In this document: positions 1 through 64,000 of the stretch, in pieces
How positions within the stretch are numbered: position 1 is the first letter of the stretch
Layout: each line of letters opens with the position of its first letter
Assembly (NCBI GenBank): GCA_019056785.1
Contig: DXJV01000019.1
Coordinates: 1-64,000 of the forward strand
Length of the DNA stretch: 64,000 bases
Source: Candidatus Heimdallarchaeota archaeon
GTDB lineage: Archaea; Asgardarchaeota; Heimdallarchaeia; JABLTI01
Reading direction: 5' to 3'
Position numbers and translations under genes: made by a program
Notes under the pieces: model-generated
What the model was told of the DNA's origin: nothing
Seen by the model: only the letters and a program-made list of their open reading frames with translations
Databases searched by the model: none

Positions 1-3000
1 AAGAAGATAATTCTAATACATCCTCTCGTATCTTATCAGTTGAATCTGCAACGAAAGCATCACTTTTTTGTTGTCGAAGCTTAATACCTTCTTTGATCCA
101 TTGGTATTCCTCTCCACGCCGAATCTTTGAGATAACTACAGGTAAGGAATAATAAAGAATAATAAAACCAATTATTGAAATAAAGCCTATTATTAGCAAC
201 CGATTACGATTATTGATTTTATTATCATCAGGGTCAATAGGATTTGTTCCATCAATTAGTTCTTGACCATCAGTAATACCATCACCATCTGTATCTTCCA
301 TTAAGGGATTGGTTCCAAGGGCCACTTCTATCCCATCTATTATGCTATCGTCATCCGAGTCAAGGTCATGCGGATTAGTGAAAATAAGCTTGATTTCAGT
401 ATAGTCTGAAAGGCCATCTTCGTCTGTGTCAACGACATTAGGGAGTGTATAATAAACTGCAATTTCTTCGAAATCGGTGAGATTATCATTATCTGTATCT
501 AAAACCAACGGGTTAGCGTGATTAATATATTCCTCACCGTTTGAAATCCCATCGCCATCTGCATCCATTCCAGAATCATCTGTACGCGGATCAAGGCCAT
601 ATAACCATTCGAAATAGTCATTCATTCCATCACTATCTGTATCTATCACTGTTGGGTCAGAATGGAAATCAAGCTCGACATTATCTTCCAAAAGGTCATT
701 GTCTGAGTCTCTACTACTGGGATTTGTATGATACAAGTAGACTTCGACACCATCGATGAGGGTATCGCCATCAGAATCTATAATCAAGGGATTTGAACTG
801 TAAATATGCACCTCGAGATAATCATTTAAACCATCACCATCTGTGTCACTGTTTGTCGCATTGGTATGTAAAAAGATTAACTCCTCAAAATCATTTAGAC
901 CATCACCATCAGTATCTGCAAGAGCAGGATTTATGCCAAGAGAAAGTTCTTCTAAATCGTCGAAACCATCTCCATCTGAATCTTTGCTAAAGGGGTTAGT
1001 CCAAAGAAGCGACTCATTGTAATTTGTCAAGCCATCCTCGTCATAATCTAAGAGCTTGTCTGACTGGTTTTTACCATCTAAGCCGAAAAGGTATTCATAA
1101 CTGTCAAGCATGGCATCGCCATCAGTATCGTTGTTATTTGGATCAAGAGCAACATCGTTATTAATCTCCACATTGTCATTTAGTCCATCGAAATCAGAAT
1201 CAGTAAAAAGAGGGTTTGTATGTACATAGCCGGTAGTATTTGCCCCTGGATTCAAGGGCCTATAGAAGCCGGCCACCTCCTTGCCATCCACCAATCCATC
1301 GGAATCGGTGTGTTTTTCAAGTGGTTTTGTCCCCCAGATCATCACTTCTTCATAATCTGTTAGCCCATCCAAATCCGAGTCTTTTTGGTTGGGGAAGGTG
1401 GACCACTGAAATTCATAAAGATTGATGAGCCCGTCTCCATCGGGGTCAGCTGCCGTATCATTGCTTAAAATATCCATGACAGAGTGATAAACGTATTCAT
1501 ACCAATCGAGCATTGTGTCATTATCTGTGTCAATGGAAGTAGGGTTAGAACCCAACTCGTTCACTTCAATGCCATCATCTATCTTATCACCGTCCGAATC
1601 AACATTTAAAGGATCAGAAAAATAGACCCGCGTTTCATTATAATCATCAACATTATCAAAATCAGTATCACTATTATTAGCTGAAGTGCCCAATAAGAAT
1701 TCTTCAATGTTCAATAAGGAATCATTATCTGCATCCCCCAGCGTATCATTCACATAAGGGTTTAAACCATTATAATATTCATAACCATCAAACATTGTAT
1801 CATTATCTTCATCAGGATCAAATGGGTCAAACCCCAAATTAATTTCCTGGCCATCTAAAAACATATCACCATCTGTATCCGGGTTTAAGGGGTCTGTGCC
1901 ATATGTTTCTGTCTCTTCAACATCAACAAGGCCGTCCTCATCTGTATCAACCCAACCTTTTCGATAATACACAATAACGTCGGTGTCATTTTGCGCCACC
2001 CAAACAAGATGAACGTTTCCCTTTTGGTCGAGATTCATGTGGGGATATTGTACATATGCATCTTCCGCTGTAATGGGAATTTCTGAGCCCCAACTATTAC
2101 TAATAGGTGAAAAAGTTCGTATATACAATGTTGCTTTTGTGCCATCATCATATGTGACATAATTCCAGGCAACACTTATCCGATCGTTTTGGTCTATAAC
2201 ACCAGTGATTGTACATTTTTGAGCCAATTTACTGGAAATTTTCTTTGCTTGAGTCCAGCTACCATCTTCACTTTTTCGTTGATAATGGAGTTGGAACGTT
2301 TCATCCGGCATGGGTATTTGGTAGAAGAAATGACTATTCCCATCCCAATTGCTTAAGAGAAGTGGTTGAGCTATCTTAAAATAGGAGTGTGGGATTTCTT
2401 CTGCAAGATAATAAGAGCTATATTCAAATGGTTCTGTAATATTCTTTTTCTCTAGGAGAGTATTTTGAATGTAATAAGAGGGGTGCCAATATCCTTGTTG
2501 ATAGATCATTGATTGGAAGAGAAAGGATTTTTCAAGATTATTTTCATAGGAGATGAGGTAATTATAGTTAAATGCTTTCATATAATATGAATAATATTGT
2601 GAGATGTCGATTTTTTCGGTTTGCCATTCATCTTTTGTGGGGTTAAAAATAGCCAAATAATAATTAAGAGAGTATGATTGAATGCTATGGAAAAGAACTT
2701 TTGGAATGCTTTCATTGTTAATTTCTAATTTTGGAGACAAGCCATAAGCCACCGAATAAATTTTGGACCATTGGCTATTGTTAAAATAGCGGTAATTTAT
2801 GCCATTACTTGTCGTCTCCCAGACAATATGAATTCCTCCAGAGGGGTCATTTTGAACATCCATTAACCCCTCATAATTTGTTGTTGTCTTTCCAAAATTG
2901 TCAGTGCCGCTCCATGAGCCATTTAAAAACTTGATTTTATGATAAAGAACCCAATCGTCTCCTGAACGTCCCGACCAAAAGATATGGGCATTACCAAATG

Positions 3001-3283
3001 CATCAGCAACGACTTTCAGTTCGTTTAGTGGCTGATTTCTAATAACAATTTCCTCTTCTAACCAGCCGAAGCTGCCTTTATGCTCGAAACTATCCGGAAG
3101 CTGCAAGGTACTGTTATAACTGTTCTTCCTTTGTTCGGTTTTCCCTGAGCTTTCTTGAGGGGGCAGACTGTTTGGGTTGGGAAGGCTATTAGCTACTAAA
3201 GTATAATTTATTATCAGTATCAATATAATTGCAAGAGTTGTTAACGACACCCCACAAAGTATAATTTTCTTCTTAAAACCCAT
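1..3283 (-). CDS. Large membrane-anchored surface protein: N-terminal signal/TM, putative beta-propeller region, ~24 DxDxDG (thrombospondin type-3-like, Ca-binding) repeats, TM, cytoplasmic tail; 3' end outside window
   Basis: Not in the ORF track because it has no stop in the window. ATG at 3283 reads MGFKKKIILCGVSLTTLAIILILIINY. The frame was open in every segment I translated down to position 2. Repeats such as DTDGDGLNDFEE..TNP lie at ~230-1950. Hydrophobic LLIIGFISIIGFIILYYSLPVVI lies at ~130-200. Confidence 0.88.
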   Translation of the reverse strand, partial: MGFKKKIILCGVSLTTLAIILILIINYTLVANSLPNPNSLPPQESSGKTEQRKNSYNSTLQLPDSFEHKGSFGWLEEEIVIRNQPLNELKVVADAFGNAHIFWSGRSGDDWVLYHKIKFLNGSWSGTDNFGKTTTNYEGLMDVQNDPSGGIHIVWETTSNGINYRYFNNSQWSKIYSVAYGLSPKLEINNESIPKVLFHSIQSYSLNYYLAIFNPTKDEWQTEKIDISQYYSYYMKAFNYNYLISYENNLEKSFLFQSMIYQQGYWHPSYYIQNTLLEKKNITEPFEYSSYYLAEEIPHSYFKIAQPLLLSNWDGNSHFFYQIPMPDETFQLHYQRKSEDGSWTQAKKISSKLAQKCTITGVIDQNDRISVAWNYVTYDDGTKATLYIRTFSPISNSWGSEIPITAEDAYVQYPHMNLDQKGNVHLVWVAQNDTDVIVYYRKGWVDTDEDGLVDVEETETYGTDPLNPDTDGDMFLDGQEINLGFDPFDPDEDNDTMFDGYEYYNGLNPYVNDTLGDADNDSLLNIEEFLLGTSANNSDTDFDNVDDYNETRVYFSDPLNVDSDGDKIDDGIEVNELGSNPTSIDTDNDTMLDWYEYVYHSVMDILSNDTAADPDGDGLINLYEFQWSTFPNQKDSDLDGLTDYEEVMIWGTKPLEKHTDSDGLVDGKEVAGFYRPLNPGANTTGYVHTNPLFTDSDFDGLNDNVEINNDVALDPNNNDTDGDAMLDSYEYLFGLDGKNQSDKLLDYDEDGLTNYNESLLWTNPFSKDSDGDGFDDLEELSLGINPALADTDGDGLNDFEELIFLHTNATNSDTDGDGLNDYLEVHIYSSNPLIIDSDGDTLIDGVEVYLYHTNPSSRDSDNDLLEDNVELDFHSDPTVIDTDSDGMNDYFEWLYGLDPRTDDSGMDADGDGISNGEEYINHANPLVLDTDNDNLTDFEEIAVYYTLPNVVDTDEDGLSDYTEIKLIFTNPHDLDSDDDSIIDGIEVALGTNPLMEDTDGDGITDGQELIDGTNPIDPDDNKINNRNRLLIIGFISIIGFIILYYSLPVVISKIRRGEEYQWIKEGIKLRQQKSDAFVADSTDKIREDVLELSS
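230..1950 (-). repeat. Intragenic Asp-rich peptide repeats (D-[TS]-D-x-D-G-x-x-D-x-x-E...[TS]-[ND]-P), ~24 units of ~22-25 aa
   Basis: Manual translation of the minus strand; recurrent atcaccatctgtatc-like DNA on the + strand. Confidence 0.85.
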
Positions 3284-3545
3284 TAAAAACACTCATCACA
3301 TTTATTAATAGAAGAATGTTTCCAAACTATTCTTTAGAATCTTACGATAAATCTTTCAATGAGCTTTTTGCTAATCATTTTTTAGTTCCAACGAACATTT
3401 TATTAAGAACGATGAACCTTCTCCAGACAACTCCGAGTTTATCTTTTCCTCGGTCGAAAGAAAGTGAAAAGAGCAGTTAATGCAGTTCTACAATGTTTCA
3501 TTGAAGGACAAGATTAAACGAACTAAAAAGAACGAGGAATGAGTT

Positions 3546-4487
3546 ATGAATTTAAAAGGTCGTCATCTTTTAACACTATTAGACTATTCACCAGAAGAGA
3601 TTCTTTATTTATTAGATCTTGCAGACGAATTGAAAGCAGAGTATCGGAAATACGGTGGTCATCCGAATCGGAAACCACTGAAGAAAAGTCTTGGCATGAT
3701 GTTTGAAAAGACATCAACCAGAACGCGAGTCTCTTTTGAAACGGGCATATGGGAACTTGGGGGCCAACCCCTCTTCCTGAGTTTCCGGGACACACAACTT
3801 GTCGGAACAGGTGAAACACCTGCAGATACAGCTAAAGTTCTTTCACGGTATCTTGGAGGAATTATGGCTCGGGTCTATAAACATGAAACATTAACAGCCT
3901 TGGCTGAACATGCTACCATCCCTGTCATCAATGGCCTATGCAATCTGTATCATCCCTGCCAGATTTTAGCAGACCTCCAAACCATCCGCGAGCACAAAAA
4001 GAAACTGAAAGGTTTGAAGCTCGTCTATGTTGGCGATGGCAATAACGTTTGTCATTCATTAATGATTGGTTGCACGAAAGTTGGTATGAATGTCACCGTT
4101 GTCTGCCCAGACGATTACAAACCAAATGAAGAAATAACAAAGAAAGTTCAAGCTCTTGCCCAGAAATATGACACTAAACTGGAGATAACAAACGACATTC
4201 CTTCCGGCGTGAAAGATGCCGATGTTGTTTACACTGACACGTGGGTTTCCATGGGCGATGAAGCTCAAAAGGAGATCCGCTTGAAAGCCTTTAAGGGCTT
4301 TACCGTTGACGCCAAACTTATGAGCTATGCTAAACCAGATGCAATCTTTATGCACTGCTTGCCGGCGCATCGTGGCTACGAAGTTGCAGATGAAGTCATA
4401 GATAGCAAACAAAGTGTAGTGTTTGATGAAGCAGAGAATCGGAAACACGCACAAAAAGCCGTAATGCTCTCTTTAATGAGTGATTAG
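3546..4487 (+). CDS. argF: Ornithine carbamoyltransferase
   Basis: STRT carbamoyl-phosphate motif, HPCQ, DTWVSMG, HCLP, DEAENR. Confidence 0.97.
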   Translation: MNLKGRHLLTLLDYSPEEILYLLDLADELKAEYRKYGGHPNRKPLKKSLGMMFEKTSTRTRVSFETGIWELGGQPLFLSFRDTQLVGTGETPADTAKVLSRYLGGIMARVYKHETLTALAEHATIPVINGLCNLYHPCQILADLQTIREHKKKLKGLKLVYVGDGNNVCHSLMIGCTKVGMNVTVVCPDDYKPNEEITKKVQALAQKYDTKLEITNDIPSGVKDADVVYTDTWVSMGDEAQKEIRLKAFKGFTVDAKLMSYAKPDAIFMHCLPAHRGYEVADEVIDSKQSVVFDEAENRKHAQKAVMLSLMSD

Positions 4488-4624
4488 ATATAAAAAAAAG
4501 GGATCCTTTCCCTTTCTTATTTTCTTTTTGATAAACAACACTTGTAAAACTCTTTAAATTCAGAGTAGGCAATTCTTTATGAAACAAATGCCCATTGTAA
4601 GCATTTTATTCCAGGCGATGAAAA

Positions 4625-5482
4625 GTGTCTTTTAAAGAACCTGTGATAGTTACCTCACCTGTCAATATTTGTGGTCGGAATATTCGGAAAGCTCTTTTGG
4701 AACTTCTTGACTGGGAAGAAACCTCTGAATCGTTTGATGGAAACCCAATTCTAAGGCATAAGAATATTCGTCTTGTTCTCTCAAAGAAGGATATAATCGA
4801 GACTGATAATTGTGATTCTCTTGGAGCTGACTTGTTAATTTTTGGTTCTCGGCATAAAAGCGAAGCACAAAGAGCAAGTTTATTAACTCACATCCCAGGC
4901 AATCTTGGGAAAGACAATAGTTATGGGGGCAATCCTTTAGAATTGGCTGTCGCAAGTACGAGAGCAATTCGCGAGGCATATTTAACTCTGAAGCAGGAAC
5001 ATGCTGTAACGCCGGAACTTGAGTCATTTGATGTTACTGTCGAAGCAACCCATCATGGTCCCACAAATATGCAGACACCTTTGATTTTCATTGAGGTCGG
5101 GAGCACCATCACAGAATATCAAAATCCCTTTGCTATTCATGCGGTTGCAAAAACAATCCTTTCCCTCTGTACTAATAAGCCTACACAAGAGATCATCCCA
5201 AGTATTTGTTTTGGAGGAGGGCATTATGCTACACGCTTCAATGAATTAATGGAATTGACATCGGTTGCTGTGGGGCATATCCTACCAAAATACCAGAAAG
5301 ACAATCTTACTGTTGAAATTGTTGAGCAGATGATTGCCAAAACAATTGAGCCTGTGCGTTTGGCCATTGTAGATCGGAGTAGCCTAAATGCTACACAAAT
5401 CCAGGTGATAAAAGACGCATGTTCTCCTCATGGTATAGAGGTTGTTAAAGCAAAGGATGTTAAATATGGTAAAATCATCTAA
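4625..5482 (+). CDS. dtdA: Archaeal D-aminoacyl-tRNA deacylase (DTD2/GEK1 family)
   Basis: SRH, EATHHGP, FIEVGS, GGGHY and GHILPKY motifs; GTG start. Confidence 0.9.
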   Translation: MSFKEPVIVTSPVNICGRNIRKALLELLDWEETSESFDGNPILRHKNIRLVLSKKDIIETDNCDSLGADLLIFGSRHKSEAQRASLLTHIPGNLGKDNSYGGNPLELAVASTRAIREAYLTLKQEHAVTPELESFDVTVEATHHGPTNMQTPLIFIEVGSTITEYQNPFAIHAVAKTILSLCTNKPTQEIIPSICFGGGHYATRFNELMELTSVAVGHILPKYQKDNLTVEIVEQMIAKTIEPVRLAIVDRSSLNATQIQVIKDACSPHGIEVVKAKDVKYGKII

Positions 5483-5490
5483 AATTTTGC

Positions 5491-5919
5491 CTATTCTTTA
5501 ATTTTATCCTGCTTTTTTCGTTCTTCTGCAAGTTTTTGTTGAGCATCTTTACAACGCTTATACCACAAAATTTCGTAATCATCGTGAGGGATAATTCTTG
5601 ATTCTAAATCGGCAATTGAAAGTATGCCAGCTTCTTTGCACCATTGCACGCAAATTTCGTACATCTCCCAATCTAGTTCTTCTGTTTCCCAGACAACGTT
5701 AATTGTTTCCATGCCGGTAAGATAGGCGACAAGGGCACGTGTGTGCCCATCGACAAAGATGATTTCCCCATTTAATTCTTTGATTGGAATAACACCAAAA
5801 GACCCCAGGTCGGTATCGAGGGGGTCGAACACTTTTTGGACTGCTTTTAACTTCCTTTTGCTTATGTATAATTGACTGGGTTGTATCTTGTCAATCTCGA
5901 GGGTAAAATAGTCAAGCAT
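5491..5919 (-). CDS. Small ParB/sulfiredoxin-like domain protein
   Basis: IQPSQLYIS and IFVDGHTRAL match ParB N-terminal-like motifs. Confidence 0.6.
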   Translation of the reverse strand: MLDYFTLEIDKIQPSQLYISKRKLKAVQKVFDPLDTDLGSFGVIPIKELNGEIIFVDGHTRALVAYLTGMETINVVWETEELDWEMYEICVQWCKEAGILSIADLESRIIPHDDYEILWYKRCKDAQQKLAEERKKQDKIKE

Positions 5920-5928
5920 ATGTACAAC

Positions 5929-7092
5929 TCATTCTTTCTCTTTAAAAAAATCATCTAGCGTTTGGTCTTTTTTCACTCGTACAGTTGCTGGAGAGCTCGG
6001 AAGGCTCACATCCATAGCTGGGCTCACGCGGGGGGTTTTTGTGTGTAAATCAGTCAATTTTTCTTTACTTTGAGCCGCATAAAGTCTGTTTTGTTCCAAG
6101 CTATTTCCCTTTAAGGATTGCGCCGGAATGCCCAACTCTCGAGAAATTGCTTTTGCCAACTGCTTTTCAAATCCATACAATGTGAAAACAACATCAGGGG
6201 CAACTGCATCTACATACTCGAGTATTTCTCGGTAACTGGCATGAGAAGATAGCGGAAAAGCGGCATCAAAGTCCTTAAAATTAAAGCGCGAAGCCATTCC
6301 TGTGACAATAGCACTTTTGAAATTCTTATGCTCTTTAAGATAGAAGGGAACGATCTTTTTCGAGCGGGACTGAATTATAACCACCTCTCCATCACGAATG
6401 AGTTCTCTTCCTTCTTCGGACTTAGAATCAAAAAACTCTAATGGAACACCATATTTCCGATAAATTTCAGAGGGAGGGGTAACATCACCATGGGTTATGA
6501 CCCGGAGTTTTGTGAAATCGTTAAAGAGTTTAATTAATTCTTGGGCAGATCCAATCTTCCCAGCTGAGAGAATGACGTTTTGCTTGTCTTTAATCACTTC
6601 TGCTGACCATTTTAGAATTGCTAAAGCGATTTCTTCGCGGGATTGAAAGGTCAATTCTGGTTTTCCGAAAGTTGCCTCCACAACAAGAATATCTGTGTGT
6701 TTAACCTCGAGCGGCTCCTTTACAGTCAAAAGCCCCCTGCCGCCAATGTCTCCTGAACAGAGAATTGTTTTGTCATGATATTTCAGAAACACAGAAGCTG
6801 AACCAAGAATATGTCCCGAAGGAAGAAACTCGGCTTGCAAGCCTGCAATTTCAGGTTGGAAAGTTAACTCTTCATGAAATGCTGTGGGAATGAAATTCCG
6901 TCGGACAGACGATTTCATTTGGCTATAAAAAAGGTCAATCGTTTCCCGGGTGGCAAAGGTGGGGTTTGCAAATGGTAATGTCCCGAAATGGTCTGAATGT
7001 GCATGAGTTATTATTAAATTTGACTTTAAAGAAAAGTGGTTTCCCCTGCCATCAACTATTAATTGCTGATTTTCCGGGAAAGAAAAGACCAA
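5929..7092 (-). CDS. Metallo-beta-lactamase/beta-CASP nuclease (ligase-associated exonuclease/SNM1-like) with C-terminal PIP-like tail
   Basis: THAHSDH, SGHILGSA, SGD, EATFG, LSSHA; C-terminus DQTLDDFF. Confidence 0.8.
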   Translation of the reverse strand: MVFSFPENQQLIVDGRGNHFSLKSNLIITHAHSDHFGTLPFANPTFATRETIDLFYSQMKSSVRRNFIPTAFHEELTFQPEIAGLQAEFLPSGHILGSASVFLKYHDKTILCSGDIGGRGLLTVKEPLEVKHTDILVVEATFGKPELTFQSREEIALAILKWSAEVIKDKQNVILSAGKIGSAQELIKLFNDFTKLRVITHGDVTPPSEIYRKYGVPLEFFDSKSEEGRELIRDGEVVIIQSRSKKIVPFYLKEHKNFKSAIVTGMASRFNFKDFDAAFPLSSHASYREILEYVDAVAPDVVFTLYGFEKQLAKAISRELGIPAQSLKGNSLEQNRLYAAQSKEKLTDLHTKTPRVSPAMDVSLPSSPATVRVKKDQTLDDFFKEKE

Positions 7093-7245
7093 GCCGTTTT
7101 TAAAGTAGAAATTGAAAATTGTTTGATTCCACCTATTTCTCCTATTTTAAGGGAGCATTTGTTCTTCATTAATTTATCGACCATTGAAAAGCATTCTTTG
7201 GAAGAGTAAAAGAAAAAGGAAAAAAGATTTCTTCCTTCCAAGAAA

Positions 7246-9378
7246 CTATTTTTGTTTGGTAAGAGTTATTCGAGCATCTACAACGGAGGCTTTGTCTTCC
7301 ATGGCAAACATTGGATTAATATCCAGCTCTTTAATGTCGTCGACTTGGGATACTAGTTGACTGATGACGTAAATTGCATGTTTAAGATCGTCGATATTGG
7401 CCGGTTTCTGCCCTCGGGCGCCATAAAGCATATCCCGTGTTTTGATGCCATCTATCATGTGCTGAGCCTCTTCCAATGAGAAAGGCGCCACACGGAAGAC
7501 AACATCCTTAAGAATTTCGACATAAATTCCGCCAAGACCGAACATTACTGTTGGGCCGAAGGTTGGGTCGCGTGTTACGCCAATGATAACTTCTGTTGCT
7601 TTGGGTTCCATGTGTGAAATGATGACGCCACGAATATTTGCTTTGGGATTATAGGCTTTTGCGTTCTCTATAATTTTATCAAAAGTCTGTTCGACTTCTG
7701 ATAAGTCCTTAATGCCTATGAAGACTCCTCCTGCATCACTCTTATGAATTATGTCTTCAGAGACGATTTTCATGACTACAGGAAAGCCTACTTTCTGGGC
7801 GATATTAATAGCCTTATCTTTCGTCTTTGCAAGACCGTAATTTGGAACATGAAGATTGCAAAGTTTGAAAATTTCTTTTGCCTCATGCTCGAGCATTTGC
7901 ACTCGACCTTCTTTTCGGACCTTAGCAATAATGGCTTTAATTTTGTCGAGAGGCAATTTCAAGCCATTTGGTTTTCCTAGTTTTGTTGTCCGTTCCACGA
8001 AATTCGACCATCGATAAAGTGCACTCAAAGAGGAAATCGCTTTCTCAGGCAAGTCATAAGCGGGGATGTCATTTTCATTTAATTTATCAACCATCTCATC
8101 AACAGCCACACCACCAATACTTGCAATGACAAAAGGCTTTGCTTTTTTGTATTTCTTAACAACTTCGATGATATAATCTGCCAATAAATCAGGATTTGTT
8201 GTTGCCGTTTGACAATAGAGTACTACAATGGCATCTATCTCAGGTGCTGCAAATGCTGCTTCCATTGCTTTCTTATACGCTAATTCCCCACCACCGCCTG
8301 TGATATCCACCGGGTTCTTAGTGGAGCCAAATGGAGGCATGATTTCTGGTTTAAAGAAGAGCTCTTTGAGCTTTTCTTGATCATTGTAGAGTTCAAGGTT
8401 ATAGTCATCGCAGGCATCTGTTGCCATCACCCCTACGCCACCACCATTGGTAATGATAACAACATTCTTCCCTTTTGGTCTGGGGTTATTAGTGATACAT
8501 CGAGCCCAGTCAAAAGCCTCTGATGCGTCAATTGCGCGTAAAACACCTACTTGTTCGAAAGCTGCAGAATAGACTTTGTCAGAGCCCGCCAAGCTTCCTG
8601 TGTGACTGGCAGCGGCCAAGGCACCCCGTTTAGACCGACCGGATTTTAAGGCAATAATCGGTTTTTTTAAGCCCACTTCTCGAAAGACTTCCATGGATCT
8701 TCGACCATCATGCAACCCTTCGATATACAATAAGAGTGCCTTAGTGTTCGGGTCATCTTTTAGAAAGTTCTCCAGAAGTTCACTTTCTCCTATCTGTGCT
8801 TTGTTGCCAATACTAATAATAGACGATAAGCCGATTTTGTTAGTGATTGTCCAACCCATAAGTGCAATTCCCAGCGCGCCACTTTGTGTAATAAATGCCA
8901 GCTTCCCGGGTTTTACATCTGCAGGGCCGAAGGAAGCATTCAAACGGGAGGGAGCATAAACAATGCCAAAGATATTGGGACCAATGAATGGCATGTTATA
9001 TTTTTCAGCTATTTCGACAAGTTTGTGTTCCGTTTCGAAATCGCCAACTTCGCCAAAACCACTGGTAATCAGAGCCACACATTTAACTCCTTTCTTACCA
9101 CATTCCTCAAAAACATCAAGAACATATTTCGCCGGAATAGAAATGATGGCAAAATCAACTTCACCTGGAACATCAGAAATGCTTCGATAAACTTTCTTCC
9201 CGAGGATTTCTGTCTCCCGCAGGTTAATTGGGTAGAGTTCTCCGTTAAACCCATAGGAGATAATATTATCCATTATTTCGTAACCAATTTTCCCCGGCTT
9301 TTTGGAAGCTCCGATTACTGCAATGCTTTTTGGCTTGAACATATATTTCAAGCCTGGATATTTTGTAATTTTTAACAC
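7246..9378 (-). CDS. acd: ADP-forming acetate/acyl-CoA ligase, fused alpha-beta
   Basis: PKSIAVIGAS, GPN, QSGALG, SHTGSLAG (phospho-His), TNGGG, NPVD; C-terminal ATP-grasp (HKSDAGGV, ELDINP). Confidence 0.93.
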   Translation of the reverse strand: MLKITKYPGLKYMFKPKSIAVIGASKKPGKIGYEIMDNIISYGFNGELYPINLRETEILGKKVYRSISDVPGEVDFAIISIPAKYVLDVFEECGKKGVKCVALITSGFGEVGDFETEHKLVEIAEKYNMPFIGPNIFGIVYAPSRLNASFGPADVKPGKLAFITQSGALGIALMGWTITNKIGLSSIISIGNKAQIGESELLENFLKDDPNTKALLLYIEGLHDGRRSMEVFREVGLKKPIIALKSGRSKRGALAAASHTGSLAGSDKVYSAAFEQVGVLRAIDASEAFDWARCITNNPRPKGKNVVIITNGGGVGVMATDACDDYNLELYNDQEKLKELFFKPEIMPPFGSTKNPVDITGGGGELAYKKAMEAAFAAPEIDAIVVLYCQTATTNPDLLADYIIEVVKKYKKAKPFVIASIGGVAVDEMVDKLNENDIPAYDLPEKAISSLSALYRWSNFVERTTKLGKPNGLKLPLDKIKAIIAKVRKEGRVQMLEHEAKEIFKLCNLHVPNYGLAKTKDKAINIAQKVGFPVVMKIVSEDIIHKSDAGGVFIGIKDLSEVEQTFDKIIENAKAYNPKANIRGVIISHMEPKATEVIIGVTRDPTFGPTVMFGLGGIYVEILKDVVFRVAPFSLEEAQHMIDGIKTRDMLYGARGQKPANIDDLKHAIYVISQLVSQVDDIKELDINPMFAMEDKASVVDARITLTKQK

Positions 9379-9559
9379 CTCTTACATAGTTTCAATTGTC
9401 ATAAGTATATTCTATTGAAACCTCGAAACCATCCAGCAAGTATTACTGCATGATTTTTTGTCGTTATTCTTCACTCAAGGCAAGTCATACTCACATGCCT
9501 TATTCACAATCAAAAAGAATAAGAAAAATAAAAGTTTGGGTGAGGTCAGAATATCGATT

Positions 9560-10051
9560 CTACCCCAACCGGCTGTCATAGACGCCCTGGTCAATTTCTT
9601 TCTGCACTTCGCAGGGGTCTTTTCCCTCACAGGAAACCTTGCAGCTGAGCATCGTTCCAAGAATTTCTTTTACAAGGGCTTTTTTTGTTGAAGCAATACT
9701 TCCTTCTCGCTTAATTTCAGCAATTTTCAAAACTTGATCCATAGTCAGATTTCCAACAAATGGTTCTTCAGGAGCCTCTTCTGTGGAGCCCTTTCCACCT
9801 TTCTGTAATCCAGCCTCTTTAAGAATCAAGCCACTTGTAGTTGGAATCCCTACCTTTAGCTCAAAACTTTTGTCAGGATGAATGACAATTGTAACCGGTA
9901 CTTTCATACCTGCAAATTTGGCAGTTTCTTGATTGATTTTACTAATAACCGCACCAATGTTTACTCCAGTTGGTCCTAATGCAGGGCCTAATGGTGGCGC
10001 CGGCGTGGCTTTTCCGCCTTCGATAAGGCATTTAATTTCCTCATTGGCCAT
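9560..10051 (-). CDS. rpl11: Ribosomal protein uL11
   Basis: GGKATPAPPLGPALGPTGVN, GMKVPV, archaeal-type C-terminus. Confidence 0.97.
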   Translation of the reverse strand: MANEEIKCLIEGGKATPAPPLGPALGPTGVNIGAVISKINQETAKFAGMKVPVTIVIHPDKSFELKVGIPTTSGLILKEAGLQKGGKGSTEEAPEEPFVGNLTMDQVLKIAEIKREGSIASTKKALVKEILGTMLSCKVSCEGKDPCEVQKEIDQGVYDSRLG

Positions 10052-10282
10052 TTTTGTACACCTAATATTTATTACATAACGATTAGCAAGTCATAAACTA
10101 TATTACGGTCGACTTGGAATGTTTATTTAAGACTTTTCTTTCACTTGATTATTTGTTGCTGGGGTATGTTTGTCAATTAGCATATCATTTGTTTATAAAT
10201 ATTGACTCTTCCTCTTGGTTATCCGCAATAAAAAGCTTTTTTTCTAATGTTATTACAAAAATATGTAAAGGATGAGTTAAAT

Positions 10283-12994
10283 ATGGCGAAACAGAACAAT
10301 CATGTTAAAACGCTCTTTGCAGCTATTTTAGCCGTGGGTCTTTCATTTTTAGTTGTATTGGCTTCGGGAGCCTTTGATCCATTTAAAAATCTGCAAACAA
10401 CCCCTTCGGTGGGGATAATTTTAACAACAAATCCAGAGGGAGACCCCAATGACTTTTCTCTAAATGCTTTTGTATTTAAAGGAGTGAGACAAGTTTCATC
10501 CACGGGATGGAACTCCTCTCAAACAAGATTGGGATATAACCCACAAACAGAGAGCGTTTTTATTAGCTGGCTCGATTATTATACACCTTTTACAAGCAAC
10601 GCCAAAACAACCCTTTTTTACAGTTATGGAAATAAAACAGTTACCGATTGGTCAGCCAATGTTTATCAAGTTAAAAATATGAATGGAACTATTCTTTCAG
10701 GCATCAACCCTTCAATAGATTTTGATAATACTGTACATTTTATCACAAGCGACATGCCCTCCAATAATTATGACCTTAATGAAACGCTTTTCATTGATGA
10801 AGCGGTGAAACAAGCAGAAACGCCCTTAATTGTTAATACAGGTAATTCAACTCTTCCTATCACTATTACTGATCACAAAGGCTTCATACATCTGGTTTGG
10901 CGAGACACCACCGATAATATAAATGGAGACCTCTATTATACCTTTTATAATGCAACTACCGGAAGCTGGAATGCTTCTTATAGCAAGATAACAACTGCCG
11001 CGGCTGTTGTTGAAAACTCTTCCCTTACAATTGCAATTGATGAGAATAACACCCTTCATTTGGTTTGGGTTGACAAACGGTCCGCAGAACAAGAATTGTA
11101 TTATTCCTATTTAGAGGAAAATGGCAGCTGGTCCACTGAAGAGAAAATTACTACTGTTGCCTATAGCCCACTGAATCCAAAAATGGCATATGACACTCAC
11201 AGTAAGAAGCTTTTATTGCTCTTCCGCGACACAGGCACTTCTAACAATCTTTACTATCTAAGCGCACCGGCAAAAGCCCAGGCAATAGATTGGAGCACAC
11301 CTCAAGCAATCAGCAATTATTTGGCAAAAAATGGCGACTTCGACATTTGTACGGACACTTACGGCAACGCCATTTTAGTTTTTGAGCGGAATGATGGTGT
11401 GCGGAACAACATTTATTTACATTATAAGAGCAGTAATGCTACAAACTGGGGCCCTCTTGAGATAGTTAGCAATCTTGCAACACCTGCTTATGACCCTTCA
11501 ATAATAGTGGCTGATGATGGCACTGTCTACATGGCTTATACCGAACTTCTAAATGGAAAAAAAGAAGTTTTCATCCGTTATGGGATTCTTGATTCAGATG
11601 GTGATGGCTTATCAGATTTAGATGAAATTAACATCTATGGAACAGATCCTTATGCAATGGACTCGGATGGAGACACGCTTTCAGATGGAGACGAAATTCT
11701 AATCTACAATACAAACCCCCTCTCGAGTGACACAGACAACGACCAAATGCCGGATAATTTTGAAATAAACTACTCTTTTGACCCCTTAAATGCGAGTGAT
11801 GCATCCTTGGATGTTGATCAAGACAATTTAACAAATCTAGAAGAATTTACCATCGGGACAAACCCGCTTGCCTTAGATACAGATCTTGACTTTCTATCAG
11901 ATGGGCAAGAACACCTCACCTATCATACTAATCCCCTGAATCCAGATACAGATGGGGATGGGCTGTTGGATGGTTATGAAACAACTTTTGGGCTTAATCC
12001 TTTGATAGCTGATGATATCAACGAAGATATTGATCATGATGGATTAACAACAGAGTTTGAATCCATCATCTGGACTGATCCTACTAACCCTGATACGGAT
12101 GGAGATGGTGTAACTGATGGACAAGAAGTAGCAGATGGCACCGATCCATTGGACCCAACAGATTATAAGGCAACGGAACCAACAAGAAATAATCGAAATA
12201 TCATTATCGGCATTCTTGTAGCAGGTGGAGCAGTTAGTGTTTTCTTACTTTTCGCTATTGTTGTTGCCCGACAATTCAAACCAAAGAAATCCTTACAGAG
12301 AAAAGAACTCGAACGAGAGGAGGCGCATTTTTCAGAAAAAGTGGGTGCTAAAGCAACAAAACCAAGGTTCGAATTTCAAAAACCAACTCCTAGGACAAAA
12401 GAAATAACTGAACTGCCAGAAACAACTCGAGAAGAACCTCCCCTCCAAGAAGAAAAGATTAAAGAAGTAAAAGTTAGCGAGCCTTCCAAGGAACCCTCTC
12501 CACCAGTGGATGAACAGCTTCTTTTAAAGAAAAAGAATGCTTTACGACAAGCAATTACTGCATTACAAAATTATGAAGAAGCATTAAGAAAAATGTTGAA
12601 AAAAGACCTGACACCCTTTAATGTAAGTACTATCACAAGAGAGGCTCTCACTGAATTTGCTGCAGATTCACAAGCATTACTTGGTGAAGCAAAAACAACA
12701 TGGTCAGCAACAATTTTACCATTAATCAAAGGTTTTGAAGAGCAACTTTTAGCAGATACTCTCGAAGCTGAAAAAATTCTTGATAATTGCAAAACAATTT
12801 CTGATAAAATCTTAGAAATCTTAGTTGCTCGTGAAATGGAAATCGTAGACGAAGAAGAAAAACGAGAGGAAATAAAGCGAAAAGCGCAAGAAGCACTAAA
12901 AAGTGAAGCACTACCCTCAGAGGGAGAAGGGGAAGAAAATAAGGTAGCTAAGAATGAACCCACAAGTGAACAGAATAAAAAAGAAGAGGAATAG
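10283..12994 (+). CDS. Membrane-anchored surface protein: N-terminal TM, putative beta-propeller, 8 DxDxDG repeats, TM, ~240-aa charged cytoplasmic tail
   Basis: HLVWxD-type blade repeats; DSDGDG repeats at ~11590-12150; TM IIIGILVAGGAVSVFLLFAIVVA. ATG 10283 (MAKQNN) is preferred over 10247. Confidence 0.85.
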   Translation: MAKQNNHVKTLFAAILAVGLSFLVVLASGAFDPFKNLQTTPSVGIILTTNPEGDPNDFSLNAFVFKGVRQVSSTGWNSSQTRLGYNPQTESVFISWLDYYTPFTSNAKTTLFYSYGNKTVTDWSANVYQVKNMNGTILSGINPSIDFDNTVHFITSDMPSNNYDLNETLFIDEAVKQAETPLIVNTGNSTLPITITDHKGFIHLVWRDTTDNINGDLYYTFYNATTGSWNASYSKITTAAAVVENSSLTIAIDENNTLHLVWVDKRSAEQELYYSYLEENGSWSTEEKITTVAYSPLNPKMAYDTHSKKLLLLFRDTGTSNNLYYLSAPAKAQAIDWSTPQAISNYLAKNGDFDICTDTYGNAILVFERNDGVRNNIYLHYKSSNATNWGPLEIVSNLATPAYDPSIIVADDGTVYMAYTELLNGKKEVFIRYGILDSDGDGLSDLDEINIYGTDPYAMDSDGDTLSDGDEILIYNTNPLSSDTDNDQMPDNFEINYSFDPLNASDASLDVDQDNLTNLEEFTIGTNPLALDTDLDFLSDGQEHLTYHTNPLNPDTDGDGLLDGYETTFGLNPLIADDINEDIDHDGLTTEFESIIWTDPTNPDTDGDGVTDGQEVADGTDPLDPTDYKATEPTRNNRNIIIGILVAGGAVSVFLLFAIVVARQFKPKKSLQRKELEREEAHFSEKVGAKATKPRFEFQKPTPRTKEITELPETTREEPPLQEEKIKEVKVSEPSKEPSPPVDEQLLLKKKNALRQAITALQNYEEALRKMLKKDLTPFNVSTITREALTEFAADSQALLGEAKTTWSATILPLIKGFEEQLLADTLEAEKILDNCKTISDKILEILVAREMEIVDEEEKREEIKRKAQEALKSEALPSEGEGEENKVAKNEPTSEQNKKEEE

Positions 12995-13006
12995 GAATCT
13001 CTTCTT

Positions 13007-13519
13007 TCAATTCTTTTTTTTATATAGTTCTTCTTGAAAAGCAATATATATCTGTTTGTTATAAAGAACCAGATAGACTTTTTGAAGAGTTAATGCAGAA
13101 AAGCTCGTTATAGTTTCGATCATTATTTTTGCGCATTCTCTAACAGGAAAACCAGCTACACCCGTCCCTAAAGCCGGAAAAGCAATTGAAGAAAGAGCCA
13201 GTTTCTCAGCGAGTTGCAGGCTTTTGAGCACGCTACTACGTAAAGATTCTGCAGTAATAAAACCATCATTTCGCATTGTAGCAGCATGAATAACATATTT
13301 TGCATTTAACTTGCCTGCGGTAGTTTCAACAGCATCTCCATGCTGAATGGGTCCTTTTTGCAAGGCTTCTTCTTCTATGATTTTACCACCCTTTCTTTTT
13401 ATTGCTCCCGCAACACCCGCGCCCATCCAAAGCTGATTATTTGCCGCATTCACAATTGCATCAGCATGGACTTCAGTTATATCTCCAAGCAACAATACTA
13501 TTTCCATCTTAATCACCAT
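13007..13519 (-). CDS. Macrodomain protein (ADP-ribose binding/hydrolase, AF1521-like)
   Basis: GDIT, DAIVNAAN, GAGVAGAI, VIHA, AFPALGTGVAGF. Confidence 0.93.
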   Translation of the reverse strand: MVIKMEIVLLLGDITEVHADAIVNAANNQLWMGAGVAGAIKRKGGKIIEEEALQKGPIQHGDAVETTAGKLNAKYVIHAATMRNDGFITAESLRSSVLKSLQLAEKLALSSIAFPALGTGVAGFPVRECAKIMIETITSFSALTLQKVYLVLYNKQIYIAFQEELYKKKN

Positions 13520-13545
13520 TAGTATGAGGTTATTAATTGATTAGT

Positions 13546-15594
13546 CTAATCTAATTTCAAGCCACTTTTCCAACCTAAAAATGCATACATGTCAGTTTCA
13601 GTTTTTGCCAGTTGATTAAGAGGCTTTCCCACACCATGGCCGGCCTGCTGTTCGACAAATAACACAATAGGTTCATCTGAGCTTGTCGCCCATTGCAACG
13701 CTGCAGCCATTTTCATCGCATGATTTGCATCCACTCGAGAGTCCGAAGCAGCAGTGACCAGCATTGTTGCGGGATAAGCTGTCCCTTTTTTGACGTTGTG
13801 ATAAGGCGAATATTTCAACAAATAATCAAATTGTTCTTTATTTTCCGAAGAGCCGTATTCAGGAATCCAATAACGAGCAATTTTAAAGAGATGATAGCGG
13901 ATCATATCCAGTAAAGGAACACCAATATAAACAGCTGCGAACAACTCTGGCTGTTGTGTAAGTACTGCCCCTGTTAATAACCCGCCATTACTCCGGCCGA
14001 AAATCGCCAAATGATCCTTCGATGTATAGCGGTTTTGAATGAGCCATTTTGCAGCATAAATAAAATCATCAAAAACATTTTGCTTCTTTTCTAACATCCC
14101 ATCACGATGCCATTGTTCGCCATATTCAGATCCCCCACGCAAATTTGCAAGAGCAATTATCCCACCTTTTTTCAGCCAAAAGAATCGAGAGAACTTTAAG
14201 TAGGGAGGTTTGATGGGGATGTTAAAACCACCATAGCCACAGAGGAGGGTAGGGTTGTTACCATCTCGAGTAAGACCTTTCTTGTGAGCTAGAAACATTG
14301 AGACCTTTGTCCCGTCTTTCGATGGATACCAAATTTGTGTAACTTCATAATTCTCAGGATTGATAGGCGATTCAATTTCATTATAAATCGCCAACTTTTT
14401 TGTTGTAACATTGAACTTGTAAATTCGGGGTGTAATGAAGAATGATTGCAACCCAAAATAATTGTCGGCAAAGGTGCTTTTACTGATCTTTTTCCCAGAC
14501 GCTACTTGGTAAATTGAACAATAGGCTGGTAAATCAAGTTCTAAAAGAAAAGTGCCTTTTTTTGAATAGACTTTCAAGTAATCAGAAGCATTTCGCATTA
14601 CTTTTACCAAGATACTATCATCAACTATCAATACTTCACTGATAATATCCTCACTTTCGGGAATCACTTCGACCCAATGTTCCTCTGTGGGGGTTGCACG
14701 CTTTGTCTTATAAAGAGCCCAACGCGGATGGTTCTTATTTGTAAGAATCCAAATTTCACCATCAATTTCTGTTGCACTGAAAAGAAAATCCTCATTCTCC
14801 ACAATTGGTATTAAATGCCCATCTTTGAGATTAAAGAGAAAAAGATCATTGTTGGTATATTTCATCACCGATATAAGCAAGAACTGTTGGTCCTCTGTTA
14901 ATTCCACGAGATAATGGTTTGTTGGGGGATATCCTTCTCCGAAAATTTTCGGGTCCTCTTCCCAAGATGTTCCCAGCTTGTGGTAAAAAATATGCTTATT
15001 ATAGTTTTCTTCTCCCTCAGGCACCGTTCCTGGAATCGGATAACGCGTATAATAGAAGCCTTTTTCATTCTTTTCCCAACACAAACTACAAAATCGTGTT
15101 CGGGGAATTTTTTCTTGTAGAAGTTCATTTGTTTCTACATTCAATATATGAAGTTCGCTCCACTCATCCCCATTTGCCGATAAACCATAAGCGAGGAATT
15201 TACCACTCTTTGAGGGGTAAAACCAATCAAGGGCGACGGGATTTTTATTGCTTAATTGGTTAGGATTGACAACTTCTTTCACTTCGTTTGTTGCTTTATC
15301 TTGGCAATAAAGTATTGGTTGATCTTCTGTTGTTGATTTTTGATAAAAGAGGTATTGTTCGGTTTGAATCGGCACTCCCAATATCCCTAAAGAGAGCAAG
15401 TCCTTTATCTCTCGAAAATGCTTCTGATAATTAGGAACCTTTGAAAGTATTTGCTCGTAATATTTATGCTGCTTCTGAAGCCATTCTTGAACTTCAGGGG
15501 CATCAAAATTTTCCAACCAACGATAGGGGTCGTCCACTTTCTTACCGTGAATAATTTCCACAATCTCTTCCCTTTTTGTTTCCGGATAATTCAT
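13546..15594 (-). CDS. Prolyl oligopeptidase (S9A)
   Basis: DPYRWLE, GRSNGG catalytic Ser, DSRV, AGHG. ATG 15594 follows a GGTG SD-like motif. Confidence 0.95.
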   Translation of the reverse strand: MNYPETKREEIVEIIHGKKVDDPYRWLENFDAPEVQEWLQKQHKYYEQILSKVPNYQKHFREIKDLLSLGILGVPIQTEQYLFYQKSTTEDQPILYCQDKATNEVKEVVNPNQLSNKNPVALDWFYPSKSGKFLAYGLSANGDEWSELHILNVETNELLQEKIPRTRFCSLCWEKNEKGFYYTRYPIPGTVPEGEENYNKHIFYHKLGTSWEEDPKIFGEGYPPTNHYLVELTEDQQFLLISVMKYTNNDLFLFNLKDGHLIPIVENEDFLFSATEIDGEIWILTNKNHPRWALYKTKRATPTEEHWVEVIPESEDIISEVLIVDDSILVKVMRNASDYLKVYSKKGTFLLELDLPAYCSIYQVASGKKISKSTFADNYFGLQSFFITPRIYKFNVTTKKLAIYNEIESPINPENYEVTQIWYPSKDGTKVSMFLAHKKGLTRDGNNPTLLCGYGGFNIPIKPPYLKFSRFFWLKKGGIIALANLRGGSEYGEQWHRDGMLEKKQNVFDDFIYAAKWLIQNRYTSKDHLAIFGRSNGGLLTGAVLTQQPELFAAVYIGVPLLDMIRYHLFKIARYWIPEYGSSENKEQFDYLLKYSPYHNVKKGTAYPATMLVTAASDSRVDANHAMKMAAALQWATSSDEPIVLFVEQQAGHGVGKPLNQLAKTETDMYAFLGWKSGLKLD

Positions 15595-15735
15595 TATTTC
15601 ACACCAATTCTTGTTAAAGTAGAAGCACAAACATATTTGTATTTTTTTTTACCGAGAAAAAAAGACATAATTTATAGATAAAAATTAAAAGAAGGGAACA
15701 AAACAACCATCTGCATTATTAAAACTCTCTCCTCT

Positions 15736-16911
15736 GTGATAATAATGATAACGGCACAACAAAAAACAAACAAGAAAGAAACTAAGGCAGGAAAACTTCT
15801 CATTGGATTTATTATTAATCCCATTGCCGGGGTTGGAGGGCGCATTGGCTTAAAAGGAAGTGACAATGCCGAAGAAGTCTGGGAGAAGCTTGCTTCAGGT
15901 GAAGGTAAGAAAGTTTCCTTGGAACGTGCCGAACGTTTTTTAAAAACAATTCCAGAACTTAAAGAGAAGATTAATTTTCTCACTTACGAAAGTGAGATGG
16001 GGGCAGATGTTTTAGAGAAAGAGGGGTTTAATTTTGAAATTATTGGTAAGATTCAAGGGGAAAGGCCAACACGCGAAGACACTATCAGAGCTGCGAGGGA
16101 GTGCTTGAAGCGGGGAGTTAAACTAGTAGTCTTTTTCGGAGGAGATGGGACAGCTTGTGACATGTTTGAAGCCGTCCAAGATAAAGTCCCCTTATTGGCT
16201 GTTCCGAGTGGTGTGAAAATGCATAGTGCGTGTTTTGCCCTCAACCCTGAAATTGGTGCGATGATTCTTAAACAATTCACAGAGGGGCAACTAAATCTCA
16301 CTCATGCAGAAGTCATGGATATTGATGAAGAAGCTTTTCGCGCCGGCAGGGTGAGTGCGAGTTTAAAAGGAATGGTTGAAATTCCTTACTTAAAATCTGC
16401 CTTTCAAGGCGGCAAGATGGCTTCTCCCGCAACCCAAGATGAGAAGCTTGACCAAAAGATCATCGCTCGACGCGTTTGTGAAGATATGGAAAGGGATACG
16501 CTCTATCTTTTGGGTTCAGGGACAACTTGCAAAGCAGTTGCCGATTACTTGGGAATTGAAAAAACCTTACTTGGGGTAGATGTCATCTATAATCGCAAAT
16601 TATTGGCACTTGACCAGAACGAACAACAACTACTCGAGTGGTTGGACAAATATCCAAAAGCAAAAATTATCGTCACTGTGATCGGAAACCAAGGGTTTAT
16701 TTTCGGACGTGGCAATCAACAATTCTCTCCCGCAGTCATTCGAAAAGTCGGCTTAGATAATATAATTTTAATCGCGACAATCTCGAAGCTTGAGAAAACA
16801 GAGAAATTACGCGTTGACACCGGCGACCCAGAATTAGATAAAGAATTACAGGGGTTTGTTAGAGTTATAACAAGTTATCATGAAGATTTGCTCATGCGTA
16901 TTGAAGAGTAA
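15736..16911 (+). CDS. ATP-NAD kinase family protein (COG3199-like)
   Basis: NPIAGVGG..GLKGSD, GGDGT, PSGVKMHS, GRGNQQ. The true start is probably a downstream ATG. Confidence 0.85.
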   Translation: MIIMITAQQKTNKKETKAGKLLIGFIINPIAGVGGRIGLKGSDNAEEVWEKLASGEGKKVSLERAERFLKTIPELKEKINFLTYESEMGADVLEKEGFNFEIIGKIQGERPTREDTIRAARECLKRGVKLVVFFGGDGTACDMFEAVQDKVPLLAVPSGVKMHSACFALNPEIGAMILKQFTEGQLNLTHAEVMDIDEEAFRAGRVSASLKGMVEIPYLKSAFQGGKMASPATQDEKLDQKIIARRVCEDMERDTLYLLGSGTTCKAVADYLGIEKTLLGVDVIYNRKLLALDQNEQQLLEWLDKYPKAKIIVTVIGNQGFIFGRGNQQFSPAVIRKVGLDNIILIATISKLEKTEKLRVDTGDPELDKELQGFVRVITSYHEDLLMRIEE

Positions 16912-16937
16912 AAAAGAGAAAAAAAGAAAAGCGGTAA

Positions 16938-18476
16938 TTATTTTTCAGTTTGCCGTTCTTGATACATCTGCCAAGAAAGTATTGGTTCTTTGGCTGCAAG
17001 TACTTCATCGATTCGTGGTACAGCTGTGTTTTGTGGGGCATTTACCAATAACTCCGGTTGCTCGTGGCATTCCTTTGCAATTTGCTTCATCGCTTCTGCA
17101 AATTTATCAAGCGTTTGTTTAGTTTCTGTCTCTGTGGGTTCTATCATTAATGCCTCATGAACAATAAGCGGGAAATAGATTGTCGGAGCATGGAAACCTA
17201 AGTCAAGAAGCCGTTTTGCAACATCGAGAGTGGAAATGCCGGTTTCTTCTTTGAGTTTTTGTCCTTCAAGAACAAATTCATGCTTTCGTGGTGTTTCTGG
17301 AGCATATGGTAAGGTCCAAGCATTACACTCGAGAATTTTCTTCTTCAAGTAGTTAGCATTAAGCACTGCTTGTTCTGAAACTCGTTTTAACCCTTCGGCT
17401 CCTTGTGAGAGCATATATGCGTAAGCCCGGACGATAACGTTAAAGTTCCCCCAAAAGCCCTTTATCTTTCCAATGGATTTTGGCACATCAAAGTTCAGGT
17501 AGTATGTTCCTGTCTTTTTATCAAATTCCGGAAGCGGTTTTGGCAAATACGGAACGAGTTTTTCTACAACCCCTACTGGCCCTGCCCCTGGACCCCCTCC
17601 TCCATGGGGTGTTGCGAATGTTTTATGCAAATTGAAATGGATAGCATCAAACCCCATATCTCCAGGTCGACAACGGCCCATTATAGCATTGAAGTTTGCA
17701 CCATCGTAATAGAGTAGGCCACCGGCATCATGGACAATTTCAGCAATCTCGCAGATCTCTTGTTCAAATAATCCCAGCGTATTTGGATTTGTCAACATTA
17801 AAGCAGCGGTTTTTTCGCTTACTACAGCTTTTAGGGCTTCGAGGTCTACCAAGCCATTCTCTCGAGACTTTATAATAACTGTCCTATAACCTGCCATTGC
17901 TGCTGTTGCAGGATTCGTTCCATGAGCACTATCGGGGATTATAATTTCTGTTCGTTGCTCGCCTTCGCCATGGTCATAATGATAGGCACGGATAACCAGT
18001 ATACCTGTAAGTTCGCCATGTGCTCCGGCTGATGGTTGTAAAGTCGTTCGCTTCATTCCTGCAAGTTCGTTTAACATTTGTTCAGTTTCATAGAGAATTC
18101 GAATATTACCCTGAACAGTTCGTGCAGGTTGGAAGGGGTGGACATCAGACAATCGTCGATCCATGGAGAGAAAATCATTAATTTTCGGGTTGTATTTCAT
18201 CGTACAACTACCAAGAGGATAGAAGTTTGTGTCAACAGAGTAGTTCATTTGTGCCAAGCGCAAATAGTGCCTTGCTAATTGGAATTCTGCAACTGATGGG
18301 AGCTTTGGTGGTTCTTTCCGCAACATTTCCTTTGGAATCAGCTTATCTGTTGCAGGCACGTTTTTCATTATCTCAGGAGGAATTTCCGGTGCATAATATT
18401 TCGGATAGTTAGTGGGCTCAAGCTCAAAGACCAGTGGCTCTTGATAGTGTGCTTGTATTATTTCTTTCTTGTTCAT
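16938..18476 (-). CDS. gcvPB: Glycine dehydrogenase (decarboxylating) subunit 2
   Basis: PLGSCTMKYNP, SAHGTNPA, HFNLHKTFATPHGGGGPG (PLP lysine). Confidence 0.97.
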   Translation of the reverse strand: MNKKEIIQAHYQEPLVFELEPTNYPKYYAPEIPPEIMKNVPATDKLIPKEMLRKEPPKLPSVAEFQLARHYLRLAQMNYSVDTNFYPLGSCTMKYNPKINDFLSMDRRLSDVHPFQPARTVQGNIRILYETEQMLNELAGMKRTTLQPSAGAHGELTGILVIRAYHYDHGEGEQRTEIIIPDSAHGTNPATAAMAGYRTVIIKSRENGLVDLEALKAVVSEKTAALMLTNPNTLGLFEQEICEIAEIVHDAGGLLYYDGANFNAIMGRCRPGDMGFDAIHFNLHKTFATPHGGGGPGAGPVGVVEKLVPYLPKPLPEFDKKTGTYYLNFDVPKSIGKIKGFWGNFNVIVRAYAYMLSQGAEGLKRVSEQAVLNANYLKKKILECNAWTLPYAPETPRKHEFVLEGQKLKEETGISTLDVAKRLLDLGFHAPTIYFPLIVHEALMIEPTETETKQTLDKFAEAMKQIAKECHEQPELLVNAPQNTAVPRIDEVLAAKEPILSWQMYQERQTEK

Positions 18477-18477
18477 T

Positions 18478-19863
18478 TTATGCTCCTCCTCCTAAGTCTT
18501 TGTCAATTTTTCGTAAAACCTTGAGAAAACGGTCAATGTCCTCGAAGGTGTGCATTTCTGTGGTACAGAAGATTGCTGTCTCACCAAGTTCTGGGTGGCA
18601 TTTTTCGAGCGTATACCCTCCGACAAAGCCCTCCTCGACAAGTCGTGTTTCAACTTCTGCCATTGTTCCTTTTGTTACCCGAACAACAAACTCGTTGTAA
18701 AACTGCCCCTTAAAGATAGGTGCCTCAAAATGCTTGAGTTTATTGATTTCACTTGCTAAGTAATGAGCTGCTTTTAAACAGTACTCTGCTGTTTTTCGCA
18801 AGCCATTGGCACCTAGTAAAGAGAGATATACTCCTGCACCAAAAGCCAAAATCGACTCATTACTACAAATATTACTTGTTGCTTTTTCTCGCCGGATGTG
18901 TTGCTCCCGGGTTGATAGGGTAAGAACAAAAGCGCGTTTCGTCCCGTCCTTTGTTTTTGTTAATCCAACAACTCGTCCGGGCATTTGTCGAATGATCTTT
19001 CTATCATATTGTAAGGAGAAAAAGCCAAAGTAGGGGCCACCAAAAGACAATGGCGTTCCCAATCCCTGTCCTTCACCGACAACAATATCAGCACCATAAT
19101 TTGCTGGTGCCTCTAAAAGCGCCAAACTAATCGGATCCACTCCAACAATCAATTTTGCACCTTTTTCATGAACAATCCGACTAACGGTTGCTGCTTCTGA
19201 TTCTATCACGCCAAAACTATTTGGATTCTCAAGATATACAGCTGCGACATTCTCGTTCATTTTTGTGCGTAAATCTTCCAGGTCCAATTCGCCTGTTTCT
19301 TTATTGAATGAAATTAATTCATAGGAAATTTTTGGACCAGCAAGATAGTTTTCAACGACAGAAAGCCTATCCGGATGGATGGATTGTGGCAACAAGACTT
19401 TTGTGCGATTATTGAACAAACGTCGACACATTAATAATGCTTCAGCAATTGCTGTTGGCCAATCATACATACTTGCATTGGTAACATTCATTCCCGTTAA
19501 TTCATTGATAAGGCTTTGGTACTCAAAAAGTCCTTGGAGCATTCCTTGTGAAACTTCAGGTTGGTAAGGGGTATATGCATTGAGAAGCTCTGGTTTTGTG
19601 ATCACTTCCTTTACCAGTGCCGGGATATAGTGAAATTGAGCTCCTCCCCCTAAGAAGGAGGTGACAGGAAGATTTTGGGAGAGGATTTCATCTAGATACA
19701 ATGAGAGATCGCGTTCGGATTTTGCAGCCGGCAATTTCAAAGGACGATTCAAGCGGACCGAGGGGGGAATGTCTTCGAATAACTCATCGATTGATCGAAT
19801 TCCAAGATAAGACTCCATTTCTTTTTGAATTGTATCAGCTGATCCTTCTTTTTGGTTTGTCAT
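18478..19863 (-). CDS. gcvPA: Glycine dehydrogenase (decarboxylating) subunit 1
   Basis: YTPYQPEVSQG, NASMYD, TREQHIRREKATSNICSN. Confidence 0.97.
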   Translation of the reverse strand: MTNQKEGSADTIQKEMESYLGIRSIDELFEDIPPSVRLNRPLKLPAAKSERDLSLYLDEILSQNLPVTSFLGGGAQFHYIPALVKEVITKPELLNAYTPYQPEVSQGMLQGLFEYQSLINELTGMNVTNASMYDWPTAIAEALLMCRRLFNNRTKVLLPQSIHPDRLSVVENYLAGPKISYELISFNKETGELDLEDLRTKMNENVAAVYLENPNSFGVIESEAATVSRIVHEKGAKLIVGVDPISLALLEAPANYGADIVVGEGQGLGTPLSFGGPYFGFFSLQYDRKIIRQMPGRVVGLTKTKDGTKRAFVLTLSTREQHIRREKATSNICSNESILAFGAGVYLSLLGANGLRKTAEYCLKAAHYLASEINKLKHFEAPIFKGQFYNEFVVRVTKGTMAEVETRLVEEGFVGGYTLEKCHPELGETAIFCTTEMHTFEDIDRFLKVLRKIDKDLGGGA

Positions 19864-19891
19864 GAAGTGATCAGTTCTCCATAAAATGACT

Positions 19892-20281
19892 CTAATGTTC
19901 TAAAGTTGCCACATATTTTTCATATTCTTCCGGTGAGAGCAATTCATCAAACTCTTCTATCTTTGAGGGCTTTATTTTCATGAACCAGCCTTCGCCGTAG
20001 GGATCTTCATTGATTGCTTCAGCAGAATCTTCGAGAGCATTATTGACAGCCACAACTTCGCCTGAAACCGGCGCTTTCAATTCCTCAACAGCTTTAACAG
20101 ATTCTATATCCGCTGCTTTGTCTCCCTTCTGAAAGACTGTTCCTTCGGTTGGTAATTCAACATACACAACATCTTTTAACAAACTCTGAGCAAAGTCAGA
20201 TACACCAACGACAATTAAATCGCCTTCTTTTCGGGCCCATTCATGGGTTTTTGCATAACGAGCATCTTTATCCAATTTCAA
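19892..20281 (-). CDS. gcvH: Glycine cleavage system H protein
   Basis: THEW, IESVKA lipoyl-Lys, NEDPYGEGW; TTG start. Confidence 0.96.
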   Translation of the reverse strand: MKLDKDARYAKTHEWARKEGDLIVVGVSDFAQSLLKDVVYVELPTEGTVFQKGDKAADIESVKAVEELKAPVSGEVVAVNNALEDSAEAINEDPYGEGWFMKIKPSKIEEFDELLSPEEYEKYVATLEH

Positions 20282-20373
20282 GGTTTTTCCTACCTCTATT
20301 AATTAATCAAGTCTTCATTTTGTTTTAATTTTAAGAATTTATTCATACTTCGAATAATTGCCCCTATTAAACT

Positions 20374-22038
20374 TTATTTCTCAAATTGCAACACAAAATT
20401 ATCTTGAAAAGTTTGTTCATCTTGTACAAAGGTTTTACCAAGGTAGAGGCAAATTTCCGCACGCTCAAGCTCCCTACCAAGATAATAAGCATGGTCGATT
20501 TTTGAAACCAACTTTCGTTTAATAATCTCTTCGAAAATGGGTCGCGCTTTTGCACAAGCAAAGGTAATTGTTGGTTTGTTTGTTTTAAATGCAAGGTGCC
20601 TGGTATAGATTCTTTGTTGATGATAATCCACCCAAATGATAAAATTCCCTTGGGGGTCGGGTTCAAATTCTTGAGTATAAAGAGCAGTTTTTTCGGGTTG
20701 AGGAAGAAATACCAGTCTTGATTGCTCCTCTTCTGTAAGTTCAAAATCATTTGCAACCCTGCTTTTCGCCATGAGTAGATGTACGCCAACCCCTTTTGGC
20801 GGTTTTTTCGTTTGTTTCGCAATGAAAGCCAGATCCCGTGCTTTTTTAACCTCCTTTATTCCGCCACGACATTTCACACTAACGTCTGTTACCAGTAGTA
20901 ATTGGATTCCAAGCTCCACCGCAATACTACCAAACAAAGCGTTTATGCCAATCGGGTCCGCAGCTATAAATTCAGTTACATTGCCAATACAAGTCATCAT
21001 GGGAGTTGCGATGTCAGCTTTCCGGTAGGCCATATAATACTCGAGAGAAGTGGTAAAACCAGGATAGATGGGCATTTCTATTATCGGATCGGCAAAGAGT
21101 TTGGTTAATCCCGCCTCAATTAATTTCTCCTTTAGTGTTAACAAGCTCTCTACCCGTTTTGTTGTTTCACGCGGGATCTTTCCTTCTCGTATGTTTGTTG
21201 GAATAAACACCACACCCACTTTTGGAGGGATCACTGGAAGGAGAGTCTCAATATTCCCGTGGTCTATGCTTAAAATCAATTCTACATTCGCTTTTATTGC
21301 CGCAATAATTTCATCAGTATTGAGGGTATCCACACTGATAAGAAACTTAAATTCCTTTTTGAGAGGTTGTAAGGATTGAATGATAGTGGCAATTCTTTCA
21401 GGTTGGGGGTCATTGGCTACCGCGCCAATATCAAGAACATCTGCACCAAATTGCAAGTAATATTTTGCACGTTCTAGGATTTTCTTATCTGACAGTTTTG
21501 GGGCATCGACAATTTCAGCCATAATTAAAGGGGGTCGTTCGATGCCAATGGGGAATTGATGCTCAAACCCTAAGAGAAATTCTCCTTTTTCCATATCAAT
21601 GGGCTTTCCAAAGCCTTCTTCAAGTGCAATTTGTCCTTTTGCTAATCTTTGTTTTTTCAGGAACTTATCTGCTGGGTAAATGCTCGAAAGTTCAAAAGGA
21701 TTTGTTTCTCGTAGAGTAAGTGGAATGTCACTTGCATATCGTGGCCCTTTTACGAAAGGTACGCCATAATAATCAGTGAGTGTCTGAAGACCACCGGAAA
21801 CCAAGCCTGGTACCATTACAAGGTCATAACCTCGTAAAGCTGTTTTAGGGAGGTGTTTTTTTATTAAAGATGAATTAATGAACGCAGCTACGTTTATCGG
21901 CAAAACGAAGACACTCGTATTCTCAGGGGCGTAAACTTTCACCAAGCTTGCCGCTGCTTTTCCAGTTAAAAGAAGAATTTTTATGTTTTTTTTTATCGAT
22001 TTTTGCGGGACCATTGGAACCATCCACAGATAATTCAT
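20374..22038 (-). CDS. Archaeal dihydropteroate synthase-like protein with C-terminal DUF4346-like domain
   Basis: LLTGKAA..VAAF N-domain; pterin-binding barrel (IMAEIVDAP, GADVLDIG, ISVDT, ADP, GNVTE); C-terminal DPQGNF..DHAYYLGRELERAE. Confidence 0.85.
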   Translation of the reverse strand: MNYLWMVPMVPQKSIKKNIKILLLTGKAAASLVKVYAPENTSVFVLPINVAAFINSSLIKKHLPKTALRGYDLVMVPGLVSGGLQTLTDYYGVPFVKGPRYASDIPLTLRETNPFELSSIYPADKFLKKQRLAKGQIALEEGFGKPIDMEKGEFLLGFEHQFPIGIERPPLIMAEIVDAPKLSDKKILERAKYYLQFGADVLDIGAVANDPQPERIATIIQSLQPLKKEFKFLISVDTLNTDEIIAAIKANVELILSIDHGNIETLLPVIPPKVGVVFIPTNIREGKIPRETTKRVESLLTLKEKLIEAGLTKLFADPIIEMPIYPGFTTSLEYYMAYRKADIATPMMTCIGNVTEFIAADPIGINALFGSIAVELGIQLLLVTDVSVKCRGGIKEVKKARDLAFIAKQTKKPPKGVGVHLLMAKSRVANDFELTEEEQSRLVFLPQPEKTALYTQEFEPDPQGNFIIWVDYHQQRIYTRHLAFKTNKPTITFACAKARPIFEEIIKRKLVSKIDHAYYLGRELERAEICLYLGKTFVQDEQTFQDNFVLQFEK

Positions 22039-22109
22039 TCATCATTTCAATATAAGATATTTTCCAGCGAATGATTGAGTGGTAAGAACCATTTTGATAG
22101 TTTGTGTGA

Positions 22110-23012
22110 TTATTTCAAATGTTTCGAGAGATAGGTGTAGAGTTTTTCCGGGGTTTCAAAGAGAGAAAATCCTTCTATATTTGCCAGTTGTTTGACAGCC
22201 TCTGCCTCTCGTTTTCGAACAGTTACTTCTGTTTCTTCGAGAAAAGTAATTATTGTGTAGCGACAATACTTAACACAGTCTAGACAACCAATGCATTTTA
22301 AACGATTAATTCGGACCTTTCCACGCTTCCGGCGGATTGCTCCTGGTTTGCATGCCCAGAGAGCCGAGCATTCTTGACAACGCTGACAAGCTTCTTGATG
22401 AAGGAGCACTGGGAGATAACTTTTAATTTTTCCTGCTCTATAATCTGTTGGAACAACAAGAACTTCTGTGCTCCCACTTTTATTAGCCATTATTGCAAGA
22501 TTTGTCAACAAGCTATCCGCAATACCATGAGCAAGTTTAGCTACAGTATTCCCAGTTGCGGGACTGATGATCACAAAATCGTACTTCCCCGTTGCAGCAC
22601 TCGAGCCTGAAGGAGTGCTTCCACCTTCATCGATTTCAAAAATGACATCATTAAAAGCTTCATCAAAATCAAATTCTTCTTTTTGTTCGCTATTCTTTTC
22701 GTCCAATCGTTTCAAATACACATCAATTGACTCGCTTTCGTTACTGCCCAGCCATTGATATTTTTCCACAAATCCGGGGAGAAAAATATCTTGATTGAAA
22801 TTTGGGATCTCCCGAACCTTATCGAGAAAGGGTGTTTTGACAGGCACAGGAGGTTTGAACACACCGTAGCATTGGGAAACTTCCCGCCCGGCATTACTGT
22901 AAAATAAATCGATCTGTACATTTTTATTTTGGACAATTCTTCCTAAAATTTCATAACTTTCAGGTAGCCAACAACCGGCGCCAGTTATTCCCCAAGCAAT
23001 ACGTATGGTCAT
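22110..23012 (-). CDS. dmrX: AfpA-family flavoprotein with two 4Fe-4S motifs; dihydromethanopterin reductase (acceptor)-like
   Basis: IAWGITGAG, PATGNTVAKLAHGIADSL, VPTD, then CQRCQEC..C and CIGCLDCVKYC. Confidence 0.8.
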   Translation of the reverse strand: MTIRIAWGITGAGCWLPESYEILGRIVQNKNVQIDLFYSNAGREVSQCYGVFKPPVPVKTPFLDKVREIPNFNQDIFLPGFVEKYQWLGSNESESIDVYLKRLDEKNSEQKEEFDFDEAFNDVIFEIDEGGSTPSGSSAATGKYDFVIISPATGNTVAKLAHGIADSLLTNLAIMANKSGSTEVLVVPTDYRAGKIKSYLPVLLHQEACQRCQECSALWACKPGAIRRKRGKVRINRLKCIGCLDCVKYCRYTIITFLEETEVTVRKREAEAVKQLANIEGFSLFETPEKLYTYLSKHLK

Positions 23013-23348
23013 TACTCAAGTCTTGCTCCTATTAAACGGGTTTAAAATACTACTTTGAGCATTTGAATTTTTCCTTAAGAAGAAAATCCCATAAAAATAA
23101 ATTAATTAAAATAAATAAGCATTATTTAATTCATCAGTTCTTTTTTAAAACAATTACATAACTAATGACTTTTTGTATTAGACAAAAAATAAAAGCATTT
23201 TTCTTCAAATAATATTAAAAAAAATTGCTATTTTTTTCATAAAAAAAAGCAAAAACCGATAGGAGATAAAGAAAATATAGCTCAAACTGTCAATTTTTTG
23301 CCGAAAAAAGTCACAAAATTTCCAGATTGGTTGCCGACAATTAACACA

Positions 23349-23419
23349 TAAGTAAGACTTTTAAGGAAGAACTGCACATTTGTACAATGTAAAACATTTA
23401 AATGTGTTTTACTTACTTA
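23349..23419. promoter_or_regulatory. Nested palindromes upstream of the small zinc-finger gene
   Basis: ACATT-tgtac-AATGT (23376-23390) and ACATTTAAATGT (23394-23405) lie inside inverted TAAGTAAG/CTTACTTA arms. Confidence 0.4.
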
Positions 23420-23470
23420 ACCGCTTGAAAAATAACTTTATAGTGAAAAAAATCTGCTGAGGACAATATA

Positions 23471-23776
23471 TTGTGTGCTAAGTCATCCATTATTCAAAAT
23501 AAGAGACAAGGACTTAAGTTCTGTAAGATCTGTCAGTGCTTGGTTGAAGATGTTGAAGAACATATGAAAAGGAAGCATCCAAAATATGCAGAGTATCTTC
23601 ACAAAAGAGAGGAAAAAGAAGCATTGAGCATTTGTGGCTACTGCGGACGAATGATTAAGGACTGGCGCAAACACGTGCAAGAGAGTCACCCTGAGTTAAT
23701 AGCCACTTATGCAAGGAAGAAAAAACCGAAGCAGGAAGAAGAGGAAGAAGACTTTACAAAAATGTTCAATTTATAA
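23471..23776 (+). CDS. Small tandem C2H2-type zinc-finger protein with acidic tail
   Basis: CKIC-x9-H-x4-HP and CGYC-x9-H-x4-HP; GAGG upstream of the TTG start. Confidence 0.7.
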   Translation: MCAKSSIIQNKRQGLKFCKICQCLVEDVEEHMKRKHPKYAEYLHKREEKEALSICGYCGRMIKDWRKHVQESHPELIATYARKKKPKQEEEEEDFTKMFNL

Positions 23777-23814
23777 AAAATTCTGCAAGAGAATGGCGGT
23801 TCTTCCCCTCTCTT

Positions 23815-24906
23815 CTAACTTTTCTTCCTTAATAATTTCATGAGAATTCTCGGGATCTGATCAATACTTTTTACAGCCATATATCGTCCTTTGCCATACC
23901 GGGCAAGATCTCGACAGACAGCTTCACCCCAGACTTTTTCAGAAGGCAAACCTAAAACATGAAGATTGAAGTAATTCCGCGCAAGTGGCCGTGGATCGTT
24001 TCCTCTGTTGAAACAACCATCGGTTACCAATACACCAAATTTTTCCGTTCGTTTTTCTTTTCGCAATTCTTGAAGGCCCTTTTTCAATGCATCCTCAATG
24101 TTAGTATAACCTGCAGATTCACTTTCCAATACACGATCGATGAGGGTATCGATTTTGACTTTTTCATCCAGCTTTTTAACAACCGTTGCTTTTGTGTTAA
24201 ATAGAATGACAGCGAACTTTTCCTTAGCAAGATGGTAGGCGAGAATCGCCACCGCCATTGCAGCATTTCGGAACTTTTGACCATACAATGAGCCGGAAGT
24301 ATCGAACATCAATACACCGATGTTCTCACGATTGCGCCGCTCAATTGCAACAATATCAGAATATTGGATATATCTGTTCATTAGATATTTCTCAATTAGA
24401 GCATCCATATCAAAGTCAGACATACCTGGCTCATATTCTGTTTTGACTTGTAGTTCGCCCTTTAATCCCCGACCTACAATGCGATAAGAGGATTTGAGAA
24501 TGGACACTCGAGACAATCGCCGGTAGATCTTTTTATATTGAGGATCGAAATTGCTCCGCAACATGAAAAACAGTTCTGGAGCGCTTCCTTCCCCTCGTGC
24601 AGCCCGGCGTTCAATCATTCTAACGCCTTCATTTGATTGAAGGGCTTCTGCAACAGCATATTGATTACTTCGGGCAATTCCTTTTAGAGCTTGGATATTA
24701 TCATGTTCTATCGCCAATTCAGTCAGTTTCTTTAACTGTGGGAATTTCATTCCTTTGGTCATTTGGTTATAGTCCTTCGCGGAACGAGTGCCTGAAACGA
24801 TCTCCGCTTGTACGAGCTTTTCTGGTGTCATTCGACCAAATTGGGGGAGCAGTCTACCAGTCGTTCGCGGAAGAACGCTTTCATTTGGTCCGAAAAAACT
24901 TCCCAA
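23815..24906 (-). CDS. VWA-domain protein (MoxR partner, CoxE-like)
   Basis: MIDAS DTSGS, GYTNI, VTDG; overlaps the MoxR stop. Confidence 0.87.
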   Translation of the reverse strand: MGSFFGPNESVLPRTTGRLLPQFGRMTPEKLVQAEIVSGTRSAKDYNQMTKGMKFPQLKKLTELAIEHDNIQALKGIARSNQYAVAEALQSNEGVRMIERRAARGEGSAPELFFMLRSNFDPQYKKIYRRLSRVSILKSSYRIVGRGLKGELQVKTEYEPGMSDFDMDALIEKYLMNRYIQYSDIVAIERRNRENIGVLMFDTSGSLYGQKFRNAAMAVAILAYHLAKEKFAVILFNTKATVVKKLDEKVKIDTLIDRVLESESAGYTNIEDALKKGLQELRKEKRTEKFGVLVTDGCFNRGNDPRPLARNYFNLHVLGLPSEKVWGEAVCRDLARYGKGRYMAVKSIDQIPRILMKLLRKKS

Positions 24907-25765
24907 TCACTTTCCGTACGATTTCTTCAATGACTGTTTCGATGGTCTCTTCTACGCCATCTTCCAATTCTACCTTGGTTGCCAGAGCCATAATACTAAT
25001 GTCTATCCACGTTTGTAAAGTTCGTTCTTCGAATTCATTTATAATCGATGCCAAATCAATGGCTCCACGAATACTTGCACCACGACGAAGTTTCACATTT
25101 TCTCGCGTTTCGCGGACAATTAGAACAGAGTAGTCAATAACATCTTCTGGTGCGCCCTTTACATTTGCTGCTACGATTTGTTTCTCTTCTTGCTCTGATT
25201 GATAGTCCAAACGAATCCAAACAAACCGATCCTTAATAGCTTCACCTAGAGGCGTTGTTGCAATAAATTCAACGGGATTCTGAGTGGCGATAATAAAGAA
25301 ACCTTTTTTGGCAGTAACTTCTCCGAGTTTTGGGATGACAATACGACCTTCGTCCATTGCTGAGAGCAAGACGTTTTGAGTTGATTCAGGGCACCGATTG
25401 ATTTCGTTCGCAAAAAGAATCGCCCCATTCTGCATCGCACGAATGAGAGGGCCTGAGACGAAAGATTCAAAGGAATACCCTTTTTCAAGGACAACCGGAG
25501 GGTCAAAATGGCCAACTAATTTGTCAGGATGGTAACGTTCGTCACCATCAAAACGAACGAATTGTGTATTAAGATAGGCAGCAAGAGCATGTGCTAGAGC
25601 TGTCTTTCCCACACCAACAGGACCTTCTAACAAAATGTGTCGTCCTGCAGCTTTTGCGGCAAGGGCTTTCATGAGCTCATTTGTTCGGCCAACAATTCCA
25701 AACTTCTTCTTAATGGCATCCACTGAGATTTTTAAATTGGCTTTTTTCAGTTCTTTTTCCGGCAT
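24881..25765 (-). CDS. MoxR-family AAA+ ATPase
   Basis: Walker A GPVGVGKT, ILFANEINR, ATQNP, AIKDRF. Confidence 0.92.
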   Translation of the reverse strand: MPEKELKKANLKISVDAIKKKFGIVGRTNELMKALAAKAAGRHILLEGPVGVGKTALAHALAAYLNTQFVRFDGDERYHPDKLVGHFDPPVVLEKGYSFESFVSGPLIRAMQNGAILFANEINRCPESTQNVLLSAMDEGRIVIPKLGEVTAKKGFFIIATQNPVEFIATTPLGEAIKDRFVWIRLDYQSEQEEKQIVAANVKGAPEDVIDYSVLIVRETRENVKLRRGASIRGAIDLASIINEFEERTLQTWIDISIMALATKVELEDGVEETIETVIEEIVRKVIGKFFRTK

Positions 25766-26022
25766 TGTTTATCAACTATTGTTAATTCAAAATACTATGA
25801 CTAACTACTGTATTAAATTTAATCCTAGCTTTCAAAAGTGAAAACAAAATGCTTATAATATTTTCCATAGGCTTTAAAACAGAAAAAATAACTGTCAAAA
25901 ATTCAGGTAATATAAAGGCACTAGTGCTTTCCGCCAAATTTTTGGAAAGATAAATAAAAAGGCTATTAATTAAAAAATACAGTTACTTTCAAAGTAAACG
26001 ACACCAGCACTGCTAAAATGAG

Positions 26023-27243
26023 TTGTTAAACTTGATATCGCTTAGCAAAATGAAAGATTGGTTTGAAGCGGAAACAGAGGGAAGTGTAAGAAAAATCCGC
26101 TCAGAACTTCGGAAAAGGTTTGAGAATATTAGCTCAAATATGGAAGACCTCAAAATTGCTGCACAAGATTTTGAAGTGAAAGATACAATCGACGCAGAGT
26201 CACGTTCTTCTCAAAATATCTATGAAAAAATGACTGAAATGGTCGAAGAGTTTGAAATCCCGCAAACAATAACCTACAGTAGCGCGCAGGCATTTTTGAA
26301 AGATTTAGAGAAATTTCTCTCACGCGTGTTAACGTTAGGCTCCAGGTTCATACGTAACTTGAAGAAGAACAAATATCGAACAAGGGTATTCATCCTTCAA
26401 CGAGCGTTAACACGGCTCCAGAAAAATTACCAAGAACTCGAGAACTTTCTTGAAAATAAAACAGTATTATTACAGGAAGTAGATGAAACTTCGGAAGGGA
26501 TTGAAAATCTGATCAAAAAAGTTCATGAAAGAGAGAAAATAAAAAAGGCAATTGTCGAAGAAAAAGAACTTGTATCACAACATGAAGAAAAACTCCAAGC
26601 CTTAAAAGAGGAATACACAAAAATCACGACCGGAACAGCAATTGAAGAGCTTGAAGAAATAACACGAGAAGAACAGATCATTGTTAATAAGATTAAACTT
26701 GTTTTAGGAGGGTTGGATAAACCCCTCCGAAAACTCATCTCGAGAGCTCAAGATGGCAAAGTTATGGTTCCGCCTGGTTTAATTGACTTGGCTAATCAAT
26801 TAAAGGAAGATACAAAAACCGCTCTTGAGAAAATGGACAAAGGGCATCCACAGTTAAGCGAACTGATGGAAATTTTACAAGACGCAGTCGAAAAAAACAA
26901 ATTAAAACTAAAACCATCTATGCAAAATAAAACTAAAACTCTAACAAAAGAAATCATTGAAGGAAGCATTAAAGAGCAACACAATGAATTACTCCGATTG
27001 GTTTCAAAACGAAACGAAATCGAACAAAAGATTGACCAATTGGGTTTACGCGGGCAGTTAGAAGAAATCACCATAAAACGAGAGGCGGTTGAGAAAGACA
27101 AGCTAATTGTTGAACGACGCTTGAAAGAATTGCAAAATCAACTCGAGTCCATCAATAATGAAATCGCTAGCCTGGCTGCACAGATTCAACGTAAAGTTCG
27201 GAAATTGACCTCTCAAGACGTTAAAATTAACATTAAAGACTAA
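26023..27243 (+). CDS. Hypothetical long coiled-coil protein
   Basis: 406-aa ORF, E/K/L-rich heptads, no catalytic motifs seen. Start may be ATG 26050. Confidence 0.7.
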   Translation: MLNLISLSKMKDWFEAETEGSVRKIRSELRKRFENISSNMEDLKIAAQDFEVKDTIDAESRSSQNIYEKMTEMVEEFEIPQTITYSSAQAFLKDLEKFLSRVLTLGSRFIRNLKKNKYRTRVFILQRALTRLQKNYQELENFLENKTVLLQEVDETSEGIENLIKKVHEREKIKKAIVEEKELVSQHEEKLQALKEEYTKITTGTAIEELEEITREEQIIVNKIKLVLGGLDKPLRKLISRAQDGKVMVPPGLIDLANQLKEDTKTALEKMDKGHPQLSELMEILQDAVEKNKLKLKPSMQNKTKTLTKEIIEGSIKEQHNELLRLVSKRNEIEQKIDQLGLRGQLEEITIKREAVEKDKLIVERRLKELQNQLESINNEIASLAAQIQRKVRKLTSQDVKINIKD

Positions 27244-27386
27244 GTAACGAATTGGAAAAATCCACCCAAATTTAATGCGAAAAAACTCAACTACGATTTA
27301 TTAATATTCGAATACTTATGAGCATTAAAAAGTGAAAGGGAGCTTATAGTATTATTCTATGAGTGGAAAGACCGAGACTTGTGCAA

Positions 27387-29000
27387 ATGTCTACTAAAAA
27401 GAAAACTTCTCCGGGAAAAAAAAAGCAAGAATCCGAAGAAGGGAATATCGAATATAAATGGAAATTAATTGAACCTACTGCAACACGGTTCGAACATCTT
27501 GTCTCCCAATTGAAATTCAGGCTTCTAGAGGGACAAGGAGAAGCGATCTACGAAATTGGTATTGAAGATAGCGGTTACCCTCGAGGAATAAGTGAAAAAG
27601 AACTAAAATTATCTATAGCCACTTTAGAAAAAATGGCAAAAAAGCTTGATGCTGATATCACCGTTTTAAGAACACGTGATGGCGAAAGTGGCAAAGTGGC
27701 AGAAGTATTGGTGAGACGGTTAGCCGAGGGGGAATTTCTCGAAATACGCGTTGCCGTTGCTGGCAATGTTGACAGTGGGAAAAGCACTCTCGTTGGTGTA
27801 CTCACTCGAGGTAGCCTTGACAATGGCCGTGGGGCAGCACGCATTAATGTTTTTCGGCATAAGCATGAACTAGAAACAGGGCGAACCTCGAGTATTAGCC
27901 AGCAGCTTTTGGGCTTCGACAGTAAAGGAGAAATTGTTAATTACCATTTGATCGAAGATCATAATTGGACGAACATTATTGAAGCAAGTTCGAAAATTAT
28001 TACGTTCATTGATTTGGGCGGGCATGAGAAATATCTAAAAACTACCCTTTTTGGGTTGACAGGTCACCAACCGGATTATGTTTTACTTGTTATTGGAGCT
28101 AATATGGGTATTGTTGGAATGACAAGAGAACATTTAGGCATTGCCTTAGCATTAAAAGTGCCAATCATTATTATCATAACAAAAATAGACATCTGCCCTG
28201 AGCACATCTTGAAAAAGACCATTGGTGATATTACAAAACTGTTGAAAATTCCAGGCTCAAATAAGATTCCGATAATCATTAGAAATGAAGATGATGTAGT
28301 TGTAAGCGCTAAAAACATCACGTCAAGAAGAATTGCACCAATCTTTTTAATTTCGAACGTGACAGGGGAAAACCTCGATTTGGTTCGAAAATTCCTTAAT
28401 CTTTTACCGGCGAATAAAAATTGGGAGGAACATATAAACGAGCCGGTGGAATTCCACATAGATGAGACTTTTTCAGTGACAGGAGTAGGAACAGTTGTTG
28501 CTGGAACACTTATTAGCGGGACAGTTTCCGTGGACAACATTTTACTCTTAGGTCCTGATGAGGTTGGTGAATTTAGAGAAGTAAAAATTAAAAGTATACA
28601 TAATAAACGCGTTTCTGTTCGAAGAGTTATTTCCGGGCAAACTGCCACATTCGCTTTACGAAAAGTGCAACGGTCATCAATTAGAAAGGGGATGGTGCTT
28701 TTAGACACAACTATTAACCCCAAAGTTGCCATGCAATTTGAAGCAGAAGTTTTGGTTCTTTATCATTCAACTACTATCCAAAAAAACTACCAGGCAGTGA
28801 TACATTGCGGGACCATAAGACAAACAGCCCGAATTGTTTCAATGGATAAAGAAGTAATACGAACCGGCGATAAAGCAAAAGTGATCTTTGAGTTTCTCTA
28901 CTATCCAGAGTATTTGAAGGAAGGCAGACAGATCATCTTCCGAGAAGGAAGAACAAAAGGTATTGGAAAAATTACAAAAATTTTTTACAATAAGAAATGA
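27387..29000 (+). CDS. GTPBP1/GTPBP2-family translational GTPase
   Basis: N-domain EEGNIEYK..RFEHLVSQLKFRLLEGQGEAIYEIG; GNVDSGKST, RHKHELETGRTSS, DLGGHEKYLKTT, TKID; EF-Tu-like domains II/III (FREGRTKGIG). Confidence 0.93.
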   Translation: MSTKKKTSPGKKKQESEEGNIEYKWKLIEPTATRFEHLVSQLKFRLLEGQGEAIYEIGIEDSGYPRGISEKELKLSIATLEKMAKKLDADITVLRTRDGESGKVAEVLVRRLAEGEFLEIRVAVAGNVDSGKSTLVGVLTRGSLDNGRGAARINVFRHKHELETGRTSSISQQLLGFDSKGEIVNYHLIEDHNWTNIIEASSKIITFIDLGGHEKYLKTTLFGLTGHQPDYVLLVIGANMGIVGMTREHLGIALALKVPIIIIITKIDICPEHILKKTIGDITKLLKIPGSNKIPIIIRNEDDVVVSAKNITSRRIAPIFLISNVTGENLDLVRKFLNLLPANKNWEEHINEPVEFHIDETFSVTGVGTVVAGTLISGTVSVDNILLLGPDEVGEFREVKIKSIHNKRVSVRRVISGQTATFALRKVQRSSIRKGMVLLDTTINPKVAMQFEAEVLVLYHSTTIQKNYQAVIHCGTIRQTARIVSMDKEVIRTGDKAKVIFEFLYYPEYLKEGRQIIFREGRTKGIGKITKIFYNKK

Positions 29001-29114
29001 AGTTTCAAAAGTAAAGTGAGAGGAGGATTTTTTTCGCATTCCTAAACCATAATTATTTAAAAATAGGCTCTTTAACAATACTTGAAAAAAAGAAATCGTT
29101 TTGGTGAATAGTAA

Positions 29115-30044
29115 ATGACGAAAAAAGACTACAAGGTAATTATTGTCGGTGCAGGGCCTGCGGGTTTAACTGCAGCAATCTATACTGCTCGAGCAGGTTT
29201 ATCGACCTTAGTAATTGGCAATCCCTATGAATCACAAGTGGCAAAATTGGGAGTAATCGAGAATTATCCTGGGTTTAGGAAAGGGGTTCAAGGGATGCAA
29301 TTAATCGAAGAAATGGCAAATCAAACACAAGCAAATGGCGGAAAAATTGTCTATGCAAATGTAATTTCCATCGAGAAAAAGGGAGAAACCTTCCTTGTGA
29401 AGAGTGATGAAGATGAGGAATTCCAGGCAAAGGTAATCATCATGGCAATGGGTTCTCGCTACCGGAAGATGCGCATTGAAGGTGAAGAGGAATATTATGC
29501 TAAGGGAGTTTCTTATTGTACAGTTTGTGATGGAGCACTTTTCAAAGATAAACCAACAGCAATAATTGGTTATGGCGATGGCGCAGCAATTGGCGCATTA
29601 TATCTTGCAAATTTTTCAACAAAGGTATATGTTATCACACCAAAGAAAGAATTAGGCGCTGAAGCAATTTACATGCACCGTCTTAAAACAAAAGATAACA
29701 TCGAAATTTTTTACAAAGCAAAAGTAAAAAAAATTGCCGGGGATGAATTTGTTAATAGCATCATTTTCAAAGACAGTGAAGGAAAGGAGCATAAAATTGC
29801 GGTTGATGGAGTGTTTATTGAATATGGAACCGTTCCAAATACGCTTCTCGCAAAGCAACTTGGAGTTGAAATCGACGAGAAACATTTCATTATTATTGAT
29901 AATGTGACCCTAGCTACAAACATCCCAGGCGTTTATGCTGCAGGGGATGTTACCGGCCGGATACGGCAAATCGCTACTGCTGTTGGTGATGGCTGCACAG
30001 CTGCAACTTATGCGCAAGAATATCTCGAAAAACTTGAGGATTGA
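29115..30044 (+). CDS. trxB: Thioredoxin reductase-like FAD/NAD(P)H disulfide oxidoreductase
   Basis: GAGPAGLTAAIY, IENYPG, GVSYCTVCDG, TNIPGVYAAGD. Confidence 0.92.
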   Translation: MTKKDYKVIIVGAGPAGLTAAIYTARAGLSTLVIGNPYESQVAKLGVIENYPGFRKGVQGMQLIEEMANQTQANGGKIVYANVISIEKKGETFLVKSDEDEEFQAKVIIMAMGSRYRKMRIEGEEEYYAKGVSYCTVCDGALFKDKPTAIIGYGDGAAIGALYLANFSTKVYVITPKKELGAEAIYMHRLKTKDNIEIFYKAKVKKIAGDEFVNSIIFKDSEGKEHKIAVDGVFIEYGTVPNTLLAKQLGVEIDEKHFIIIDNVTLATNIPGVYAAGDVTGRIRQIATAVGDGCTAATYAQEYLEKLED

Positions 30045-30140
30045 GAATCTTTTTCTCCCTCTTTCCTTCTTTTTACCGTCTTGACAATTTTTATAAACAT
30101 TTTTAGATAGTTACTGATAAGGAAAATTAATTGTATACGA

Positions 30141-30998
30141 ATGATGAGGTTAGCGATTACTATGTCACAAAATATTGATAAAGTAAAAGTGCAGATTCCC
30201 GGAACGATGTATTATTTGCAATTAACTGCTGATAGAGGGCGATGGCTTTTAGCGTTATTACTTCGAAATGATATCGAAAATGAGGTCATTGTCCCCGTTT
30301 TTTCGAAAAATGGTATTTTGAAAGTTGCCACAGAACTGTTAAATAACACCAGAATACAATTGGATAAATATCCACTAATGAATGTCTGTGACCAACTATT
30401 CAACGAAGCTGAAAGAAGCTTGCCGGTTTCGCAAGCACCACCTATTGAGGAAGTCACCAGTACAGAATTAGAGGATATCAAACAAAAATTGGATCTACTC
30501 GAAACAACAGTCAACAATATAAATGAGGAATTAAAAGAAAGCATTACAAATATCGTCGAACGGCTAGACGCATTGGAAAATGAACGTGTGGCAAGATTAG
30601 AAGCCGAAATTTCAAGCACCAAAGAAAAAGGACAGGAAGAGATCATCTCTAATCTAGCCTCAAGAGTGGATAAAATCGAAGAATCATTTATACAAACAAA
30701 AGGCGATGAACGTGTACCATCTATTTTAACAGCAATTGAAGCCCTCGAGAGTAAAATTACTCAATTAGAAGGAAAAACCATTGCTTCCGGCGAGAGTGGT
30801 GACGTGGCCGGGAACACCTTGAACGACCTACAAGACGAACTTGGAAAAATAAACGAAACGATAAACTCAATTCTGCAGAGATTGGCAAAATTAGAGGGGG
30901 GGGCCACAGCAAAAAGCACCTCATCCCCCATTGTTGAAGGGGGCGATAGTTTAGTTCCCCCCACCACTGAAGATACTGAACGACCATCCGAGGGATAA
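30141..30998 (+). CDS. Hypothetical protein: globular N-terminus plus repetitive coiled coil
   Basis: Repeated RLxxLE-type heptads (RLDALE, RVARLE, RVDKIE, RLAKLE). Confidence 0.7.
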   Translation: MMRLAITMSQNIDKVKVQIPGTMYYLQLTADRGRWLLALLLRNDIENEVIVPVFSKNGILKVATELLNNTRIQLDKYPLMNVCDQLFNEAERSLPVSQAPPIEEVTSTELEDIKQKLDLLETTVNNINEELKESITNIVERLDALENERVARLEAEISSTKEKGQEEIISNLASRVDKIEESFIQTKGDERVPSILTAIEALESKITQLEGKTIASGESGDVAGNTLNDLQDELGKINETINSILQRLAKLEGGATAKSTSSPIVEGGDSLVPPTTEDTERPSEG

Positions 30999-31060
30999 TA
31001 ATCCCCCCTCTCTTTTTTCTCTTTTCAAACTTTTTTTCAAATCTTGGACTTTTTTACGAA

Positions 31061-31969
31061 TTAATTGCCGATTAGAGGGCCGACAAGATCCCCGAGAAAA
31101 GCTTCTAACGTAAAAGCAACAAGACTAATAAACATGGTATATAAAATAATCGTTTTAATTTTACGCACTGTGGGGATTCTTTGATCACTTAAGACCCAAA
31201 CGATACTAATTGTTGCGAGAATTACAGGAACAGAAATGCTTCCAAGATAGACAACGCTGGCATTGGCGAGCAGAATTGGGATGGTCAAACACGAAGCGAT
31301 AGCAATGAAATAAAGAATAGATGCAATGATTGCTGTAAGTTTGTCGCCAAAAGCAGTAGCAATCGTAGTTACGCCATTCTCCCGGTCGCCTTCAATATCA
31401 ATTATGCCTTTCATCACTTCGCGACCGAAATTTAACATAAAGGCTGCGAGAGCCATGGCTTCTGGCAGGGGGTTTATAGAGAAGTCAAAGACAAGGTCGC
31501 CATAAAGAAACCCCATCCAAACGCCAACAGAGACAGCTAAATTACCCAAGACTGAATATTTTTTCATGTACGGGGTGTAGGTGGTAAGCATCACGGTACA
31601 AATTATGGCTGTAACAATTGAGACGCCAAATTGATTTTTGAAGACAAGCCACTCATAAACATCGATGCTTATACCTGCGAGATTACCAATGACAATTAAT
31701 ACAATACCAAAAATCATTGCTTGTTTCGGGGTGATTTGTCCTGAAGGAATAGGGCGGGAGGGGTCGTTTATCCGGTCGATGTCGACATCAAAAAAATCAT
31801 TCAGGACCATTGCAGCTGCACTTAAGGCCCAACCACCAATTGCAATGAGAATTAAGGATGGCCAATGTTTAAAAGTATTAATTCCCTGGTCAACCATAAT
31901 TCCTACAATTGCGCACATTGTTATTAAAAAGCAATTGAAGGGGCGCATAATGCGGATCCAAGGATTCAT
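31061..31969 (-). CDS. Digeranylgeranylglyceryl phosphate synthase (UbiA family)
   Basis: RIMRPFN, NDFFDVDIDRINDPSRPIPSG, REVMKGIIDIEGD; multiple TMs. Confidence 0.88.
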   Translation of the reverse strand: MNPWIRIMRPFNCFLITMCAIVGIMVDQGINTFKHWPSLILIAIGGWALSAAAMVLNDFFDVDIDRINDPSRPIPSGQITPKQAMIFGIVLIVIGNLAGISIDVYEWLVFKNQFGVSIVTAIICTVMLTTYTPYMKKYSVLGNLAVSVGVWMGFLYGDLVFDFSINPLPEAMALAAFMLNFGREVMKGIIDIEGDRENGVTTIATAFGDKLTAIIASILYFIAIASCLTIPILLANASVVYLGSISVPVILATISIVWVLSDQRIPTVRKIKTIILYTMFISLVAFTLEAFLGDLVGPLIGN

Positions 31970-32048
31970 TCAATTTACACTTCCGCAGTTGCAAGAACAC
32001 TAAAAAAGAAAAATGTTTCGACTACTAAATGAATAGAAGCATTCGAGG

Positions 32049-33659
32049 CTATTTTTCTTTCCCTTCGTAGAAGACCAATTCAATAAATTTATTGGTTTGA
32101 AGATTAAGAATGGGAACACGACCAGGCGTGGGATGGATGTTCTTTGAAAGCATGAAGTCTGTTTGGGATTGAAAAGTACCAGAATTGATGCATTCAACAC
32201 CACGGTATTTTGTATGAGAATTAATATGGATGTGACCAGTATGATAGACATCAGGAACCGTTTCAATAACCAATTCATCTTTTAGGCTCGGAACAATGCT
32301 GGTTCGTCGTCCAAAAGTAGGGGCAAGATGCCGGAACCTGAGCGTGTAAATCATGGGGCCATTTGGTTCATTTATACTAAGCCCCGGTGTCATGGCGGCA
32401 ACATCTTCAAACGAATTGCCATGAAAAAGGAGAAAAATCTTCCCATGAAGCTCCACCGTTGAGGGATTTGAAAGCATGGTCACATTTGGCATTGCCCAGA
32501 GATCAGGGGCATAGTCCTTACTGATTGCCGGTTGCGGGAGAGCAAGGCGACAAGCATCATGATTTCCTGACACAATTAGAATGTGTATCCATTTCGGAAC
32601 GCGAGAAAGAAGCTTTGCAGCGTATTTATATTGCTCATAAATATCAGTGATTAATAAGTCATCCTCTTGTTTAGGATAAACACCAATTCCCTCCACCAAA
32701 TCGCCATTAATAATTAAATATTTGACTTGACTAGCAAGCGTTTGTTGATAGGGATCATCTGACCAACCATTAAGAAAATTCAAAAATTCATGGAAAGAAT
32801 CCTCGAGAAATTCTTTGCTCCCAATATGCAAATCACTCGTAAAACAAACGCTTATTGGTTCTTTCGTCTCTTTTTTTGCCGAAATCATTGGGATATCAGG
32901 GAAGATGAAGTCATTTACGAGAAACATATCCTCATAAATTTGTCCGAAAAACCCAACCACTTGATCATTTAAAAGGGTGCTTGCCTTTCCAACTAGCTCC
33001 TCCATTTTTGAGGAAATGGTAAGCGTTAACTGTCCCGTGGGGTCTTCAATATCAATAAGCATCCCCCCATTTTTCAAAGTCCTTTTATCAGTGATTATAC
33101 CAATAACAGCAATTTGCTCACCATTGTCAAGTTTGGCATTTTTTAAATCACGTATTGCCATAGAATGAGAGATATCCCCACGTCGCAATAAAATAGAACG
33201 AAGTTGCCTGTACCTACTAAGAAAATATTTCTTGAAGTCACTAACAGTTCCTTTAATTGTCGTTTTCCCTGTGGACTCGTGAATGATATTTATTTTTTCA
33301 GGGACTTTTTTGCCGAGAGGTTTGAAGTTGGAAGGAGGGGTTTCTTCCTTTATACGTGCTTTGGCTTTTTCTACAGGCGATTCTTGAGTTGAGATTTTTT
33401 CCACAATCTTCCCGGGAAGAGACGACGGAGGAGCAACTTCCGAGTTGGGGAGTGTTCCTTCTGCAAGGTTGTTTTCAAAGGAACTTAGGACTTCTTGGAG
33501 CTTTTCAACAGTAATAACTATTTCATCTTTTAACAAATCAGCGAGCTGATCAATATTAATAACCTCAAAATCCACATCTTCCAAAAACTCATGTGCTTCA
33601 GGTGTGATTAGGCAATTTCGATCGAGCAATTCTTGAACAATATTTCGTTTTTCTGCCAT
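32049..33659 (-). CDS. polB: DNA polymerase D small (3'-5' exonuclease) subunit DP1
   Basis: OB fold (IEDPTG); SDLHIGS, GDLVEGIGVYP, GNHDA, FHG, RHLAPT, HTGHIH, NSGTFQ. Confidence 0.96.
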   Translation of the reverse strand: MAEKRNIVQELLDRNCLITPEAHEFLEDVDFEVINIDQLADLLKDEIVITVEKLQEVLSSFENNLAEGTLPNSEVAPPSSLPGKIVEKISTQESPVEKAKARIKEETPPSNFKPLGKKVPEKINIIHESTGKTTIKGTVSDFKKYFLSRYRQLRSILLRRGDISHSMAIRDLKNAKLDNGEQIAVIGIITDKRTLKNGGMLIDIEDPTGQLTLTISSKMEELVGKASTLLNDQVVGFFGQIYEDMFLVNDFIFPDIPMISAKKETKEPISVCFTSDLHIGSKEFLEDSFHEFLNFLNGWSDDPYQQTLASQVKYLIINGDLVEGIGVYPKQEDDLLITDIYEQYKYAAKLLSRVPKWIHILIVSGNHDACRLALPQPAISKDYAPDLWAMPNVTMLSNPSTVELHGKIFLLFHGNSFEDVAAMTPGLSINEPNGPMIYTLRFRHLAPTFGRRTSIVPSLKDELVIETVPDVYHTGHIHINSHTKYRGVECINSGTFQSQTDFMLSKNIHPTPGRVPILNLQTNKFIELVFYEGKEK

Positions 33660-33751
33660 TTTCTCACACTTCAAAACTCAAGAAGGTAAATAAGAGTTTT
33701 AGTATTACCAGCTAATATATTCACAAATGTTTGTACCAGCCATGTAACTTT

Positions 33752-34168
33752 TCAAAGATCTAATGTGAATTCTACGAAGTTTTCACCAACTTTTATAAAT
33801 GAATATGTCATCGCTTTTACTTCTGTTTTTTGGGGGTGGGAGGAAGGATCGAATTCCTCACCATATGCTCTTGCAAAAAGTAAATATTTGCCATCAGCTT
33901 GTTTTTGCAGCTCCAATATTTCCACTCGATGCGCAATAAAATATTCAGTATCAAATAGAAAGATGAACTGATCAATCCAATCGTAGAGCAATGCTTCCAA
34001 GTTCTCAGAAGTGACAGTAATTTCTTTGGTGATCTTTTCATGAATAACAGCAGGATCAGTAAGTACAGTAAAATAGCCCATTGCTGCTTGCTCAAAGGCT
34101 TCTTTGAGATCCTTTCCGGTTGCACGAATAATAACATCGGCAGTATGGTCTAAAAATTCAAAGCTCAC
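33752..34168 (-). CDS. Archease (RtcB cofactor)
   Basis: FEFLDHTADV, EVKAMTY, C-terminal FTLDL. Confidence 0.95.
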   Translation of the reverse strand: MSFEFLDHTADVIIRATGKDLKEAFEQAAMGYFTVLTDPAVIHEKITKEITVTSENLEALLYDWIDQFIFLFDTEYFIAHRVEILELQKQADGKYLLFARAYGEEFDPSSHPQKTEVKAMTYSFIKVGENFVEFTLDL

Positions 34169-34290
34169 AGAACTGGTCCTCTTTTACATGTTTATTATTG
34201 ATTATTATTGTAGTATTGTCTTTAATAAAAAAAAGCTTTCTAAGCCTTGGAAATGATGTATAGGTGCTCTAAAGGCACATAAAAAAAAGG

Positions 34291-34379
34291 TGGTGCCGAG
34301 AGCGAGATTCGAACTCGCGCTCCCTTTCGAGAACTGGTTTTCAAGACCAGCGCCGTAGTCCAGGCTTGGCTATCTCGGC
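34291..34379 (-). tRNA. tRNA-Ser(UGA), CCA encoded, long variable arm
   Basis: GCCGAGA/TCTCGGC acceptor; CTGGT-CTTGAAA-ACCAG anticodon arm; GTTCGAATC T-loop. Confidence 0.95.
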
Positions 34380-34470
34380 GAGAAATTGCATTTGATTTGT
34401 GAAATGTTCTTTTTATAAGATTTATCATTAAATAGTTTTATTCTTTTTAGAGCGCAAGGAGGTTTTCTTT

Positions 34471-36510
34471 TCACCTAAATTCAAATTTCCCTTCTAATGG
34501 GAGAACTCTCGAGGAAGGACCGACAAATATTGTGAAGCTACCGGGTTCTGTTCGCCATGTGAAGTTTTCAGCATCAAAAAATTCGAGGTCTGAACTGCCG
34601 AGAGTCATATTAACAGTAGCTGTTTCGTATGGATTCAAAAAGACTTTTTTGAAACCTCGAAGTTCCTTAACAGGGCGATCTATTGAAGCCTCATCATCTT
34701 TAACATACAGTTGAACTATTTCAGCGCCTGCTACTGGGCTATCATTTGTCACCTCAACTACGACGTCTAATTCTTGACTTCCGGCAATTTCGGAAGAGCT
34801 TAAAAGCAAATCTTTGTAAGAAAACTTTGAATAACTCAAGCCAAAACCAAAGGGAAATAATGGGGCGATACTCTTTTTATCAAAATGTCTGTAACCCACA
34901 TAAATCCCTTCTTCATAAAAGACCGAATCACTTCCAGGATAACTTCGGGGGGAGGTATGTGCGGGGGAGTCTTCAAGCCTTTTTGGGAAAGTGATTGGTA
35001 ATTTTCCAGAAGGATTTACTACACCAAAAAGGACATTGGCAATTGCATTACCACCCATCATTCCCGGGTGCCAAGCTTCAAGAACAGCGGGAACTTTTTC
35101 AAGCCAGGGCTCCATTGTTATTGGACTGCCGTTGATCAAAACGACAACTGTTTGGGGGTTTTGTTCTACAACCTCGAGTATCAAATCATTTTGTTGTTTT
35201 GGTAAACTTAAACCGGGCCGGTCAAAATTCTCACAATCACCACCCTTAGCATGTGATATTCCTACAAAAACAAGACAACAATCCGCTTCAGCAGGTTTTT
35301 TAACAATCTTCACATGTTCTTTCACTTTATTAATTATTCCTTTTTTTGGTGATATTTCAAAGGGGGGAACAACAGCTGCACTCCCACCATAAAGAAATTT
35401 ACCCATTTTCTTAGAGGAAAAAGGACCAAATATTCCCACGCTCTTAATGTGATTAATGTTTAGAGGAAGAAAATTACCCTCATTTTTCAAAAGGACCATA
35501 CCTTCTTCGGCAACATGCTGGGCAAGCTCTTGATGAACTGGAGAATTTACTTTAACACGAAAACTTTTTCTTGGTTTTTCATCAAATAATCCAACACGGA
35601 AAAGCACCCGTAAAAATCTTCTTACTACTGCATCTAACTCCTCACGGGAGAATAACCCTTCTTTGAAGGCCTTCTTCAGCCGCTTGAGAGTATAGACAAT
35701 AGCTTTTGGCATCTCGAGTGAAAGCCCCGCCTGGATTGCTTGCTCGGGGCGCTTAAGGAACTTTGTTGCATACCAATCAGATACTACAAACCCTTTAAAT
35801 CCCCATAAATTAAAAAGGGTCTCCTGTAAAAGCTCTTTATTTTCACAAGCATATATCCCATTTACTTTATTATAACTACCCATCACCACCAGTGGGTCAG
35901 CCTCGCGAACAACATCACGGAAAGCTCGGAGGTAAATCTCGTGCAAAGTTCGAACATCGACTTGTACATTTACAGTGAAACGATTTGTCTCTTGATTGTT
36001 TGCAATGAAATGCTTAATAGTTGCACCTACACCTCGACTTTGTACCCCTTTTACATATGCCACCGCAAATTCTTTAGTTAGGAAAGGGTCCTCACTGAAA
36101 TATTCGAAGGTGCGTCCATTGAGGGGGGTTCTGTCGATATTCATCCCTGGTGCAAGTAATAGCTGTTTCCCAATTGCCTTCGCTTCTTCTGCAATTGCTG
36201 CACCCACATTTGAAGCCAAATGAGGATTCCAGGAAGCACTCAGACATTTACTACAAGGGAATTTCGTCATGAGCCGAAAACTAGAATGAAAACTTATACC
36301 ATGAGGCCCATCACTCATATTAAGTGAAGGAATTTTTAAACGATAAATGGAGGAAGACTTCCACCACGAGAAAACCCGCCCTGATAGAAGCTTAAATTTC
36401 TCCTTAAGAGTTAGACGCATTAAAAGTAAATCAATTCGTTGTTCTATTGGCAAGGAGCTATCATAATAAGGATATTTTTTTAAAAAACGGTTTCTTTGTT
36501 TCAATTGCAA
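34471..36510 (-). CDS. GH3 beta-glucosidase (with C-terminal Fn3-like domain), no signal peptide seen
   Basis: SDGPHG, GRTFEYFSEDP, KHFIANNQE, VVSDW nucleophile, NPSGKLPITFP, YEEGIYVGYR, FPFGFGLSY. Confidence 0.95.
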   Translation of the reverse strand: MQLKQRNRFLKKYPYYDSSLPIEQRIDLLLMRLTLKEKFKLLSGRVFSWWKSSSIYRLKIPSLNMSDGPHGISFHSSFRLMTKFPCSKCLSASWNPHLASNVGAAIAEEAKAIGKQLLLAPGMNIDRTPLNGRTFEYFSEDPFLTKEFAVAYVKGVQSRGVGATIKHFIANNQETNRFTVNVQVDVRTLHEIYLRAFRDVVREADPLVVMGSYNKVNGIYACENKELLQETLFNLWGFKGFVVSDWYATKFLKRPEQAIQAGLSLEMPKAIVYTLKRLKKAFKEGLFSREELDAVVRRFLRVLFRVGLFDEKPRKSFRVKVNSPVHQELAQHVAEEGMVLLKNEGNFLPLNINHIKSVGIFGPFSSKKMGKFLYGGSAAVVPPFEISPKKGIINKVKEHVKIVKKPAEADCCLVFVGISHAKGGDCENFDRPGLSLPKQQNDLILEVVEQNPQTVVVLINGSPITMEPWLEKVPAVLEAWHPGMMGGNAIANVLFGVVNPSGKLPITFPKRLEDSPAHTSPRSYPGSDSVFYEEGIYVGYRHFDKKSIAPLFPFGFGLSYSKFSYKDLLLSSSEIAGSQELDVVVEVTNDSPVAGAEIVQLYVKDDEASIDRPVKELRGFKKVFLNPYETATVNMTLGSSDLEFFDAENFTWRTEPGSFTIFVGPSSRVLPLEGKFEFR

Positions 36511-36616
36511 GTTACTCCAAAGCAGTAATATTCAGTTAATTTTAGAGAAAAAAGTTATAAAATTCTTCTTATTCCATTCCTATACTCAAGTACAGAGTAA
36601 TTTGTTGGTGAAATGA

Positions 36617-37471
36617 TTGAAAACAATTAAAATTAATGGATTATCTATCGGCGAAACCGATCCTGTCAGACTTATGGGTGTTATTAACCTAAGCCCAGAA
36701 TCATTTTACGAGGGGTCAATAAAAACTGGTCCGGGGACAATTCTTCAGACAGCTCTTCGACAAGTAAAAGAAGGTGCAGACATTTTAGACCTTGGGGCAA
36801 AAAGCACTGCACCCTATCTCGAGACAGAAATATCGACAGAAGAAGAAACGAAACGAGCATTAAAAGGATTAAAAATTATTCGAAAAGAGATTGATAAACC
36901 CATCTCAATTGATACAACACGAGCGAAAGTAGCAAAAGCAGCTTTAGAGAATGGTGCAGATATACTCAATGATGTCACAGGGTTTCACACTGATCCTGAT
37001 ATGGCTCCACTTGCTGCAGAGTTTGATGTACCCGTTATTTTAGGAGCTACAAAGATTAATCGTTTTACAGGATCACCAACAGAAAGAATCATCAAAGCAC
37101 TCGAACAGTCATTAAAAATAGCTAAAGAAGCCGGTGTTAAAGAAGAACGGATCATTGTTGACCCGGATATTGGTTTTCATAGAATCAAAGATTATAAGTG
37201 GTATAAAATCGACGCACACATTTTAACGCATTTACAAGCAATCAATAAAGCATTTGAACAACCTATATGTATTGGCCTCTCCAGAAAATCCTTTATCGGA
37301 AAATTTCTCAATCTCAAAGAGCCAGAGGAACGACTTTATGGCTCGCTTGGAGCAACAAGCCTTGCAGTCATTAATGGTGCAAAGATCATCCGCACACATG
37401 ATGTAAGAGAAACATGGGAAGCAATTCGTGTGGTTGAAAAAATCATTGAATACGGATCAGAAGATGAGTAA
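36617..37471 (+). CDS. folP: Dihydropteroate synthase
   Basis: MGVINLSPESF, GADILDLGAKST, ISIDT, ILNDVTG, DPDIGF, GLSRKSFIG, IRTHDV. Confidence 0.9.
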   Translation: MKTIKINGLSIGETDPVRLMGVINLSPESFYEGSIKTGPGTILQTALRQVKEGADILDLGAKSTAPYLETEISTEEETKRALKGLKIIRKEIDKPISIDTTRAKVAKAALENGADILNDVTGFHTDPDMAPLAAEFDVPVILGATKINRFTGSPTERIIKALEQSLKIAKEAGVKEERIIVDPDIGFHRIKDYKWYKIDAHILTHLQAINKAFEQPICIGLSRKSFIGKFLNLKEPEERLYGSLGATSLAVINGAKIIRTHDVRETWEAIRVVEKIIEYGSEDE

Positions 37472-37825
37472 ATGCTTCCTGTCCCATAACCAAAAAGGGG
37501 CGAGCATTCGACAATTCTGACCGTCATCGGGTGTTCTTTTCCAGGGTTGAACACTCAACTACTTTCTTATTGTCTGTTTCTCATGCACCCCCAAACAATC
37601 AAATTCCAAACCCTTGTTGATTGTTCGTTGATACATGAGCTTCATGCTCGCCAATTAATTATTGGGTAATTACTTAAAAAAACGTATATTTAACATCAAA
37701 GAGTTAATTTGCGGCAATATGTGCTAGAAAAGAAGGGTAAAAATTAGCATGAAAATGTTAATCGAAGCATTTATTTTCTCCTAAGAACTACCAAAGGCGT
37801 TATTGATTACTAAAAGGCAGCAAAA

Positions 37826-38161
37826 ATGATTAAAAAAGTGCAAGTAAGCGAAAAGATAGATGCCTTAGAAGGGCGGTCCTGGAACCCAATTGAACTCGCA
37901 AAAACCAATGGGCAAGTAATTCGTCTAGCGTATTTTTTTGGTGACTATCATTGGCACCGGCATCAAGAAGGAGACGAGCTCTTCTATGTCTATCGCGGAA
38001 AAATAACAGTCAAACTACAGAACCAAGAGGATGTTCATTTATCTGCTGGGGAATTAATTGTTATCCCGAAAAATGTGGATCACTGTCCAACGAGTGAGAA
38101 AGGGGCATTTGTTCTTTTGTTCGAACCGCAAGAACTCATCAGTGAAGGAACCAATAAGTAA
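37826..38161 (+). CDS. Cupin domain protein
   Basis: WHRHQEGDELFYV and VIPKNVDHCP cupin motifs. Confidence 0.88.
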   Translation: MIKKVQVSEKIDALEGRSWNPIELAKTNGQVIRLAYFFGDYHWHRHQEGDELFYVYRGKITVKLQNQEDVHLSAGELIVIPKNVDHCPTSEKGAFVLLFEPQELISEGTNK

Positions 38162-38168
38162 GAAGAAG

Positions 38169-38242
38169 AGCCGTTGGCGGGACTTGAACCCGCGACCTAC
38201 TCCTTACCAAGGAGTCGCACTACCAGGCTGTGCTACAACGGC
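38169..38242 (-). tRNA. tRNA-Thr(GGU), CCA not encoded
   Basis: GCCGTTG/CAACGGC acceptor; ACTCC-TTGGTAA-GGAGT anticodon arm; GGTTCAAGTCC; U73. Confidence 0.95.
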
Positions 38243-38366
38243 AATGAAATGTTAATATTAGTCTGAAGAACACTTTAAGTTATTAAAAATCTTACGGAAT
38301 CTCGGTAATAACGAAGAGCTTTTGAAAGAGAAACAATGTATAACAATTAAAGGTTGTTGGAAATAA

Positions 38367-39569
38367 ATGGTTATCCGTTCATTAACCACAGAAGACCTCC
38401 CGGAACTGAAGAAACTACATCATTATTGTTTTTATAACCCTGATCATTGGGGGTGGGATTCCCCCCTTTGGGACATTAATTGGAAGCTCTTGGACTTGAA
38501 CAAATGTTTTGGCTATTTTATTGATAATAAATTAGTAAGTAGTTTAATCATTCATGACTATGAGTTCTACGTCCGTGGCAGCTTGATGAAGATGGGGGGC
38601 GTAGCTGGTGTTGCCACTCAACCTGAATTTCGGCAGAGAGGGTATGTTCGGGAATTAGCTCAAGAAGCGTTAAAGTGTATGCGAGAGCAAAGCATTAGTA
38701 TCTCTGTACTTTACCCATTCAAATTCTCGTTCTACCGCCGGTTGGGATACGAACATTGTGCTGATGTTCCTTCTCTTTGTTCTACGCCAAGGAATATTCG
38801 TTTGCCTGCTAATTTTAAACCGCTCCCCATACAAGAGCTTAATCCAAAGGAAGCATTCGAGGTTGTTCAAAAGGTACGAAGAGAATTCGGGAAGAAATTT
38901 AATATCATCATCTTCTCCTCTGAAGAGGCTTGGCGTTTTCATTACTTACGACCTACCTCACGTGTTTTTGCCATTTATGCTGGGGAAAAGCTGGTGGGCT
39001 ATTTTATCACCGAGCTAAAAAAACTGGCAGAATGGCAGGTTCGTTTGATAGTTAGTGACCAATTGATAGGAACAGAACAAGCACGTCTAACCTTATTTGA
39101 TTATCTTAAAAAACACACGGATCAAATGAAAGATTTTAAGCTTTATCTTTCAGGCGACGAAAAACCTTTGGACTACTTTATTGAACTCTGGGAAGAAGAC
39201 ATTCAATATCAAATTTCTGGTGGACCAATGTTTCGAGTCGTAGATATAAAGGCTGCCCTCCAGCAGTTAAGGTTTCCGCCAGAGCTCACTACCGAATTTA
39301 CACTAAAAGTAACTGACCCACTGGCGCCTTGGAATGAAGAGCCAATAAAACTGCAAATAACAGCTGGCAACTTGGCAATCACTAATGTAAAACCGGAGGA
39401 GGAAGCAGAAGTACAACTGGATATCAAAGCTTTTACTCAGCTTTTTGTGGGATACCGAACTGTTAAAGACTTGCTACGATTACAAAAAATAACCATTAAG
39501 GACGAACTGCGAAAGCCTCTTCTCCAAGCATTTCCCAAACGTCACACCCGATTAAAAACAGATTTTTAA
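38367..39569 (+). CDS. Eis-like GNAT acetyltransferase with C-terminal SCP2-like domain
   Basis: GGVAGVATQPEFRQRG, LYPF..FYRRLGY, MFRVVDIKAAL, DPLAPWN, FTQLFVGY. Confidence 0.9.
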   Translation: MVIRSLTTEDLPELKKLHHYCFYNPDHWGWDSPLWDINWKLLDLNKCFGYFIDNKLVSSLIIHDYEFYVRGSLMKMGGVAGVATQPEFRQRGYVRELAQEALKCMREQSISISVLYPFKFSFYRRLGYEHCADVPSLCSTPRNIRLPANFKPLPIQELNPKEAFEVVQKVRREFGKKFNIIIFSSEEAWRFHYLRPTSRVFAIYAGEKLVGYFITELKKLAEWQVRLIVSDQLIGTEQARLTLFDYLKKHTDQMKDFKLYLSGDEKPLDYFIELWEEDIQYQISGGPMFRVVDIKAALQQLRFPPELTTEFTLKVTDPLAPWNEEPIKLQITAGNLAITNVKPEEEAEVQLDIKAFTQLFVGYRTVKDLLRLQKITIKDELRKPLLQAFPKRHTRLKTDF

Positions 39570-39593
39570 TGAAAGAGCCTACTGAGTGGCCAG

Positions 39594-40175
39594 CTAACGA
39601 CTAATACCAAAATGTGTTCTAGCATAATTGTCCAAGAGAAAATTAATAATATCAATACAACTTAGTGCAAGATAGCTTTGCTTTCCTAAAGAGATCTTTT
39701 CGCCAAATCTTAGAGCAAATTTCTCCTTCTGTTTTGGCAAACCAATATTATCACCAAGAACAAACACAGCTTCCGGACCAAACTCTACTTCCATTATGCT
39801 TTTCCCCTTTTCATGAAGAACAAAAATAGGTATGCTTTCTTGCTGCTTCTCTTTCAATAGCACCTCAAAACTCTTTTTCTCTATGGAAATGCCAAGATAT
39901 TTTTGCCCTTTTAACACCAAATTTAATACGCGAGTCCAAGTCACTTCATCCACCGTTGTACGCTCAAGCTTTCGACCATCAACTTGTAAATGAAGAGGTG
40001 GATTTGGAGGACCCTCTAAAATAGCATGAAAAATAACATCTCTACGATAACCATAGGATTTGAAGAGTGCAGTGAGAATACATTGATAAACCGTATCCAA
40101 TCGACCAGCAGATGAGAGAGTAGAGAAATTACCTGAAGTATGCCCTTTGCGAGAGTAAAGAATGAATTCATACAT
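39594..40175 (-). CDS. trmY: tRNA (pseudouridine54-N1)-methyltransferase (SPOUT)
   Basis: AGRLD, LFKSYGYRRDV, GPP, LHEKG, FVLGDNIG, ISLG. Start ATG 40175 (MYEFILY). Confidence 0.88.
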   Translation of the reverse strand: MYEFILYSRKGHTSGNFSTLSSAGRLDTVYQCILTALFKSYGYRRDVIFHAILEGPPNPPLHLQVDGRKLERTTVDEVTWTRVLNLVLKGQKYLGISIEKKSFEVLLKEKQQESIPIFVLHEKGKSIMEVEFGPEAVFVLGDNIGLPKQKEKFALRFGEKISLGKQSYLALSCIDIINFLLDNYARTHFGISR

Positions 40176-40283
40176 AGGCGGTCTAGCCTTCTTCTCACAT
40201 AAGAATTTTTTCGAGAAAAAAGAATAAACAAGTGTGATGTTTACCATCACACAAGACATATATAATATACAGATTGAGAGGGA

Positions 40284-41384
40284 TTAACTCTTTTTGGGAT
40301 TTAATTGTTTAAAGCTAACAATACCAGCTATTAAGCCCATAACAGGAGCTACTAAGAACTTTCCTAAGATGAAAACAATCCAAAGTATTCCAAGGCTTCC
40401 CAGCTGTTGCCCAGATAAAGTTTCACCAAAGGTTAACATTATCAATAAGACAAGGGTAAAACCCGAAGACACAATGTAATTACCGATGCCAAACGAATTT
40501 GCTGAACCCTTACCTTTTATGTAACCTTCTTCAAATAATACAAACGCTGTGTTGAATAGAGCAATTGCTAATGCGATGGAACCCAGATTAATAAGGAGTA
40601 AATCTCTGCCGTAGAAAGCTACAGCCCATTGCACAAAATCTAAACCAGTGGTAGGACCAAAGAGACCAATATTTATAACAGAATTGATTCGTGGAAAGAT
40701 CCCTAAGCCGATCCAAGCAATCCAAAAGCTGGCTGCAATGTAACTTTGTACCTTTCGTTTCACTGTAGGAGCAATTAAAATCAATCCAACAGCTGCAAGT
40801 ATAGCTGCAACGAAGTCCAAATAGTATAAAATGGAATAGATCTTTAAAATGTTTCTTGAAATCTCCGGGCTAGAGACACTTTGTGGGATTGTCACAAGGA
40901 AAGCAATATATAACACAAGTATAGCAACATTCTGAATAAATAATGTCAAGAATGCAAAGCGAATGAAGTTTACCAATGGAGTGGAATGTGTGGGAGCAAT
41001 TTCTTCAGTGACCTTTGATTTGTAGTCTTCATCCTCGCCTTCATCGGAATCGCCTTTGTCTTCCTCTGTTAGCGATGCCATGTTCTTCTTAAACCGATTC
41101 ATAATTATTGGCTGTACAATGAAAATTATAGGGACAAGCACCACTACAACAAGGTTAATGTAAAACCAAACCTTCGGTTGAGCCGTTTGGTTGAATTCAG
41201 TCCAATTGAAGCTAATCTCTTGAATGACAGGCATTCTGGGATGAGAGCCAATATCTTTCTGGCGAGATTGTTTGGAAACAATCTTAGGAACAGAAATCGA
41301 TTGACTGAGAATGGTTACTTGACAAACAAACATTGTAGCCAAGAAAGTTAGTATTATTAGAGATAGTAGTTTTTTTCTCTCCAT
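40284..41384 (-). CDS. Hypothetical multi-pass membrane protein
   Basis: About 8 hydrophobic segments and an acidic loop EEDKGDSDEGEDED. ATG 41384 follows GGTG. Confidence 0.75.
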   Translation of the reverse strand: MERKKLLSLIILTFLATMFVCQVTILSQSISVPKIVSKQSRQKDIGSHPRMPVIQEISFNWTEFNQTAQPKVWFYINLVVVVLVPIIFIVQPIIMNRFKKNMASLTEEDKGDSDEGEDEDYKSKVTEEIAPTHSTPLVNFIRFAFLTLFIQNVAILVLYIAFLVTIPQSVSSPEISRNILKIYSILYYLDFVAAILAAVGLILIAPTVKRKVQSYIAASFWIAWIGLGIFPRINSVINIGLFGPTTGLDFVQWAVAFYGRDLLLINLGSIALAIALFNTAFVLFEEGYIKGKGSANSFGIGNYIVSSGFTLVLLIMLTFGETLSGQQLGSLGILWIVFILGKFLVAPVMGLIAGIVSFKQLNPKKS

Positions 41385-41488
41385 TGAGAATAACACCAAC
41401 CTTATTACCCCTTTTTCTCTAATAACCTTTACGCCCAAAATAAGGAAAGGAGAAGCTTTGCTTTAAAAGTGGAAAAAAAAGGGAGAAA

Positions 41489-41641
41489 TGGTGCGAGGGG
41501 CGCGATTCGAACGCACGAACCCCTGCGGGAAAGGATTTCCCATCCTTAATTCAACGGTCTTTGTGCCCTATTGTACTCAGTTACCAGCACAAAGGCTGGA
41601 GATCTTGAGTCCTTCGCCGTTGACCACTTGGCTACCCTCGC
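41489..41641 (-). tRNA. tRNA-Leu(CAA) with 67-nt intron (41537-41603) at position 37/38, CCA encoded
   Basis: GCGAGGG/CCCTCGC acceptor; AAGGA-CTCAAG|intron|A-TCCTT; BHB with CTCA/TGGG helix and AGA/AAA bulges. Confidence 0.93.
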
Positions 41642-41665
41642 ACAGCTGCTGAAAGGGAAGGGGAC

Positions 41666-43096
41666 TCACTGCAAGCCGAGGAATCCCCGGACGGCAGGGC
41701 TAATCTCTGCCATTCGTTCCTTCGCTATTATTTCTGAATATTGTTTTATAATACCAATAGTTAAGAGGATACCGGTTCCCGTTCCCAACGCTCCCAGAAA
41801 GTCTGCAAAGCCCGCCAATATTGCTACGAAAAAGCCTCCCAAGAGTGCAGCGATAGGGATATAACGCTCTAAGTACTTCTCCAGAACTTTCGGATTGCGT
41901 CTGAAACCAGGGATTTGCATATCTGCATCTAAGAGTTGTTTTGCGACATCACGTGGGCCCATTCCGGCTGTCTCGAGCCAGATGGCTGAAAAGATCATAC
42001 AAGCTATAATCAAGATAATTATGTAGATTACTGCTCGGAGTGGGTCGTTCACAACTTGCGATATTCCGCGCGGCGCCGTTGTAAAATAAACCAAGCCGCC
42101 TGTGGGAACTGCTTGATCACCACTAAAGTCCCATTTACCAATAAGCTCAACGATGGGATTGCTAGCAATTTTCTTCGAAAGAATTTGTGAAATGAAATAA
42201 ACGTTGGCAAAAAGCGCAGATGCCAGAATTACAGGAATATTTGATGTATAAAGAAACTTGATGGGATACCTGGCAGGAACCTTGTACTTAGCATGCGATA
42301 TTGGAATCTCGATCCGCATCGATTCAACATAGATGACCATCGCAAAGACAATTATTGTTGCCAGGAAGGCAATTATATCCGGGTTGTCAGGACGATAAAC
42401 TACATTAATGAACTTCTCGCCATGTGTTAACCCATAGAAGAAAGCGATTACAGCACCATAATATCTTCCAGCGGGATTGCGAATGCCTTCTGTAAATCCA
42501 AATAAACCATTAAGAATGGTAAAGGAAACACCTGCAGCAATAAAGAGCGAGATTCCTGAACCCAAGCCATACCCCTTTTGAATCAATTCATCCATTAGCA
42601 TAATAACTAAGCCAGAAGCCAGAAGTTGGAGAAAGATGAGTGTACCAGTTAAGATAGAAATGTTTTCACCATAAGCACCGCCAAAAAGATAAGCGCCTGC
42701 CTCGAAGAGGATCATTAAAACACTCAAGACTTTTTGGGCGCCAGTGTAAAGAGCACGCTCTTCAGGATTATTGAAATCAACTTTTATGATTTGGCTACCA
42801 ACTAACAATTGCATGATTAAACCGGCGGTAACGATTGGACCAATACCCAATTCACCCAGTGTTCCTCTTTGAGAGGCGAGGATGGCTCGCATGGCAAAGA
42901 AGGGGTCAGACCCTCCAGTGGCTTTTTCAACACCATAGAGAGGAACATTGACTAAAATGAAATAAACGACTAAGCAAACAATTGTCCAGATTGATTTCTC
43001 TTTGAAGGAGACAGTTCGATCCGGCTTTTTCACCTCAAAGGTGATACGAGTGAAAGGTTTGAATATTTGCAGGAATCTACTTGTCATTGAATTCAC
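41666..43096 (-). CDS. secY: Preprotein translocase SecY/Sec61alpha
   Basis: GTLGELGIGPIVTAGLIMQLL, GLGSGISLFIA, YPIKFLYTSNIP, IPGFR, GTGTGILL. Confidence 0.98.
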   Translation of the reverse strand: MNSMTSRFLQIFKPFTRITFEVKKPDRTVSFKEKSIWTIVCLVVYFILVNVPLYGVEKATGGSDPFFAMRAILASQRGTLGELGIGPIVTAGLIMQLLVGSQIIKVDFNNPEERALYTGAQKVLSVLMILFEAGAYLFGGAYGENISILTGTLIFLQLLASGLVIMLMDELIQKGYGLGSGISLFIAAGVSFTILNGLFGFTEGIRNPAGRYYGAVIAFFYGLTHGEKFINVVYRPDNPDIIAFLATIIVFAMVIYVESMRIEIPISHAKYKVPARYPIKFLYTSNIPVILASALFANVYFISQILSKKIASNPIVELIGKWDFSGDQAVPTGGLVYFTTAPRGISQVVNDPLRAVIYIIILIIACMIFSAIWLETAGMGPRDVAKQLLDADMQIPGFRRNPKVLEKYLERYIPIAALLGGFFVAILAGFADFLGALGTGTGILLTIGIIKQYSEIIAKERMAEISPAVRGFLGLQ

Positions 43097-43352
43097 GCCT
43101 TTGTTTAATATGCATTAGAGCTGTCATACTTAATTTTTTTTGTTTTAATTAGCGAAAGCTTCTTTCTTTTTTAGCCTTTCGGAGAGTTTGATAGAGTGGC
43201 ATTTTATAAAAGTATCTTTATATTTAATGAGTAAACTAAGAGTTTATTAAGCCGAGAAAAACTGCAAAGAATGAAAGCATTTATAAAAGTCTACCTCGCA
43301 ATTTTCGAATAATGCTTCTTAAGAAGAAAAAACTAAAAAAAGAAGCACAGTG

Positions 43353-43377
43353 AGTTAAAACCAGCTGGGTTTTAACT
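43353..43377. promoter_or_regulatory. Perfect 10-bp inverted repeat AGTTAAAACC-N5-GGTTTTAACT
   Basis: Seen directly, 43 nt upstream of the coiled-coil gene in the divergent secY spacer. Confidence 0.5.
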
Positions 43378-43420
43378 AAGACTAAGAATTTCCCCAGAAT
43401 GAACAGAAAGGCGAACTACT

Positions 43421-44302
43421 GTGATATCTGAAGTTGATCAACTTGTTGTAAAAATAACAGAATTAGAAAAACAAGCAAATGAGCTCCGAAAAAAAAGAGA
43501 TAAATTAAATGCAGAAGCTCGAGAAAAAGCTGATAGAAGAGATGAATTGAACAAAAAGATGGCTGAATTAATCGCTAAGGTAAAAGAACATCAAAAAGCT
43601 CGCGATGAAGACAACAAGAAAGTGCAAGAATTCAAAGTAAAACGTGAAGAGGTTCGTAAGAAACTCGCCGAAGCAAAAAAAGAGGTTGATCAAATAAAAG
43701 AAGAGGAAGAACTTGAGCCTTTACCTAAGATACCCGTTCCTGAGAAAGTTTTACGCCGGCAACTTAAACAACTCGAGTGGAAAATTCAAACAGATATTCT
43801 CCCCACAGAAGAAGAGCGAAAACTCGTTGCGGAAATTGCCAAGCTTCAAGAACAACTCGAGGAAGTAGAAGCCATTAAGGCAATGCGACAAGAGCGGAAT
43901 GCAAGATTTAGTACTTATGAAGGGTTAAAGGCGGAAATGAATCACTATCATAAAGCAGTAATTCGCACAGCAAAATCCTCCCAAAGACACCACCATGAAA
44001 TGACAAAGCTCTTTTCCGAAATTGATGAAATCAGGAAAGAAGCGGACCAGTGTCACAAAGATTTTATTGAAACTAAAAAACTCGCAGATGAAACACACAA
44101 GAAATTCATAGAAGTAATCAAAGAAAAAGAAAAATACTACAAAGAGCTTCAAAATATCAAACAAAAAGCGAGAGTAGAGCATTTCAGAGAAGTCAAAGAA
44201 ACCATCGAAGCACGTGCTGCAAAAGCACTTGAAAAATACAAAGAAGGAAAGAAACTCACTCTGGAAGAATTTAGTATGCTTGTTGAAAGAGGGCTGGTGT
44301 AA
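43421..44302 (+). CDS. Conserved archaeal coiled-coil protein (COG1340-like)
   Basis: KRDKLN..RDELN, LEWKIQT..EERKLV, SQRHH, KEADQCH, KYKEGKKLTLEE. Confidence 0.82.
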   Translation: MISEVDQLVVKITELEKQANELRKKRDKLNAEAREKADRRDELNKKMAELIAKVKEHQKARDEDNKKVQEFKVKREEVRKKLAEAKKEVDQIKEEEELEPLPKIPVPEKVLRRQLKQLEWKIQTDILPTEEERKLVAEIAKLQEQLEEVEAIKAMRQERNARFSTYEGLKAEMNHYHKAVIRTAKSSQRHHHEMTKLFSEIDEIRKEADQCHKDFIETKKLADETHKKFIEVIKEKEKYYKELQNIKQKARVEHFREVKETIEARAAKALEKYKEGKKLTLEEFSMLVERGLV

Positions 44303-44338
44303 AAAGAGCCCCAAACTCAATTGAGAACGATTATTTTT

Positions 44339-45025
44339 TCACTTCTCAGGCTGCAAAAGCAAACAAAAGAGTAGCCCTTTGAAGTATGTTTGTGCTGCAT
44401 GCAATTTAAAACCAAATTTTTTGAACAATTGTTTATGATCTAACATCATAAAGAAAGCAGCGGATTCATTTTCAAATAGCCGAAGCGCATAATAGCGGAG
44501 ATTAAGAGAAGAGAAGGATTTTGGAGGAAGCTGGAAATCAAAAACGAGAAAATAGCCCATGGTTTTTAAAACCCTCTTAACTTCATGGAGGACTAGAGAT
44601 AATAGGGTCGTAGGGATTTCGTGAAGAGCGAGGAACGAAGTGACAATATCAAAAGAATTGTCTGAAAAGGGAAGCCGCGAAACGTCCCCACAAACGAATT
44701 TTAAATTAGAAAAATTTTGGAAATGCTTTTTGGCGTAGAAAATCATCTTCGGGTCTATATCTACCCCTACCACCGTTCCACGAGGGAAAAGAGAGGCAAG
44801 TGTTTGTGTTTGTTTACCATTTGCGCAACAAATATCCAAAACCTTTTCTTCTCCTGTAGAAGGGAGGAACTGTTGAAGAACTTTTTTTCGAAACCGAGAC
44901 TCTCTTGCACCCCCAAATAGATAGAGAAAACCAGTAAAGAAGCTATAAAGATGAGCTTTCAAAGAGAAATCGCCATTCTTTTGAGAAGATGAATGTTGCG
45001 AAGTAAGAGGAGGCGTTTTAGTCAT
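44339..45025 (-). CDS. Class I SAM-dependent methyltransferase (UbiE-like)
   Basis: VLDICCANG, GVDI, GDVSRLPFSDNSFD, LALHE, RVLK. Confidence 0.88.
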   Translation of the reverse strand: MTKTPPLTSQHSSSQKNGDFSLKAHLYSFFTGFLYLFGGARESRFRKKVLQQFLPSTGEEKVLDICCANGKQTQTLASLFPRGTVVGVDIDPKMIFYAKKHFQNFSNLKFVCGDVSRLPFSDNSFDIVTSFLALHEIPTTLLSLVLHEVKRVLKTMGYFLVFDFQLPPKSFSSLNLRYYALRLFENESAAFFMMLDHKQLFKKFGFKLHAAQTYFKGLLFCLLLQPEK

Positions 45026-45112
45026 TTTTCCTCGGAACTATTATATGTGCTCGTGCTTTTAAATGTACATCCAAAAAAAGGCGAATAATGACTGTTATTT
45101 GGTGAAGAATGA

Positions 45113-45616
45113 ATGGCCGCCATAAAAGAAAAGATTGTAAACGTTTCATCAGTAGCACTCGAAACCAAACGCCCCATTCTTGTCAGTGCATGCCTTTTGG
45201 GAATTAATTGTAAATACAACGGCCAAAATAATAGAAAAGAAGCAGTTATTAATTTAGCAAAAAGTCAATTAGTGATTCCTGTCTGCCCAGAAGTGCTGGG
45301 AGGGTTGCCCACACCAAGAGCACCACAAAGTATTGCTGGAGGAACCGGAGCAGATGTCCTCGACAAAAAAGCAACGGTGCTAACAAATGAAGATGTGGAT
45401 GTAACAGAAAACTTTCTGCGGGGAGCAGAAGAAACGCTAAAGATCGCAGAAATTAATAACTGCTCACAAGCTATCTTTAAAGAACGAAGCCCTTCTTGTG
45501 GCGTCCATTTTATTCATTCGTTTGATAAAAATGGCAAATTGATTCCAGGAGAGGGAGTGACAACTGCACTCTTGAAAAGAAAGGGAATAAAAGTCATTTC
45601 TGATGAAGAGTTGTAA
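45113..45616 (+). CDS. DUF523 / 2-thiouracil desulfidase (TudS) family Fe-S protein
   Basis: VSACLLGINCKYNG, VCPEVLGGLPTPR, KERSPSCG, GEGVT. Confidence 0.9.
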   Translation: MAAIKEKIVNVSSVALETKRPILVSACLLGINCKYNGQNNRKEAVINLAKSQLVIPVCPEVLGGLPTPRAPQSIAGGTGADVLDKKATVLTNEDVDVTENFLRGAEETLKIAEINNCSQAIFKERSPSCGVHFIHSFDKNGKLIPGEGVTTALLKRKGIKVISDEEL

Positions 45617-45642
45617 AAGCAGTAGAAAGAATAATGTGAAAA

Positions 45643-46389
45643 TCACACCTGAAAATCTCTTTTAACAAGAGAGATGAATGTTTGGAGGTTCCCCCGAAAA
45701 GTCGGTTGGAGCTTACTAAAACGTTCAAGCTCTGGAGAAACAAAAAGGCTGTCTTTTTGAGGGTTCTCTGAGCAGTGAAAGGTTGGCATGCCAATTTTAA
45801 TGGGACCAACAATATCTGTTAAAAACTCATTTCCAACCATAATACAATTTTCTGCTTTGCGTTTGATCTTTTTGAGAATTTCCAAATAATATTCTTCCCG
45901 GGGCTTACAAAAATACATATTTTCAGCATGCGTAACCAATTTGAACTCAAAATCCGACAGGCCACTCCAATCCATGCGCTTTTTAATCGCAATCTCCGGA
46001 AAAATGGGAGTTGTTGCCAATACAATCTCTAAACCCTTATCGAGACAGAGTTGTACTGCTTCACGCCCGAATTCTGCCGGTTGAACATACACAGAGAGTT
46101 CATTATAATCATTAGAATAAAACTCGAGAAAATCAGCGTAGAGTTTTTTTGGTTTTCGTTTATAGTATTTGGCCATTTCTTGCATGAATGTTTTTATATT
46201 ACGCTCTCGCGGAAGGCGACTAAACATCACCTTCTTTGTGATTTCCGTCAAAGTTTCATAAAAGTACTGAACATCTAGTTCACTAAAGTACTTGTTGTGA
46301 AGCATTTTGAAGTATTTGCTACTAAAAGCAAGCTCATCAATGGTGTTCAAAGTTGAGTCCATGTCAAAAAGAACCGTGGTGATTTCCAT
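45643..46389 (-). CDS. HAD-superfamily hydrolase
   Basis: VLFDMDSTL motif I, LAT, KP, MVGNE..D. Likely ATG 46389. Confidence 0.85.
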   Translation of the reverse strand: MEITTVLFDMDSTLNTIDELAFSSKYFKMLHNKYFSELDVQYFYETLTEITKKVMFSRLPRERNIKTFMQEMAKYYKRKPKKLYADFLEFYSNDYNELSVYVQPAEFGREAVQLCLDKGLEIVLATTPIFPEIAIKKRMDWSGLSDFEFKLVTHAENMYFCKPREEYYLEILKKIKRKAENCIMVGNEFLTDIVGPIKIGMPTFHCSENPQKDSLFVSPELERFSKLQPTFRGNLQTFISLVKRDFQV

Positions 46390-46563
46390 AGCTAGTACCA
46401 AACTCCATAAACACATAACTACAGCCATTTCTATTGATAAGCTTTTCTTTTAAAAAGTGAATTCTTAAAAGAAAGCTTTTCTTTCAAAAAACATTTACGA
46501 AGCAAGAATTTATATGTCAAAATCTGAAATCGATTAGTAGTAATTACTAAAGAATAAAAATCG

Positions 46564-47388
46564 GTGAGCTTTTTGAAAGATCAAATTGAAACACAAAACG
46601 AACGGCCAAAAGATGCCTTTTCCTTAGACTTTGTAGGGATAACGAATTTCAAAACACTCTTGGTGATAAGAAGAAATGGCAAAACCTTTCATTTAACCCC
46701 TGTGATCGAAGCAACAATAAACCTTCCGGCAGAGAGAAAAGGAGCGCACATGTCAAGAATAAGCGAATCTGTAGTGGAAATCATCAACGATGAACGAAAC
46801 GCACATAATTCTGTAGAAGAATTGTCTCTGCAAGTGTTGCAAAAATTACGAGAAAAACATCATTACACAAAAGCTCACCTCAAAGTAAATTTCGATTTTT
46901 TTTATGAGACAAAAACACCAAAAAGCCAGAAGAAAACCTTTGAAGTTGTGAATGTGACTGTTGATACGTGGGTCGCCGAAAAAGAAGAGAACAAATTCAA
47001 AATCACTATTGAATACATTGGTAACACAGTCTGCCCCCATGCGATGGAAAACAGTCCGAAAAAAAGAACACATATGCAACGTGCAATTGGAAGCTTAGCG
47101 GCAACCGGAACATTAGAAGAAATGCCCACATTCGAAGAAATGGTCGCTGTACTTAAGAAATCCTTCCCCGCAGAAACCTATTCTATTTTAAAAACAAATG
47201 ACGAACAAGCCGTTATTGACAAAATGTTTGAAAAACCGATGTTTGTCGAGGATGTCTGTAGAAGTATTCTTGCTAAGGCAGAAGAAACATTCAAAGACAA
47301 ACATCTAAAACTCGAGGCAGTGGCAAGAAGCTTAGAAAGCATCCACAAACATGATGTCATTGCGAAAGGGCATTTAACCATTAATTAA
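46564..47388 (+). CDS. GTP cyclohydrolase FolE2/MptA family
   Basis: VGI, KGAHMSR, TVCP, THMQR, LKTNDE, PMFVEDVCR, ESIHKHD. Confidence 0.9.
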   Translation: MSFLKDQIETQNERPKDAFSLDFVGITNFKTLLVIRRNGKTFHLTPVIEATINLPAERKGAHMSRISESVVEIINDERNAHNSVEELSLQVLQKLREKHHYTKAHLKVNFDFFYETKTPKSQKKTFEVVNVTVDTWVAEKEENKFKITIEYIGNTVCPHAMENSPKKRTHMQRAIGSLAATGTLEEMPTFEEMVAVLKKSFPAETYSILKTNDEQAVIDKMFEKPMFVEDVCRSILAKAEETFKDKHLKLEAVARSLESIHKHDVIAKGHLTIN

Positions 47389-47398
47389 GAAAGCGATT

Positions 47399-48409
47399 TC
47401 AAATCTCATCAAACCATTGACATTTCCGATTAAGCTCACAGCGTACCTTTCCATCTTTTGGTGGATATAGCAAAGAGAAATACCAAGAAAGATTGCCAAC
47501 TTGCCAAACGCCATCTTTGTTGGGGCCAATCTCGAGTTTGAGCACAATGCCGTATTTATGATAGATTTTCCAAGCCACACCATAGCTAAAGTTGCCAAGT
47601 GAATACGCGACCAACTTTTTCCCTTTGGAGGTATCAACAGCTGTTACGGGCTGTGGTGTGTGGGAATGATGCCCGATAATAGCATCCCATTGCTCAAGGA
47701 GTTTTTGAGCAACCTTAATCTGAGAAGGATGGGGATAGAGATATAGTTCATAACCCCAATGCGGATAGAGAAAATTGAATGCTGCAGAAGGATAAAAGGC
47801 CTCATTGAGTTGTTTAAAAGAAGCAATAAATTCACACGGTTGATTGCTCCAACTAGATGCAGTAGCGATATTGATTTTATCCTCGAGTAAAATGTTCGGA
47901 ACGTCGCGCCGGCCCATTACTTGAAAGCCATGCTTTTGCAAGATGTGATGGCTCTTTTTGTAAGCATTCCACCCGAAATCATTGGAATGATTGTTAGCAT
48001 ATGATAAAACAATCTGCTCTGGCGGGAGTATTGTTTTCAAAGTTGCGAGTATCCGTTGGCCATGCACTTGTTCAGCAATGACTTCATGCTTTCTATGGGT
48101 AATAATCCCTTCAAAATTACCAACTAAATAATCAATCCCTTGGAAAAAATGTCTGAGAGCCGGTCCAAGAATCAACTCGCGGGAACACATTTTCATTATG
48201 TCACCAACAAAACCAAAAGTATACTTTGGAGTGATTTTATTTAAGGTGACTTTATGAGGGAGGAACTTTACAAGACCTTTATAACGCTTTGTTGGGCCAG
48301 TCACATAATGACTGAGAAAATCGACTTTTTCAAGGAGGCTGTAGGTCTGATAAAACCGTCGCCGATTAGTTTCATAGGCCCAATCAGGATCAGATGCTTC
48401 AAATTCCAT
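47399..48409 (-). CDS. CapA/PGA_cap-family metallophosphoesterase
   Basis: FVGDIM, GNFEG, ANNHSNDFG, HWGYE, IIGHHSHTPQ, YSLGNF. Confidence 0.88.
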   Translation of the reverse strand: MEFEASDPDWAYETNRRRFYQTYSLLEKVDFLSHYVTGPTKRYKGLVKFLPHKVTLNKITPKYTFGFVGDIMKMCSRELILGPALRHFFQGIDYLVGNFEGIITHRKHEVIAEQVHGQRILATLKTILPPEQIVLSYANNHSNDFGWNAYKKSHHILQKHGFQVMGRRDVPNILLEDKINIATASSWSNQPCEFIASFKQLNEAFYPSAAFNFLYPHWGYELYLYPHPSQIKVAQKLLEQWDAIIGHHSHTPQPVTAVDTSKGKKLVAYSLGNFSYGVAWKIYHKYGIVLKLEIGPNKDGVWQVGNLSWYFSLLYPPKDGKVRCELNRKCQWFDEI

Positions 48410-48761
48410 AGTGCATCACAAAGTAAGAACCTAAAGTGAGAGGAAGGTTATTTACCACTAATAGACAATCAAAGCTATTTTAGTACTTTTCGGTAGCATG
48501 GCTTGATTCCAAAAAGTCAATGCAGCTGTTTGTAATAGCTGCTGTCAATGGTTATTCTGAATGATTAAGTGGTTTAGAGCCAGATCAACTAGTAATTTTA
48601 ATACAAACGAGCACAAGCTCTCTTCACCTTCTTTATTCCCCCAAAAACAGCTCTTATAATTATGAATGCTTCAAGACCTTTTCAAACTCAAAAAAAGAAT
48701 GAAGTAAAAAAAGGAGAAATAAAAAGGGGAGAATAATTGCCAGAAGTTGGAAGTGTGAAAA

Positions 48762-58125: not shown

Positions 58126-59496
58126 ATGGGTAAAATTACAGATCCAATTTATGAGCAAGTCGTGAAAAGAAATGCTCATGAGCCTGAATTTCATCAGGCA
58201 GTTAAGGAAGTGCTTGACTCAATCGAGCCAGCACTCGAACAACACCCAGAATTCGTAAAGGCAAAAATAGTCGAAAGACTAGTGGAACCAGAACGAGTGA
58301 TTCATTTCCGAGTCGCCTGGGTGGATGACAAAGGCGAAGTGCAAGTTAACCGCGGTTTCAGAATTCAATTCAATGGTGCGATTGGTCCTTACAAGGGTGG
58401 ACTGCGTTTCCATCCAACAGTTTACAGCGGTATTTTAAAATTCCTCGCCTTTGAACAAATTTTTAAGAATGCACTTACCGGCTTACCAATGGGTGGCGCA
58501 AAAGGTGGTTCCGATTTTGATCCTCATGGCAAATCAGATGGCGAAATTATGCGCTTCTGTCAAGCTTTCATGAATGAGCTCTATCGTCACATTGATGCTG
58601 ATTTAGATGTTCCTGCTGGAGACATTGGTGTTGGTGGCCGCGAAATTGGCTATCTCTTTGGTCAATATCGAAAAATCAAGAACATCTGGCATGGTGTCTT
58701 AACCGGCAAAGGATATGAATATGGTGGTTCTTTGGGCCGTCCTGAAGCCACCGGATTTGGCGCCGTTTGGTTCGCAGAAGAAATGCTCAAAGCTCGTGGT
58801 GATACGACCGGCTTCAAAGGCAAGACTGTTGCTATTTCTGGCGCGGGTAATGTCGCTCAACATGCTTCACAACTTGCCATGGAAATGGGTGCAAAAGTTG
58901 TCACTCTCTCTGACTCTACCGGATTCATTTACGATAAGAAAGGTTTAGACAAAGAGAAATGGAAATTCGTTATGCACTTAAAGAATGTCAAACGTGGCCG
59001 TATAAAAGAATATGCTGAGAAATTCAAAGGAGTAGAATATTACACCTACAACGAAGATAAGACTTTGAAGAGCCCATGGTACGTACCAGAAATTGACATT
59101 GCCATTCCGAGTGCAACCCAAAATGAAGTTGACTTTGATGAAGCTAAAGCCCTTGTTAAAAACGGCTGTATCGTTGTGAGCGAAGGAGCAAATATGCCCT
59201 GTGTTCCAAAGGCTGTTGATTACTTCATTGAGAAAGGTGTTTCCTTTGGCCCAGGCAAAGCTGCTAATGCTGGCGGTGTTGCCACATCTGGTTTGGAAAT
59301 GACCCAAAACAGTGAACGACGACAATGGAGCTTCGAAAAAGTCATTGACGAACTCCATAAAATAATGATCAACATCCACAACACTGCTTACAAGACCGCC
59401 GAGAAATACGGCTATCCAGGCAACTATGTTGTTGGTGCAAACATTGCCGGCTTCTTGAAAGTCGCAAAAGCAATGCTTGCCCAAGGTGTTCTTTAA
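58126..59496 (+). CDS. gdhA: NADP-specific glutamate dehydrogenase
   Basis: GPYKGGLRFHP, MGGAKGGSDFDP, DVPAGDIGVGGREIG, RPEATG, EGANMP, KAANAGGV. Confidence 0.97.
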   Translation: MGKITDPIYEQVVKRNAHEPEFHQAVKEVLDSIEPALEQHPEFVKAKIVERLVEPERVIHFRVAWVDDKGEVQVNRGFRIQFNGAIGPYKGGLRFHPTVYSGILKFLAFEQIFKNALTGLPMGGAKGGSDFDPHGKSDGEIMRFCQAFMNELYRHIDADLDVPAGDIGVGGREIGYLFGQYRKIKNIWHGVLTGKGYEYGGSLGRPEATGFGAVWFAEEMLKARGDTTGFKGKTVAISGAGNVAQHASQLAMEMGAKVVTLSDSTGFIYDKKGLDKEKWKFVMHLKNVKRGRIKEYAEKFKGVEYYTYNEDKTLKSPWYVPEIDIAIPSATQNEVDFDEAKALVKNGCIVVSEGANMPCVPKAVDYFIEKGVSFGPGKAANAGGVATSGLEMTQNSERRQWSFEKVIDELHKIMINIHNTAYKTAEKYGYPGNYVVGANIAGFLKVAKAMLAQGVL

Positions 59497-59697
59497 ACCA
59501 ACCTTCGAATAAAGAAAGGGTTTTTACAGCCTTTTCTCTTCATTTTTCTAGTGAATTTATTTTTTAAAAACAAGGTTGAAGTTACTTGGAATTGAGGGGA
59601 GATTTTTTTGTGATTATACACCCCAATGATAAACTTTTTAACCACCTTAAAAAACTTATCTCGCAACTTTTAAACTAACTCTCGAGGAACACACATC

Positions 59698-60555
59698 ATG
59701 TTTGAAATTGTACGGAAGGAATGGTTACACGAAGTCATCTTCCTTATCGAAGTAAAAGCCCCGGCAATCGCCCGAAAGATAAAGGCAGGCAATTTTTTAG
59801 TCTTTCGTGCAAAAGAAGGCGGAGAACGCATTCCCATAACCGTGGCAGAATATGATAGGAAGAAAGGAACGGTCACATGCATTATTCAGGTTGTTGGAAA
59901 GTCCACAAAACTTCTTTCAACCTTTGAAAAGGGGGACTATATCCAAGATGTAGTCGGCCCCTTGGGCAAGCCAACTGAGATTAAGAAATATGGCCTCGTT
60001 GGCATTGTCTCAGGAGGATTAGGGATTCCCCTCGCAAATTTGGTCGCAAAAGAACTGCGAAACGCAGGCAACGAAGTTATTGGAATGGTTGGAGCCCGAA
60101 CAAAGGAGCTTTTAGTTTGGGAAGAAGAGATGTCAAAATATTGTACAGAAATGGATTACTGCACAGACGATGGCTCATTTGGTATGAAAGGATTTACAAC
60201 AAACTTACTCGAGAAAAAGATCAAAGAACTCGAGAAAGAAGGGAAGAAATTCGACATGATCTTCACAGTTGGACCAACAATAATGATGAAATTCATCGCA
60301 GGAATAACCAAGAAATATGGCATACACACCATTGCAAGTTTAAATCCAATCATGGTTGATGGAACCGGCATGTGTGGCGCTTGCAGGGTCACAGTTGGCG
60401 GCGAAATTAAATTCGCTTGTGTTGACGGACCGGAATTTGATGCCCATCAAGTCGATTTTGACGAGCTTTTAATGCGCCTTGGCCAATACAAAAAGTATGA
60501 GAAGGTCTCATATGACCTTTACTTGAAAGAATGCTGTGGAGGAAAACAGAAATGA
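59698..60555 (+). CDS. nfnA: NfnA / SudB small subunit (FAD, 2Fe-2S)
   Basis: GERIPIT, GPLG, TDDGS, SLNPIMVDGTGMCGACRV..CVDGPEFD. Confidence 0.92.
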   Translation: MFEIVRKEWLHEVIFLIEVKAPAIARKIKAGNFLVFRAKEGGERIPITVAEYDRKKGTVTCIIQVVGKSTKLLSTFEKGDYIQDVVGPLGKPTEIKKYGLVGIVSGGLGIPLANLVAKELRNAGNEVIGMVGARTKELLVWEEEMSKYCTEMDYCTDDGSFGMKGFTTNLLEKKIKELEKEGKKFDMIFTVGPTIMMKFIAGITKKYGIHTIASLNPIMVDGTGMCGACRVTVGGEIKFACVDGPEFDAHQVDFDELLMRLGQYKKYEKVSYDLYLKECCGGKQK

Positions 60556-62000
60556 CTGAAGAGAAGAAAGAACGCAAACCCCAAAAGCGCTCGGATAAGA
60601 GCCCGAAAAAGACCCCAATGCGCGAACAACCCCCTGAGGAGCGCATCAAGAATTTCCTAGAGGTCCCATTTGGCTATACAGAGAAAGAAGCTTTACTTGA
60701 AGCGGAACGATGCTTACATTGTCGCCGACCCTTCTGTGTTGAAGGATGCCCTGTTGAGATTAACATTCCCGCTTTTATTTCAGCAATTCTTGATAAAGAT
60801 TATCGGCGTGGGATAAATATCATTAAAGAAACGAATGTACTTCCCGCAATTTGTGGGAGAGTATGCCCACAAGAGAATCAATGCGAAAAAGCATGCGTCA
60901 TGGGTCGTAAAGATGGTTGGGATCCTGTCGGTATTGGTCGTTTGGAACGGTTCTTAGCTGATTGGGAATATGCAAATGGCCGTGAGACACCTAAAATCGC
61001 TGAACCAACAGGGAAAAAGGTAGCAGTTATAGGTTCTGGTCCTGCTGGATTGGTTGCTGCTGCTGACCTTGCACGCTATGGTCATAAAGTCACTCTTTTT
61101 GAAAGCCTTCACAAAGGTGGTGGTGTACTTGTATATGGCATCCCTGAATTCCGGTTGCCAAAAAGCATCGTTGCAAAAGAACTCGAGACTCTAGAGCACA
61201 TGGGTGTCGAGATTAAATATGACACAGTTATAGGCTTAACCTACACAATCGACGAGCTCTTTGAGATGGGCTATGAAGCAATTTTCATTGGCACAGGAGC
61301 AGGCCTTCCAAGATACCTCGGCATTCCCGGGGAAAACTTAAAGGGCGTTTATTTTGCCAACGAATTTCTCACACGTGCAAACCTTATGGAAGCCTACAAG
61401 TTCCCAGAAAAAGCGGATACACCGATAAACGTTGGTAAAAAGGTCATCACTATTGGCGCTGGTAACGTTGCTATGGATTGTGCCCGCACGGCTCTTCGAT
61501 TAGGGGCAGAAAAATCCATGATCGTTTATAGACGGTCACTTGCAGAAGCGCCTGCACGAGAAGAAGAGATCCATCATGCGGAAGAAGAAGGAGTAGAATT
61601 CCATCTCTTGACCACACCCCTTGCCATCATGGGTGACAAGGATAACAATGTCATTGGTCTAGAATGCCAGGAATGTGAACTTGGTGAGCCCGATGAATCT
61701 GGTCGTTGCAGACCCATACCTATCGAAGATGCTTGCTTTGACCTCGAGTGTGACACATTAATTATTGCCATTGGCCAAAGACCAAACCCACTTGTTCCTC
61801 GAAATACTCCCAACCTTAAAACACACCGTTGGGGCGGCATTATTGTAAATGAAGAGACACTAGAGACATCTATCCCCGGCGTTTTTGCAGGCGGTGACAT
61901 CGTTAGCGGTGCAGCTACTGTCATTCTTGCAATGGGCGCTGGAAGAAAAGCAGCAAAATCGATGCATGAATACTTGATGAATAAAGACAAAAAGGCCTAA
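60552..62000 (+). CDS. nfnB: NfnB / SudA large subunit (GltD-like, 2x4Fe-4S, FAD)
   Basis: EAERCLHC..CVEGCPV, CGRVCPQENQCE, GSGPAGL, YGIPEFRLPK, GAGNVAMD, VYRR. ATGA overlap with nfnA. Confidence 0.92.
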   Translation: MTEEKKERKPQKRSDKSPKKTPMREQPPEERIKNFLEVPFGYTEKEALLEAERCLHCRRPFCVEGCPVEINIPAFISAILDKDYRRGINIIKETNVLPAICGRVCPQENQCEKACVMGRKDGWDPVGIGRLERFLADWEYANGRETPKIAEPTGKKVAVIGSGPAGLVAAADLARYGHKVTLFESLHKGGGVLVYGIPEFRLPKSIVAKELETLEHMGVEIKYDTVIGLTYTIDELFEMGYEAIFIGTGAGLPRYLGIPGENLKGVYFANEFLTRANLMEAYKFPEKADTPINVGKKVITIGAGNVAMDCARTALRLGAEKSMIVYRRSLAEAPAREEEIHHAEEEGVEFHLLTTPLAIMGDKDNNVIGLECQECELGEPDESGRCRPIPIEDACFDLECDTLIIAIGQRPNPLVPRNTPNLKTHRWGGIIVNEETLETSIPGVFAGGDIVSGAATVILAMGAGRKAAKSMHEYLMNKDKKA

Positions 62001-62160
62001 GTGTGATAATTGAGAATCGCACTCAATTACTCACTTCTCATTCTTTTTTTCCTCATAATAATTTCTTTACTTTTTTTAGAGAAAAAAGTATTATTCGCCC
62101 AATTAAATAAATAAAAAATGCTTTAAACAAAGATTCGAAGAGTCAATAGAGAAATGAACC

Positions 62161-63771
62161 ATGAACAACTTAATCGATACAGAATGCCTTATTATTAATC
62201 TTCTTTACCCTAACACTATTTTACTTGATTATTTACAAGACAAAGAACCTTTGCGAAGCTTCTTTCCTGGAAAAAATAAAGTCTTCCATCCAGTAACTTT
62301 TCGTGGTGATAGAGGTATCATTCAAGAGCTTTTAAGGACCTATAACGCAACGATTGAAGCCCCACAAGAGACTTTTGCTAATATTGAATTGATAACAGAA
62401 GAACATGTTAAATTTGTTATTACCGGACAACAACCAGGTTTTTTAACAGGCCCTCTTTATACGATTTACAAAACACTTTCAGCCATTAATTATGCCGAGA
62501 AATATTCCACAAAAGAACTCAAACTCATTCCTCTGTTTTGGAACGCTTCAGAAGATCATGATGTTGAAGAAGTCAACAATATCTGGATCTTGAATAAACA
62601 AAATGAAATTGTGCCTGTCGAATTAAAAGATAAAGAAATGCTGAATAAAAGTCTTGAACGGTTACCTCTAAATAAAAAATCCATTAGAAAGCTCATTGAA
62701 CACATGCTTTATTCTTTTCCAGAAACAGAATATACCAAAGACCTGTTTGATGAGTATATTAATGATGCTCTCATTAAATCTGAGAGATGGGGTGAGTTTT
62801 TCAGTCGACTTATGGTAAAACTAATGGGCAAATGGGGTTTAATTCTTTTGGAGCCAAAAATTCTGCGCCCTCATTTAACTGATTTTTTCATTGATATTAC
62901 CTCAAAAGTCCAGCATTATAATAAAATCTTCCAAAAAACAACTGATGAACTTACAAGAATGGGTTATCGCCCCAAAATGCACAAGAAAGAGAATATTGTA
63001 GGACTCTTTTATATTGATAAGGATCATTGCCGGGAGAACATTATTAAAACTGAAAAGGGGGACTTTCTTATCGGGGGGCATTGGCAGTTAACTCTTGAGG
63101 AATTAGTGGATCGCATTAAAGCTGAACCGCAGAATTTTAGCACAAATGCAATCTTCCGACCCCTTGCACAAGACTTAATGATACCAACATATATTTTCAT
63201 AGGCGGTCCGAGTGAAATTGGCTACCATATTCAATTAAAAGACCTTTATCATGAATTCTCTCTTCAACAACCGAACCTCATTTTTAGAATGGGGGCAACC
63301 ATCATTGAAAAGCACATCAACAAAATTTTAGAAAAATACTCTGTGAAAATCACAGACCTAAGCAATGTTGAAGAGCTAACCAATCGTCTTTTACGTTCAG
63401 AAAACAAAGAGTTTCTGGAGCCATATTTTACTATAATTAACGTGACACTCGAGAACTTGCAAACAAAACTCAATGAAATCAACAAAGAGCTTGCAGGGAG
63501 AGTCACTGGACGAAGTCAAATGATAAAGAAAACGCTGAAAGATATCGAAAAGATCTACATCAAATATGTTAAGGAAAATAACAAAATAATGATCAACCAA
63601 TTAGAAAAAGCACGCGCCTATCTCTTTCCATGTAATAAGCCACAAGAAAGAGTATTCAACATTTTCCAATATTTAAATAAATATTCACCAAATCTTTTAA
63701 TTTGTATTAAGAATCTCCTTGCTCAGACTGAACCATGTAATCATGTGGTGTTAAAATGTTGGATGTTTTAA
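62161..63771 (+). CDS. bshC: Bacillithiol biosynthesis cysteine-adding enzyme BshC
   Basis: VITGQQPGFLTGPLYTIYK, PLFWNASEDHD, FSTNAIFRPLAQD, YIFIGGPSEIGY, helical insertion, PQERVFN; 536 aa. Confidence 0.9.
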   Translation: MNNLIDTECLIINLLYPNTILLDYLQDKEPLRSFFPGKNKVFHPVTFRGDRGIIQELLRTYNATIEAPQETFANIELITEEHVKFVITGQQPGFLTGPLYTIYKTLSAINYAEKYSTKELKLIPLFWNASEDHDVEEVNNIWILNKQNEIVPVELKDKEMLNKSLERLPLNKKSIRKLIEHMLYSFPETEYTKDLFDEYINDALIKSERWGEFFSRLMVKLMGKWGLILLEPKILRPHLTDFFIDITSKVQHYNKIFQKTTDELTRMGYRPKMHKKENIVGLFYIDKDHCRENIIKTEKGDFLIGGHWQLTLEELVDRIKAEPQNFSTNAIFRPLAQDLMIPTYIFIGGPSEIGYHIQLKDLYHEFSLQQPNLIFRMGATIIEKHINKILEKYSVKITDLSNVEELTNRLLRSENKEFLEPYFTIINVTLENLQTKLNEINKELAGRVTGRSQMIKKTLKDIEKIYIKYVKENNKIMINQLEKARAYLFPCNKPQERVFNIFQYLNKYSPNLLICIKNLLAQTEPCNHVVLKCWMF

Positions 63772-64000
63772 TTTTCGCCCCCCACCCAGACGATGCCGAG
63801 CTTGCTGCTGGTGGAACAATTGTGAAATTAGTGAAGCAAGATTTCAAAGTAGGAATAATTGATTTAACGGCAGGAGAAATGGGGACATATGGAACAAAAG
63901 AACAGCGATTAAAGGAAGCACAAACAGCAAAAAAAGTGCTGGGGATTAACTTGCGAGAGAATTTAGCCCTCCCAGATGGGAGGTTGCCATTTCTTAAAGA
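63756..64000 (+). CDS. bshB1: GlcNAc-malate deacetylase BshB1 (PIG-L family), partial, runs off window
   Basis: Not in the ORF track. ATG 63756 after GGTG reads MLDVLIFAPHPDDAELAAGGTIVKLVKQDFKVGIIDLTAGEMGTYGTKEQRLKEA..RENLALPDG. Overlaps the bshC end by 16 nt. Confidence 0.85.
   Translation, partial: MLDVLIFAPHPDDAELAAGGTIVKLVKQDFKVGIIDLTAGEMGTYGTKEQRLKEAQTAKKVLGINLRENLALPDGRLPFLK

What the first reader, a model, noticed from the sequence alone, without database searches (positions are those of the whole stretch)
62161..64000. Bacillithiol biosynthesis genes (bshC-bshB1) in an archaeon
Seen: a full-length BshC with its family motifs overlaps by 16 nt a PIG-L deacetylase (HPDD, DLT.GE...GT) that the ORF track missed. 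Established: BshA, BshB and BshC make bacillithiol, which is characterised in bacteria (Bacillota and others). The characterised archaeal low-molecular-weight thiols are CoA, gamma-Glu-Cys and CoM/CoB. Inference: this Asgard-like archaeon makes bacillithiol or a variant. bshA is not visible and may lie just past the window. Such genes may already have been noted in archaeal MAGs, but I know of no biochemical proof.
Basis: partly seen in the sequence, partly recalled or inferred. Interest (0 to 1): 0.75.

Follow-up and report, generated by a model that had tools for sequence, protein, structure and literature searches.

The report
Bacillithiol operon in a Heimdall archaeon
An Asgard (Heimdall-group) archaeon carries a complete, intact three-gene operon for the bacterial antioxidant thiol bacillithiol; the genes are real, but their presence in Asgard archaea is already published and annotated, and nobody has yet detected the compound in any archaeon.

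Summary
bshC (62161-63771, 536 aa) overlaps a PIG-L deacetylase gene by 16 nt. That gene runs off the window and is a full 228-aa BshB1. All three proteins score above NCBIfam's equivalog cut-offs and keep the residues I checked. The deacetylase matches solved BshB structures about twice as well as chitobiose deacetylases.

The contig is archaeal: it carries PolD small subunit, HAN nuclease and Roadblock. Relatives are titled Candidatus Heimdallarchaeota. The locus nfnAB-bshC-bshB1-bshA-roadblock is syntenic across the genus, and third-codon GC is typical of the genome, so neither a chimera nor a recent transfer fits.

Most likely product: bacillithiol or a near variant (about 0.7). None of the known partner enzymes (YpdA/Bdr, BrxA/B, BrxC, BstA) was found.

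It is not new. A 2020 review reported BshA and BshC homologues mostly in Asgard archaea, NCBI already names these proteins, and this scan has logged bacillithiol-type loci in at least 88 other genomes.

New details here: in 301 Asgard genomes sampled, a BshC above the cut-off occurs only in this family plus one other genome. Sister Heimdall families carry a divergent form with a cysteine-rich insert.

The parts
62161..63771 (+). bshC, putative cysteine-adding enzyme of bacillithiol synthesis (536 aa)
   Evidence: TIGR03998 equivalog 386.5 bits against cut-off 265.8. Both Pfam BshC domains are present. It scores 175.9 bits to B. subtilis BshC, PDB 4WBD. It keeps all 13 columns that are invariant in a 27-sequence alignment: G89 Q91 G97 K104 F126 D132 R291 G349 E352 Y355 P371 Q495 E496. 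It lacks the cysteine-rich insert seen in sister families.
63756..64000 (+). bshB1, GlcNAc-malate deacetylase. The first 81 codons are in the window; the gene continues to contig position 64442 (228 aa)
   Evidence: The full protein scores 221.9 bits on TIGR04001 against cut-off 182.5. Best solved relatives are TT1542 (157 bits), B. subtilis BshB1 6P2T (143 bits) and BC1534 2IXD (141 bits); chitobiose deacetylases reach 71-80 bits. H10, D12, D13, R51, R109, H110, D112 and H113 align with the metal ligands, catalytic Asp and substrate-binding residues listed in PMC4101496. Its start overlaps the end of bshC by 16 nt. bshA follows outside the window at contig 64460-65563 (367 aa from the ATG): TIGR03999 423.5 bits against 273.7, and 305 bits to B. 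anthracis BshA 3MBO with the E-x7-E motif kept.
62104..62160 (+). AT-rich intergenic stretch upstream of bshC with TATA-like boxes (TTAAATAAATAAAAAA, and TTTAAA at 62122-62127); candidate archaeal promoter
   Evidence: Read directly from the sequence. TTTAAA lies 34-39 nt before the ATG, and I saw no clear Shine-Dalgarno motif. By contrast, GGTG lies about 7 nt before the bshB1 start. This is inference only and was not tested.

Best explanation
The window ends inside a chromosomal, vertically maintained operon, bshC-bshB1-bshA, of a Heimdall-group Asgard archaeon. By homology to the bacterial pathway the steps are as follows. BshA (GT4) joins GlcNAc from UDP-GlcNAc to L-malate. BshB1, a zinc deacetylase, removes the acetyl group to give GlcN-malate. 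BshC adds cysteine to the free amine, giving bacillithiol or a very close derivative that serves as a cytoplasmic low-molecular-weight thiol. The 16-nt overlap and the 17-nt spacer suggest one transcript with coupled translation. What is shown: the genes are intact, all three pass equivalog thresholds, the checked catalytic and substrate-binding residues are kept, and the locus is conserved in the genus. What is inferred: the product, its role as a redox buffer, and how its disulfide is recycled, since no known bacillithiol reductase or bacilliredoxin was found.
For: All three proteins score above NCBIfam equivalog cut-offs: BshC 386.5 against 265.8, BshB1 221.9 against 182.5, BshA 423.5 against 273.7. 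Their best solved relatives are the characterised bacterial enzymes. BshB1 keeps the His-Asp-His metal site, the catalytic Asp, and the Arg/His residues whose mutation abolishes or strongly lowers activity on GlcNAc-malate (alignment; PMC4101496). BshC keeps every invariant column of the family. The contig is archaeal. At least part of the operon is present in every genome of the genus that was searched, and the gaps fall at contig ends or in low-completeness assemblies. Synteny nfnA-nfnB-bshC-bshB1-bshA-orf-roadblock-uppS is conserved in the two relatives with long enough flanks (L022, L024), and parts of it recur in the shorter loci. GC3 of the three genes lies at the 25th to 61st percentile of the genome's long ORFs. 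No protein outside the Asgard clade exceeds 35% identity to this BshC, so the genes have been resident for a long time.
Against: Bacillithiol has never been detected in any archaeon (PMC7278568). The BshC reaction has never been reconstituted in vitro even for bacteria, and its activated cysteine donor is unknown (PMC5790435), so function cannot be read from sequence with full confidence. This BshC is only 26-35% identical to the bacterial and other non-Asgard BshCs compared. No YpdA/Bdr reaches the cut-off in 11 genomes of the genus. BrxA/B, BrxC and BstA were not found in this genome, which is 82.5% complete. NmbA was not searched, so an N-methylated product is possible.
Confidence: 0.7

Rival explanations
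1. The operon makes a related but different cysteinyl-aminosugar thiol, for example with an acceptor other than malate or with an N-methylated or otherwise decorated cysteine, rather than bacillithiol itself.
For: This BshC is at most 35% identical to any protein outside the Asgard clade and sits on a long stem branch of 1.09. The known bacillithiol-specific partners are not found. N-methyl-bacillithiol exists in many bacteria (PMC12719100). Other Asgard lineages carry clearly rewired versions (scan notes).
Against: All three enzymes exceed equivalog cut-offs that are tuned for same-function calls. BshB1 keeps R51 and R109, the residues implicated in GlcNAc-malate binding. BshA is about 45-47% identical to Bacteroidota BshA proteins and scores 305 bits against the solved B. 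anthracis enzyme 3MBO.
Confidence: 0.2
2. The genes have another role, for example GlcN-malate or GlcNAc-malate as an end product, or BshC acting on another substrate, and no free thiol is made.
For: The BshC reaction is biochemically undefined. No bacillithiol-dependent enzymes were found in the genome.
Against: The three genes are tightly linked, with overlapping or near-abutting reading frames, and this arrangement is conserved across the genus and in other archaeal contigs. In bacteria this co-occurrence is what defines the bacillithiol pathway (PMC5790435). All BshC family-invariant residues are retained.
Confidence: 0.08
3. The segment is bacterial DNA wrongly joined to, or binned with, an archaeal genome.
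For: bshC has low overall GC (0.343, 3rd percentile). A few close homologues carry non-Asgard MAG labels (Bathyarchaeia, Thorarchaeota, Zixibacteria).
Against: Archaeal hallmark genes lie on the same contig on both sides. The same junctions with nfnB upstream and roadblock downstream recur in independent assemblies. GC3 is normal. The closest 37 protein clusters are nearly all labelled Asgard or Heimdall.
Confidence: 0.02

Closest known systems
Bacterial bacillithiol biosynthesis, BshA-BshB1/B2-BshC (B. subtilis, B. anthracis, S. aureus, Thermus, Deinococcus; PDB 5D00/3MBO, 6P2T/2IXD/1UAN, 4WBD)
   Same: The same three enzyme families are present, each above its equivalog cut-off. Domain architecture matches, including the BshC coiled-coil domain. 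The BshB metal and substrate residues and the BshA E-x7-E motif are kept.
   Different: The host is an archaeon. The three genes form one compact bshC-bshB1-bshA operon, whereas in B. subtilis bshC is transcribed apart from bshB1 and bshA (PMC5790435). BshC is only about 26-35% identical to the bacterial and other non-Asgard BshCs compared. No YpdA/Bdr, Brx or BstA partners were found.
Asgard BshA/BshC homologues reported by Rawat and Maupin-Furlow 2020 (PMC7278568) and annotated by NCBI
   Same: This is the same phenomenon. A 93%-identical cluster is already named 'BshC [Candidatus Heimdallarchaeota archaeon]'.
   Different: The review counted InterPro hits for BshA and BshC only. Shown here in addition: a bona fide BshB1, the operon structure, conserved synteny, and the restriction of cut-off-passing BshC to one family among 301 Asgard genomes sampled. 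A 2025 RefSeq survey stated that no archaeon has the complete pathway (PMC12719100).
Divergent BshC-like proteins of Heimdallarchaeaceae, Kariarchaeaceae and other Asgard lineages
   Same: They carry the same Pfam N-terminal domain (PF10079). They sit next to a bona fide BshA in the loci examined from f2 and f6, and about 3-6 kb from one in f4.
   Different: They reach only 37-92 bits on TIGR03998. They carry a cysteine-rich insert, CxxC...CxxC in the f3 representative and a close variant (CxC...CxxC) in the f4 one, that this BshC and the bacterial ones lack. They lie on a separate long branch.
Archaeal diacetylchitobiose deacetylase (Dac; PDB 3WL4, 3WE7, 8BGN)
   Same: It has the same LmbE/PIG-L fold and metal site.
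   Different: It scores 71-80 bits against 141-157 bits for BshB structures. The gene here is in an operon with bshC and bshA, not with chitin-degradation genes.

Membership tests
BshC (TIGR03998; PF10079 + PF24850) | Full-length match above the equivalog cut-off, with both the Rossmann-like and the coiled-coil domain | tested here: met
   386.5 bits against cut-off 265.8, model positions 4-523 of 529. PF10079 274.7 bits and PF24850 74.4 bits.
BshC (TIGR03998; PF10079 + PF24850) | Family-invariant residues (GQQ..G...K, FW..EDHD, RP...PT..GP.E..Y, QER) | tested here: met
   All 13 invariant columns of the 27-sequence alignment A1 are present. The alignment to 4WBD agrees.
BshC (TIGR03998; PF10079 + PF24850) | Genomic co-occurrence or linkage with bshA and bshB | tested here: met
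   The three genes are adjacent on contig C90, and the arrangement is conserved in the genus.
BshC (TIGR03998; PF10079 + PF24850) | Required for adding cysteine to GlcN-malate in vivo | not testable with these tools
   This needs genetics or complementation. The reaction has not been reconstituted in vitro even for bacteria (PMC5790435).
BshB1 (TIGR04001; LmbE/PIG-L) | Match above the equivalog cut-off | tested here: met
   221.9 bits against cut-off 182.5, model positions 2-226 of 226.
BshB1 (TIGR04001; LmbE/PIG-L) | H-x-D-D plus H metal site, catalytic Asp, and the Arg53/Arg109/His110 equivalents for GlcNAc-malate | tested here: met
   H10, D12, D13, R51, R109, H110 and H113 align with these residues. 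The residue list comes from PMC4101496.
BshA (TIGR03999; GT4) | Match above the equivalog cut-off, with the GT4 E-x7-E motif | tested here: met
   423.5 bits against cut-off 273.7. 305 bits to 3MBO, with E-SFGLAAL-E aligned to E-SFGLVLL-E.
BshA (TIGR03999; GT4) | L-malate as acceptor | not testable with these tools
   This needs an enzyme assay.
Complete bacillithiol redox system (YpdA/Bdr, BrxA/B, BrxC, BstA) | Presence of the dedicated disulfide reductase, bacilliredoxins and S-transferase | tested here: not met
   On TIGR04018 the best hit is 85-92 bits against a cut-off of 339.9, in 11 genomes of the genus. The hits checked in this genome are TrxR-like: the C3 copy shows a CATC motif and the window copy scores 324 bits on the TrxR model. 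TIGR04019, TIGR04191 and NF009807 gave no hit in this genome, which is 82.5% complete.
Diacetylchitobiose deacetylase (Dac) | Closer to Dac than to BshB | tested here: not met
   71-80 bits to Dac structures against 141-157 bits to BshB structures.

The most novel reading that the evidence does not exclude
One Heimdallarchaeial family uses authentic bacillithiol as its main cytoplasmic thiol but recycles it with non-canonical partners, for example one of its two TrxR paralogues or the CoADR/Nox-like flavoprotein. Its compact bshC-bshB-bshA operon would belong to an archaeal clade of such operons that is shared with Methanofastidiosia and other archaea. That would make bacillithiol a cross-domain thiol, with a reductase still to be discovered.
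Probability: 0.3. Interest if true: 0.55.

Novelty: new member of a known kind. Interest (0 to 1): 0.3.

Why it matters
Low-molecular-weight thiols set the redox chemistry of a cell. For Asgard archaea, the closest prokaryotic relatives of eukaryotes, the major thiol is not known. This family offers the cleanest archaeal test case, because all three enzymes are of the canonical type and could be used directly in complementation of Bacillus mutants or in enzyme assays. A positive result would extend bacillithiol to a second domain of life. It would also correct a recent statement that no archaeon has the pathway. The missing reductase and redoxins would then mark where to look for new partner enzymes. 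The idea itself is already published, so the value is confirmation and a good experimental handle, not discovery.

Tried and rejected
1. Chitobiose-deacetylase reading of the PIG-L gene: rejected, because it scores twice as high against BshB structures.

2. Bacterial chimera or recent transfer: rejected on archaeal flanks, genus-wide synteny, normal GC3 and at most 35% identity to anything outside the Asgard clade.

3. Separate origins for this BshC and the divergent Heimdall BshC: not settled. The free BshC tree places this clade (14 rows, support 100) inside a well-supported group of 28 with other archaeal-operon sequences, apart from the divergent clade. But the AU test does not reject the two Heimdall types as one clade (p 0.59; the constrained tree is 4.45 log-likelihood units better). 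The BshA tree is in effect a three-way split. Both clades have long stems, so long-branch effects cannot be excluded. I therefore make no claim about donor or direction.

4. Known partner enzymes YpdA, BrxA/B, BrxC and BstA: searched and not found.

5. Other thiol routes and oxygen use: GCS2 gives only a 51-residue match inside a 955-aa ORF. A CoADR/Nox-like protein scores 317 bits, far below the cut-off of 579. No heme-copper oxidase subunit I was found. None of these is decisive in an 82.5%-complete genome.

6. NmbA was not searched, because I had no model accession or permitted reference sequence for it.

7. I could not obtain taxon labels for most bacterial BshC sequences in the trees. The single genome-contig scan returned only four Heimdall loci.

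Full report
**What is in the sequence**

One search shows a 536-aa ORF at 62161-63771 (+). A second ORF starts at 63756 and runs off the window end. The two overlap by 16 nt.

The first protein carries both Pfam BshC domains. It scores 386.5 bits on the NCBIfam BshC equivalog model, whose cut-off is 265.8. The 81-aa fragment is a PIG-L deacetylase whose best match is BshB1.

The window is G000:C90:1-64000, and the contig continues to 71826 bp. On it the deacetylase is 228 aa (63756-64442) and scores 221.9 bits against the BshB1 cut-off of 182.5. A GT4 gene follows after a 17-nt spacer, at 64460-65563. It scores 423.5 bits against the BshA cut-off of 273.7. The unit is an operon in the order bshC-bshB1-bshA.

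**Are the enzymes intact?**

- **BshB1.** Its best solved relatives are Thermus TT1542 (157 bits), B. subtilis BshB1 6P2T (143 bits) and B. cereus BC1534 2IXD (141 bits). Archaeal diacetylchitobiose deacetylases reach only 71-80 bits. In those alignments H10, D12, D13, R51, R109, H110, D112 and H113 match the metal ligands, the catalytic Asp, and the Arg53/Arg109/His110 residues. Mutating those last three abolishes or strongly lowers BshB activity on GlcNAc-malate (PMC4101496).
- **BshA.** It scores 305 bits against B. anthracis BshA (3MBO) and keeps the E-x7-E motif.
- **BshC.** It scores 176 bits against B. subtilis BshC (4WBD). It keeps all 13 columns that are invariant in a 27-sequence alignment.

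**Whose genome is it?**

The same contig encodes a PolD small subunit, a HAN nuclease and a dihydropteroate-synthase-like protein with an MtrA-like region. Downstream of the operon it encodes Roadblock/LC7 and UppS. Related loci and proteins are titled Candidatus Heimdallarchaeota or Asgard group.

Eight relatives carry bshC, bshB1 and bshA in the same order. Where the flanks reach far enough, nfnB lies upstream (six loci). Two loci (L022, L024) show nfnA-nfnB-bshC-bshB1-bshA-orf-roadblock, and a third (L023) shows the downstream orf-roadblock-uppS. Identity to this genome is about 80% for NfnB, 57% for BshC, 60% for BshB1, 68-77% for BshA and 90% for Roadblock.

GC3 of the three bsh genes falls at the 25th to 61st percentile of the genome's long ORFs. 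The low overall GC of bshC reflects its amino-acid make-up. A bacterial chimera or a recent transfer is therefore very unlikely.

**Distribution**

- In the genus, BshC is above cut-off in 9 of 10 other genomes. The gaps in BshC, BshB1 and BshA fall at contig ends or in low-completeness assemblies.
- In a 301-genome sample of the phylum, a BshC above cut-off was found only in this family and in one genome of another family.
- Sister Heimdall families carry a divergent BshC-like protein of 539-564 aa. It scores only 37-92 bits on the BshC model but passes the Pfam domain cut-off. NCBI labels it Heimdallarchaeaceae or Kariarchaeaceae. In the loci examined from f2 and f6 it sits next to a bona fide BshA.
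- The divergent form carries a cysteine-rich insert: CxxC...CxxC in the f3 representative, CxC...CxxC in the f4 one and a reduced C...C form in f2. This BshC and the bacterial ones lack it.

**Origin**

Outside the Asgard clade, which spans 46-93% identity, nothing exceeds 35% identity to this BshC.

In a BshC tree the clade (14 rows, support 100, stem 1.09) sits in a well-supported group of 28 sequences. That group includes three further operons in the same gene order:
- one labelled Methanofastidiosia (L036);
- one on a contig with RadA and a family-B polymerase (L034);
- one interrupted by an IS605 element (L035).

The divergent Heimdall proteins form a separate long branch. However, an AU test does not reject joining the two Heimdall types (p 0.59). 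The BshA tree is a three-way split. I conclude only that residence in this family is old. Whether there was one ancient gain or two is unresolved.

**Partners**

- No YpdA/Bdr reaches the cut-off in 11 genomes of the genus. The hits checked in this genome are TrxR-like: the C3 copy shows a CATC motif and the window copy scores 324 bits on the TrxR model.
- BrxA/B, BrxC and BstA were not found in this genome, which is 82.5% complete.
- A CoADR/Nox-like flavoprotein exists but scores far below its cut-off.
- No credible glutamate-cysteine ligase and no heme-copper oxidase was found.

**What is known**

Rawat and Maupin-Furlow (2020, PMC7278568) reported 39 archaeal InterPro hits each for BshA and BshC, mostly in Asgard archaea. 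[quoted passage not shown] NCBI already names these proteins BshC and BshA. A 2025 RefSeq-based survey nevertheless states that no archaeon has the complete pathway (PMC12719100).

The BshC reaction itself has never been reconstituted in vitro (PMC5790435).

This scan has logged bacillithiol-type loci in at least 88 other genomes. The follow-up summaries listed there describe divergent or rewired versions. This locus differs in that all three enzymes are of the canonical type.

**Verdict**

The product is probably bacillithiol or a close variant (0.7). It is a new member of a known kind and the idea is already in print. Interest is modest (0.3). Its main value is as the cleanest archaeal candidate for a direct biochemical test.

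Noticed in passing
L028:6024-7643 (-), L031:6536-8167 (-), L032:6266-7960 (-), L040:1501-3255 (+): Sister Heimdall families carry a divergent BshC-like protein (37-92 bits on TIGR03998). Its cysteine-rich insert reads CxxC...CxxC in the f3 representative, CxC...CxxC in the f4 one and a reduced C...C in f2. In f2 and f6 it sits next to a bona fide BshA. In f6 a PIG-L gene completes a three-gene cluster.
   Followed up: partly
L031:8301-9212 (+) and L038:5401-6315 (-): In family f4 the divergent BshC-like gene sits head-to-head with a TrxR-like flavoprotein of about 303 aa (TIGR01292 150 bits, below cut-off). This is a candidate dedicated disulfide reductase for the pathway's product.
   Followed up: no
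window 58126-62000: NADP-glutamate dehydrogenase and an NfnAB-type pair (a sulfide-dehydrogenase-like FAD/NAD subunit plus a GltD-like subunit) lie directly upstream of bshC. The nfnAB-bshC junction is conserved in the genus. Any functional link, such as NADPH supply, is speculative.
   Followed up: partly
window 29115-30044 (+) and G000:C3:1048-1983 (-): There are two thioredoxin-reductase-like paralogues. The window copy scores 324 bits, just under the TrxR cut-off of 343. The C3 copy has a CATC motif. Both types recur across the genus.
   Followed up: partly
L035:7058-8559: An IS200/IS605 pair (Y1 transposase plus TnpB/Cas12f-like) and a metallo-beta-lactamase-fold gene are inserted between bshC and bshB in an otherwise colinear operon from another archaeal-looking contig.
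   Followed up: no
contig C90 65609-66454 (-), just past the window: A 281-aa ORF convergent on bshA has no Pfam or NCBIfam hit. It has hydrophobic stretches near both ends and many N-x-S/T sequons. It keeps its position in the genus but is only 33-42% identical, so it looks like a fast-evolving surface protein.
   Followed up: partly
window 27363-29000 (+): A 545-aa translational GTPase has an N-terminal extension of about 125 aa. It scores below the cut-offs of SelB (127 bits), EF-1alpha and EF-Tu, so it is an unassigned member of that superfamily.
   Followed up: no
G078:C95:1294-2730 (-): This is the only Asgard genome outside the window's family, among 301 sampled, with a BshC above cut-off (381 bits). 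I did not check whether it is of the same type, a transfer or contamination.
   Followed up: no
proteins P0011, P0021, P0292, P0296: Close homologues (56-69% identity) of this BshC and BshA carry MAG labels of Thorarchaeota, Bathyarchaeia and Zixibacteria. These are probably binning or labelling errors rather than real hosts.
   Followed up: no
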